Shown here: piece after piece, positions 1 to 64,000 of the stretch
Layout of the letters: each line of letters opens with the position of its first letter
How positions within the stretch are numbered: position 1 is the stretch's first letter
Assembly (NCBI GenBank): GCA_951804945.1
Contig: OX638150.1
Coordinates: forward strand, 48,174,001 to 48,238,000
Length of the DNA: 64,000 nt
Direction of reading: 5' to 3'
From: Podarcis cretensis
Lineage: Eukaryota
The notes under the pieces: generated by a model
Seen by the model: the letters and a program-made list of their open reading frames with translations, nothing else
Told to the model about the DNA's origin: nothing
The model's database searches: none
Made by a program: the position numbers and the translations under genes

Positions 1-497
1 TTGTGCATGCTTCCCCCGGCACAGGGAAATGACAGTGAGGTGAGAGCAGCACACATGGTGACTCTGGCTCCGTTTTCAAACCTAAGAGACAGAAGAATGT
101 GCTGCTGAATATGAGGGAGGCAGGATGTCATGCTCAGTGAGAGGTAAACAGAAGATGCTAGACGCCTTTGCCTTATTCTGCAAGCGCTCTCCTTAAAACT
201 CCTCCGTCTTGCTTTCCAGCTTATTCTGCTCTGCTCTGCCTCTCTCTTTCTCTCCCCCATTGTTCTCTCTCTTTTTCTTGTCTTTGATGCACATACGTTG
301 TCACATTCCATTGACTCTCCCCTCTTCTCTGTTCTTACACTCACGCCTAGTGGTGCTTTAAGCCAGAGCTAGCAGCCTCTCGGGCGAGTTTTAGTCATGT
401 GTGAAGCTCAGTTTGATCGAGCGCTCCTTTTCTGCCTTTTCACTCTTGCAAAAGATTAATAGGTGGCGTCACATTGCTCCCCTGCTCCTTCCCGCAG
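1..497 (+). promoter_or_regulatory. Probable promoter/5' region of a large gene, possibly including an upstream non-coding exon and short intron
   Basis: TE-free, with more CpG than the rest of the window. Long CT-rich tract ~205-335, CRE-like TGGCGTCA at 464-471, possible donor GAG|GTAAAC at 143/144, and it sits directly upstream of a strong splice donor. The gene cannot be identified from the window. Confidence 0.45.
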
Positions 498-655
498 GAG
501 GGACTTAAAAAGGACAACAAAAACTAATCACTTTCGATAAGAATTTTCTCGGAAAAAGGGACTTAGCCGTGCAATCTGCGATCGGTGCCAAGGACTGGGA
601 AGGCTAGAGATGCTTCATACTGCTAACAAGGGAAGGAAGGCTTCCACCGAGGCAG
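498..655 (+). other. Probable non-coding (5' UTR) exon; the 5' boundary may lie further upstream if this is a first exon
   Basis: Polypyrimidine acceptor ccctgctccttcccgcAG ends at 497; near-consensus donor CAG|GTAAGA at 655/656; no supported ORF. Confidence 0.55.
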
Positions 656-3600
656 GTAAGAAGTGCCTGCCTGCATCGGAGGGTTTGGTGGAGTCGCTTA
701 ATCCAAGCTGTAGATTTTAATCATTTCGGACCCAAGGAAGGCATCTTTAGTGGCAGGTGGCAAGGATCTTGTGCGGGCTTTCTTTTGTTTGTGATGTTAA
801 GTACCTGTAGTAATGTTGATGAATTGGAGCGTGATACGGATTCAATTGCAAATGGGCTTGTGTGGCAGCTGCATTTGCAAGGAATGCTTTTCTTTGCTTT
901 TTTTAATATTCACTGTGGACAGAACACAAATGCTGCTCTAGTGAAAGGCAGGACTTTGGCAGAAGGTTAAATTCAGTGCTTCAGGAAATCTCAAGGTGCA
1001 ATTCCAGTTCCTCAGCTTGCAACCTTGCAGGTAGAAGGCATTCTGCCGTTTGTAGCACATTTAATCTTTAGTGCTTTCCGGTAGGGATTTGGTCTAACTG
1101 TGCTTGGTCAGTTGAGGCTAGATGGTGGCAATGCTATGTTTGTCCAGCATCGCTGTTAAATGAGGAGAGCCCTTCCAAAGTGTTATGCAGTCCATTGCAT
1201 GCTGTAGACACAAAGCATGTAATAAATAGGCACCAAGAATCATCTTCTGTGAAACGGGTCACCAAACTACCTAAATAGTATCCAGATTTAGTAAGCAAGC
1301 ACCGCATTAGAATAGTAGTTTAATGTCAGCTGTCAAATGGAGTTAACTCTGAAAGTGCTGCCTACAAGTGCACCTGGATTATAATAAAGGACTTCCTGTA
1401 TAACAGCTACACAGAAAGAGGCTAATTATCAGTCAGAAGGTCTGAACTTTGGATTGGTGAATGGGAAATGCAATTATGTACCATACAACAGCCCTGGTTA
1501 GGCCCTTAATGTTTTTTAAAGGGAAGAGCATAGGTAGGATAGAAGGGCTGAAAGTAATATCACAATTAAATTTAACAGCCGCATGGTATTTAATTGCTTT
1601 TTAAAGTTCACAGCTGCCAGGGTGTTTAGCAGTTTGGAAGTCCTTGCTTAAAGTCATTATCTGTATTTTGCAGTGCGTTTGTTTGTGTGTAAAATAGTTT
1701 TTAGTGTAAGACTACTCCCAACTTGATAGACTACTGTATTATTCTATCTGCAGTTGATGCATTCTTTTTCTGCCCCTCCTTTCCCCTAAGGTCTAGATAT
1801 ATTTAACTCCTTAACTAAAAGGAGGAACATTTAAATTCAGTCGAGGTATTGTTAAGATTGGTATCATTTTATTATTGCAATAGAATATACAAAAACTTAC
1901 AGTAGTGCTTTTCCATGATAGAAAGATAATTTGAATGTAGACAATAGTATGGAAACAAGAATAATGAAAAATAGTATTGTAAACAAAATCTATGACAGCC
2001 GTCTGTTCTCATATACTTGAAAATGCATTTTTCTTTGCAAGATATGTAAAAGTGAGCCACAGTGCCTCTGTTAATAGAATGAACCCCCAGGGAGTATGGT
2101 TCCTCATCAGTGTATAGAAACGTAGGTGTTCACTCCCATTGCATGGTAGCTTTTTGTATGAAACCTGCCATTTAAAACAAACAAATGAAGAAGTGCAATA
2201 TAGAACTGGTAGAACATGAAAAATCAAATTCATTGCCAAATAAAAAAAGTTGTATGTAGCTTATTGCAGTTTAAACCTCTGGAAGGTATGCGATGCAGCA
2301 GTACCTGTTTTAATTTTTTTAAAAAGCTCATATGATAAAAGCCAGTTCAGTTTTGCTTCTGTGTATCCTTGTGTCAGATGAAACGCAGCTAAATAATAAT
2401 GGGTATGATTTTGAATATCAATTGTGGAAGAAATTCAAAGAATCTGAGATTCTGTTATGCAGAACCAAGTCTTTAAAAATGTTTTATACTGTAATGATAG
2501 TTAATAAAACAAAAGCTAACCTGCAATAAGTACCGGTAATGCATATTCCATACCACTCAAAAGATAAATGTGGAAGGCTAATACTTCTAACATTGGTACT
2601 TTAAGCCAAATGGCAATAGTAAAGCCTCTGTTTCCAAACCAAATTTCAATTCATTCATTGCTCTCTCCTCCCCCACCCTTTTTGGCAGATGCTAACTTGC
2701 TTCTTCTAAACATTAACAGTGTGATTAATATGAATTGAAGCATTTTACAGATAATCCAGTAGATGCTGCTGTAGAGCAAAGGAAACATCATTTTATTTGT
2801 TGGGGGAGAAAGGAAGAGAGAGCAGTGCAATGGGAATATAAAAGCTCAAGAAAAAATCTTAAACATTGCTGATACTGCGTATGCAGGCTGCTGATTGAAG
2901 AGTAATGTGAGATCATTACATTTTCATACCATTCTATAGGGTGTTATTAAAACTGCAGCCACACTTACTGGCATTATCACAGTTCTGCTAGGCACATAGC
3001 ACGTCTGCTATTTTAAATTGTAAAATCAGTTTACTGTACATTACTATGCAGAACATTTCATCACTGAATACTAAAGCCCTTTAACATGCAAATTTTCTAA
3101 GGGGAAGAGCTGAAATGGCGCACTCTTAAAAGAATAATGCCCAGATTCATTATAAAAATGTGCACTGGTTGCCAATGCCAAGTAAAATATTAAGAAATTA
3201 AAAACCTGCAGCCCTTAAATTAATAGAAATGAAATGCACTGACAGTTGTCTTCCTGGTGAATAGTCGGTGCTTAACAGAGTAATCTGTAAAAGAATCAGA
3301 AAGCGTAAATTGCTGATTGGAAAAGATCCATATCCATGAGTATTAAAAATCACACTATAATATTGTCAGTGGAGTAAGAAACACGAAAGCTGGATTTCCT
3401 AGTGAAAAAAGAGTAATGCAAGTAGACAGAGAGGAAATTTGTGTATTGCATACTGTAGTGCCCTATAGTGCAACTCCTTCTTGTACTAGTAATCAGTAAT
3501 AACATGACAAAGCAAACCCAGAGAGTTTTGCTATACAGCCACTTACTGATGCAATTTCAGGCAACCACTGACCTCTATCTGTGGGAATATTTATTTTTGG

Positions 3601-4300
3601 CAATGATCACCAAACCATCAGGTTTAAAATAGTGAGGGATTATTTTAAATATAGAACAGTTGCAGGATCCTTGCAGTATAACAATAGTTGCTTTTCTAAG
3701 ACACACTTTGTGATTCCTGGCTCTGTGTAGTTAACAGCTTTCAAAAACTTATTGGATTCAAGTACTTGGCTTAATAAGTTGTTGAATCACACATACCATC
3801 TTCTTGATTGTGCATATATACTCAGGCCTTTATTATTCTATTATACCAGATTTAAAATTAATATTGAAATTATTTTGTAAGTCTTATTTTAATGTGTGCA
3901 CATTGTAGATGTGTTTATTACAAACATTAAGATTGTTTAGCATATAGGTTTTTATATTAGCTCTACGAGATCTTCTAATAACTCTGGATCTTCATATACA
4001 TAGGAGCCTAGTTTTATTTTTTTTAGCTGTTAATGATTCAACTTATGTATGGACAGTAAGGACATTTGTATTTAGTCTGTGTTTAGGCTGAAGTAGAAGT
4101 TCAGTTTGTTATACAAACATATATAGAGATTCCCTTTTTGTAACTTCAAACACTATAGAATAATGTGGCAAACAGATTTCTTGTATTGGAATAGAAAGTA
4201 CTTTCATGTGCTTCACTTTCAGATCATTTTTGTTACTTCAAAATCATAATGTTATTTTCTTCTGCCCGACATTTAATTAAATTAGGGTAAAAGTTAGAAT

Positions 4301-4347
4301 CTGTCAAGACTGGCCCGTACGGGCAGGGGTACCTTTACCTTTACCTT
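4301..4347 (+). mobile_element. Extremely 5'-truncated Sauria SINE (3' 47 bp only)
   Basis: Identical to the 3' end of the copies at 36191 and 46417, including the (ACCTTT)n tail. 13-bp TSD TAAAAGTTAGAAT at 4288-4300 and 4348-4360. Confidence 0.92.
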
Positions 4348-7300
4348 TAAAAGTTAGAATTCTTTTTCAATTATTGACATGAAATCCTGAATTTTTATTT
4401 TTTTATTTGCACACTTAATGTTCTCATAAAATAAAGGGAATAAAATCAAGGCCTGGAAATAGTTATATTTTGACCTGTTATATAAAAAATAAAATATCAG
4501 GAATTATATATCTATAATATAGCTGTTACTTTCTGTCATTCATGTTAATGCACAGTACTGAGTGTAAATTTTATATGTGGCATAGATGAACTGGAATCTA
4601 TGTACATAATGTCCTGATACTGCTCTGTACCCACTCGTACAAGTGGGGGTTTCCCATAGATTGTACTGTATGATTTTTAATGTGTGCATGTATACAGGTC
4701 TGGTGCTTATATTTTAATGCCTTCAGAAGAATGCTGCTCATATCACACACACTGAACACAATGGCTTTTAAAAGTGAAGATTTATAAAGCAACTCTTCAA
4801 GGATTTTTTATCCTTAAAAGTTTGATATAAGCTTTTAAAGCTTTTATTGAAAAGCTTGATAATCTGAGGAATGTCTGTGTGTTTGCGAAGGGTTTGGACA
4901 TCCAAATGTGGTGTTGTTTAAGGGTTTTAAGATTCAATTAATATTTTCAATTTGTACTACTCTCACTAAAACTTCTGTATGCATCTCACCGCTTTTTATA
5001 GGACATGTAAAATTTACATCATGCATTACAGTGCTCAGTATGATGTAAAATGCTGTAACAACCTGATGCAAAGTGAAGTATTATGAAACCCAGAACTAAT
5101 GGATGTCAGCCTTATACAATATCTGCACCTGTTATTTTAACCTCGAAAAATCCTATGAATGATTTTTGTTTTCTCATGTTGTACTGGTGTTTTTATCAGC
5201 GCTGAACAATGCATTGGTAAGATTGCAGAGCATTGCAGTGGAAATTTATTGATGAGACTTGCTAGTGTTCAGAATTTGCACTCATATCATTTGCATCAAC
5301 AGAAATTATCTGTAATGCATTTTAATCGAAAAATTCCATCTATATAATTTGTCATATATAAAGACATACCATATGTATGTGGGAACACAGGGGTAGAAAT
5401 ATAGTCTGTTGTTTAGTAAAAGGGTAGAAATATAATCTGACCTACATTCCCAAATATTTATAGGTATCAAACTTCACTTGGATGAGATTTTCTTATGGGC
5501 ATGCCATCAAATCTCTTACTCGATGTATCTTACCGTTTTCTTAGGTCAGTAACTGATATCACACTGGGATGGTCTTTCCGCAGATACCATCAAAGCATCA
5601 GCTAGTATCTTACCATGTCCAAAAAGCACTGACACCCACTTGTTATATATCACACATGCATTCATTTTATTCAGAGAATATTTCATACTTTGTAATGATA
5701 TTTAATACAATATAAGAATACTTTAATTCTTAATAGTGTGAAACATAATTTGAATTGTGAATAAAGTAAAATAACTTTCTAAACAATTCAACAATATACT
5801 GCTTAGCTCCCACTTTGGAAAATGTAAGATATGCTGAACTCACATGCTTCTCATAATAGTCTCACATTGCTGCCAATATAGAAAAGAAATAAGTGTTGGC
5901 TTGCCTAAGTGTATTTAGGAAACAATAAAATGTGTGTGTATTACTTCACATTTATAGTGTGTAAATGTATGCTTAGATCCTTTTGCTCTAGCATTTATGA
6001 TTATACACAAATGTGTGCATATCTATATCTATATATATTTATATAATCACACAGTCTCTAGAGGTCAGTAGAATGTAAGGAATGGGCAGTTTTTCTGCTT
6101 TTTCAGTGAGGCCTGGAGAGTCCATAGACTAGTTCTCTTCATCTTAGAAATAATAAATATACTGTAATTATTTTTAAAAATGAAGTTAAGAATGACCATA
6201 GTGAAATAGAATAATATCTGTTCATGTTACAGAAATAAATTTAATCTATTTGTTTTAGGGATGTGCCTGATAAATGTTCATATTTGTAGACAGAATTTTA
6301 CAGAAACATAGATTCTTATAATTTATAGTTAAGTATCTTGCTATTTTTTACACTTTTCTTCTTAGTTGGCTTTTAGAATTAATTGGGTTAAATTGTTGGG
6401 ATATCAGGTTTTGGATAACAGAAGTTGAGAAAGATCTTTTTAGTATTTAGAAAGCCTACCCATAGAGTATGTAGGAAATGTCACTACTGAATTGATTTCT
6501 TATTTGCTTTATTTCTTGGGCACAGTGGGCATGCAATTGTATCATTATCTATTTTATGCTACAACAGCCCTTTGTGATAGGTTGAGCTGACTTAACAAAG
6601 GGCTTCAATGGCTGAGCAGGGTTTTGACCTGGAGTTTGCCACATCCTTGTGTAATAAATGGGGGTGAGTTTGCTCAACTCGCTTGACATGTGGGGAAAAT
6701 AGTTTTGTAGAATAACATGGTAAAACCTCATTTCATGGACATGCTTTTGAGACGGCAAAGCACACATTTAGAAAAGTAATCAGATTCAGAATTTCTGTAG
6801 TGATATTCTGAGTAGTGCAGGGAAGGCATCATTCTTTCTTAGCTCTACGATCCAGATTCTTGGGTTGTTGGACATCGATGATAGCATTGTGTCATCAGAA
6901 CCAGGGCAAGTAAGTATGATATAAATCTGTTGTCTCCCAAATAGAATGGTGCCAAACATGATGAACCTGGAAAAAATAAAGTAGATATATATTAAAGACA
7001 ATATTTTTTAAATCAACATGTAATTAAAACTGGTTGAAAGCTCTTCTTAATTAAAAGTTATGTTATAATTGTAGTTGCCACCTTCTATTTCCCAAAGCCC
7101 TTTCTAAAATAAAAATGTAATGGGTTCAATTCTTAGTTCTCAACTATATTAGCAGTATCTTTGAAACTGGCTATTACAGACAGAAAATGCTGCATTTACT
7201 GCTCAGTGGAATAAAGTGGCAAGAACTCACTAATGTTGGAAGAGTTGTGATTAGCACTTTACATGATATGACCCTTATTGTTCTGTAAACAGATAATCAA

Positions 7301-7771
7301 TAGAATACACTTCTGTTAAACCTGCCAATATCTAAATCAACGAGGCAGGCCATTTTAGCAGTAGCATCTACATCAATTAATCTACAAAAGTCCTATAATT
7401 GTAGTATGTCATCTCTTGAGGAAATAGAGGGAGTTGCATGCCTTTTAAAAAAATTAATAGAACAATGTAAAAAGGTAATGAGATGATCATTTAAGCAATA
7501 TGAAGGATATATATGTGCAGTTTTCTTTCTCAGCTCCTCGTGTCCTTGATGTCAAGTTTGGCAGCCATGACATTTCACTGTGGGCGGCCTTGTTTTTTTC
7601 ATTTTCATATATCTTTTCAGTTAACAAATTACCTTATGTTAAGCATTTTAAGTTATCTGTTTTAACAGTTTATGCTTATCTAACCATGTTGAGAAAAGTT
7701 TACAGCAAATTTGCCAAATATGCCTCACAAACAGCTGAATGGTCTCGTTTCGTGTCATATTTTATTACGTA

Positions 7772-7982
7772 CAGTGGTACCTTGGCTGTTGAACTTAATC
7801 TGTTCTGGGAGTCCGTTAGACTCCCAGAGCCATTTGAAAACCAAGGCGCGGCTTCCAATTGGCTGCAGGAGCTTCCTGCAGACAAGTGGAAGCCACGTCG
7901 GAAGTTTGGTTTCCAAAAAATGTTTGCAAACCATGTTTGAGGCGTTCGAGAGCCGATTTGTTTGGAAGCCAAGCCGTTCGAG
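7772..7982 (+). mobile_element. Tc1/mariner (Tigger/pogo-like) MITE, family B, lacking its right TIR
   Basis: Starts TA-CAGTGGTACCTTGG and aligns along its length with the complete copy at 39533-39783; right TIR not found. Confidence 0.8.
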
Positions 7983-8740
7983 CAGTTGTGTTTGGGAGAC
8001 TATTTTGTTGATCAGACGCACATATCAAGGATGCCAGTGCTTCTGCTCCTAATTTCCATAGGATCCTTTAAATGAACAATTCACTGCAATGTTTGAACAT
8101 GACATTATATATTATTGAACTAATTTGAGAGCAAAGAGTTCTGAGGACCATGAGAGGTAGGAGTCAGGACCTTATGATAATGACATAACTATCTTATGAA
8201 TTGAAATATTAATCTGGGAAGGGAAAACATGGATAGCCTTTCTTGCTTTATGCTGCAGCCAGGAAACCACAACATATAGAGTTGCATCTGTACTTGGACA
8301 TGTTTAGAGTAGATCCACTGGAATTAATGGGACTTGCTAGCCACGATCAGTTTCAGAAGGTGTAGTGGAGCTGTACCATTCGCCTTCTCTCTGTATGCTT
8401 TGCTGCTGCCTACGGAGAAAACAGGGACAGGGTGAAATGGCAGTGAGGGTGGAGCCAGTCCAAAGCTCCTGCCAGTACATTTGTGCTGTGCTGACTTCAC
8501 CACCTACTTCTGCTTCCTCAGTCCCACTATGCAGCAGCAACACAAATAGATGAAGGGCAGGTGAGAAGTCTGGATATAAGCCATCGATTATATGTATTTA
8601 TTTTCTGCTTTTTGTTTCTTTCTGTATTATTTTATTCTGGTTTTACACTTTGCTTTTAACGTCATATAAAAATGAAAAAGTTTAATAAAGATTAAACATT
8701 AGGCAAAAAACAGATGACATCATTTGTCTTGAAATTATAA

Positions 8741-8784
8741 TAGTAGTAGTAGTAGTAGTAATAGTAGTAGTAGTAGTAGTAGTA
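8741..8784. repeat. (TAG)n microsatellite with one TAA interruption
   Basis: Read directly from the sequence. Confidence 0.97.
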
Positions 8785-9047
8785 AAAATCATCAGCACGT
8801 GTTGAATAATATCTCCTTTGCAGAAACCGTGGTATCTTTCTTAGTCAAAGTACCCTGAAATGACAGTAATAAGCAATGTCACAGCAAATAATAAATTATT
8901 TCATCCCATTATCCCCCTGTGCATACACTATGAAAAGCAGACTCAGAAAGCTCAGGTTAGGTTTGCTATCTTGACTATGGATGAGGATTAGTTAACATTA
9001 AATTGGTAATTATTGGACTTCTGAAGAAGGATGCAACATCTTCAGCA

Positions 9048-9235
9048 NNNNNNNNNNNNNNNNNNNNNNNNNNNNNNNNNNNNNNNNNNNNNNNNNNNNN
9101 NNNNNNNNNNNNNNNNNNNNNNNNNNNNNNNNNNNNNNNNNNNNNNNNNNNNNNNNNNNNNNNNNNNNNNNNNNNNNNNNNNNNNNNNNNNNNNNNNNNN
9201 NNNNNNNNNNNNNNNNNNNNNNNNNNNNNNNNNNN
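9048..9235. other. Assembly gap (188 N)
   Basis: Run of n. Confidence 1.
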
Positions 9236-9980
9236 ATCACTCTGTGTGGTTTCATTAGCTTTCTTTTTATTATTTTTTAATGCCAAGAGACTTTCTTCAA
9301 GCACCTCCAGAAAGAAACCTCATGCTTTCCTAACTTATCTATACTTTGTAAACAGAATAGAAATGAATAAGTTGGTATGTCAACACTTTACAAAATAGGC
9401 TGCAGCTTAGAAGTGTTTTAAATTACTGTCATTATGCCAAGAACAGTACTGAAACACTACTTCAGTCAAGACCATTATATTATTATTATTCATTTAGATT
9501 GTACTGGAACCCACCCTGTTCCAAAACAGTTTTAAATTCATAAGAACCAGAGAAGTTAAATTGTGTATTTGGTTACTTGGTATATTTTACATGTATTGTA
9601 GTATGATATTTATCAAAGTGTCATCAAGCTGTCGCCAAGCTTGTTGTTTTCAGTAGTGTTCTCAGATCCTTCTTTCAAGAAAGTACCTGATAAATTGAAG
9701 ACAACAGTCATTCAGGGTTGATGTCTCCTTTGTTTGTTTGGGTTGAATGTGGATTGTTGCAACTATATGGAGATGCATATAATACTGTTGTGAATTTTGC
9801 ATGGTTTGCTCGACAGCTGTGGGCTAGATGTCCACAAAGTCCTCCTTTTAATGTTAAGAGTTTCATGATTGATAGTTTCAAGCTGTCATTGTTAGATCAG
9901 TTATAAGAAAAGGGTCCCAGTGTAGATTTTGCAAAAGATCATACCTGATGCTATGTGCATGTTTATCAAACTGTGTAGAC

Positions 9981-10170
9981 CAGAGGTTGTCAGCCTGGTT
10001 CCTACCACCCACTAGTGGGCATTTCAGGATTCTAGGTGGGCGGTAGGGGGTTCTACGGCACAAGCTGAATCCTCCTTCCATCGAGCACTGGTGGGCAGTA
10101 AAGAAATTTTACCATCAAGAAAGATGCATTAGTGGGCGGTAGGTATAAAAAGTTTGACTACCTTACCCTG
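9981..10170. mobile_element. Non-autonomous hAT (Charlie-like) MITE
   Basis: Termini CAGAGGTTGTCAG and TTGACTACC(TTACC)CTG; 8-bp TSD GTGTAGAC (9973-9980) / GTGTAGAA (10171-10178); repeated subterminal GTGGGCGGTAG motifs. Confidence 0.88.
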
Positions 10171-10810
10171 GTGTAGAAATTGTAAAAATAATAAACTTGT
10201 TGGTTTTAGATAACTAGTATTTCTCGAAGCAATTCAGTGCCCACCCCATGAAGAATTACTTGACTTAGTGAACATGCCCTGTGCTAGGTTGTTGTTGTTG
10301 TTTTTTAAAGTACCGTGGATAAAGCTCATACTTTTTCTGAAATATGATATTAGGCAAAAGTTTGGGGGTCTCATGCATTACATTGTAAATTGTAAGGCCA
10401 GCTGAGCACTCATCTATGATTAAAGGAAATAGTGTGCCAAAGCAATAAAATTATCAAGCGAAAGAAAGAAGGAAGTAGCATAAGATTAGTGTTTAAATGT
10501 CTAGTGATTGATACATCCAGCACATGATCTCCAGCTGTTCTCATGGAAGGAAATAGCTCCACATTTTACATAGAAGAAAATGCACAATATACAGTTAGAT
10601 AAAATACTACATAGCAAACTTGAGTAAAATCTTTTAAACCCCTGAACTATCACCAGTTCTAAACTAATACATTGTTAGCCAGCATTTATTTGCTCTGTGT
10701 TGAAACTATATAGTCAGTGAAGCTTGCATTTCCAGCACAAGAAAGTGATGGGTGAACACACCAATTCTTTACTTTTCCCAGTTGATCCTTATTTTTATTG
10801 TCTACAGATT

Positions 10811-10972
10811 GGGGGGCGGGTAGAACCCATGTCTTGCATGCAAAAGGTCCCAAATTCAATTCCCAGCATCTACTGGTAGAATTGTGAAAAGTCACACATC
10901 TGAAACCCTGGTAAGCCACGGCTGATTCATGTTTATAATACTGAGCTAGGTAGCCCAACTTCTTATGTTCTA
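10811..10972 (+). mobile_element. Diverged tRNA-derived SINE (Squam3-like)
   Basis: Degenerate tRNA head ttgcatgcaaaaggtcccaaattcaattccc, body ctgaaaccctgg...aatactgagctag and tail cttcttatgttcta. Shares its body with 51119-51243. Confidence 0.75.
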
Positions 10973-12228
10973 GGATAGTGATGGGGAGAGCCGAATTCAT
11001 CAGTGTTCGTAACTGTTTAGATTGAATGCAGATCATATTTTCAACATGTTTTACATGTCTTTGAAAATTGGAAGTTTTCATGGATAGTGACATGGTTCTA
11101 TTATTCAAAAAAGATGACCTTAGGACAGAAATAGGTGTAGTTATACTTAAGATACAATTCTTATAAAGTATGAAGACCTCAACTTTTTCTATTTTATTTT
11201 CTGTGTGTATAAATTTAGAGAAAAAGAATGGTATCGTTTCCTGAAACCCACCTTTCTTACATTGCCATTGGCTTTTGATGATTTGTGCCAAATACCGGAA
11301 GCATAAGTTGCACTACTATATTTGTGACTATCAAGAATGTCAAAAGTGGTGACTCACACACTGAAAGCACAAGCAAAAGGTATAGACAAGTCCCACTTCA
11401 AGTGTTAATAATATACACTAACACAAGAAATTAAACTTTCTCCTATTATTAACATCCAAATAGCCTCTCAGTCATACTTTTTTCTTCTTTCACTCACACT
11501 TCAAAAATAAAGTGAGGGGATCTGTGTGAAATAAGATGAGGAAGCGTATAGGTTTATAGAGTAAAGAGCATAATCAGTCAGAAAATGTGCTCAGTAAAGA
11601 CTGGGAAAAGAGATAGCCAAGAAGAGAAGAAATTATACTGAGAGAAACTCATTCATACAATTTTGAATTTACTACTTTCCATGTAGAAAACAGTTCCAGG
11701 GATTATAGGAAGTAGCAGGGTACGTAGAAGAAAAAAGAGGTAGGGAGAGTAAACGCTGATGGCTAAATGGAACTTCTTTGTTCGGAATCTTCTGATCACT
11801 AGATGATGGGGACAGATCACTCATGAGATCTCGCAGGAGCTTCCCCAAAGGTCTCATGCAACCTTCCAAGGTGTTTCAGCAGCAGGGAAACTTGGAGTAG
11901 AAAGAGGTTTTAAGGTCCCGTCCCCCCCATTTTGCAGGCTCTGGGAAAGTTGCATGAGGGCTCCCCACAAGATCTCAGGTAGCCCTTCTGCGTCATGCCC
12001 CACCCCACTCTACCACCCCTTTTTATTTTTTATATTTTCTGCTATCTGCATAAAGCTGTGATTGCATATGTAAAATCAATGTAAGATGAGCTCTGCCTGT
12101 ACTTCTAATCATACATGAAGCAGAACCAGGGAGTTACAGATAGGTAGCCGTGTTGGTCTGCCATAGTCAAAACAAAATAAAAAAATTCCTTCCAGTAGCA
12201 CCTTAAAGACCAACTAAGTTAGTTCTTG

Positions 12229-12266
12229 GTATGAGCTTTCGTGTGCATGCACACTTCTTCAGATAC
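12229..12266 (-). ncRNA. Minimal type I hammerhead ribozyme motif (mirror copy)
   Basis: Exact reverse complement of 12283-12320. Confidence 0.8.
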
Positions 12267-12282
12267 ACACTGTATCTGAAGT

Positions 12283-12320
12283 GTATCTGAAGAAGTGTGC
12301 ATGCACACGAAAGCTCATAC
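12283..12320 (+). ncRNA. Minimal type I hammerhead ribozyme motif
   Basis: Helix I GTAT (12283-86) pairs with ATAC (12317-20); core CTGAAGA (12287-93) plus one extra A; helix II GTGTGC-AT-GCACAC (12295-12308); GAAA (12309-12); palindromic AGCT in place of helix III; predicted cleavage after C12316. Confidence 0.8.
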
Positions 12321-13689
12321 CAAGAACTAACTTAGTTGGTCTTTAAGGTGCTACTGGAAGGAATTTTTTTATTTTGTTCAGAACCAGGGAGGAGATACAA
12401 TTAATTTAATGGAGAGTTCAAACTAGCTCAAAATGGATATGTTACATGCAGTATCTATATGTAACATAAAAAATCAAGGTGTTCAAGCTTTTGATAATTA
12501 TAGATTAGATTATTTGCACACAACACTGAATACAGGTTTCAGACACTTATGAAATCAACAAAATTATTCTAACTTGAACTCTTTGAACTTTTAATTTATT
12601 ATTAAAGACGGAAGTAGAATCTTGCCTTCTGAACAAATGCTATCCTGCTAAATTATTGTCATCCTTTGAATCATTTACTCTTGTTGTTCTTGTGCCCACA
12701 AGTTCCAGTTAGGATCTTCTGCAGCATGTTTCTTAATGTTTCTGGCATATCCTGCTGTTATGATATGACTCATGCTGTGCATGAAGCCAGCTGCTATACT
12801 TGGTTGCCTCCTTAATGCGCTGGTACCCACTTTGTTTTCAACAACTGTAATCCAGACAGTGAACCTATCAGAGTAAGAAAGAAAACTTTTTTTGTTTTGT
12901 TACCTTGAATTACCCACTAATTGGGGGTGGAGGATTGCTTAATTTTTGGCATCAGTACTGTTGCCTGGCAGCATAAATGCTAGTTACACATAATTTTGCA
13001 GAATGCTTTAGGAAATTAATAAGAAAGACGTGACTTCAGTAAAACATATTAATTCTATTTATAACTGACAGAACTGCTGCTCGGTAATGGGAGTTCAGTA
13101 CAATACAGAGAAGTCCAGAATAAGTATTTCAGTTAATAACAGAATATATGAATGGTCATCTCAAGACAAATGGGATATGTTGCTAGTGTTGAGTAGAATA
13201 CATATACTGGTACGTTTCTGAAACTGGTTGAACAGCATGATTTTATCAAGCAGCTGTAGGTATTATGGTGTGGTAGCAACTGAAGTAGCATTTATTATTA
13301 AGCAAATTCATTTATTAACTTATTATTTAAATGAGATAATAAATTGGAGTGTTATCCTTCAAAGCTTTAGGGTTGATTGCACAATTTTTTCCCCGAATGC
13401 ATATACCGTAAATAGACAAGCTCCTTGAATGAAACTATAAAGTTAAAATAACATTTGGCAAAACTATTCCTTATAAACCTATAGAAGTCATTTTTTAAAG
13501 GACACGGTCCCTCCCTATATTTGAAATTGGAAGACAATGGTTATGCACAGTTATTTGAGCTTGAAAATGTTTTATTAAAATATAGAACAATGGATAACTG
13601 TGTACAAGCTATAACTGGATGAGTGAGCAACATGTTCCTGCATGCTGCCAAATAACTCTCACTGTGCTTCTCCCCTTTCATGAGCAAAA

Positions 13690-13865
13690 ACAACAGACCA
13701 CGAATCTGGATTTACCATGACATCCAAGCCAGCACTTGTGGTTTATTTTCCCTAAACAAACCACAGTTGGGAAGCCAAGAACAAACCTTAGCTTCATATT
13801 GTAGTTTGTTTGGAGAGAAACAAGCCATGAGCTCCTGTTCAGACGTCACAGTAAGCCAAGGTTTA
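13690..13865. mobile_element. Old palindromic MITE-like repeat
   Basis: Imperfect inverted arms ttgtggtttattttccctaaacaaaccacagt and attgtagtttgtttggagagaaacaagccatga; boundaries approximate. Confidence 0.5.
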
Positions 13866-14330
13866 TAGATGGTTGCTCTCACTCATACTAGAGGAGGCAC
13901 ACAGTGGAACTGATTCGGCAGAATGCACTAGCAAGCTGATTATGGAATGTCCGTGGCTGCGATGTCGCCCGATTGTGCCTGTAATAACTTGTTTCTAGCA
14001 GGCTGCATGGATTTCTTATATCCCCTTGTTTTTATATACGTGTTTGATGTGTTTCTGTTTTTACATGAAAAGTTCAGATTTTATTTGAAAACAGATAAAC
14101 ACATAATTATTAATTGCTAAAATAAATCCTCTATATCAAATCAGTACAAGATTTTCATGTGATAAAAAGAAGTGATAAGTTGCCCTTCCTATTAAAACAC
14201 AGCACAAGGATCTTATTCCAGTGTTGGAATGTATGGAGTTCATAGAGCATGTAAAATTATTATTTTAAACTCTTAACTAAATAGAGAAGCAAATGATTGT
14301 ATTGTATGGTACTGACATCTCTTCTGTATA

Positions 14331-14556
14331 CAGTGGTACCTCTGGTTAAGAACTTAATTTGTTCCGGAGGTCCGTTCTTAACCTGAAACTGTTCTTAACC
14401 TGAGACACCACTTTAGCTAATGGGGCCTCCTGCTGCCACTGCACTGCCGTAGTGCAGTTTCTGTTCTCATCCTGAAGCAAAGTTCTTAACCTGAGATACT
14501 ATTTCTGGGTTAGCAGCGTCTGTAACCTGAAGCGTCTGTAACCTAAGGTACCACTG
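14331..14556 (+). mobile_element. Tc1/mariner (Tigger/pogo-like) MITE, family A
   Basis: TIRs CAGTGGTACCT and AGGTACCACTG, TA TSD on both sides; homologous to 37368-37599 and 61164-61405. Confidence 0.93.
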
Positions 14557-17340
14557 TAAATCTAGAAATTGTGTGATGTCCAATAAACTGACAGCTTAAA
14601 AATAATTTAATATTTTGTTATCAATATGTAATATTAGGGAATGGTTCTCCAATTTTAGAACTTGAAGATGGCTAGCTCTTTTACATTAATAATTGCCCAG
14701 AAAATTAAAGGGCAGAATAGAAAGCTGCTTCCACTGGTGTCTTCTATAACTTACCATTGACATCACTAGATATAGATTTAAGTTCATTACAGAGGTGAGG
14801 AGTTTTTTTTAAGACAGAAGGATAGACATTCCCTGTGTGCTAAAATAATAATTGAATGCTTTCTGAACCCTTGCAATTTTCTTCTTTCAATGTTTCAATA
14901 TATTATTTACAATTAAATTATTCTAAAATATAGGATATGCAGTTCTGAGAAAAATCCCCCCAGTATGAATATAAATGAAGAATTGTGTCTACAAATTATC
15001 ATATGGATTATTTACTAAGACAGTGAGAAAGCCTGCTTAGTCAGAGCTGTTTTTACAGTACGTAACTGAAAAAAGTATATGATTGTAGTTCAGTGGTGTA
15101 CACTGGACAACCAAAGAGACTATACTGTATTCAGTTTGCAATGGTATTTCTTCCCCCTTAGTCCAGTCTCACTTCCAGAACTCTTTGTGGCAACAAAACT
15201 GCAGATTTAGTTTCTGTAGCTTTGATACCTGCATGCCCAGTTCTTGTAGATACTTTTCAATTCATGGAGCTCAGGGATATGGACAGGATTCTTGGAGGCT
15301 TACTTCATGCATTCTCAACAATAGTCCTTATTGGTTTAGAAAAGTGGGAATAGCTGTGGTCAATGTTACTCTAAGAGAGGAAGCTGTTTTATCAGGCCTA
15401 AAATAAGCAGTGGCAAGGCTGTTGTTAAAGAAAAACCTTAATGGCTGGGGCAGCACATCCCATTTCGCTGCTTGAGGTGAAATGGGAAGTGCTGCCCTGC
15501 TACTGTCTCCTGTGCTACCTCTGCTGGTGGAGAAGTGCTGCAGGCATTTATACTAATTTTGGGTGAGATCACGGCAATATCACATGAGATTTCACACTCT
15601 CAAGAACTCATGTGTTTTTGGTGAGATCTTGCTGGAAATATCTGTCAATTCTGGCACCACTTTTCCTCCAGTGACAAAGACAGGGCAGATGGAGCACAAC
15701 TTCGGCTAACCTTTGTTGATGGATCACGAGAAGATTGGCAGTGTTTTGAGAGACTCTAATTGTCAAATTCTGTCTGGATCAGAGTTTCTGTGATTTTAGA
15801 ACAGGAATACTGTTGGCCACTCATTGGTTTATTTTGGGACTGGGAAGAGTTAGATGTCCTCCTGGTGCCACAACACAGTAAGCAGATTTTAGTATTCACC
15901 TTCATATAAGAAAACATTGTGGCACAGACACAAGCCCTGCCCACAATGTACCAAGTACCATTGTCTCATATTCAAACCTTCATTAAATTAATTCAAAGGT
16001 CTGAAGGAGGTTTCCAAGAATGTTCTCCTAAACACGCTTACAAATCTTCCCTTGATTGGGAGTACTGTCTAATTGGAACATGCTTAGAAACCCTCTTCAG
16101 ACCTTTGTGCAGAAATCTAAAGATGAGGCTGCACACCTGGAAATGTTAGGGGCAGGTCTTGCATGCTGCCACTCCCCATGCCCCAGTTTAACATTTCACC
16201 TGAACATGCCTTGTTGCTCCTTCCTTGAACCAGAAACACAAGGACTGCAAGCTTTCACTCTTCTAACCTTCAAGACATATCTTTCTCAATAAATCCAAAA
16301 TATATTCTACTCCACAAAAATATTGACTATCTGACCCATATGTACATGTATGTCACAGAGCAATTTGAATATTTTTGAACACTTGAGGACTGCCTTCTTC
16401 ATATATTCTTCTCCACAAGATCCATTCAACATCTAAGCCTTGCTCCAGGTTGCTACACTTCAAATTAATCATGTTGTTTTTCATTAAAGATTTAAGGATT
16501 GTTCTTCAGTAGATTTCAGGCAAAGGTCCAGATTGTGACTCTGGTAGGGAGAGGAATTTGGAGACTTTAATCCTTTGGTTGCCACTGAAGTCCTGATCAG
16601 TGCTGCAGGCATACCTCCTACTTGAAGGCTCTACTGGGAAGGCTCCCACTGAAATTAATAGGAGTTTCCTCCCCCATGCTGAACTACAGTGGGGCACAAA
16701 GGTTTAATTGTCCCAACCCCTATGCCAGAGTCCCATTCCAAATCAAGCAACCGATCTGGCTGTTTGTAGAAGAACAAGTTCAAACATTGTGATTACTATA
16801 TAATGTATTGTTGGACCTAGGGTGTGGACACATTTTAGATTTCCTTGCTGACATCAAGTTATGATACGTTGACCAAATCTAAAACATACATTGTTATGTG
16901 TGAATAATATTGATTATCATGGTCATTTCTGTTATCCCCAGTGCAATCTCTGAATATACTATGTGAAGGAAACAATAATACATACTTATTTCTTATGAGA
17001 GTATCTGGATTTCTGCTTTTACAATACAGTTTCATTTCTATCCTTTTAGTGCTCCTCATAATCTCTCTTGAAGTATCCTCATTAGTGTGCACAGCCTCAG
17101 AATCCTTTTTGACCTCTCTAGTGGTATTGGTATTCTTACAGACATTGTGAATTCATTTAATATTGGAGAGCCATGGCCTTTGTTCAAAAGAGAAAAGGCC
17201 TATATGCAATCCTAAGCATCATAGCTATTGAGTATCTTCCTTTTCCTGTATAAAAATGGTTTAGAGCATATTTATCCCTGTTCAAGAACAACAGCTGCTT
17301 GCGGCTGTAGGATCAAACCAGCAGTGTGGATGTTAAGCTG

Positions 17341-17344
<4 letters not shown>

Positions 17345-17411
<67 letters not shown>
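17345..17411. repeat. Compound (AT)n(AC)n microsatellite
   Basis: Read directly from the sequence. Confidence 0.98.
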
Positions 17412-17415
<4 letters not shown>

Positions 17416-20400
17416 AAAATAAAAAAAAATTCTGGCACCATTTTATTATTTCCATGGCGATCTTTAGCTCTCCTGAATACTCAAGGGGGGGAGGAGGCTT
17501 TGTTATTTTAAAAGCAACTAGGATTTTGGTAATTAAAATGGGTAGATAGAGCAATAGTTCTAAATTTTGCCAACTGTAATGCATATGGATGACTATGGAA
17601 GCTAAGGAGGAATGTCATTTTTGGCATTACTCTTCTTGTAATGAAGAAAGGTTGGAAACTGGAACAAAATCTGGACATTTTGAAGCTGATGTCTTCCTAT
17701 GGTTGTAGAGAAAAGTCATACAAGTTCTCATTATTTCTGCTGGGGGTGGGGCAAAGAAATTTTCTGGGGTTTTTTAGTTTAACTTCCCTGGAAAACTAAA
17801 GCTGCATAACAGCCACAGATTGTGCCCTTTGAGGAGTGAGTAAATGTATGTTTTCTGTCAACATGATTGTAGCTCTTTAATGTCATAATCCTCCTTTGTA
17901 TGTGGCATTTGTGATATTTAACTATTATTCATCTGACCTTTGCAGCGCTTAACAAATTACGACTATTCTGTCCCAAATTCTTGTACACAAAGCTCAGGAG
18001 AGCAGATGGCATCAAGAAACCCTATTCAATACAAGCTGTAGTTAGCCCTTTCTTCAAGCTGCATCCTACTTATCACTTTGCTGAATGCATATCATGCTGA
18101 GTTCTGGATGGTTGGCAAAACAGCATCCACTACAGCCTTCTTTTGCAGCCTAACTCACTGCAGCTGAAACAAGATGTGGTGTGGGCCTTCCATCAAAGAA
18201 TGGTTTGCTCTGATGTTGAAGCCAAAATCAGAGTTTTTGATATCCTTACTACTTTGTTCTCTTAGCAGTAGTTCATACCTCGTAACTTCTCACAGACTTG
18301 GGAGTTCAGAGGGCAACAACTCTCTGCCAGTTACTCATATGCATGAATGTCCTCGGTCTTGTTCTCAGTTTACAAGCCATTGTAGGTCAGTTCCCACTGG
18401 TTAGGATGGTAGTAGCAATAGCACTGATTGACAAGTAATATAACTGCAAGTACTTGGCAATCAATATTTATCTTGGTTATAGGAGAAAATACAGATAAAC
18501 CGATGGAGATGCTAGCTTTGGATGCCTCACCAAATGCATCACAGTGTCAGCGAGGAGGGGAAGGGAAGGAGGCAGTGCATCCATCCTATTTTAGAGTCAC
18601 ATGTTGGGATCTGGAGCCAAGCCTTGGGCTTACACATCCTCTTTCAGCAAATAAAGAACCAGAGTCACATACATATGTAGGTCCTTATTCTTAGTTCATC
18701 TATCATGTGTGATTAGGAAAGATATTGTGGCTTATATGTTAACCTGCTGTAAGTATATTGAATTTATAAATCGTCTTTTCTGATTAAATTGGAAAGTACA
18801 TATATCTGCAGGAGGAAGTGGGAAAAGAGCACTCATCTTCCTACATCCTCTTTCACCTTTATGTGTTTTTTTCAGATGTGGGGAGGTAGTCACATTCACC
18901 ACCTCATGATGGAGAGGGCAATGCAGGCCATGTGAGCATCAGGGGGACTCCTTGAGGGTGCCATTGTACCCAGGGCACCACGTTTAGTGACCCCAGTTAT
19001 AGGTGATGGAAGAAAGTTTAACTTCTGCTGCAACAGCAGACCGGCAAGTGCTCCCCCTAATTTCTCCAAAGGAATAACTGCATTACAAGATCCATGTGAG
19101 CTTTTAGTCATTGTAAGAGGCAATATATTTTGCTACAATGTTGTTGTCCCAAGTTTCGATTAATGGTGAGATATTTTAAAAGTCACTGTTTATAGAACTA
19201 TTATGTAGTGGATCATCAGTAACTGGTACATTGAATTTACATCTTTAGATGTTCTGGTATTTGCTTGAACACACAGTGCCTTAAACAATGGACAGGGGTT
19301 CCATGTAGGGGCCATCCGCAACACCTCTCACATCACAGGCTCCTCTTGAGATCTTTGTACTATGTCTGATGAGGTTTTATAAGTATGTACTGTCAAATAC
19401 ACTTAGAAGCTTCTCAATAATTGGGAATCCTTATTAGACAGGACTACTGTTTGCAGGGAGGTTTGTAAGTCCAACAGAATATGCATAAGAACCTCTTCAG
19501 TCAGCAGCCCACATCACAGACAAGCATATCCATGCCCCTTTACATGGTTTAGCCCTTTGCATGTTCAGGCAAACATCTGTATATGCCATTTGTCTTTATA
19601 TGTTTCTTCAGAGCAATGTAAAAACGGTATGGCAGAAATGGTGAATATTGGTAATGTAACTCTGGTTGCAACCAAAGGGCATACTGTACACATAAAAAGG
19701 GTAAATTAAGATGGTAGTGGAGCTGCAGCCCTGAAATTTATGCATTAATCAGTCCTGCTTCCACCCTGCATACATTCAGAATTGACTGATCAAGTTTTGT
19801 ATCGCAACAGGGGTATTCTGAAAAAAAAGTTTTTCATATTGTGGGAAATTGACGACTTTGTGCATATCCAGGCACACCCAGAAATGCCAACTCTGTTTGT
19901 GTGTGAGTTAGTGGACTGACTACAAATAATTCATTTCCACATTGGACCAGGAATGGGGATGTTATTGACTTGTCTTTTTTAAGAACGGTTCAGTAAATTA
20001 CACAATCTGCTACGACAGTCATTGCTCATTTTTTATTTCCTTGGATCACCACTACCCCTGTTCTGCATCTACTGGCGTAAGCAAAGTGTACATAAAGCTG
20101 GGATTAACTTGTGACATTTGAATTACCTTTATTCCACAGTCTGCTAAGTGAGGTAGAGTGTCCAGCATCACATTACATGATGATGGAAAAGTCAAGATGG
20201 TATTCTATTGGACAGTCTGATAACATTGACTTTTGCAGCTTCATTGCATGGTCCACTGAAGGAAGAAATGGAATGACAGACTAGACTGTGAAAGAAAAGG
20301 GTGGGTATAGGCTGCTGTGCATGTGAAATGAATCTATCAGCTCCCCCATTTCAAACCCTCTGATAACTATATAAGAGATGGGATAACTGCACATATTTCT

Positions 20401-21989
20401 TTACGTGGAGTCAGTGTTCTTTAAACTTTGATGATATTTGAGTTGGAAGTGGATACTTCCAGGATTGATTTTTTTTAGGCTATAGTGAAGCCCTCTTATT
20501 CTCCAAGGGGGAAAAGTGGGATCTAAATATATTTACCGGTTCTTCCAGAAGAGAGCTCTTATTTATTTGGTTATGAACCAATCATTTAAGAAAATATTTT
20601 TAGCTTTCTTCTGTTTCTTTTATATATATCATTCTGGCTCTACTTGATATGAGAACTGCAAATAACCTAAATTAGTCTTGTAGCATTTATATCTTGTTAG
20701 GCTTCCTGCTTCAGAAAATATGCAGGGGAAAATGATTATATGTGGTATTCATCTAGAGGTTGATGAGTTTTTTATAATTACGAAGGTAGACATAATGAGA
20801 TGAAAACATCTCTTTCTTTAGGCTCCCTGTGGAATTCCTACCTTTCACGTTGCTGTGTTGGGTTAACTATTTTCTGCCCAAGAAGCTGCCAGCATCAGTA
20901 AAATAGGTTTGCTATAGTATTTGGTTTTCCTGTCTTTGACTGCTACACCACGGCATCTAAGGAATTAACTGGCAAAACTGCTATTAGTATTTGTGGGAAT
21001 AGGTAACTGCTTGACTCCCACAGGTACATGGGTGGGCAATTACACCCTTTCCTATCTAATGTATTATGACAAATCTGTGCTCAGTGCAATTACTAATTCA
21101 ACATTATTTAACTCATCTCTCTCCCTCCCCCATTTTGCACTTTCATATGTATTGAATTATGTTCTATATCCATTTACTTCTGAAGCACACAGCACTCTTC
21201 AGTGTGATTTGGAATAAGATCTTGATTTTAGGTCTTTCAATAAAGTGTTTCCTTTTTGTAGGAATGGATGCTACTAATTTTTTTAAAAAATCATGCTATA
21301 CAGATAAAGGGAATCTACTCATTCAATAAGGTCTGAGCCCATTAAACAATTTTGGAAGTTCTTTCTAATATTTAGTGAATACTATAAAGCATTTTGCCAG
21401 AGAATCTCTGAAGTACATAGTAGTTCAATTTATCATTTCCTGTGCACTGAGCAGCTTTAGAAGGAATCTATAAGAGCAGGGATATGAATCTTGAATATTT
21501 GATAAGCAGGGTTGAAACAATGTCCTTGATCTCAGTGTGTGGGTAGATTATAAATCAGTCTATGATTTAGTTTAAGGTGATAACATTTCTTAAAACCACA
21601 TTCTTACAGTTTTTCTCAATTAATAAGATAGTATATAACATTTGCTGACAAATATTGTTCATTGCATTGTGTCTTAGGTTGCCTTTAATATCCTTCACTG
21701 CAGTAAATAGTAAATGCATTCTATATATTCCATGCTGATAGTTCAGCCTTTCCAACTCTTACATGCAAATCCTATTGCAATTGGGCATAGATCTGCATTT
21801 GTCTGACATTTTTTTGTTTCTGTTGGCCAGTTTTTCCTCTTTGAATGAATACTTCAGTGGGCAGAGAAATGTACTCTAATATTTTATTACTTCTTATAGT
21901 TTTGAAATTGTAGTGTTTTTAATGTTTGAATCTTGTTCACTGCCTTGAGTGCTTTTTTGTGGGTGTCTATGTTATAAATATCTTCTGCC

Positions 21990-22382
21990 AGGAAGTTCCA
22001 CAATGTAGAGCCTACCACACTAAAGGCTTGGTCCCCAGCAAAGGCCTCCTCGGCTTTGGAACAACCAGAAGTGCCACATCAGAGGATCTCAGTGATGAAA
22101 GTAGAACATAAAGAATTAGGTGCTCCTTAACATACTTTGGTCCCAAGTTATTTAGGGCTAAAATTCACACAATAACCTTGAACTTGACCTGGTAGCAAAT
22201 TGCAATCAGTACGGCTCTCTCAGCAGAGGGGTAACATTTGCCAGTAACCTGCTCCCATGAGCAGTCTGGTTGCTGCATACTGCATAGTTGCAGCTTCCAG
22301 ACCAGATACAAGGGCAGCCCCGCATACAATACATTACAGTAATAAAGTCATGAGGTTACCAATGCATGGGCCACTGTGGCCT
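21990..22382 (-). mobile_element. Decayed L2-clade LINE, ORF2 C-terminal fragment
   Basis: The minus strand translates to ATVAHALVTS*LYYCNVLYAGLPLYLVWKLQL, matching the L2 'HALVTSRLDYCN.LY.GLP....KLQLVQN' motif; contains a stop and frameshifts. Confidence 0.8.
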
Positions 22383-22779
22383 CAATAAACTAGTTTTAAA
22401 TGGGAACTTGCCTGGTCTACCAGGTGCTAGAGTGCGGGGCGAGGGGGAGTCAAAGCTGTGGCTACATATCTCTGCCCTATATCAAGGAAAGCATATATCA
22501 AGGAAAGTGGCTGTTGTATTGCTTAATATGTCTAGGTGATTGTCTTTAAGAAGTTTAATTCCTATAGCTTCCATGTTGATGAATAATATTTAGGATTTAT
22601 ATAAGGATTTTCCCTGAATACTCAAAACAGTTCACGTATGCATTATGTTGATAATTCTTAGAATAAGGATGCCAATAAAGGGGAGTTATCTAAGGCAACC
22701 CACTGATCTCAATTCTGACTCAAGATTAGATTTGAACGGAGGGTTCCCTGCTCATGCTGTTAGCTACTGAATTCTAAAG

Positions 22780-22900
22780 CAGAAATGGGGCACCTGCGAC
22801 CCTTCAGTGGTTGTTGGACTACAATTTCCATCAGCCCCAAGCAACATGGCCAAGGATCAAGGATGATGCGAATTGTCATTTGACAACACCCCCATCCCTG
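22780..22900. mobile_element. Short hAT-type MITE with internal palindrome (internally deleted)
   Basis: Termini CAGAAATGGGG and CCCCATCCCTG; TSD TTCTAAAG (22772-79) / TTCTAACG (22901-08); related to 49859-49985. Confidence 0.75.
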
Positions 22901-23957
22901 TTCTAACGAGATTGGTGAGTCTGTCTTATAAGTCCCCATTAACAATTGCTAATATGGAAGTCTCATGTAAAATAATTGTGCATAAAGACATGGTAGCTCA
23001 CATAACAAGTTTTCAAGTTCCCAATTCTGTAAGTGCAGCAATTAAGCGCACTGAAATGTTATTGCTTCTTCCATACGATAGCCTCTGGTAAGGAGGATGA
23101 AATGGGGAAAGTATGGCACATGACAAATGAACGGAATCCTTAAGGTACTTTGACAAAATTAGAGGCTTTAGTTTAAGTATAGCCCCGCACCTTTGCTTTG
23201 GGTCATTAATGGCTTGATTCTCCTTCCCTCAGTAAGTGATGCTGCTTCAGTAGACGCAGGACCAGCCCTTGATAATACAGTATATGTAATGCAGAGTAAT
23301 ATCCCAGTCTGCATAAGGATAGCAACAGAAGGATGCAAAAGCAGTCTTCCATGCATGTATCCCTTGCTGGATCAGGTGCTGCAGATGAAAACAAGTTATT
23401 GACCTTCACTATGATCCTGTCAATTGGATGTACATATAGTTATCCTATTTTCATTGATAGCTGTGCATAATTACTCAAAACTAGAGCTGTACTGGGATGT
23501 TGTCAGATAAGGCTACCAGCCAGTTTAAAATATAGTTCAATTTTCCAGTGGTAATACCTCCTGGAGCTTTCTAGGAACTAAAATATTTTTTTCACATTTT
23601 GCTAATTTGCCCGAAGTGCAGCTTTATAACATTAACTGTTAATTGAAATAGTGGAATTTGATAAGAGTGCATTTGTTGAATGTTATGACTCTTCTATTCC
23701 CTGTTTAAAATATAGAATAATTATTGGCCATTTGTATCCAATGCCTAGACTGATGTATTTTTTCTTCTCACTTATCCCATATGTTTAGGATTCATAACAT
23801 TTTGAGTGTTCCCAACACTTTTTTAAAAATCAGGTTATAAGTAAAGTTCTTACATCTCATGTAAACCACCTTCTTTCAGTGGAAATGATTTAATGTGCAC
23901 TTCCTTATATTTGAATGTTCCAAATGTATATTTATTCCAATGGCCTTTTATCTAAAC

Positions 23958-24310
23958 CACGGGTGTCAAACACAAGGCCCGCGGGCCGAATACGGCCCGC
24001 CAGACCTCGTCATGTGGCCCGTGTAGCCGCCGCCGGCCGCCAGCCTTCACCTTTTATTCTCGCTTCTTTTTTTTTTTGACACAAGAAAGCCGCCTCTTCA
24101 GCGCATACGCGGCAGCCTACAAGCCAGAGAACGTCTGCCCTCTAGCGGTGCCGGCCGTTCTACACAGGAAACTTCCACTTTACATTCATTCAGGAAACCT
24201 CCACTTGTTTTTATATTGAGCGCATATTGAGTCCTATAGATACAACCGGCCCTTTGAGGGTGACCAAACTGCTGATGCGGCCCCCGATGAATTTGAGTTT
24301 GACACCCCTG
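23958..24310. mobile_element. Young non-autonomous hAT/Charlie element
   Basis: TIRs CACGGGTGTCAAAC and GTTTGACACCCCTG; perfect 8-bp TSD ATCTAAAC (23950-57, 24311-18); CpG-rich with subterminal GGCCC repeats. Confidence 0.93.
24135..24148 (-). promoter_or_regulatory. CTCF core motif match inside the hAT element
   Basis: The minus strand reads CCGCTAGAGGGCAG, matching the CTCF core CC(A/G)(C/G)YAGR(G/T)GGC(A/G)(G/C). Binding is not shown. Confidence 0.5.
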
Positions 24311-25789
24311 ATCTAAACAAAACCCAAAAAATCTTCTTACGGATGTTTCTAGCAAAAGAAGCTTCTCAGAGGAGACTTGAAATGGCTATTTAATAGAAAA
24401 TAAACAAGTTTTGAAAGTAGGCCATGCACATCACCAATAAACATGAAAATTTCATTGGTGGGACCTTCTATCCCCTGCCAAAGTGACCTTGCTTGGTGGA
24501 AAGATGACAAAGTGCTTTCCTGGCTGTGTCTGACAGCAATGCAATCGCAACACATTTGACAAATCGCTCACATTAAATCGGGGGGCACTTTCGGCAGCAT
24601 TGGCGTCCCTATCCATCAGTCCTGATTACTACACAAACGTCAACCATGGCACAGAGCACATTTGTCAGGGGGAGTAAAAAGCAGTTGTTAGTAAGAACAC
24701 TACCTGTCATACTAATGGACTAAGGCTTGTTGCTTTGTGACTTGCAGGAGCCAGCAAATTTGCAAAAAAAAAATCAAAGCATACCTTTTATGGCTTGGCT
24801 AGTATTTCCTGAAACTGTTTGTTCCACTTTCCCATGCCCCAAAGGAGGGATTCCTCTTTAAAATGGAGAAGAACCACATGCCCTCACTCTGTGAATGAAA
24901 ATTTCAACTCTGAAGTTTATTGTCTAACTAAAATGCTGTCTTTACTGATACAAGAAATACAGTACTTTGCAGTGTGCTCATTGCAATCAAAGAGATCTTA
25001 ATCTTCATTGTTTCAACTGATTCAAGCCTTTTGGAGCTGTTTTCAGTTCTCCATATGTATACAGAAAGGAGGAAGATAAACATAATGTCAAGTATATATG
25101 CAGGGGTAGATTATTGAGACCAAAATATGAATTTTCATTTTCATTTTCATTGTATTTGTAATGAAAACTGTAGACCTAATTTGCTAGATCATATACCATA
25201 AACAAATAAGTAAAAAGGAACTGTTGAGGACTTTGTTTACTCAAAGTCCAAAAACAAGTTTATATCCTTCACTTTTATGCTATATCACATATCAGATATG
25301 TGTTATATGTTGCATCAGAAAAATAGCACTCTAGATTATTAAGATGGAAATATTGTCAGGCTGCTGGAACATCACACGTGCTGAAGAAGGTGACAGATTA
25401 AAGCACATTCTGGCAAGCAAATGCTAACAGACAGTCACTTTAATGTAAATGTGAAGTAGCTTGGTAAGTGGGAGGCCAGAATTTCCTAGAATGTCACAGA
25501 TCACTCTGACAGCTTCACTATTAATTGTAAAGGCTATGACATAATCATTTGCCTCATGAAAAACATAGGGCACCATCTAGAGAAATTATACGCACTTAAA
25601 ATTCATTGAAAAATATGACCCAGAGAAATTTTCAATAAATTAATAATCCTTAAAACTTTGAAATTAAATATTAAGGTCTAGACATAGGGGACATATAGTT
25701 AGCTTGTGTACTTGGAATCTTTTTGTTACTGTGGTTGGCTTATGTATTTAATTGACATTTTTAATCAGTTTGTATTGTAACTCACAAAG

Positions 25790-25979
25790 CAGGGATCTCC
25801 ATCCGTTTTTGGCCCATGGCCACGTTTGCAAGCTGGAAAAACTTTCACAGGCACTGCAAGCAAGTACACACTGCAATCTGTTCTTTTGGCTAAAGCAGAG
25901 TGGTGGTGGGAGGGGAATCTGGGTGCCAAGGAAGGCTCTGGGCACTACTTGTCCATGCAGGCCATGTTGGTGAGTCCTG
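25790..25979. mobile_element. Old hAT-like MITE remnant
   Basis: Degenerate termini CAGGGATCTCCA and TGGTGAGTCCTG; no clear TSD. Confidence 0.4.
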
Positions 25980-27149
25980 GACTACAAGCCTAGGCATAGG
26001 TGATTACGATATTTAGATGATGAAGATGATGATAATAACAATAAAATGTGTGTAGATAATATACAACAAAATAGTTGTTTACCCTCTCACCCAGATCTTC
26101 TGCTCACAGTTTGACGACAACTGCACACTCTCACATTGAACACAGTGAAAGCTCAGCCTTAGAGCTGAGTGTCTTCATTACTACTAAGCACATGTGCATT
26201 TTTATTTTTTAATTGATATAAATACACAGAGAGAGGGGAGGCTGTGCACGCATTACATTTTATTCTAGAATTAATGGAGACTAGTTACTTGTTTTTTTTG
26301 CATAGTCTACACACCTGCCCAATCACATTGGACTTATTACATCTCTTTTCAAATGGACACACTATGGGGTAATGCAGAATTAAACTGCATTGAGCTTTTA
26401 TTTTTGGAATGAAACCAGTTTCTCAATAAGAGCTTTTCAATAGATATATTGAATAGATATAGCTGTGAGTTTGGACATACAGCAGAAAATGTTAGCAAGA
26501 CAACTAATGAAGTAGGAGTTGAGGAAGGTGAAACATCAAGAATTTTGTGGTAGTTTAAAGTTTAAACAATGGAGGGGAAATGATGTGCATTCTGAAAGAA
26601 AGTGTGGCGTTCCCAATAATTCTTATAAGGAGTGCAACAAATCATCTTGAAAGTTATCAAAGGGAAGGCTAGTGGAAGAAAACTCTGTGTGCCATCCACT
26701 CTGCTTAAAAACAGATTTCTCTCTGATAGTGAGAGAACAGAAATCAGCTCCACATTTTATAAAATGTGATAGATAATTCCTTTCCTTTTAAGCTATCTTC
26801 TGTGTGGTTCCCCCTCCCCCTTCAGATATTTCTGTATCCATTAAGTAAAGACAAATCATTTGACCAGAGCAGCCACACACACCTTTATTCCTGTCTTGTC
26901 CACACATTGCAGACTAATAGTGGAGATGATTGTGTTAGCATAAGGTGCATGCCTTTTCACCCATCTAATAATTTCATAAATCTGCCTTTCCTGTTGGAAT
27001 GGTAAACATTACAGTTACTTCAAACAAAAGTATGGCCTACACAGTGCCTGCAATGAATGCTACACTATCATGCTATGCTGAAGTCGTCATACTCTTTATG
27101 TTCTACTGGGAATTGGGACGCTTTTGATTCTTTATTTTTTTGCCCCCAG

Positions 27150-27460
27150 GGCAGGGGATTTATAATGAAGCGCAGCACGCATTCAAGTATTAGGTTACCT
27201 TTTGGGCTTGTGTAGATATGAAGCTATGGAGGAAACCCAGCATGGTTTTTAACAAAGCCACGTTTTCTCTACAGCCTGTTAAAATGAGTAGTCAGTGTAC
27301 AATTGATTTGTGCAATGAGGAGTGAAGAGTAGGACATAGTTGATACATGTTTCTGCTTAGTATTAAAGATATGAGGAATTGTTACACGCTGATGTTTTTT
27401 TTCTACATGACCTGTGAAATTTCAGTTTGTGAAATAATTATCTTTTATGAAACCTGAGAC
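27150..27460 (+). other. Candidate non-coding exon region (alternative acceptors at 27149 and 27274, donor at 27460/27461)
   Basis: Acceptors ttctttatttttttgcccccAG and gttttctctacAG; donor ACC|GTAAGT; TE-free context. No transcript evidence. Confidence 0.3.
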
Positions 27461-28243
27461 CGTAAGTACCTTTAATTGATTTTGAAAGCAAAGGGCAGGG
27501 GCACGCTTCATTACTTTCTGACAGTAGGGTGTCTCCCTTAGTGGTTTTGCCCTAGGTTCATCAAGCAAACTTCTGGGTGGCCCAATAGAACGATTAATTC
27601 AGCTGAAATGATGAAGAATGAAAATGTTTCTAACTATATGTTCTCAAATTTTTGTTTGTTTATATGCTGTATTATTTTTACTGATCTGCTCTACCCCCAC
27701 CCTCGCGTTGTCTTCATATAAAACAAACAAATATTACATCCGCTACTAAGTAATGTAGATATAATAATGTAGGTTTTCTTCATAGAGTATGCTAACTTAA
27801 GACCTTGAAATCTCTTGTGCAGACCCTGACAATGTGCCTCACACTTAATTTTCTGGCATCATAGGCAGAATAAACCTTTAGGTGAGGAAAGGAGGACAGC
27901 TTTGTCACTAGTAGAAAGGGGTTTATCACCATGAGGCTGTTTCACACATCATTATAATGAATGTGGAAGATTTCAAACACTTGTTTACTGGGAAAAAAGT
28001 GACTGTATTCTTTTCCCGAAATTGTTAACCCACAAATGTGAAAAGCTTGAGTCAGCTGTTGACATCTGGACTTAGAAATATTCAGAAATGAAGGCCTTAA
28101 TGAGTTTAGCCTTCCTTTTACCTGCTTCCTACTTTCCAATTCTTTAGCGTTTCGCATATCAAATTTACAAATGCATGCCTCATCCCTTGAAGAAGAGGGA
28201 AGCTAAAAGCTCGATTTTTCAGAATTGTAATGTGTGTTGTGTG

Positions 28244-28760
28244 TTGGCATTTGTCTTAAGAGATAATGGAGTTTACCTCCAGGGGTGAAGTTAATCACTA
28301 CACTAGCAGCACCAAAGTGACCTCCTCAGGGCACCAGCTGAGGAAGAGCGTATGCAGGTCCTGGGCTGACCAGATGACAAGACCCACCTCTTGGCTTCAC
28401 TGTTGAGGCCCAAAGGAAAGCAGAGCAATACATTTGGCACCAGCTTGGCTGCAGGAATTGCCAGAAGGAGATGTACGAGGCACAATCTAACTGTCTTAGG
28501 AACTCCACTTGGAATTTCTGTAGAATTTGCTCTTTAGTCCTAAAATATCTCACAAGACAGTGGAGTTTTGGATCAGAGTTTTCCTTCTTCTAGATTGGCT
28601 ACCTTCCCAGGTTGATGAGCCCCATTTGTTCCTTATTTCCCTCCACAGCACATGTAGAAACTACCTTCTTGACTTTGGGACTACTATTGGTCTCATTCAC
28701 TCAATCCTCCAGAGCCCGTTTTGCATGCATGGGAACTCCCTAACTCACTGAGGGTTTGAG
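28244..28760 (-). mobile_element. Non-autonomous RTE-derived element (RTE 5'-UTR-like part joined to an RTE 3' tail)
   Basis: 28244-28297 aligns with the RTE 3' end at 43950-44009; the minus strand carries an RTE 5'-UTR-like motif, ctagaagaaggaaaactctgatccaaaactcc; no ORF. The 5' boundary is approximate. Confidence 0.65.
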
Positions 28761-29807
28761 GGTTTCTTTTTGCAAGAGAAGGTGTTATTAACAAAATAAT
28801 ATTTAGCGTATTATATTTTTGCTTAGTGAAGTAGTTTGAAAAAATGAAAAAATAATAATTTTAATTTATTTTTCAAACAGATTTAATAGCTCTGAAATGT
28901 TTTAGAATATCTTACTTGCTTTCAGGTGTTAATCACTACACATCAAAAAATAACAGAAATTTTAAAAATGCTCAAAATCCTAAATGTCCAATCAAAACAC
29001 AACCTTAATTATTTTTAAAAAAGGTTGTCATTACTTTTGTGCACTGATCACTTGCTTGCTTTTCATAAGATGCCATCTATTTTTAGAAGTGTTACCATCA
29101 TGCTTTACACTGTATTAGTTAGATTAAGAATGGATTAGATGAACTAAATCTATTATTAAAAGGCAATTCTATTGTGTACTGCAAAATACAACCACAATTC
29201 TTTCTTTTTTTCTGAATTGCAGATATCATTGACACAAATTTCCATAAGTTTTATTTAGCTTATTTGTGCTTATGTGGCATTAAAATTGCAGGGAGAAGTA
29301 AAAAGTAAAATATTGTGCTAAATTGGATTGTGTTTAGAGTGAACATTCCCACCTAGGTTGCTTTTTTGTTTCTGTATATCCACAAACACTGCATTTGTTG
29401 GTCAGCATATAACCATTTTTTTGCATTGTTATTTAAGCATTAAATGTTTTAATGGGCTAAATCCAGACTTGTCCTTCTGTAAACAGGACTTATTTCAGTC
29501 TGAAGGGAATGAGAGTCAGAGGAGACCCCTGCTGGAAGTAGGAGATGAGATATACAGTACTTTTTGCTGTTTCCCTCTTCTTCCACCCATGGCTCTAGAA
29601 GGTTTCCAACTGGAGCAGTTTGTGGCAAGGGAAGTACGGGGTGGGTGGGGGGTTAAAATTGTCTCCGGCAGAAGTGTCCTGTAAGAGGAGTTCTATTCAC
29701 AGGAGTAAAGCCTATATTTTATTTTCCTTTGTTGTTTTGTATTGTGTGTATTAGTTGTGGGCCACCTTATGCCCTCAGTCTAATTTCACATGGTTGAAGG
29801 AATCAAG

Positions 29808-29867
29808 AGAGAGAGAGAAGGAAGGAAGGAAGGAAGGAAGGAAGGAAGGAAGGAAGGAAGGAAGGAA
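29808..29867. repeat. (GA)n(GGAA)n microsatellite
   Basis: Read directly from the sequence. Confidence 0.97.
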
Positions 29868-30109
29868 AAACTGATGGAAGGAGAAAAGGAGTTCAGACCT
29901 CTAGCAAGAGTGATCTGATCCTCCAGTAGTTTTCAGGATGGGGAGAAGCAAGGGATGTGGAGGAAAGAGAAAAGGGTCACAGGAAGAAAAGGAGGTGACT
30001 TTTGCCACTTTTTACTCCTGCCCTTCCCCCTTCTGGCTTCAGCCCTGTCCACTGACAGCATGCAGCCCTTGAATTTGGGCAGGTGAGAATATAATTCATG
30101 TGATTGGAC

Positions 30110-30247
30110 CAGGGTTGCCAACTTGAATAAAATATTGGGGGGGGGGGTAAATTCCATCCACATTATTGATCACATGATGTGGCACACACACACCATTTGA
30201 ATGGCAATGCCCATCAACCGGGGAGGAGGGGGCAGTCTCCTCAAATG
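30110..30247 (+). mobile_element. Truncated hAT-like non-autonomous element
   Basis: Begins CAGGGTTGCCAAC, a typical hAT terminus; the other end is not found. Confidence 0.4.
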
Positions 30248-31782
30248 TTGAAGAGAGTAAACACAATTTCAAGCATCCCAGATGCTTTCAAATTGTTTAT
30301 ATCTTTCTGTTAATATTGTTCAAAGAACTTGAATTATTGAGCTGGTTGATCTTTGCAAAAATTAGATAAGATTTTTAAAATAAAGCATAAAAAACTTGTT
30401 GAACACTTACATTGTGAAGGATCAATGAATGTCTGTGTTACGTGTTTGAGATTTTGTCTACCATTGTTTTGTATTTGACTAGTTTTTTTTCATGGTTTTG
30501 AAAAATTGTTTCTGTTGCTAATTCCAGCATATTTTATCTTTTTTTACCTGCTAGCCAAATCATAATAAGGTTTTTCAAAGCAGAACAGCAAAAAGTTGCT
30601 TTCTCTCTAGGATTGAATGAAACAGTACCTTTCGTTTATCCAAAGAAGTTAATTTTACATTATGAGATCTCCAAGGAAAATTTATTAAAAGTGAAAGATC
30701 TGCATATTCATGAGTTATTGTTGCTGACAGCCACATACGTCTAAAGGGTACTTTCTAGACTGAACCTAACAAGGTTGCATTAGGGTGCAATTTGTTTTAC
30801 AACAGTGCTAATTTATCTTTTTTAATGCAAGCAAACTGAGTGAAATTAGGAAATAAATAATTGTTATATTTTTGTTGAAGTTTCAGTTATAAAGTGTGAT
30901 GATTGGGAGAGAACATTTGAATTAGAAAAATAAAATGAAAGACAAAATGTTAACAAAATAATGCATTTTTATTTTCAGCGCTCAGAATAACAGCTTTAGC
31001 TTTTCTATACTTGTTTGTGTCCTAAAGTACAGTATGATAAAAATAAGAAGGGGGGGGGGGACCCTACAGACATGACAGTTGCTTAAAGTACCATTTCCAG
31101 TGATGGAAATGACAGCTTCTCCCTAGGGAGAAAGAAACAGCCTCACAGTCATTCTTTTCTGTATATGTACTATTCCAAATACTAGATAGAAGCCCATTTG
31201 GCTTGGTTTTTCATCACTTTGTTTTTCCTGTGTTTTCTTTTATTTGTTTTTCTGTTGTTTCTTTTAAAACTACTGCAGACATTTGTGAACCATGGACCTG
31301 TAAATTGGTCCATCTTTATTTTGTTACTTGTATTTCAAAAACCCCAAGCAAAAATGATAGAGGAAAGAGGAGTACTTAAAATAGATGATTCTGAGAAAGC
31401 CTTAATTTTATAGAAACATGGGTAGTATTTGAAATAAATATTTCTTCAGAGCTGGCAATTTTAATTGGAATAATTGTTTTGACTATGAGCCAGTACAATA
31501 ATAGTAGTAGAGAGAATAGCTATATTTCTTAAAACAACACAATTTTATATAAGAGATCAAATTTCATATCTTCAGATGTAATATATATTGTCCCTCACAT
31601 AGGAAGTCAGCCAACCTGCATTCATCCCTGTCTGTAACATTGAAAAGTTTGGAGTAGATGGGTGGGGTGGAATGATAACTTCCCCTTATTTTCATTTTAG
31701 GGTACTGCACCAAAATGGGATGGCTCAGTGGTGTTATTTATATGTTTCATGTATTCTAGCTATACTGGAATTTATTCCACAT

Positions 31783-31884
31783 CAAAATAAAAAAATTCCT
31801 TCCAGTAGCACCTTAAAGACCAACTAAGTTAGTTCTTGGTATGAGCTTTCGTGTGCATGCACACTTCTTCAGAACTTCTTCTTC
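31783..31884 (-). mobile_element. Second Penelope-like terminal fragment with truncated hammerhead
   Basis: 31783-31873 is identical to 12173-12263; it is followed by an ACTTCTTCTTC filler; 11-bp TSD TTATTCCACAT at 31772-31782 and 31885-31895. Confidence 0.88.
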
Positions 31885-32262
31885 TTATTCCACATGATAT
31901 GGTTATGGGACTATTTTTTATCTGGTGTAATCTCATAGAATTGGACAAGTGCAATAAAATATGGTTAGGTATCCTGTATGTGAAAGAAGTAAAAAATTAT
32001 AAATGTGTGCACTTATATCTCTGTGTCTCATGCAGTACCAACATGCAGAGTTTGTACTTGGCTATCCATATCAGAAGCAGCCCTAAGGACTCATTAATCA
32101 AGCTAGTTTTGTCAAAATCAATTTGGCCAAAGAAAGAGGTGCAAAATTAGTTTCTCAGAGTGTCTTGCAAGGGTTGGTTGTTGTTTTTTTTAATCTGAAA
32201 ATTTTCAGAAAAAATCATGGAAGAATTATACATGCCCAGATTTCTTTCTTCATACTTTTGAC

Positions 32263-32512
32263 CAGGGGTAGGCAGACTAAGGCCCGGGGGCCAGATCCAG
32301 CCCAACCACCTTCTAATTCCAGCCCGCAGACGGCCCAGGAATCAGCGTGTTTTTACATGAGTAGAACGTGTCCTTTTATTTAAAATGCATCTCTGAGTTA
32401 TTTGTATGGCATGGAAATTTGTTCATTTTTTTTTTCAAAAGATAGTCCGGTCCACCACATGGTCTGAGGGACGGTGGACCGGCCCACGGCTGGAAAAGGT
32501 TGCTGACCCCTG
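32263..32512. mobile_element. Non-autonomous hAT/Charlie MITE with OposCharlie1-like subterminal sequence
   Basis: Termini CAGGGGTAGGCA and TGCTGACCCCTG; TSD CTTTTGAC (32255-62) / CTATTGAC (32513-20). Family resemblance is from memory. Confidence 0.85.
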
Positions 32513-35198
32513 CTATTGACCTTCTAGATTGTTGTTTCAATTGCTTTGCATTCCTCATCAGATTTGTTTATGCTGGTTATCACAGCCAATTCTTCACATG
32601 ATAACAAAGGTCATTTGCATGTTGTACATGCATCTTTTGTCTGAGACAGATATATCAACCCTACTGTTTAGTCCAGAAAAGAAATACTTTGTGAAAAATT
32701 GGATGTGAAATTATTGTGTGTTTTTGTTTTTGTTGTAAATTAAAAAAAATATATTTAATAAAAAAATTAAAATAAAAAACCCTACTGTTTAGGTAGGCAA
32801 ATGTGGAAAATATTGGGGTAGGCCTTCCTATGTTTTGCCGTTTATCAGCTGCCCTTAGAAGCCACATGCATAGAAGTAGGTCTAGGAAGTACTAATCTTA
32901 ATCTTTGGCAGTAAAAGCCACCACTTCAACAAAAGAAGTGAACTGTGTCTCCTATTCTGTCTTTTATTCCCACTGCATACCAGGTACTTGGCTCTTGTAG
33001 TCAGATGTGTTTGTTATTTTTAGAAAGGGGAGTTCTGCTGCTTTGGCCGGAATCTCTGTAGTCCTGGATTCTGATTATGAGTTCACTGCTTGCCAAGAAG
33101 CTTCCCTGCAGATATCTGCTCTAGAGAATGGTTCTGTGTATGGCACTGACCCAGAAACACATTGTTCATGCTTTACAGGTAATAGCAAATTTCATTCTGA
33201 ATCGAGATGTCCCTGCTGAACCAAAGACTTCAGATGCAACAGGATGAGCATAACAATGACTGAAAGTAGACTTAAAATGTAACATTCTCAGGGATTTATA
33301 TATCACAAATTTGGAATATAGCAAATTTCAAACAGGCATGTTTAAATATACATTATGATGACATTTATGAATAGCTTTGCTTTGATCATTTGCACAAAAC
33401 TTAACAAATCTAGTGGGAAGAAACATGATAATAATTAACAGCTGTGAATTTGCCTTCATAAGTAATATTTATTAAAATGTTATACACACACATACACACA
33501 AAAATAGATGGCAACGTTCATAACAAATTAAGGCAACATGTTATGCAAGTATCTTGTCATTTATAAGAGCTTTGTGAATGCGCACATAATAATTTGATAC
33601 TTTTGTGGAGTTAGAAATTATGAATATAGATAATAAAATATTCAGAAGGAAGATTTAAATATTAACATTGCATTGGAATTATTTGGCAGCTGTGAATGTG
33701 GCAGGCAGAACTGTCTGCCAAACAGACAAGTTGATTTAGAGATCAGAGTGGGGTATACAGACCTACAGTTAACTCAGAAGGGACTACAGTTGTTAAAGTG
33801 ACATTTTCATTCCTCTGGGAGAAGGTAGTTGAAGTAAAGTTTACAGATGCCCTGTTGGTTTGTCTGAAGTATAGCTGTGACACTGGCGCTAGAGGGATTT
33901 GTTTGGCAGACCTCTTTATGTGCTTGTGTGTGTATTTTTGTGAAGCTACAGTAATTGGTGGCAATTGAGGATGTGGACAAAACATAAAGGAAGAAAGGCT
34001 GCAGTGTATTAAATTAGATGTTTTCACCAGTAGCAAACCCCATCAGGACATAGATTTATGAACTCATTTTTGGGATTTGTGTGGAAACTATGCTAGCTAT
34101 ATACATTGTCTATTGAACAAATGCAATATAGATTTCTAAAATCCAAAGCACATCTTCCCATTGTTTATCTTTATCTACCTCATTTTTCCTGATGTAGTTC
34201 TTGACTCTCCCTTTCTTCTCTGGTGCATAACACAAACCAATTTGTGGTTTGCCTCAGGTGCCAGACTGGCCCTGATTGAGCCTAAGTTCTAAAATTCAAA
34301 TACCTAACAAAGGTAGTATCTATTGATATGCAGAGACCTAACATATTTAAAGGGATGGACATTTAATTATAGTCATATTGCCTGGCAAGTGTCTCAACAT
34401 TGATCACTTCAGAGAAGCATCCCTTCACATAGCTGTGTTTGCCAGCTGTCTGTGCTTTAGTATATGGATCTGGAAAGAGGATCAATTATCTAACTTGTGG
34501 CAATAAGCAGGAAAAGGTGATGGGGTAAGGCACTATATATATGCAAATGTTCTTAAACTCCAAGTGGTTCCTTTCTTTCACTAAAAAAATTGTTTTTGTG
34601 CAAAACCAGACACAGAAAATGAAAGTGAGATGATTCATCTTAAATAGCAACAGTTGGGGAGTATAGTTCTATTATTGCATGCATTTTAGGCTTATTTTGC
34701 ACACACGCCTTTCTTTCTCATATGTAGTCAATTTTGTTTATGCAATGTTCTCAGACTGGTTATAACACTTTGTATGCTTTCTAACACTCCTGAACACATG
34801 CTGCAATCTCCCAAAATTTCACAGCTTGCTATATCTTGTTTCTTCCATATTGCCAACCAAGAAAAGATTTGTAATACATTGTGCAAGCTTAGACTATTAA
34901 TTCAGTCAATTCAGTTAAGATTAATTGTAAATATAACTAGCAGAGACAAGCCTTGTAGAGAACCTGGCCAAAGACACACAGCACTCATCCTTCACATTCT
35001 AATGTAATCTTTAGCCCTCAAGGCCTTTTTGGGTGGCCTTCCACAGCATTTGATGCCCCTGTCACAGCCCTCACACTGCTTTCCCCAAGCCAGGTAAGTG
35101 AGGTGCTGGGTTTTAGAAAGGAGGTGTGAGAGGACTGGCAGGGTGCCTGAATCCTCCCGCCTCCTTCCCAAAGCTTAGCTAATGCCTCCCCAGCTTAC

Positions 35199-35386
35199 GT
35201 ACCGCTCCGGCGGGAAGGTAAACGGCATTTCCGTGCGCTGCTCTGTTTCGACAGAAGCGGCTTAGTCATGCTGGCCACATGACCCGGAAGCTGTACACCA
35301 GCTCCCTCGGCCAATAAAGCAAGATGAGCGCCGCAACCCCAGAGTCGTCCGCGACGACCTAACGGTCAGGGGTCCCTTTACCTTTA
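35199..35386 (+). mobile_element. 5'-truncated Sauria SINE, subfamily 2
   Basis: Matches the 3' half of the 61519-61869 copy (gaagcggcttagtcatgctggccacatgacccggaag...ggtccctttaccttt). Confidence 0.9.
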
Positions 35387-36190
35387 AGACCATGTTATTT
35401 TAATGGCATGAACTTTTGTATACTACAAACCACATTACCAGATTTTCAAACGGTGAGAAAAAAAAGATATGTATTCTTGTTCTTCTGCAATCTACTTGAT
35501 ATATCAAGTGTGATATTTAGTTTTTGTGGGTTATAACAATTATTAGACCTCAACCACAAATGTACTCCAAGTGAAAGCTACATATGTTTTATGATTGGGA
35601 TATATGTTTTATGATTGTGTGTTTGTGTGTGTGTAATATGTGTTATTTGTAAACATGTACTTGGAATCTGCTTATGAGTTCAGGAAAACTGTGTGTAAGC
35701 AATAAACATTCCTACCTAATAAGCACCTCCATTAAGAAAATCCTTCTGCTCATATTTTTGTGTTATGAGGTATTGTCCCCAATCCTGTTGGTTATTTTGT
35801 GAAAATATACTCTGTTTTGTCTAATCAAGAAGTTCTCAAGTTCATGTTTGATTGAATCATAACATAGAAGATCTGTAATGGAAATTCAAAGCTTTTGATT
35901 TAAAGCCTGCACTTGCTATTGGCAGATAGATGTATGTCAGTGTGAAAGTTTTTCAATTAGAATCCTAATATGGTTTTAAAAGTCCAACAGCTGTGAGTAA
36001 TTATAATACATGAGTATGAATCCATGTGCAAACAGATTTATGCAGCAGTCCTCTTGCTAACTGTTTGCTTCAATAATTAAACATAGGTTAACAGGATGCT
36101 TAGTCATTTCTGTACAATACCCCCCCCCCTTAATTATTATTTGGACTTACTCATGTTTACAATAATTAGTGACAGCTAATGATATGAATA

Positions 36191-36554
36191 GGGACGCAGG
36201 TGGCGCTGTGGGTTAAAGCCTCAGCGCCTAGGACTTGCCGATCGAAAGGTCGGCGGTTCGAATCCCTGCGGCGGGGTGCGCTCCCGCTGCTCGGTCCCAG
36301 CGCCTGCCAACCTAGCAGTTCGAAAGCACCTCTGGGTGCAAGTAGATAAATAGGGACCGCTTACCAGCGGGAAGGTAAACGGCGTTTCCGTGTGCGGCTC
36401 TGGCTTGCCAGAGCAGCGATGTCACGCTGGCCACGTGACCCGGAAGTGTCTCCGGACAGCGCTGGCCCCTGGCCTCTTAAGTGAGATGGGCGCACAACCC
36501 CAGAGTCTGTCAAGACTGGCCCGTACGGGCAGGGGTACCTTTACCTTTACCTTT
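36191..36554 (+). mobile_element. Full-length young Sauria (Squam1) SINE, subfamily 1
   Basis: tRNA-like head with A box TGGCGCTGTGG and B box GGTTCGAATCC, (ACCTTT)n tail, 13-bp TSD TAATGATATGAAT (36177-89, 36555-67); CpGs intact. Confidence 0.96.
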
Positions 36555-37367
36555 TAATGATATGAATTGAGATTTTTTGTGAATTTGGCATGCATAGCTC
36601 AATAATCACTATTGTACTAAAAAAAGTCAAAATAAGCTAAAGGGTAAAAAGATCCAAAAGTGTGCGTGTGCGTGTGTGTATGCACCAATTATATTATTCA
36701 CTGAAGCTAAAACATACTGCAAATGTGAAGATAGGATGGTACAATAGTACCACCTGCCACATCTCTCTGGCTTACTTGCCACGATGTTTGTATGGTTAGA
36801 AAGTTCACAAATGTTGAAAAAGAGAACAGTTTCTATGAAGACAGTAGCCCTGGATAGGCATTTAGCCTGCTCATGGGTAGACTAGATGTGGCTAGGTGCA
36901 TGTGCCATTCCCAGTATCCCTTGTCCACTGCCCCTCTCCCTCACCACAACCCTGGCTGTTACATATTTAGCATGAAAGTCTGAAGGGGGCAGCTGAATAT
37001 GTTTACAATCTTCTGCACTATCAGAAACCTACTATTATCAGAGTTCTTGTTCTTGATGAGATATCTATCTGCATTCAGCTGAATACAGTTCAGGTATTTG
37101 TATTAGACACCCGACGGAGGGGAGGACAGTGTGCAGTGGACACTGAGAGTAGGTATGGTGTGGGTGCGCACCTGACACCCTACACATATATAGTCCACCC
37201 GTGATCAGGTTAACTCTTTGAACATGGCTAGTGAAATGTTCATTTGGCTAGGGAAAATTTTAAGATACATTTACGAAATGTGTGTCAAGCTTAAATGCCC
37301 CATTAAGTAGATGGCCATAGGTTACACTCATAATTTTTATTCTGCACCAGCCTTTTTATTGACAGTA

Positions 37368-37599
37368 CAGTGGTAGCTTGGGTTAAGAACTTAATTCGTT
37401 CCGGAGGTCCATTCTTAACCTGAAACTGCTCTTGACCTGAGGTACCACTTTAGCTAATGGGGCTGCTGCGCAGACGCCACGCGATTTCTGTTCTCACCCT
37501 GAAGCAAAGTTCTTAACCTGAGGTACTATTTCTGGGTTAGCGGAGTCTGTAACCTGAAGCGTCTATAACCTGAAGCATCTGTAACCCGAGGTACCACTG
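37368..37599 (+). mobile_element. Tc1/mariner MITE, family A
   Basis: TA-CAGTGGTAGCT...AGGTACCACTG-TA; homologous to 14331-14556. Confidence 0.93.
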
Positions 37600-38598
37600 T
37601 ATTTATTCATTTGCTTATTCCATATGCTGAACCATTAGAGTCCTGTTTCCTTTGTTTTGTCTGGACTTCTCAAGTACTGGCTTGTAGTGTTTTCTGAAAC
37701 TTCTAGTTCAATTGTAGTACAAATCTGTAAACTAACTAGATTTATGATAGGGTTTGTGACAGTGTGGAAGCCTTCTCTTTGTCTATTTCCTACTCACTCT
37801 TCCTCATCTGTTTGAAAAGTATTCCTCCACCAACTGCACCATGTTTTTAATTAAAAAACACTCAAGTAGATTTATACATTCTGAAACATATATTTGTAAA
37901 AAGTAGTCAAAGAAATGGATGTGTCTCTAATTCTTTGATCTATCTGACCCTTGTCTTACAAAGGAAATGATTTCATGAGACGGGCTCCTGAGACTATTTC
38001 ATTTTCATGGCATGAATGCTTGAAGTAAATGTGGTGTATGGGGGTGCTTAAATATTCCTCTTGTACTTTGACCCACTCATGTGTCATGTCCTCTCTCATT
38101 CACCTCCTCTCACTTGAATAAAATTCCTGCTGCTCATTCATTCTCTAAGCCCAGCAGGTGTTGCTGCATGAAGCTGAGCTTTCGTGGAGGAACGCTCCTA
38201 CAACAGCAGTACTATTTCATTTTTGCTACTTCTTTTAAAATAAGTTTAAAAATTGTTAGGAGGCTGCATACTGGAATGCATGCCTTCTTCACTGTTAAAA
38301 TATGACAATTGTGACTAGTGCCTCCTTGCCTTCCTGTCAGTGATTATCTTCCCCGAACTCCTTCCTCACTGCAGTTGGAATATCTGAGGACCGGGAGGGA
38401 GGCTTCTGACACCTTTGCTCCCCCAGGATCTCAGATACATTTGCCACCAGAACCAGAAGGGCATAAGAAGCAGAAGCCCTGGCTTATGAGGAACGAATGT
38501 ATGGTTGCTTCAGCAGTCAGTTATTGACCAGACTGGCAGCTAGAACATCTCAGGACTGGGGGCAAATTTATATATACATTTGTCCTGCTGTAGTAACT

Positions 38599-38841
38599 AG
38601 AACATAAGAAGAACCATGCTGGATCAGGACAAAGGCACTAATGGTCCATCAGCCTGTTCTTACTGTAGCCACCAGATGCCTATGGGAAGCCCATAAACAA
38701 ACCCTGAGTGCTATTCTCATTTGTGACTCTGAGGTCCCTTTCAGTGGAGACACAACACAGGCTTCATGGCTGGTAGACATTAAATTGTCCTGCATGAGTT
38801 TGTCTATTCCTTTTTTAAAGCCATCCAAGTTTGTGGAGCCA
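38599..38841 (-). mobile_element. CR1 LINE 3' end (ORF2 C-terminus and 3' UTR)
   Basis: Minus-strand peptide TNLDGFKKGIDKLMQD resembles the CR1 ORF2 terminus; the tail reads cttcttatgttct on the minus strand. Confidence 0.75.
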
Positions 38842-39532
38842 GATTCCATAATTTATTTTTTAGTTTCCCTTTGCATCTGTGCTCTTTTTTGTTCTCTTCA
38901 TTTGGACAAGACTTCCACTTTCTGAATAAAGTTATTTTCCCTCTAATTGCATTTTTGGCTCTTGTTTGTTAGCCATCCTGGTTTTCCCTTGCACTAGTGG
39001 CACCTTTCCTGATCTGACTTGTACTATTGTCTATTTTATTGGTTTAAATGTAATAGGAGGAATTCACTGTTGTGCTAAGTTGCAGTTTTTTCAGGTTGCC
39101 AGAAGGAGCAACCCCCCTCTCCCCCCCTCTGCACCTGTTCTGGAGGTTCTCCTTAGTCTCCTGGTTGAAGGGGGAAAGCCCCACTTGTACAAGTGGAAGA
39201 CCTTGTTCAGGGCTTCCACTGATTAGACTTGTTAAGCGAATGCCTCCCATTGTGTGCTGCCTCAAGAACTTTGGTTAGTAGGTGAAGCTATAAATATGTC
39301 AAAATACATTTATTTGGGACAGGATCACATCCCTAGATACCTAAAAGTAAGAAGCAATACCCATTATTATTTAAATATATACTAACAGTTTCTCTGTTTC
39401 ACTGACAGTACACTTGCCTCCTTTACACACTAAATTTTCAGAGACCTACACTGTTACTCCTTATAGGGGATGGATTTCCCCTACACATGGTGAGCCACAT
39501 TGGTGACTCCTGATTACTCTTTGCATCTTATA

Positions 39533-39783
39533 CAGTGGTACCTTGGTTCTTGAACTTAATCTGTTACAGGAGTCCATTTGACTCCTGAAACAGTTTGAAA
39601 ACCAAGGCACGGCTTCCTATGGGCTGCAGGAGCTTTCTGCACTCAGTCGGAAGGCATAGAAGCCACTTTGGACACTCGGCATCCAAAAAATATTCACAAA
39701 CCAGAACACACGATCCCAGGTTTGTGGCGTTTGGGAGCCGATTTGTTCAGGAGCCAAGCCATTCAACTAACAAGGTACCACTG
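39533..39783 (+). mobile_element. Tc1/mariner MITE, family B, complete
   Basis: TIRs CAGTGGTACCTTG and CAAGGTACCACTG; TA TSDs. Confidence 0.92.
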
Positions 39784-42700
39784 TATTTGACACATCTGTC
39801 TTTAAGGGCATAGGAAACTGCAGGCTGTTATGCAAGGAAAGAGAGAGAGGACAGAAGCAGCTGTGGACTGAAAGAAGGGAGAGGGTGTGCCAAGAAAGGA
39901 AGAATGCTGGCAAAAGGAGACACCAAAAAAGAAGATTGTGGTTGGGTGGGTGCATGGGACTTCACACAGGTTCTGTGACGAGTTGGGACTGGGCTGCTAA
40001 CCAGGAGGAGCACAACTTTGAAATCAGTGATACTGTGATGCAGAGGGTATTTTAGAGGAAGGGGCTGAAGTTTCACATACTGAACTGAAATAAACCACCA
40101 AAACTCAGGTCATAGGATGCAGCTCTCTTGCTTGTTGTCTTTAGAAAGCTTTGAAATTTTCTTGTATTTGGAAAACAGTCCTTTATGATAACTCTGAATG
40201 CTTACTCTGCTTGCTCTGAATGCTGCCTCAAATGTTGAATGGTGTATCCATATTGATTCTACTTGATATGTGTCTAAATGTGTTAAACACTTGAGCAGTG
40301 TTTAAATTAGACACTGGTGTGGCAGAATTGTCTCTCTAAAATGAAGTCACTAGATGTGTGCTGACATAGGTGTACATAACTGCAGAATGGGGCCAAACAT
40401 GATTAAAGCTGGGGGTGGGGGAAGTAATTTTAAAATAAAGAGAAACTGCATTTCAGATTCCAGAAGTGGTGGGGAAATTACCTGGGAAGTGAAGTGGTAG
40501 TTCAGCACACACATGGTGCTTTTAGTTCTTTAAATGGAAACCCCTATCCCCTTCTTTCTGTGTGATTGAGGAAAACTTGCATTTAAAGAAATGAGTTTCT
40601 TGTGGCCACTTCTAGTCTGTTTCTCAGTGTAGGGCATGCTAAGGAGTTGCTATTCTTTCTGTACAAGCCTAATACACTGCAGACATGTTTTGACCCTGTT
40701 GTACATCAGCATTTAAATGGTTTGCCTTTGTTTTCAGTCTTGTTTCTAGCTAAGGCGTTTTTTAAAAAACACTCACATAAAAGATTTCCATAAGAATGGT
40801 TGTCAGGAGAGTAGTAACACTAAAAAGTGTCCTGTCAGTTGTGACTTTCCTACTTTTTAGTGGATGTGCTAAAGGCATGACAGACAAAAAGAAACGGCAG
40901 AACTTGTGCTCAGAATGTTGTTGCCCATGTTGTCACTGATCAGACACAGTGACAGAAAGTGTAGAACAAAAATGCACAGCCATTATTTGGTGCTATTAAG
41001 TAGCCCAACCACCACCTGTGTATCCTTATTCACTAATTACAATAGCTGATGTAATGGGCCTTGACATGCATTTTAATAGTACTTCCATCCTGAGCCAAGC
41101 TTCTTATCCATCTAGTGAGTTCTGTGTTTCATGATTTATCAGCTAAGTCAAATTGCCATGGCACATGTTATTTCAGGGTACAGCTGTACTTTCTCTATTG
41201 AACCTAGTCACTTTAGCTCCAAACCATTTATTTCCTTTCAAAAAGAAAAAAGAAGAAGAATAGATGAAGTAAAGAAATGCAGAAGTAACTTCTTAATTTA
41301 CACTCTATAACAGTTAGCATATTACTAGTTGTTAACTGCCTAAATATGACTTGATGTCACTAGTAATCCTAATGGGAGATGACTTAGCATGCTATATTTT
41401 ATATACCCTGCATCTCATTAATTCATTTATTATTTTATCTTATTTGTCAGAAGAAAATAGCCTCTCTCTTAATAGATGGGTATTTAATGAATGATATTTG
41501 AGAGTACATTCACTGTCCTTCTGTTGATATACAACAGCTTTAGCTTTCTCCTAATCTCTGTTGGTATGGAGATCAGGGAAACAGCATGAAAGGACGGCTT
41601 GAGGTGATTGGATAAATGAATTTCCCTGTTCATTAACACCACAATATTCAAGGGCTCAGTGTGTTACTTCAGCTTCATAGGACATAATTACATGTTTTGA
41701 TTAGCAGATACATTTCCCTATCCTCAAGATGTCAACAAGGGTTCATGTGTATGACATATATAAACGGGTGCTAATTTCACTAGTCACAAAAACAAGGTCC
41801 CCTAATTACAGTTGTAGCCTATCCTTTCAGTCAAGGTTGGTTCTACATTACTTCTCTGTGGTAGATTGCTGGGTTTCCTTCCTGCAGAGTGACCGCAGAC
41901 AGTGGGCAGGAGTTGTTAGAAATCTCAAATCCAGCATACTCAGCAATTGCTGAACTACTTGCTGCTCAAGTGTACATGATTAATGAAAGTCTGTACCCAT
42001 TCTGAAGGATTTCTGCAGTCCAATAAGGTGTCAGGCATTTGTTATTTCTAACTCTTATAAGTTAACAACACATTTTGGGGGAATCTGTACAGGCTTGAGG
42101 GAAACAGATTAATTGAGATACTATTTGTAATAGCAGAAAAGAGAAGAGAAGAATTCTACAGTTAATTTAGGATAGGTTTATAATATTATTCACTTTTTAT
42201 TAGTTCTAGTACAGAAAAATAGTTTAGAATAATTAGTTGTGCCACATATTATCTTTAATATTTGTTCCTCTTTTGGGCCCAGTTTAAGAGAAATGCTAAC
42301 TGTTTCATGCCCAGGAAAAGCTAGTCAGGTACATCTAGTTTTGGTGCATGGATGAGACAATGGTGTTGGGAGGGATTTGGTTTGTTAGGTGACCAACCCT
42401 CTAGTTAGTCTACCACATTATTCCAGTTGTCATAACCTTTTTGTTTAAGACAGTGATTTCCAACATAATGGCTGCAGAACCCAGGGCAGTTATTCCAAGG
42501 GATCCTTAAAGCCCCGTGCTGAGGCTAACTTTATGGAAGGAGAGTCAGGGCTATCCCTGTATGTTCAATCTGCTGCGGCCTGTCTTCCAGTCTCGGGGAA
42601 CCATCAGAAGTGCCCATCAGAGAATTTCAGTGATTAAGGTGGAGCATAAGGAATCAGATGGTTCTTAAGGTAATTCAGTTCTAAGGTGTTTAGTGCTTTG

Positions 42701-43949
42701 CTAGTCACATAAGACTACCCAGTTATTCAGGAAGGATGAGATGACCTACGTACAAATTCCCTCTTTCCTCTTGGCCCATAAGAAAAGATGAATGTGCCCT
42801 TCTAAATTCAGTCCCCCTGTTGTCAACTTTGTCGCTAAGACAGCTGCAAGCAATACACCTTAACTGGAAACTGCAATGAAACCTGGGCTTCTCATAGAGA
42901 TTCAACTTCAGGATCTAAATCCACAACTTCCTTTTGCATATACCATTTCCAGTAGCATTTCTCTGCATTATCGTCATTTGATTATGTCATTGTTTGATGA
43001 TCAGAGGAGCATTACAGTATTAAAATGAATTAAGTAACACAGTAAAAGTAACCTATTTAGTATTAAGGTAGCTTTAACAATCCAAAAATGAGCAGAAGAT
43101 TCATTACTTTTAATATTTGAAGGAAAATTAATTCAGTATCTCATACTGCTGCTGATTTCATTTTCCTTCCTAGTTTAATTTAATGTCAGAGAAACTGCAG
43201 TGATATTTACATATTGTCTTTGCTCCCTGCAATATCGTTACTATCTTAAATTTCCCACCTGGTTCCATTTAATCTTATAATAGTTTTTTGGATATAGACT
43301 TGTGGGAACATCATAAATGTTCAGGGAAAAGTGCACCACAGTGAGCTTCAGAAATTACATTAAAAACTTCCTGTATGTTTTAAATAAAAATGAAGCCGTG
43401 TAAGGCATAATAACCAAACAAATTAAACTGGTACGGTAATAGCTGATTTCCTGTGAATTCCTGCATCTGTCTTTGGCACATTAATTTCTTGGTTGTTTCT
43501 ATTACAGTTGCTATTATCATTATTACTTATCACTGTAGCTAGTAACTTTTTCTGCACATACATTTCTGTTACAAAAATACATTCAGCCTGATTTATAACC
43601 AAAGTTAAACTTGGGTATTAAACGTGGCTTCATGCATTATGCAAAAGTACGAAAATAGGAAGTGTGAGTGAGCGTTCTTTGTTTCTACTTCTGGTGTAGG
43701 TGCCTTTTCTCCCAGTGACTGGGGAGATGCAGATACCATTATGTGGCCCTGTCTCTTTTTCTGTTCTTTTAGATGCAGTAGCCATTTTGTGTTATGTCAC
43801 ATACACACCCCAGGCAACCATTTTTTGACCCACAGCACTTTATCAAAGTTCCAAATGTGCCCAATAGCCCACCCCCAAAGGTATTGATTTTATATTGTGA
43901 ATATGTATGTTGGAAGCTCTCTTTGGAAGGTTTCACCCTAAAACATTGG

Positions 43950-44549
43950 TTGGCATCCGCCTGTCTTAGGAGACAGTGGAAGAGTGTGCCGTCAGGGGTA
44001 AAGTCAAACAATTGGAGAGTTACAGCACCTGCTGTGGCTGTAGAGACCAATATGGGAGAGACATGTTCTGTTGCAGCTGGGGCAGATGAAGGTACAGCCA
44101 TACCTTGGTTTTCGAACAGAATGCATTCCGTTCAACTTCCGAAATGTTTGGAAACCAAACGTTCTGATTGACTTCAGGAGCGTTTGGCTTCCAGGGCAAA
44201 GTTCGCAAACCGGAACACCTACTTCCGGGTTTGCGACGTTCAAGTTCCAAGTTGTTCGTGAACTAAGCTTCTTCGAAAACCAAGGTACGACTGTAACTGG
44301 TTTTGCTCTTACAGATGCACCATGACTTTCCTCACTCTTTCTGTGCTCCCTCTAGCAGTCATTTATTCTCTGGTCACTGCTGTGAATATACAACCCTGAC
44401 TGACTGTCTCCGGGCACAGCTGAGTTAATGTTACCAGCCATTTTTTACAGCCATCTCTGTAATGCAGAGTTGGTCTGCCAACAGGCCTGGTGCCTGAAGC
44501 CTGCTTCCCATGGAACACGTACTTGGGCTTCCTGCCATCTTCCATTCTG
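43950..44549 (-). mobile_element. Decayed RTE-clade LINE 3' fragment interrupted by a MITE
   Basis: Minus-strand peptides RMEDGRKPKYVFHGKQASGTRPVGRPTLHYRD (RTE post-RT domain) and FICPSCNRTCLSHIGLYSHSR (C2H2 finger-like terminus); frameshifted. Confidence 0.85.
44095..44293. mobile_element. Tc1/mariner MITE nested in the RTE LINE
   Basis: TIRs CAGCCATACCTTGGTTTTCGAA and TTCGAAAACCAAGGTACGACTG; TA at 44093-94 and 44294-95. Confidence 0.92.
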
Positions 44550-46416
44550 GGGCCCAAGTCAGTGCCTCTATATGTGAGTATACACACTTGGAATGTGAAT
44601 GGCACATGTGCCTTGTGCAGTAAGAACACCAATGATTTTTAAAAGCACTGACAATAAGCTTTTGCTAATATGAGAGTAAAAATGCATTTATGTATGCTAT
44701 TAGGTTAAACCTTCATCACTGCCAGACATAAATTGCAGCCTAATGTCACACTCTTAAAATATTTTACAACAGTACAAGGGACGGATTATGTCCTTGAATC
44801 CACATCTCCTCTATTGAGTTCAGTATGATCTAATTAAGCGTTTAAGACTTTAAAGCACACATGACATGTACATGCAGGAATAACAATCAGGGAATGAAAG
44901 TGTGTCACAAACTGATGCACTCTGAAATTGAGGCAGACCCTTTTCTCTATTTTTTCCTGTTTCCTTTGTTTCTGATAGTGGTGGCGTTTGCCACAAACAT
45001 GTCGTCTCGTACTACACACAGACTTCAAACTCTTATGGCAAATTGTGCATAGATAGATGGAATACTGGGGTGGAATGACAAGTAAAGAGGGAAATGTGAG
45101 AACAATAATGTATTTCAATTATTATTTAAAAAATGAATCTATTATAGCACCACACATTGTTTCTTCTATTTGCTGTTAGATTGCACTAAACACTTGAACC
45201 TCATCAAAATTTTAAGCTGTGGGTGTACTAGCTGCTCAACATTTGCCTGTGCTAGGATCCACAGTACCTTAGGGGACAATGATAATAAGTAGGAGGTAAT
45301 CTTAGCCAAGGGGAGCACATCACAGCAAATTTAGTAAAAACTCCCAAAATAACATACATAAAAAATAGAGATACTGGGACTGAAGCTTGCCTGGAAGCCA
45401 TGTCTTTCTTATTTAAAACCCTGATTTAAAACCTTTCCTAGGGCTATGCCCCCTAGTTTTAAATCCCTCATGTTGGATCAGTTTGCTCAATTGTTCGAGG
45501 AAACCGTTCTGCAATATATGGCAATGTACTTCTGTAATTGCTATGATTTCCAATGTTCTGTGGGAGTCATATTACCATCTGAGGTTGAAAACTAGTACAA
45601 ACTGAGGGCTGTGATAGGGTCAAGTGTGAATACCATATTTTTTATTTTAAAAAAATGCTTATTACGTTAAGATTTTTGTACATTCAGTCTCAACATTCAA
45701 AGCAAGCAATGATTTATATAGGGTAGAATACATTAAGTGAAACACCACGTAATCACAAACTTTTACTCCCAGAGCTACCTCTTTCCCCAAATCGCTGCTG
45801 TTTTCTTGTTTTCTATCTTCTTTGCCTTGCCTCTTCCCTTCCCACCAACATTTTCTCCAGCAAAAGTTGGAATCATGGAAAGTTATTTTAGAGTCTGTTT
45901 GATGTCAGTCTCTAGTGGCTAAATGTGTGTGACTGTTCTCGCACTGAAGTCAGATGGATGGCTGTCCGGAAAAGAAGGAGAGGCGGAGGGAAACACACAG
46001 CACAAGCTTTGATCTCTCCTGACTCCCTGTGGAATTCTTCCACCTTTTCATGTTGGGGATCAGTTAATTATTAGATGAAATTGGTTTGGGGACCAGAAAT
46101 CATTCTGAAGACTCAGTTCTCATGCTGATGCCGAGTGTTCTTTGATCTGGGGCACTGTGGCTTTTAGAGGAGAAGAATATGTACCGTATCCCAAAAGTAG
46201 TGAGTCTCACTTGCAGAAGTGAATTAGCACAGTTGTCACTTTTAAATAGCCCTGTGTTTAACATGATTGCTGAAATTTGATCCTTTCCTTGCTTATAAGA
46301 GTATTATTATTGCAAACCTTCTACATAGGAGTCTCAGATTTCACAAAAGAAGCTCTGTACAATACAAAGTTGCATTGTGTTGGTTGAATTTTGTATTTGT
46401 GTTAACCTTTATGACC

Positions 46417-46770
46417 AGGTGGCGCTGTGGGTTAAAGCCTCAGCGCCTAGGACTTGCCGATCGAAAGGTCGGCGGTTCGAATCCCTGCGGCGGAGTGCGC
46501 TCCCGCTGCTCGGTCCCAGCGCCTGCCAACCTAGCAGTTCGAAAGCACCTCCGGGTGCAAGTAGATAAATAGGGACCGCTTACCAGCGTGAAGGTAAACG
46601 GCGTTTCCGTGTGCGGCTCTGGCTCGCCAGAGCAGCGATGTCACGCTGGCCACGTGACCCGGAAGTGTCTCCGGACAGCGCTGGCCCCTGGCCTCTTAAG
46701 TGAGATGGGCGCACAACCCCAGAGTCTGTCAAGACTGGCCCGTACGGGCAGGGGTACCTTTACCTTTACC
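46417..46770 (+). mobile_element. Near full-length young Sauria SINE, subfamily 1
   Basis: Four substitutions relative to the 36191 copy by manual comparison; TSD TTATGACC at 46409-16 and 46771-78. Confidence 0.96.
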
Positions 46771-47512
46771 TTATGACCTGCCTTGGGGAAAATTTTGGTC
46801 AAAAGGAAGTATAGAAATAAATCATAGCATACCATAACATACTGTAGAAACTCAAGATATCAAAGCACTTCATTAATATGTTTGGCAGCATTTAACTTCT
46901 CAGCAACCAACAATAATTATTATTTGCATAGTTGGATTCTTTTTTGGTTGCTTTTGTCAATCATTATTCTACATTGTAACAAAGTTATCACTGAAGTATG
47001 TGTTTTGTTTTTAAACTTACTGCTTCCTTACATTCTGCACCAATAATCACATGATCTTTCTGGAATGTTTCCCTTAAATATTGAATCTCCTTATATCTCC
47101 TTATATCTCCCTTTACAAATATGAGCTAGTCTCACAATAGAAAGATATTTTCTTTCCTTGCTCATGAGTGAAATTTCCTTCCTTTCACTAGAAAAAGCAA
47201 GGTAATGTTTTATTTTTCATAAAATCTAAACAGTGGCTTCCATGCTACAAAGACAGCCTTGAAAGGACCCCATGTTAGCACACTCTACTGTTGTTTATTA
47301 CTATAGGTTTAGGAGGAAAACTCTGCTTTATGTACATACTCAAGAGGTTACCCCAAGGCCGATAAACTCCTACTTTACAGCTGATTAAGAATGATCCTCA
47401 GGCGTCCTTTATTGCCACGATTTTCAAACTACCTTCAGGGATACCTTTCCATCTGCAGCCCAGTCTTATGCATGTTTACTTGTAAGTTTGATTGGACTTT
47501 CTCCTGGGTCAG

Positions 47513-47712
47513 TAGGAAGTAGGAAGCGCCATGGTGGTATCAGATCTAGTCCAACATTTTGTTCCCACAGTGGCTAACTGAATGCCTCTGCAAAGCCCTT
47601 CAAGCAGGACATGAGCGCAGTAGCACTCTCCTTGCTTGTGTACCACAGCAACTGGCATTCAGAGGCATAACTCCCCTGATACTGGAAGCAATATATAGCA
47701 GTCATGGCAGTG
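47513..47712 (-). mobile_element. Old CR1-type 3' UTR fragment
   Basis: Similar in layout to 38599-38780 (tctagtccaaca...ctgaatgcctctgcaaagccc...); diverged. Confidence 0.55.
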
Positions 47713-49858
47713 GTTGAAACCAAGGACTTTCCATATGTAAAAAATCAAGCTGATGTTGATACTTACTTCATGTGAAAAGCTCATCAGGCCTATGGCGCAT
47801 CACTATTTACATTTATGAACAAAGAGCGTTCCCTAAAAAACAACCAGCACTATCTTGCAATTTGTTTGCTTTTCAGGTTACCTGGTCCACCATTACTGAT
47901 CATTTAATTGAGGAAGCCATGAACATTTTTCAAGGAAACCCTGATGTCCCTAGTAATTGGCCATTTTCAAAAATGTTTTTTTAAAGGAAAAATATATATA
48001 TTCTACTGAAATATGTTCTTGTATTTCATCCCATTTGTACTAACAGAACAGCACTAAGGAAATAACAAATAGAGTGATTCTGTCAAGCAAAGAAACAAAC
48101 AAAAGAAAACAGATTAGAAATAAATAACTGTTTCTCCCCAGTACAGTGCCTAGGCCTTTCAAAAGGCAGACAAAAAATGAATCTTGTCACTTCTCTTTGC
48201 TTTGTTTGCATTGCTTTTATTTCAACATCCTTCATGGATATTAAATTATATAATTCTATTTCTAGGTCAGTTGAATGAGCTATATTGGTACCATGCAGAC
48301 ATGCAAGCTTTACTCCCATAGGGGTATAGCTTATTAATCAAATTCTAGAAACAATTTCATTGATAATACTAATACTACTAATAATAACAATAATAACAGT
48401 GCTTGCAAAAATAGAACAAGCTTGGAAACCTTAATATTAACTTTATTGAGTATGAGCTTTAAATTCCCCTTCTGTTTTTTGGTTCATTGTTTTCAGATTT
48501 TGCAGGTTCAATAATTTTGCTTCTGTGTGTTTCTCTTCTTCTAAGTGGTTACTGTTTACCCCTGGTGGGTAACTTCAAGCCCAAGTGTAAAATGTAAAAT
48601 GCAGCCCCAGGCCTCTCTGTCTGCCCCTCCCCTGACCACAACCCTGACTGGTCTGCTCCACACCCTCTTTAAGTTCTTTTGTGAGGCTGGAATGTATCCT
48701 GGGACATGATAATTTAACTTACTTGTTGTATATGTAGAAATCACTGGATTTTGTGTAGAAAGTAGCCTACTGTACAAAGATATGAGCCACTTCAGTTGCT
48801 CAGTCCCCTTTGGACCTGCTTACCACTGAATTTGCTCCCCACCCCCTGAAAGTTGATCATTAGGGAATGCATCCTAAGGCTTAAAAGTTTCCCCACCCCA
48901 TATTCTACCCTAGACCAGTTTATCATGTTTGTTATTCTTTGAACTCTATACCCTTTATACTCTATTATGTATATTATACTTTGAAACATTCATTTTACAA
49001 ATGAGATACTTAGCACTGAGCTTGGTGTTTCAGTAAAGACGTTTAAAAAACAAACTCCAAGGCTGTGGTCTTACCTGGAAGGCACACTTACATGGAAGTA
49101 AGTTCCATTGAACAAAAGGAGACATATCTCTAAGTAAACATGCATAGGATTGCTCTGTTGAATTCATGGAATATTTATAATTACATTTTCAAAATAAAAT
49201 CATTTTTATCACACAGAACTATGAATAAAAAAATTAAGATAAGAAAATATGTTTGTTTGGAATGTGCAACTTCCATGAATGCTATATTATCAATATGGTG
49301 AAGAGAGGCATTTAACTAAAGGAACATGAAAGTTAATATCTGGTTTTTTTAAAAAACAAGCCAACAAACAAAGTACAGATACAGAAAATGGAAATAACTA
49401 ATTAAGCAGCCATTTTGAAAGCAATCTTTAAATGGGTTCTTATATTGTACCAGTGACATGGGAACCACTACAGAATTGTTCTTTCCTGCATTGCAAGTAT
49501 AATGTGAGTAGGAGTTCTGGGCCATGTGGTAGAAGCCCATCAGTGTTCTCCTGCTTCCTATTCCAGAATTACCTCACTTTCTAGAATGCTGGAGCTGTGG
49601 TAAGAACCGCAGCATGGTTTTCTTGCATTGCCTCTGCAGAACTGCTTCGCAGCGGTTCACACACTGGTGTAACATATAGATTGCAACTCCCAGATGTATA
49701 TTCTAACAATTCCCATATTATAAGATACTGGGGAAGGAGGAGGCTTTCAGCACTTTGCTTCAAATGGCTGTGAGATACAATATGCCTTTACATACCTAGT
49801 GCATCTCTCACAGTGAAAACAGTTCAGCATTTATTCTATTGTGGGCAATATCATATAG

Positions 49859-49985
49859 CAGTAGTGGGAAACCATTGCTTCTTCAGATTTTATTGGCCTA
49901 CAAGCCACAACAGCTCATGGTCAGGATGGTGGGAGCTGTAGTGTAGCAAAACTTACACTGGAGGGTCACAGATTGCCCTGCCATG
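49859..49985. mobile_element. Diverged palindromic hAT-type MITE
   Basis: Shares ctacaa...gatggtgggagctgtag...ctggagggtcacag motifs with the 22780 family; TSD eroded. Confidence 0.55.
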
Positions 49986-51118
49986 TACACTGCCATCTTC
50001 CAGAAAGTTCGCAGTGCTATGTTATTTGTTCCCACTAATGCCAGATCCTTTCAATTCATGAAAAGTTGCACGTCCCATTCAAATGAAAGCTCAATGACAA
50101 GTCAGTATAGTTCCAATCTCTGATGTTCTATGGATTCTGCATGTCATTAAATAAGATGGCAATGTAGGTTTATGTGAGTTGTTGTTTGTTGTTCCGAATC
50201 CCACATATAAAAGCAAAAATAATAATACACTACTGTCCCCACAGTAAAGAAACCCAAAGAGGATTAATCATATCTGTCTAATAATAGTTGTTCCCTTTAG
50301 ACGACCAGATGTGCTCTTTTGAAACCTATCAGAATCTGCAGTGGAAAATGTTATTCCCCTGTGAAACTAGCTTATAGAGAAACTGGCAGCTGAAAGAGAC
50401 CTGTTGGAAAGGGTGGATTTGTATGGAGCATAAAGCTAGTATCACCACAAGACATAGATATACTAAGTATTCATGGATACATGGGACCCGGGACCCAAAG
50501 TAGGTGCTGGATTTTCAGTTATGCTTTCCTAATTAGGGTGCTGAAACCTTGGAATGTGTTCTTGGCCCTTAGAAAAATGTGTTCTTATTCTGCTACAAAG
50601 ATCCACTGTTCATTGTTTTGAAAACATTTAAAGGGACATTTACAGAAGGTGTTGGTATATGTCATAAATGAAAGAAGGGTTTTGCAGAGATAGATACTAG
50701 AACCCAAAACCTGGAACCCTTTCTACAATGTGTCCATCAAGGCAACTGCTTCATTTTGCTTCATAATAAGGGTGCTGTTAGGTTGGATTCCAAAGTAACC
50801 GCAAATCATGATATCAGTTATTTGTTCTGTTGCCTTTTGCATAATGAAAGCAGTTATATAAGCAGAGTCATTTCCTATTATCACTAGGCTTCATTAAAGC
50901 ACTATATAAATATTTGTCCTAGAATTACTTTATTTTAAAATGTTTTTACTTCATAGACAATACACAACTAGAGTATATACAGCAAACATTATCCTACAAA
51001 TGCTGTATGATGCCTTATGTGTAAAAAAAACCACAAAACAAATAAACCTTGGAATATTTTACTAATTGCATAAGCAGTTTGCAGACCATGTTCTCAAATG
51101 TGGATATTATCAGACGTG

Positions 51119-51243
51119 TCCCTGACATCTTTGAGTAAGACTGGGAGAGATTCCTTTCTGAAACCCTGGAAAAATGCTGCCAGTTAGTAGATAATGCTGA
51201 GCTACCTAGACCAGTGGTCTAACTCAATTTAAGGTAGCTGCCT
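51119..51243 (+). mobile_element. Squam3-like SINE body and tail
   Basis: ctgaaaccctggaaaaatgctgccagt...gataatgctgagcta...gaccagtggtctaactc...taaggtagct; homologous to 10811-10972. Confidence 0.75.
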
Positions 51244-51902
51244 GAGGACCTCCTTAAATATATTTCCTCCACATATGTTTCATATATGGAATCAATTTTG
51301 AAGATACTTGTTTCTTCTTTCTGACCTTGTTTGGATATCATGCTAAAATTTGGTTTCATGTTTTTATTGTTACAGGAAAGTAAAATTATGTTTACAGGTC
51401 CCAATTTCTGGGGTGGGGGGACATGAGTTTCCTTTCTTAAGATCACTTTTTTAAAAATTCTGAGTAAGGCAGGAGGAGGCAGGTAGCAGCAGCAGGACCA
51501 TTGCTGACTAGAAGATGAATACCTACCTTAGCATCCGCACCTGCTTTCTACTGCACCTGTAGAACAGAAGCTTGTTGGAGAAGCCAAGAGGTTTGGCCAG
51601 CTAGCCTGGCTCATGAAGATAAAGAACTATGGCACAGTGGTAGCTGGTTTCCAAAGGGGAAGCCTTTTTATTTGGAGACACCACTGATGGTGGGTTGTCA
51701 CTGACAGGCTAACCCTCATGGGATCGCTCCAAGTGTGACAAGATCAAGAGCAAATCCCATGGTTGATTGAAACAGCCAGACCTTGAGAGGATGTGAAGTA
51801 ATATGGCTTCCATGTGAGAGGTGGGATGCTGTGGAGCTGCATGTGGTGAGAGCATGTATGCTGCTCACAAAAACATACCTGGTGTGATTGGTGGGCATTG
51901 GT

Positions 51903-52019
51903 GGCAGTTTTTAATGTTTGATGTTTTATCGTGTTTTTACTATTCTGTTGGGAGCTGCCCAGAGTGGATGGGGAAACCCAACCAGATGGGCAGGGTATAA
52001 TTATAATTATTAAATTATT
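51903..52019 (+). mobile_element. LINE 3' tail (L2-like) ending in AT-rich repeats
   Basis: gggagctgcccagagtggatggggaaacccaaccagatgggcagggtat plus a TTA-rich tail; homologous, in inverted orientation, to 53371-53523. Clade assignment is from memory. Confidence 0.8.
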
Positions 52020-53370
52020 CTTCTGTTTTGCTGGTTTGATTGATTAATTGTATCCTAATTGCATATTTCTTTTCTATTAATATGTTCACTGCTTTGATAT
52101 ACTTTGGGCTAAAAAAAAGTGGTATATAAAGAAAGCATAACATAGCATAATGGATTGCTGCGAGAGAGAAACGGGGGATTTTGGAAGTTCAGGGATAGGA
52201 GGTGACTCAGGTTTGTTCCCACAAGGCATTTGTACACATTGTTACAGGTTCTGCATGGTTTACCAGAACTGCTTTAAATATCAGGTATGCTTAACTGCCA
52301 GCTGAAATGTGCCCTCAAGTGTTTCTCCACAACAGAACTCTATAGCCATGGGCTGGAAAAGCTTTTATTCCATCCACTGTAGGCTATTTCAGGATAAGTT
52401 GACAGGCTGTACTGTATCTTCTTACTCAATCACTTCTATTCACTGCATGCCAGTAGTATTTTCAGAATAGCACTCAACGATAAGGAAAAAGCAAACATGA
52501 ATGGACTGCTGTGAATTTATTGGTACTCCAACTTCCCTTGATCAAAAGTCCTGCCAGCTGAGTGGCTTGTCTTGCCTGCTTAAAGAGTAACTTTCCACAT
52601 CCCGTCTGACTAGCCAGAACATTTCTTATTCTGAGAGATAAAATGAGAGTTGGTGACTTAAGGATGAAATAAACAGGAGCAAAGATGGCTTGTCAGTGCC
52701 AAGCCTTGTCTTGGCAGCTGCCTCAGCAGAATGCATTTGATAAACTGTGATTGACAAAACACTATAGAGCGATAGCTTGAAGCTGAAATCAAGGTTCACA
52801 GGAAAGCAGGCTAACATTAGAATAACAGTTCAAGTACATAGACCTGTCACAAATCACTTCAGGTGTTAATACTTCAAGGAGATGAAATACGGATGAGAAT
52901 TTTATGAAATGTTTGCAGAAATCATTGATATTACAGCCTATAATAAAGGATGGGTTTATTTGTTTTGTTTGTTCATGTTTAACATTTGAAATAATGTAAC
53001 AGAATTCCTATTTTTCATTTCCATTTTGGGTAATAGCTTTTAAGATATGTAGTCATCTTTAAAATTGCAACAGAATCCGTAGCAAAGCACCATTCAATTC
53101 CGTATTTTCATAGAACTACTTATAAAAGATAAAAATTAGGAACACTATAAAAGATTTGTAGTTGAGGTTTATGATTTCTGAAAAGGTTGTTGGTATTTGG
53201 TTTAAAAATAAATCTACCTGAACCTTTTTTGTAATGGTTCCTAGTTTCCCCCACTAGAATTGTCACTAATGGCAAAATTATAAAGAGTTTACTATTGTGA
53301 TTATGACAAACCAATTAGTGATAATGAGGTGATGTTACAGGTTGTTTGCATACTTCTGTCACCCCCAAAC

Positions 53371-53385
53371 TACTACTACTACTAC

Positions 53386-53427
<42 letters not shown>

Positions 53428-53523
53428 TTACCCCGCCCATCTGGTTGGGTTCCCCCAGCCACTCTGGGCAGCTTCCAACAGAATATTAAAAAGATGATAA
53501 AACATCAAACATTAAAAGCTTCC
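53371..53523 (-). mobile_element. LINE 3' tail (L2-like) with expanded (TAC)n(TAT)n microsatellite tail
   Basis: Reverse-complement match to 51903-52000; the microsatellite at 53371-53428 abuts the element's 3' end. Confidence 0.82.
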
Positions 53524-53807
53524 TTAATTACTTTTGAAATGATTCAAGTTTCCCCAGAAGAAAGACAGGAAACTATGTTTGGATCCAAAGGTGCTCTCCA
53601 GTGATAGAAGGAGTCCACTGACTTCCAACCCTCAGGAACATTTTTTTCCGGGAATGTAGGGTACTGCAGGAGCCAAAATCCCAGAGCTTTCCATGCAGTG
53701 CAATATCTGGATTTTATCTATGCCACAAGTTTATTAAGCAGCAGCTCAACCAAACTCTGAACTTTTCCAAACTAATACATGACGTGAATAATGCTCATGA
53801 GAAGAGG

Positions 53808-54263
53808 CAGAGGTGTACCTAGGATCCCTTGCTCCCTTGGTAAGGAGCTGTATAGGCAGCCCTCCGGGGGGGGGGGGAATCACTTTACCACATGGAGAGG
53901 AAAAGCCACTCCCTAGGCTGTTCTCTCACCCAGGAAGGAGGGAGGAAGGCAGGGCCTAGTCATGTCCCCCAGGAAGGGTGAATTTTGAGAGCTGTGTGCG
54001 CACACAAAAGTTGGGAGAATTAAAAAACTTCCATCAGTAGTGGGTGTGAAGAAGGCAGCAGCGATACCAGCCATCGCGTCACACCACCCACCCCCAATCT
54101 CAATTTCTTCTGAGGCGATTCTCATCCAGGCAATCTGCCTCGTGTGCCTCTCGCCCCACACAACGAACTCTTTCCAAAGTCAGAGCAATTTTTATGCCCC
54201 CTGCCCCCCCCCGTCTGTGCCCTTGGAGAGAACTGGTTTTGCCAACCCCTAGGTATGCCCCTG
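53808..54263. mobile_element. Non-autonomous DNA transposon with 8-bp TSD (hAT-like, unclassified)
   Basis: TIRs CAGAGGTGTACCTAGG and CCTAGGTATGCCCCTG (13/16); TSD AGAAGAGG (53800-07) / AGAAGAGT (54264-71). Confidence 0.8.
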
Positions 54264-55562
54264 AGAAGAGTTATCAAGCCCTAAACATCTCACCTTTGTA
54301 TCAGTAATTGCATCCAAGGCAAACCACTTATGATAGCCAGCTAGTTTGCAAAGTTAGGCTGGGTAATTTCTCCCCAGCCCAGTCTCTAGAGAGGCCCCTT
54401 ACATTTAACTGGGACATGTGCAGTCTCTCTAGATCTATAGGGTTACGGTATGATGTACTTGCCAATTCAGTGTGCTGGTTCTTTGTCACAGGTAATGTTT
54501 TGGCAAAATGCAAAACATCATCCTCTTGAGCTGGCATTGGGTCTCTTGTGACTGATCTCTTGTACACAAGGGCTGGGTACTAAGTTACAAAATGTCTTCC
54601 TTTCCTAACAGAGATAGCAGAAGAGAGCCTGTGGATATTTGATAGCTTGACCCCAAGTCCCTGGAAATCACAACTTCATTTTATGTTTCGCTCAACTTGC
54701 AATCTCTCAGCAAGGGACTAGTAATTGCTGGCTTTCACTTACTCCTGTGGGTCACTTTCATTTATTTTGTTTTTCTCTTCTTTTAAAACAAAATTGTATA
54801 TAGCAGTTGACGTATGAATAGACCTGAATCTTTTGACTGGGGAACAGATTCTCCAATTTTCTGTGAATGCCTCAACATTTATGCTGGGTCTGCCAGAATG
54901 CTCTCTTTTCACTGACATTATCTTTTCAATTAAAGCTATAACAATCTGATCAAGAAATTGCTAACTCTGGTTTTATTCCTGCACTCACAAAGGAGAAAGC
55001 AGAATAATATTTGGCAGATGATTTCCACTTCAGTGCCTACTGATACCTCTTGCTCTAAATGCTCCATCTGTAAGTTCCACAGGGACAGAGCTGGACCTAT
55101 TCATAGAAAATGGATAGCTTCCATCATTTCAGATGGAAAATGCAGTGTTCATTTTAACAGGCCTGTCTTCCTTGGGCATGCTGCTTTATATTTCTGAGTG
55201 CTATATGATTGTGAAGGTTGCACAAGGTTAATGCACTCAAATACTAGCCTGCTCCAGTGCCAGGTCAGTCACTGGCTGGCTTCCTTGATCTGAGGTGCAC
55301 ATGTGTATACTGGTGGCTTCATTCTAAGGTTAATAATAGGAGGCCACTGAAGACATTGAACAATTTGTCAATTTTAGCTGTCCTTACTCAATCAAATTAT
55401 AATGCTACAATAATAAGGATTCTGAAGTCCTCACTGATACCTTGGCCACTTAATAGTGTTCTTGAAAGGTTTGCTGCTGCCAAGAATTACTGAAAAACTT
55501 TGGTTAGATAGCATTCTGTGTCTTCTGTGGTAGGTTGACTTTTTTATTTTGGCCAGCCTTTC

Positions 55563-56135
55563 TGTTGAGACATCTTTGCAAGATTGGCCAGAAGGGGAGG
55601 AGCATAGGAATGAGACTACTGAGACTGTAGATGAGGAGGAGCCGAGTGGGTCCTCAGATGTTATCCCTGTCCTGCCACAACCTGACACCCCAGTGGAGGA
55701 GGGAGATCCAACAGAGTCATTCCCAGCTCTTTCCCTGGAGCAAGAGGTTGTTCCGGCAGCTGGGGAAGCAAATAAGCTAGAGTCTTAACAGTGTGTTGAC
55801 TTGGCTGACTCAGGCCCCATCTCTATCAGATACATTGGCATGAACAGACCCAGACCACTCACAGGAATGCCCACTTACTTGCCCAGTCATATTGCTTGAG
55901 ATGAAAACTGTGCAAATGACTGTGCCTGCCCCACTCTTCAAAAGGGAAGCCTGGGGTGTATTCGCTTTAGCCTGGTCATATGCATTCAAGTCCTGTTTCT
56001 GAATTGCTGAGGCTTGTAACCTGTGGCCTGGTCTGTGTTTAAATGGTGTAGTGACTTTTGGAATAAAGCCTCCATGAATAATCAGTCTGAGAGTGGGAGC
56101 CAGGATGCTGGAGCTATTTCATTTCTGCATAGGAC
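55563..56135 (+). mobile_element. Possible solo LTR
   Basis: GC-richer block running TG...CA with AATAAA ~65 bp before the end; no matching TSD found. Confidence 0.35.
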
Positions 56136-57331
56136 AGAAACATACATTCTAAAATTACTATTTTGGGTTAATTTGCTTATCTCACGCTTTACTCAACATA
56201 TAGATAAAAGTCACCAATATGTGCTGTGATCCTATTAGTGATCATGTATCTCTGTTATTGCTAAGAAGCTCATGGTTGAAGCTATACGTATCCAATTTTT
56301 CACTAGAATGTTAATTCATCCCCTGTGTTCGGGTATATTTTTCTTCCTCTATTTTCTTACAGAAAAAGGAGACCAAAACAAAGCTCCAATGCAGCCTATT
56401 GCTATCTCTGTTTTATGCATCACCAATTTTAATCCTCCCTATTAACCTGACAATTAAGATATTGATCTTGGTAGGCATAAGATCATGTCTTGCTCTTGGC
56501 AAAATGTTTTCAGGAAAAGCTCTCTTCTGACTATTATTTGCAACAGTATTTTCTTGAATGGTAAGTTGAGAATAGGAAATGGTCAGAATGTATGTAAGAC
56601 ATACCCTAGTAGTGGTATGGATGGCACCTCATATACACTTATCCAATTAAAACATGACAGAATTTGTATCTGTAATATTAGGATATTGCTGTGGTTAAGT
56701 TAAGAAGCCTGCTGCTATCAGAGCTTAGACCAGCATAGCATATCACATATTCGTATAGCAGTCAGAAGCACATTGATAACCGCAGGAAGAAAAGATTGTG
56801 CAACAGTTTCCAATAAAACTGTGGCCAACCAACAATTCAGTGTATTCGCAGTGCCACCTCCATATTAACCATGCATGCAAGGCACCAGTCACCATGATAA
56901 CATCATGTAACTCATTTGATGCCCCTTTGCATGTACATACTGTACATGCTGCCAGGAAATGTCCACAAAGTATCCATATGTAGCGCCTGCATGTGTGCCA
57001 CAGTTCCCACTTCTTTCAATGGTATTATCCACTTACCCGATTGTATCTTACTGCAAATATTTGGGAAACTGGCTTTATCATTTTCCCTTGTGGATGTAAC
57101 ATCCCATGCCTGCTTTGGTCTGGTTTGGTTTTTATGTGTTTGTCTCATGAATTCCTATTTTGTTATTTCGGTTTTATGGCTAAAATTCAATTAAAATACC
57201 TAAAAAAATAGTACATGCACAGATGCTTTATGTATGCTTCTCTGTATCGTATCTGGAATTGTTTAATGCCTGTGTTTTACAACTCAAGTGATAACAGGAA
57301 GTCTTTTAATTCTGGAGTCTGTGACTTCTGA

Positions 57332-57760
57332 CCAAGGATGGATATATCTGTCAATTTTAGTTTTTTTCAGTTTCTCAGTTCTCCACATTTCTGCAGCAAT
57401 TTGTGATTATTATTTTTAATCCTCATGAAAATCTGTTAGCATTTTAGTGTGAATTTCTCCTAATAAACACACATTGGATTTGTTTTTTTGCCTAATATAC
57501 ACATTTTTGCAAAACAGTTTCCACCACTGTAATGCATTTTTGTATGTTATATTCACTAATACATGTATTATTATGCATGCTTGATACTAATAAAATACAC
57601 TTTTGTGCACATTACCTGGCTGAAAAAAATGCATTGGAGAATTCAGAGAAGTGCAAATTTCAAAGGATAGCATGCTTCGATTCATACCTTGTTTTGGAAA
57701 GTATGAATTTGGCAGGTTTTTCTTTAAAAGTGTCCTTAATCAAATTTCTCCCCCATCCTG
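57332..57760. mobile_element. AT-rich non-autonomous hAT-like element
   Basis: Termini CAAGGATGG and CCATCCTG, flanked by the direct repeat ACTTCTGA (57324-31, 57761-68). Confidence 0.7.
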
Positions 57761-58029
57761 ACTTCTGATTGTTGATAATGAAGTACAGAAAATGGAAGGG
57801 AGACATTTTAAAACTAAATGTACTTTCTTACTAATTGAAAAGAGAAAACATCACCTTTGAAAACAATGTATGAGATACTATTCCTTTGTATTTTATGAGC
57901 AGTTGTAACTACTTATCTAGAATAGTATATGCCACTAAGATGTTTGTGTTCTCATAGCAGAGGGATATGTTTTGGAGATACACAGAAAGTGTGTCCTATA
58001 TCCTCACATTGCTGCCACTAATAAGTATA

Positions 58030-58280
58030 CAGTGGTACCTTGGTTCTCAAACATAATTCATTCCGGAAGACTGTTCGAGTTCTGAAACGTCCAAAAATCG
58101 AGGCGCAAAGTGCTGTCTGCAAATTCAGTTGAGAAAACTGAAAAATACGCAGCGGAAGCAGTTTGACTTCCGAGGCACGTTCGAAAACGGAAGCATTTAC
58201 TTCCGCTTTACTCTGGGTTTTCGGCGTTCGGGTTACGAAACGTTTATCAACAGTGACATTCAAGAACTGAGATAACACTG
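58030..58280. mobile_element. Tc1/mariner MITE, further family
   Basis: TA-CAGTGGTACCTTGGTTCTCAAA...CAAGAACTGAGATAACACTG-TA; internal ACTTCCG motifs shared with the 44095 element. Confidence 0.88.
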
Positions 58281-61163
58281 TACTTTACACTGAGGTTAAT
58301 ACAAAGATAAATGTTTGAGTCCCTTTTTATATGGGTATCAGTTCCTGTGATGCATTAAGTAATACTGTGCATGCTGATAGATAGATATATAGATAGAGAT
58401 ATAAATGCAAAAATATATAATGTGTTTGCTTATGCCTAGGAGCTACATGTGCAATCACAAAAATGTTCAAATCTTTTTTATTTCCCTCCATTTTTTATAC
58501 TGTTACATTTTACTGTTGTGTGTGACAAATTGCTTCGTGCTATAGAGCCTTGCCAGCAATACACTTCAAAATATATTGTATAAAATATTAATGTGGATAA
58601 TAAGCACCAACAGTTTAGGGAAGTATGGATGTCCATGTGGCTAAAAATAATGTCAGTGCTCCAGTTTTGAAGTGATGCAAACATAGATCAAGAGTCTTCC
58701 CTTGTAATGTTGTAATATGTACACTTCTGAATTGGAACCTGGGAAGAGAACAAATAAGGGTGTGTTTTTTACAAGTGTCAAATGGGTTATAATGAGCTAA
58801 CAAATGCATAAGTTAATGCCTGAGCAACACATTACAGTAGGGTGTATCATAATTAAATTGACTGTTCTACAATGAGCCTTAAAACACAGAAATTTGTAAT
58901 TTTAAAAAGTGGGGGTTCTATGGTTAGCATATAAAGGAACAGATAATTCCGGATTCTGTGTTTCAGAAAGATGGCATTTGCAAGTCGTTTTAACAATGCA
59001 TCATATAAATATGAAAAGCTAAGCTGTTTTTAGTTTAATTGGCTTGGTGAATGCAGTTCAGGCAAGAAGAACAGTCAATAACTACTTCTCCGGCTTCAAG
59101 GACAAGAAAAGATCAAACAACTCATCAGAAAGAAAATGTAAAAATGGACATAATAATGTAAAACACAACAGAATAGGTAATTCTATCACTTAAAGATGAT
59201 AGGTGTGTGAGAGAGAGAAACGACAAATCCTTTCTTTTACTGTATAATCAGATCAGATGAAGAAGCAGGCTTTCTGCAGCAGAGGGGGGCATAACAGCTC
59301 ATATTCTATTGTCTTTGAGTTTTTGTTTCTGTCTTGTTACCTTCAAAGGTTGTTTTCATTTCTTCATAGCCTCTGTCTGCATGTGGAGAAAGATTTCATT
59401 TAGAGTAGAATTAGTATGAGAGCATTTTTAGTTTTAGTTATTGAATTTGATGTGGGGAGAGACACATACTTAATGAAGCAGAGTAAGACAAAAAGGGTTT
59501 GTACCAAACTGTGCCAGAATTTTATATTCCAATACCTTTATAATACAGATGAATTTGCTCTATATTTCAAAAATTCTGATTCATTCAATTCGTTTTTGTG
59601 TGTGCGAGAACAATGGCATGGTTTCCTCCACGGCTATAATAGCTGTGTAAGGTATTTAAGGCTCAAGGTCGATGGTTGTTGTTTTTTGCCAGTGTTGGGG
59701 TTTGAACCTGACTTTTCCTGATCTAAGCCCAATGAGGAGTTTCTCAAATCCTGCTTTGTCTGCTTTGGGGATTGGAAGGAGTTTGATAACTGGTTTCCAG
59801 AAATAATATTGTAGAGAAAAAGTAAGCACATATAATTCTGAAGATAACTAATATAGGTTACTTTTAGATTCTAAAAGTACAGTCTCAATATTTAATAAAC
59901 AACAGATTACTTTTCTTTTACCCTTTGATTACACTGCCCTCCTAGCAGCTATGATACCTGTAATCCCTGGGAACACACATTCTATAGTAGCAGTTTGTAT
60001 GGTGCAGCAGAGTTGCATTTGCCTCCTGACAACAACATCACTGCAGCTTACCTGGATGGAGCTAAGATAGGGAGTGGTGAAGTTGGGGCTGTTCTGAAAC
60101 ACATGTGGGACCTTTAAATTGGCTCCATCAGTGCATCTGCACAGCCAGTGTTGTTATTCCAGCATGTTGGTTTTTTATAAGAAAATGCCATGGAGCGGTT
60201 CATGTACTATGAAGTTGAGTGTGGCAGCAATGGAATTAAAGGCTGTTGGAACTGAAGAGTGAGGGGGAAATGAGCATTTCAGAGATGATTGGAAAGATGC
60301 CAAGATGGCAGAGACTACCCATTGAAAGAAAAAAAGACCTGCAATGTGTTGATGAGCAGGAATATAACATAAGCATGAATTTGTGAAGGTTCATTGATGA
60401 GGCATATTACATGAAATAAATGTGAAAACTGATGGGTAGGAGATTAAATTGTTCATCCTTAAGGCTTTGCTTACAAAATGCCCTCCTCTTAAAGAATAGT
60501 TTAGAGATTGCAGGTCATAGTGTACCCTATCCTTCCTGAAAACTGCAAAATCCATCAGTGTCCCATTGAGATTAATATCATTTAAAAAAAAAAAAAGATG
60601 GTGTAGAATCTGAATAAAAGCTTAATAAGTAGATTATTTAGAACAATAGTCCTCATGAGAATGTTTGATTCTGAGTGTAGCTGCTAAAGAGAACCCTAAA
60701 TGCAATTAGGTCTCACTCCCTGTGTGTGTCAAAGGCAGTAGTCACATAGAGGTATCCCAAAAGATGACATTAAAAAAAAAGTGTTCCAACATTTACATTT
60801 TTCATTCCTTTGGGTATCAGCAACAAAACCTTTGTTAAGAATTACTGGAGCCTTGGAAAACACACAGTAGAAAATTAGTTTTGAGAAACTTGTTTTAGAT
60901 GTTTCACATCAAAAAGATGGATGCTTCTGCCACCATGGGGAAGCAGTTTGTTGTCCTCATCTGTAAGCTTTGTAATTGTTAGAAACTATTCTCCCAAGGT
61001 AGTCAGTGATAAGGACAAAAGGAAACTACTGTTTTCACTAAACACATACAAGTTATAAAGGGCAAACTAAACCAAGGTCAATTAAATCTCTCTCCCTTGT
61101 GTTGTAAATGCAGCTGCTGAACAAATATACAAAATAATTACAACACAAAACTGTATACTGTTT

Positions 61164-61405
61164 CAGTGGTACCTCGGGTTACAGATGCTTCAGGTTACAG
61201 ACGCTTCAGGTTACAGACTCCGCTAACCCAGAAATAGTACCTCGGGTTAAGAACTTTGCTTCAGGATGAGAACTGAAATTGTGCAGCAACGGTGTGGCGG
61301 CAGTAGGAGGCCCCGTTAGCTAAAGTGGTACCTCAGGTTAAGAACAGTTTCAGGTTAAGAACGGACCTCCAGAATGAATTAAGTTCTTAACCCGAAGTAC
61401 CACTG
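61164..61405 (-). mobile_element. Tc1/mariner MITE, family A, inverted
   Basis: Reverse complement of the 14331/37368 copies; TIRs CAGTGGTAC and GTACCACTG; right TA intact, left flank reads TT. Confidence 0.93.
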
Positions 61406-61518
61406 TATATAGATTGCAGGAGTATAGTTTGCATATTAAGAAAATATGCAAGGTTTTACTGGGCATCATTATTATTAAAACTATTCAGAAAGGAGGGCAG
61501 AAAATATAAGGTCCAATT

Positions 61519-61869
61519 GGTAAAGGGTAAAGGGACCCCTGACCGTTCGATCCAGTTGCGGACGACTCTGGGGTTGCGGCGCTCATCTCGCTTTATTGGC
61601 CGAGGGAGCCGGCGTACTGCTTCCGGGTCATGTGGCCAGCATGACTAAGCTGCTTATGGCGAACCAGAGCAGCGCACAGAAACACCGTTTACCTTCCCGC
61701 TGGAGCGGTACCTATTTATCTACTTGCACATCTTGCTTTCGAACTGCTAGGTGGCAGGAGCAGGGACCGAGCAATGGGAGTTCAACCCGTTGCGGGGATT
61801 CGAACCGCCGACCTTCTGATCGGCAAGCCCTAGTTTTTGTGGTTTAACCCACAGCGCCACCCACGTCCC
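61519..61869 (-). mobile_element. Full-length Sauria SINE, subfamily 2
   Basis: Minus-strand head GGGACGTGGGTGGCGCTGTGG, B box GGTTCGAATCC and tail ccctttaccctttacc; TSD ATTGGTA (61516-22, overlapping the tail; 61870-76). Confidence 0.95.
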
Positions 61870-62289
61870 ATTGGTAGTGGCCTACAAAGACTTTTCTTTC
61901 CACCTGTTTGCTGGACAATTTGCCCACAAAACAGGAAGAAAAATGTACTGTCCAGATGCTCAGGACCATACAGCTTAACCTTTTCTCCCATGTCACTTCC
62001 CTGATGAAAACTGCACGTGTGAAGGCAGAGAGAGAAGAAATGTGTTTCCCTTTCTGGAGATAGTAAGGTTAGGCTGCTTTGAGGGATTGGCATGAGGGAA
62101 CAGGTTCACACACACACAAAGCACAGTGCCAATCTATAGCAGTTCGTGTTAGTCATTGTGGCTGCTCTGATAAAAGTTTCCAAAATGTAACCCTGAGGAA
62201 TCCAATTGCACAAATGTCCTGGTGTAGAATAGTGGTCATCTGGTACTATTTTCTGGAACCCCAGGAGGCAATGTAGAAGGAAACCATGG

Positions 62290-62802
62290 TATTGTGACTT
62301 TGAGGGGTGGGCAGGCTGTATGCCTGAGCTGCCTCTAATTCCTGGATGTAACACAGATTCAATTCCTGGAATAGCCAGGCTCGCTTTCTGGTGAGGTAGT
62401 TGCTGTCTAAGTATGGGTCGTTAGAGTAACAAAGAAAGTGGCTCAGTGCCAGAGGACAAATGAGTGGGCTTTTCCTCCCTCAACTGTCTGTTAGAGAGAC
62501 AAAGAGTTGAGTTATGTGAGCTAGAGCTGCAGGCTGCAGGCTGGGCAGATGGGAGAGGCAGAGCCATGCCTGATCCCTGTTTGAATCAAAGGCTGTGACT
62601 ATGGGAGAAGCAAGACCCTGTTGAGGTGTTAGTGCTGTGAGACCCTCCATTGTAGGATCAGATTGTATATACATGTAAATAAGTCGTATATCCATAGACA
62701 GCACAATCTCCGTTGGCGTCATTCTGAGGAAATTGAACCCCGTGTAAGCGCCTGGAACCCTTGGAATCTCATAATGCTTGGCGATTGGGGTGGTGCACAA
62801 CA
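62290..62802 (+). mobile_element. Possible solo LTR
   Basis: GC-richer block ending CACAACA with an imperfect inverted start TATTGTG; no TSD confirmed. Confidence 0.4.
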
Positions 62803-62915
62803 CTATTAAAAGTTACTGAGAGGTGTTGTAGAAACAACAGGTCACTGTTTCTCTCACCTTGCACAAGGCTATTTCAATCCCCAAACCAGTACGGAAGCTG
62901 TTTTGAAATTAAATA

Positions 62916-63048
62916 AGTTGGTTAGTGTGTTGTGCTGATAACGCCAAGGTTGCAGGTTCAGTCTCTGTATGGAACAACTACGTATTCCTACATTGCAGGG
63001 GGTTGGACTAGATGATTCTCAGGGTCCCTTCTAACTCTTATGATTCTA
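62916..63048 (+). mobile_element. tRNA-Ile-derived SINE with CR1 tail (5' end clipped)
   Basis: Head agttggttagtgtgttgtgctGATaacgccaaggttgcaggttc resembles vertebrate tRNA-Ile. Tail attcctacattgcagggggttggactagatga...tgattcta matches the CR1 tail at 63641-63697. Confidence 0.8.
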
Positions 63049-63522
63049 AGCTCCTACAGGCATTGTATGCCACCAAAGAAGTGCATAACTAAGAGCATTG
63101 CTCTTGGGCAGCCTTTTCTTCAGGAGAACCCAGGCAAGTTTGGGCAGGATACGGTCCAAGTAGATGAGCAGACTGTTTCGCTTCCAGGCTGCTTAAGCCT
63201 TCAATTGCACTTGTGCCATTCTTGGTGGAATGAGCCCTGAGGCTCTGCGGTTCTCCAGGTCAGCTTGAAATCTAGTGTTTCTTATCCTGGATTCTGCATT
63301 TAGCCTTGTGACTCAGTCACAAATTGTGTTCCAGACACTAATAATTTGTTCTTGTACTACCATTTTACGTGCTAAGAGCAGCTTAGCACCTTGTCAACTC
63401 TGTGGGGGAAGGGTGCAGGGTCTTAAGTATGGAGGACATTGCATTTTGTGTTAAGGCCCAAAGACCTTTGGAGGAGATACAAAGCATCGTGGAACATTTG
63501 ACAAATGTCTTGTTCTGCTATG

Positions 63523-63697
63523 AACTTTCTGATGCTAAGAGCCATTCAACAGTGGAACAGACTACCTAGGTAGGTGGTTTATTCTCCTTCGCTGGAGGTT
63601 TTTAAACAGATGGCCACCTGACCGAGATTATTTAGCTGTGATTCCTGCATTGCAGGACTAGATGACTCTTTGCGTACCTTATAATTCTACAGTTCTA
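63523..63697 (+). mobile_element. CR1 LINE 3' end
   Basis: cagtggaacagactacct (QWNRLP), ctggaggtttttaaacag (LEVFKQ) and the CR1 3' UTR gattcctgcattgcag...gactagatga...ttcta. Confidence 0.8.
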
Positions 63698-64000
63698 CAC
63701 ACAGCATGTTGCACCAACCATATAACATTTCCTGTCACTAGAATGCAAGGGTTCGGGTTTTGCAGAATGCACACACTAATGTTCAAGAATCAAATCTGGC
63801 TCCAGTGATCTATGTTTAAAAGAGGAAATACTTTGCCATTCACTACATAGTTAAGAAATGCAAGAATTATAGGCATGCATTATATTTTCATTCTAACGAT
63901 TCATGTACAGTATATTGTGTAATCCTTAATTTTATGGTACCAAAAGGAGTGCTGCTAGGATCAGGAGTAAAGTTTTATATAAACCGTAAATCTGGCATAT

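Follow-up and report, generated by a model that had tools for sequence, protein, structure and literature searches.

The palindromic locus at 12134-12378 is very probably a very short insertion of recent date, produced by two-ended target-primed reverse transcription and belonging to a Penelope-like element (PLE) family of high copy number. Its layout is a known by-product of PLE insertion and not a special ribozyme-masking device. The minimal hammerhead motif is ordinary cargo of the PLE terminal region, and each arm of the palindrome bears one because each arm copies that region. All coordinates refer to the window, by which we mean the whole 64-kb stretch of DNA that was analysed.

Anatomy of the insertion

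Direct reading and a repeat search delimited the insertion to 12134-12378, 245 bp in total. The perfect 98-bp arms, 12-nt spacer and 13-bp target-site duplication (TSD) described in an earlier note on this DNA were all reproduced by the repeat search. The two arms, at 12171-12268 (minus strand, element positions 98 to 1) and 12281-12378 (plus strand, element positions 1 to 98), are 98 nt each and 100% complementary. They lie head-to-head and are parted by the spacer at 12269-12280, which reads ACTGTATCTGAA. A 13-nt direct repeat, CAGAACCAGGGAG, flanks the insertion at 12121-12133 and 12379-12391. At its outer end, the left copy outruns the right copy by 37 nt (12134-12170, minus strand), a tail of extra 3'-terminal element sequence that is found on the left copy only. 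Accordingly, a 135-nt unit aligns to 12268..12134, and the right copy, which has a tail-less 3' end, stops at unit position 98. Eleven nucleotides (TGTATCTGAAG) are duplicated in tandem over the spacer/arm boundary, at 12271-12281 and 12282-12292, so that the spacer together with 12281 repeats the first bases of the right arm. This repeat is a signature of slippage or template switch.

PLE insertions are often accompanied by a neighbouring 5'-truncated copy in inverted orientation and often have a tail of 30-40 bp on one side only (PMC8557442). The locus has a counterpart for each of these features. The head-to-head arms correspond to the inverted 5'-truncated copy next to the 5' end, and the optional one-sided tail is 37 nt long and confined to the left copy. 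The TSD, variable in length in PLEs, is 13 bp here and 11 bp at a solo copy elsewhere in the window. The TSD, inverted arms and one-sided tail bear out the earlier assignment to a Penelope-type element with inverted copies.

Filled and empty sites in related organisms

Contigs from further runs showed directly that the insertion is real and lineage-specific, being filled in organisms A and B and empty in the related organism C. In run X5 (organism C), a single 3391-nt contig lies on 11400-12105 and resumes at 12381-13100 with 12 letters between, which is the empty site. The 13-nt repeat is therefore a true target-site duplication, as had been proposed. For organism A (run X1) and organism B (run X2) there are contigs over each outer junction, covering 11400-12157 and 12354/12355-13100, so that 24-25 nt of the element are read from either side. 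The element is in minus orientation at the left junction and in plus orientation at the right junction, supporting the inverted layout outside the assembly.

The earlier note had allowed for an assembly artefact, which would be a palindrome created from mis-joined reads of a high-copy repeat. Assemblies are known to have difficulty with the tandem and inverted structures of PLEs (PMC8557442), and none of the contig records listed bridges the central 12-nt junction. However, the opposite orientations at the X1 and X2 junctions already require two inverted copies between one duplicated 13-mer, organism C shows a clean empty site, and arms of 98 nt are far below long-read length. We consider an artefact exceedingly improbable.

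The flanks diverge from the window by about 0.6% in organism B and by 1.3-1.7% in organism C. At this divergence only about 0.6-1.7 arm mismatches are expected since the insertion, and 0 were observed. The absence of mismatches is unremarkable because the insertion is young, and the perfect arms, and hence the palindrome, are a by-product of the insertion and its youth.

Abundance and ends of the element family

The element family is highly abundant in the lizard genome. Between 10,222 and 29,112 contigs per run fell on the element, and the summed depth on it exceeded that of the flanks by 4-5 orders of magnitude. The ends of the family can be read directly from loose ends with unrelated flanks, which cluster at 12132/12133 (the tailed 3' end), at 12169/12170 and its mirror 12378/12379 (the tail-less 3' end), and at 12266 and its mirror 12283 (the common 5' end). 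Left and right arms were linked at other positions in several of the 15 joints listed, out of 616 on the stretch, showing that other loci carry head-to-head copies too.

A blastn/nhmmer search of the window for diverged copies returned three identical copies only. The window contains 188 N, which were left untouched. Outside the fold-back, a solo copy that is 100% identical to unit positions 6-96 lies at 31783-31873 on the minus strand. It starts at CUGAAGA and consequently lacks the 5' strand of helix I. The solo copy is followed by 11 filler nt (31874-31884) and is flanked by its own 11-bp duplication, TTATTCCACAT, at 31772-31782 and 31885-31895. The slipped filler (GAAGAAGAAGTT) at its 5' junction is comparable to the fold-back spacer, and slippage duplications are present at both insertions in the window. 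No RT/GIY-YIG ORF was found in the window, a point against the PLE reading, and the short ORF that begins at the loop II ATG runs for 9 codons before its stop.

A minimal hammerhead motif in each arm

The hammerhead string was located with zero mismatches at 12287-12320 (+) and 12229-12262 (-). A descriptor built from the published criteria for minimal hammerheads (min-HHRs) matched only two sites in the window, 12283-12320 (+) and 12229-12266 (-), and gave 0 matches in 200 dinucleotide shuffles of the window. The published core consists of C3 U4 G5 A6 N7 G8 A9, G12 A13 A14 A15.1, and U16.1 H17 (PMC4209133). In the right arm these are CUGAAGA at 12287-12293, GAAA at 12309-12312, and U12315 with C12316 (U16.1 and H17), C12316 being the predicted cleavage-site nucleotide (C17). 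A12294 is unpaired between A9 and 10.1, and G12295-C12308 provides the G10.1-C11.1 pair. Helix I has 4 bp, formed by GUAU 12283-12286 with AUAC 12317-12320, within the published 4-5 bp. In place of helix III there is the self-complementary AGCU at 12312-12315 (A15.1-G-C-U16.1), in keeping with the dimer design. Helix II, GUGUG(C)-loop-(G)CACAC, has 5 bp and a 4-nt loop, formally 6 bp, and is longer than usual, as published for this class. The minimal type I hammerhead reported earlier on each strand thus stands, the string being exact and in agreement with all published min-HHR sequence criteria.

Helix II is itself a 14-nt palindrome (GUGUGCAUGCACAC). The lowest-energy dimer predicted by cofold pairs via this palindromic helix and not via AGCU, which says nothing about ribozyme activity.

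The Infernal check with hammerhead models that the earlier note had proposed gave no match to the arm, the region or the window. With E values of up to 10 allowed, no Rfam hammerhead model matched the 721-nt region or the isolated arm, and a scan of the whole window at gathering thresholds gave no match to type I, type II, type III, HH9 or HH10. This result is expected because the motif has no helix III. A pattern search of metagenome contigs for exact copies of the 34-nt hammerhead found 0 matches. Judged by its sequence, the motif is a min-HHR of the metazoan PLE type, not a canonical hammerhead.

Insertion mechanism

The protein of PAc, a PLE of Anolis, cleaves and extends both target strands in vitro, and initiates reverse transcription at two internal sites that lie one tail length apart (PMC11167929). 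From this analogy we infer the enzymology and order of events at the present locus. The GIY-YIG endonuclease of the element would cut both target strands with a 13-bp stagger, giving rise to the TSD. Reverse transcription would then be primed by each free 3' end within the element RNA, which has two canonical internal start sites. The left copy would begin at the distal one, yielding the 37-nt tail, and the right copy at the proximal, tail-less one. Both cDNAs would extend to nearly the same 5' position, where hammerhead helix I begins and where 5' ends are frequent in the family, and may finally have been joined head-to-head with the 11-nt slippage duplication.

The same PLE insertion could instead have begun with a single priming event. 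The left cDNA, with its tail, would reach the 5' end of the RNA, its 3' end would fold back and prime itself, and once 98 nt had been self-copied the cDNA would be connected to the other end of the target. Such a snap-back would make the arms identical by construction and end both at exactly one element position. It also suits the central sequence, in which 12257-12267 and 12271-12281 could form an 11-bp stem closing a 3-nt loop, with an 11-nt slip after it. The exact 5'-end symmetry, which would also follow from snap-back, is to that extent a point against two-ended priming. However, the end of the right arm at 12378 is the family-wide canonical 3' end (clusters at 12379 and the mirror 12169/12170), and the end of the solo copy is only 2 nt off it. 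A canonical right-arm end is expected if the proximal site was primed independently and would be a coincidence under snap-back. Moreover, PAc extends both strands in vitro (PMC11167929), and the third copy is also 100% identical, so the identity of the arms needs no self-copying. Snap-back is thus a rather unlikely alternative to two-ended priming.

Fate of the hammerhead in transcripts

The earlier note had proposed that the fold-back is a self-masking cassette, and its observation that the antisense precedes the sense motif holds for transcripts of either strand. The folding energies, computed directly, were -184.4 and -179.0 kcal/mol for the predicted hairpin on the two strands, compared with -6.8 for the hammerhead-competent monomer. 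On these predictions masking of the ribozyme would be physically certain in any transcript. The hairpin lock therefore survives in so far as its folding energy overwhelms the ribozyme fold, and the adaptive role in tolerance that was attached to it found no support. If the locus is transcribed, its RNA would fold into a 98-bp hairpin that sequesters the lone hammerhead, a passive effect rather than a function under selection.

An adaptive cassette would mean that the antisense arm has been retained because it silences a harmful self-cleaving motif in a host intron. Apart from the thermodynamically overwhelming hairpin, this reading can draw on a preprint in which tandem hammerhead retrozymes are depleted from vertebrate introns and exons (10.64898/2026.07.22.740005), which makes some selection against genic ribozyme repeats conceivable. 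However, the insertion mechanism makes fold-backs whatever the context, the fold-back being a standard PLE integration outcome (PMC8557442, PMC11167929), and the insertion is too young for its retention to inform on selection. There is also little to mask. Cleavage of single min-HHRs is not detectable and that of dimers is weak (PMC4209133), and a fold-back transcript offers no dimer partner because it contains only one sense copy. The hammerhead of Anolis PAc is inactive without its protein, and no RNA-seq ends fall at its cleavage site (PMC11167929). Nor is the host intron assumed in the earlier note established. A Pfam search of the ten longest ORFs in the window gave no match, no RNA run is recorded as containing the stretch, only four ORFs in the window are at least 120 aa long, and a 201-aa ORF beside the locus looks, by eye, like a chance ORF. 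Retention for masking is accordingly very improbable.

Equally improbable is that the fold-back has become a host hairpin-RNA gene, that is, a miRNA or endo-siRNA precursor derived from the PLE insertion. If transcribed, a perfect 98-bp duplex would offer a substrate to Dicer or ADAR, and several Rfam miRNA-precursor models gave scores on the hairpin, among them MIR1222 with 71.6 bits and mir-3149 with 53.8 bits. These scores lie below the gathering thresholds (90 and 100) and occur on both strands, as for any long hairpin, and we rejected them as generic. Across the whole window, no Rfam match was as high as its gathering threshold. A close relative (organism C) lacks the locus, and the RNA-run records that bear on the intron question bear equally on such a gene.

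A broader proposal, to which we assign a small probability, is that miniature head-to-head PLE insertions in transcribed DNA act as natural hairpin-RNA genes, with duplex-derived small RNAs (or ADAR editing) feeding back on the still-active family. If so, the hairpin duplex would cover the hammerhead and RT-initiation region of the family, and ribozyme masking would be a side effect of the same hairpin. Such insertions would be a vertebrate counterpart of Mu killer in maize, arising automatically from two-ended priming.

Significance and comparison with known systems

The locus is ordinary and matters little beyond annotation. It illustrates cleanly, in vivo and in datable form, the prediction from the in vitro work on Anolis PAc. 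A single integration event would have used both target strands as well as the two internal RT start sites, and a relative keeps the empty site. Miniature palindromic copies could record how PLE cDNAs join at their 5' ends. They are relevant, too, to assembly quality and to keeping reptile genome annotation free of false ribozyme and miRNA gene calls.

The min-HHRs of metazoan PLEs were described by Cervera and de la Pena 2014 (PMC4209133) and, as cited in PMC6765202, by Lunse et al. 2017. Like the motif at this locus, they have CUGANGA and GAAA boxes, H17, an unpaired base between 9 and 10.1, a G10.1-C11.1 pair, palindromic AGCU for helix III, and a helix I of 4 bp combined with a long helix II. 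Paired min-HHRs, one on each strand and 100-700 bp from one another, have also been described (PMC4209133). The present motif differs in that helix II is palindromic and is favoured over AGCU in the predicted dimer. Non-LTR retrozymes, which are animal tandem type I hammerhead repeats (PMC7229834; 10.64898/2026.07.22.740005), resemble the locus in being protein-less, hammerhead-bearing and PLE-linked. Their repeats are head-to-tail and give circular RNAs via double cleavage, whereas here the copies face each other head-to-head and a transcript contains one sense ribozyme.

In L1 twin priming, reportedly described by Ostertag and Kazazian in 2001, the second target strand is said to prime reverse transcription and so to place an inverted segment inside one TSD. 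Both second-strand priming and the inverted segment within one TSD have their likeness at the present locus. The second primer in L1 twin priming anneals internally on the same RNA, so that the inverted part is a different, more 5' segment. In contrast, both arms here appear to copy one 3'-terminal segment from dedicated start sites.

Known PLE insertions share with the locus a TSD, strong 5' truncation and an adjacent inverted copy (Evgen'ev and Arkhipova 2005; Craig et al. 2021, PMC8557442), as well as a tail at one end only (37 nt here) and a hammerhead in the terminal region (PMC8557442). The locus departs from them in its extremely small size of 245 bp in total, in lacking an ORF or pLTR body, and in that both copies are truncated at one nucleotide, which makes the whole insertion a near-perfect palindrome. 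A close parallel in architecture is PAc, a Poseidon-type PLE of Anolis carolinensis characterised in vitro (PMC11167929), to which the family is related by architecture, not by sequence comparison. Some details differ. The ATG frame stops after 9 codons here, whereas the PAc ORF starts in stem II, and the cleavage site follows the ATG by 16 nt here and by 26 in PAc. The TSD is not AT-rich, and CAGAACCAGGGAG is unlike the AT-rich, ATT-type site favoured by PAc in vitro, which speaks against the PLE explanation. In both, the hammerhead overlaps an ATG, and two internal RT start sites, putative ones at this locus, are separated by the length of the tail. From the loop II ATG to the tailed end is 115 nt here, and PAc starts reverse transcription 111-118 nt into its ORF. 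Since PAc cleaves and extends both target strands, it predicts exactly such a head-to-head product.

Two head-to-head copies of one element form the insertion

The insertion occupies 12134-12378. Direct reading and a repeat search bore out the layout described in an earlier note: a left arm (12171-12268, minus strand) and a right arm (12281-12378, plus strand), 98 nt each and 100% complementary, lie 12 nt apart, flanked by a 13-nt direct repeat, CAGAACCAGGGAG (12121-12133 and 12379-12391). A perfect 98-nt inverted repeat cannot have arisen by chance. The left copy overruns the palindrome by 37 nt (12134-12170), so the insertion is a 135-nt unit on the minus strand joined head-to-head with a 98-nt unit on the plus strand. 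The spacer, ACTGTATCTGAA, and G12281 together duplicate the bases that open the right arm: TGTATCTGAAG is present twice (12271-12281, then 12282-12292). The window contains 188 N, and a 14.7-copy (TAG)n microsatellite lies at 8741-8784.

A solo copy of the same family lies on the minus strand at 31783-31873 (within 31772-31895) and is 100% identical to the arms over 91 nt. It has its own 11-bp target duplication, TTATTCCACAT, and is an independent second insertion in the window. It starts at CUGAAGA, and its hammerhead therefore lacks the 5' strand of helix I. At its 5' junction are 11 filler nt, which with the adjacent base read GAAGAAGAAGTT on the element strand and echo the adjacent GAAGAAG. 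Judged by its letters, this filler appears to be a slippage signature resembling that in the fold-back spacer.

Each arm carries a minimal hammerhead

One hammerhead sequence is present per arm, on opposite strands: GUAU-CUGAAGA-A-GUGUGCAUGCACAC-GAAA-GC-U-C-AUAC. Criteria for the minimal, dimer-type hammerhead (min-HHR) of metazoan Penelope-like elements (PLEs) were taken from Cervera and de la Pena (PMC4209133). Both arms have the conserved boxes, the unpaired base between positions 9 and 10.1, the G10.1-C11.1 pair, a palindromic 15.2-16.2, a short helix I and a long helix II, which is every published sequence feature. The hammerhead that the earlier note placed on each strand thus stands, as a min-HHR. 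A descriptor written from these criteria matched exactly twice in the 64-kb window, at the two arms, and had zero matches in 200 dinucleotide shuffles. The Infernal-type check proposed in the earlier note gave no match to the Rfam hammerhead models, even when an arm was searched by itself with E values up to 10, as expected because the self-complementary AGCU stands in place of helix III. The motif is thus a min-HHR rather than a canonical hammerhead. Helix II (GUGUGCAUGCACAC; 12241-12254 and 12295-12308) is a perfect 14-nt palindrome with ATG inside, and in the RNAcofold prediction two monomers join by this helix, not by the AGCU that replaces helix III.

Across the family, variants reached 10% of depth or more at 0 positions in 12283-12315, compared to 20-45% at several positions just downstream; conservation of the motif therefore extends over the subfamilies. 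The abundance of the family is clearly very high, with 10,222-29,112 contigs on the element per run and a summed contig depth, which is no copy number, 4-5 orders of magnitude above that of the flanks. Six small runs from the related organism F (X15-X20, guessed to be RNA) held 12-15% of the stretch's sampled words, about the element's share, so the family may occur in transcripts of that organism.

The insertion is young and lineage-specific

Logan contigs, and contigs only, from four runs were aligned to 11400-13100. The site was filled in run X1 (organism A), whose contigs (11400-12157 and 12355-13100) crossed both outer junctions with 0 differences, and in X2 (organism B; 11400-12157 and 12354-13100, with 7 and 1 differences). 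It was empty in X5 (organism C), where one 3391-nt contig covered 11400-12105 and then 12381-13100 with only 12 letters between. In X8, also from organism A, the long flank contigs among those listed fell short of the site on both sides, ending at 11974 and beginning at 12402. Left junction contigs carried the element tail reversed and right junction contigs the arm forward; these opposite orientations support the inverted layout beyond the assembly alone. No contig bridging the central spacer was among the matches listed. The insertion is real, young and lineage-specific, and comes from a very abundant family. Flanks differed from the window by ~0.6% in organism B and by 1.3-1.7% in organism C. 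Only ~0.6-1.7 arm-arm mismatches are expected since insertion, so the perfect arms require no special explanation.

Arm ends favour two independent primings

The fold-back has the anatomy published as typical of PLE integration: PLE insertions often include a neighbouring inverted copy truncated at its 5' end, and a tail of 30-40 bp at just one end (PMC8557442). In vitro, the protein of PAc, the PLE of Anolis carolinensis, cuts and extends both target strands; reverse transcription of PAc begins at two adjacent internal sites, and the sequence between them is the PAc tail (PMC11167929). The outer ends of the two arms differ by exactly such a PAc-like tail, 37 nt long. Loose ends whose flanks are unrelated accumulate at the tailed end (12132) and at the tail-less one (12169/12170 and mirror 12379). 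Both are canonical family ends, and the solo copy ends 2 nt off the tail-less site. These ends favour two independent primings, one of which would have taken place on each target strand. Snap-back of a single cDNA could also be proposed for both arms, but it would leave the right arm's end arbitrary, whereas the observed end is the canonical tail-less site. The shared stop of both arms at one nucleotide can be explained by a common family 5' end at 12283 and mirror 12266. Several of the 15 joints listed, out of 616 reported, connect the two arms elsewhere along their length, and head-to-head copies are therefore present at other loci too.

Longer family copies have ...GGTCTGGTGACTTCTGTTTC and then AG (12280-12281) directly upstream of the arm, with a consensus agreement of only 0.56-0.71. 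By sequence, this polypyrimidine-CAG string resembles a 3' splice acceptor placed directly against helix I of the hammerhead, an arrangement described for the D. virilis Penelope intron (PMC4209133). Many short copies begin beside it, at 12283 or mirror 12266, and these starts might mark a fixed 5' end of the RNA and not truncation at random. The 135-nt unit (12134-12268, minus strand) has a predicted stem between the upstream GUUGGUCU and AGACCAAC, an AC-rich segment of the tail (unit positions ~55-62 and ~109-116), which encloses a T-rich stretch. This predicted pairing recalls the 'AC-rich stem loop' of PAc, its reverse-transcription initiation site (PMC11167929).

Masking as an explanation of hammerhead tolerance is not supported

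The earlier note proposed that the hairpin masks the hammerhead and so explains its tolerance in a host intron. Its geometry holds: with the copies head-to-head, RNA transcribed from either strand contains the antisense arm ahead of the sense hammerhead. The full insertion RNA has predicted energies of -184.4 kcal/mol (plus strand) and -179.0 kcal/mol (minus strand), compared to -6.8 kcal/mol for the hammerhead-competent monomer fold. At these predicted energies the hammerhead would certainly be sequestered, provided that the locus is transcribed.

The adaptive reading of this masking is not supported. A fold-back transcript has a single sense copy, so the dimer partner is missing; self-cleavage of a single min-HHR is undetectable, and that of dimers is weak (PMC4209133). 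The PAc hammerhead does not cleave without PAc protein, and 0 RNA-seq reads start or end at its cleavage site (PMC11167929). In addition, the palindrome arises from the integration mechanism at any landing place, and so recent an insertion cannot signal selection by having persisted. The search for a host gene gave no Pfam match in the ten longest ORFs of the window, and a nearby 201-aa ORF resembles a chance ORF; no RNA runs are recorded as holding the stretch. Tandem hammerhead retrozymes are depleted from genes, according to a preprint (10.64898/2026.07.22.740005). A miRNA gene was rejected, the miRNA-model matches being sub-threshold and equivalent to generic hairpin scores.

Comparison with known systems

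Collectively, the locus is ordinary: the observation is confirmed, its identification as a PLE is supported and its adaptive interpretation is not. On structural criteria, the insertion has every PLE-insertion feature tested. The closest known systems are PLE inverted/tailed insertions (PMC8557442), Anolis PAc (PMC11167929) and the metazoan min-HHR (PMC4209133), and the differences are a matter of degree. Compared to the inverted/tailed insertions, the fold-back is an extreme miniature with both copies truncated at one same nucleotide, which makes the whole insert a near-perfect palindrome. Unlike in the known min-HHR, helix II is itself palindromic. The PAc ORF starts in stem II, whereas the frame from the loop-II ATG here stops after 9 codons, and we therefore do not claim identity with PAc itself.
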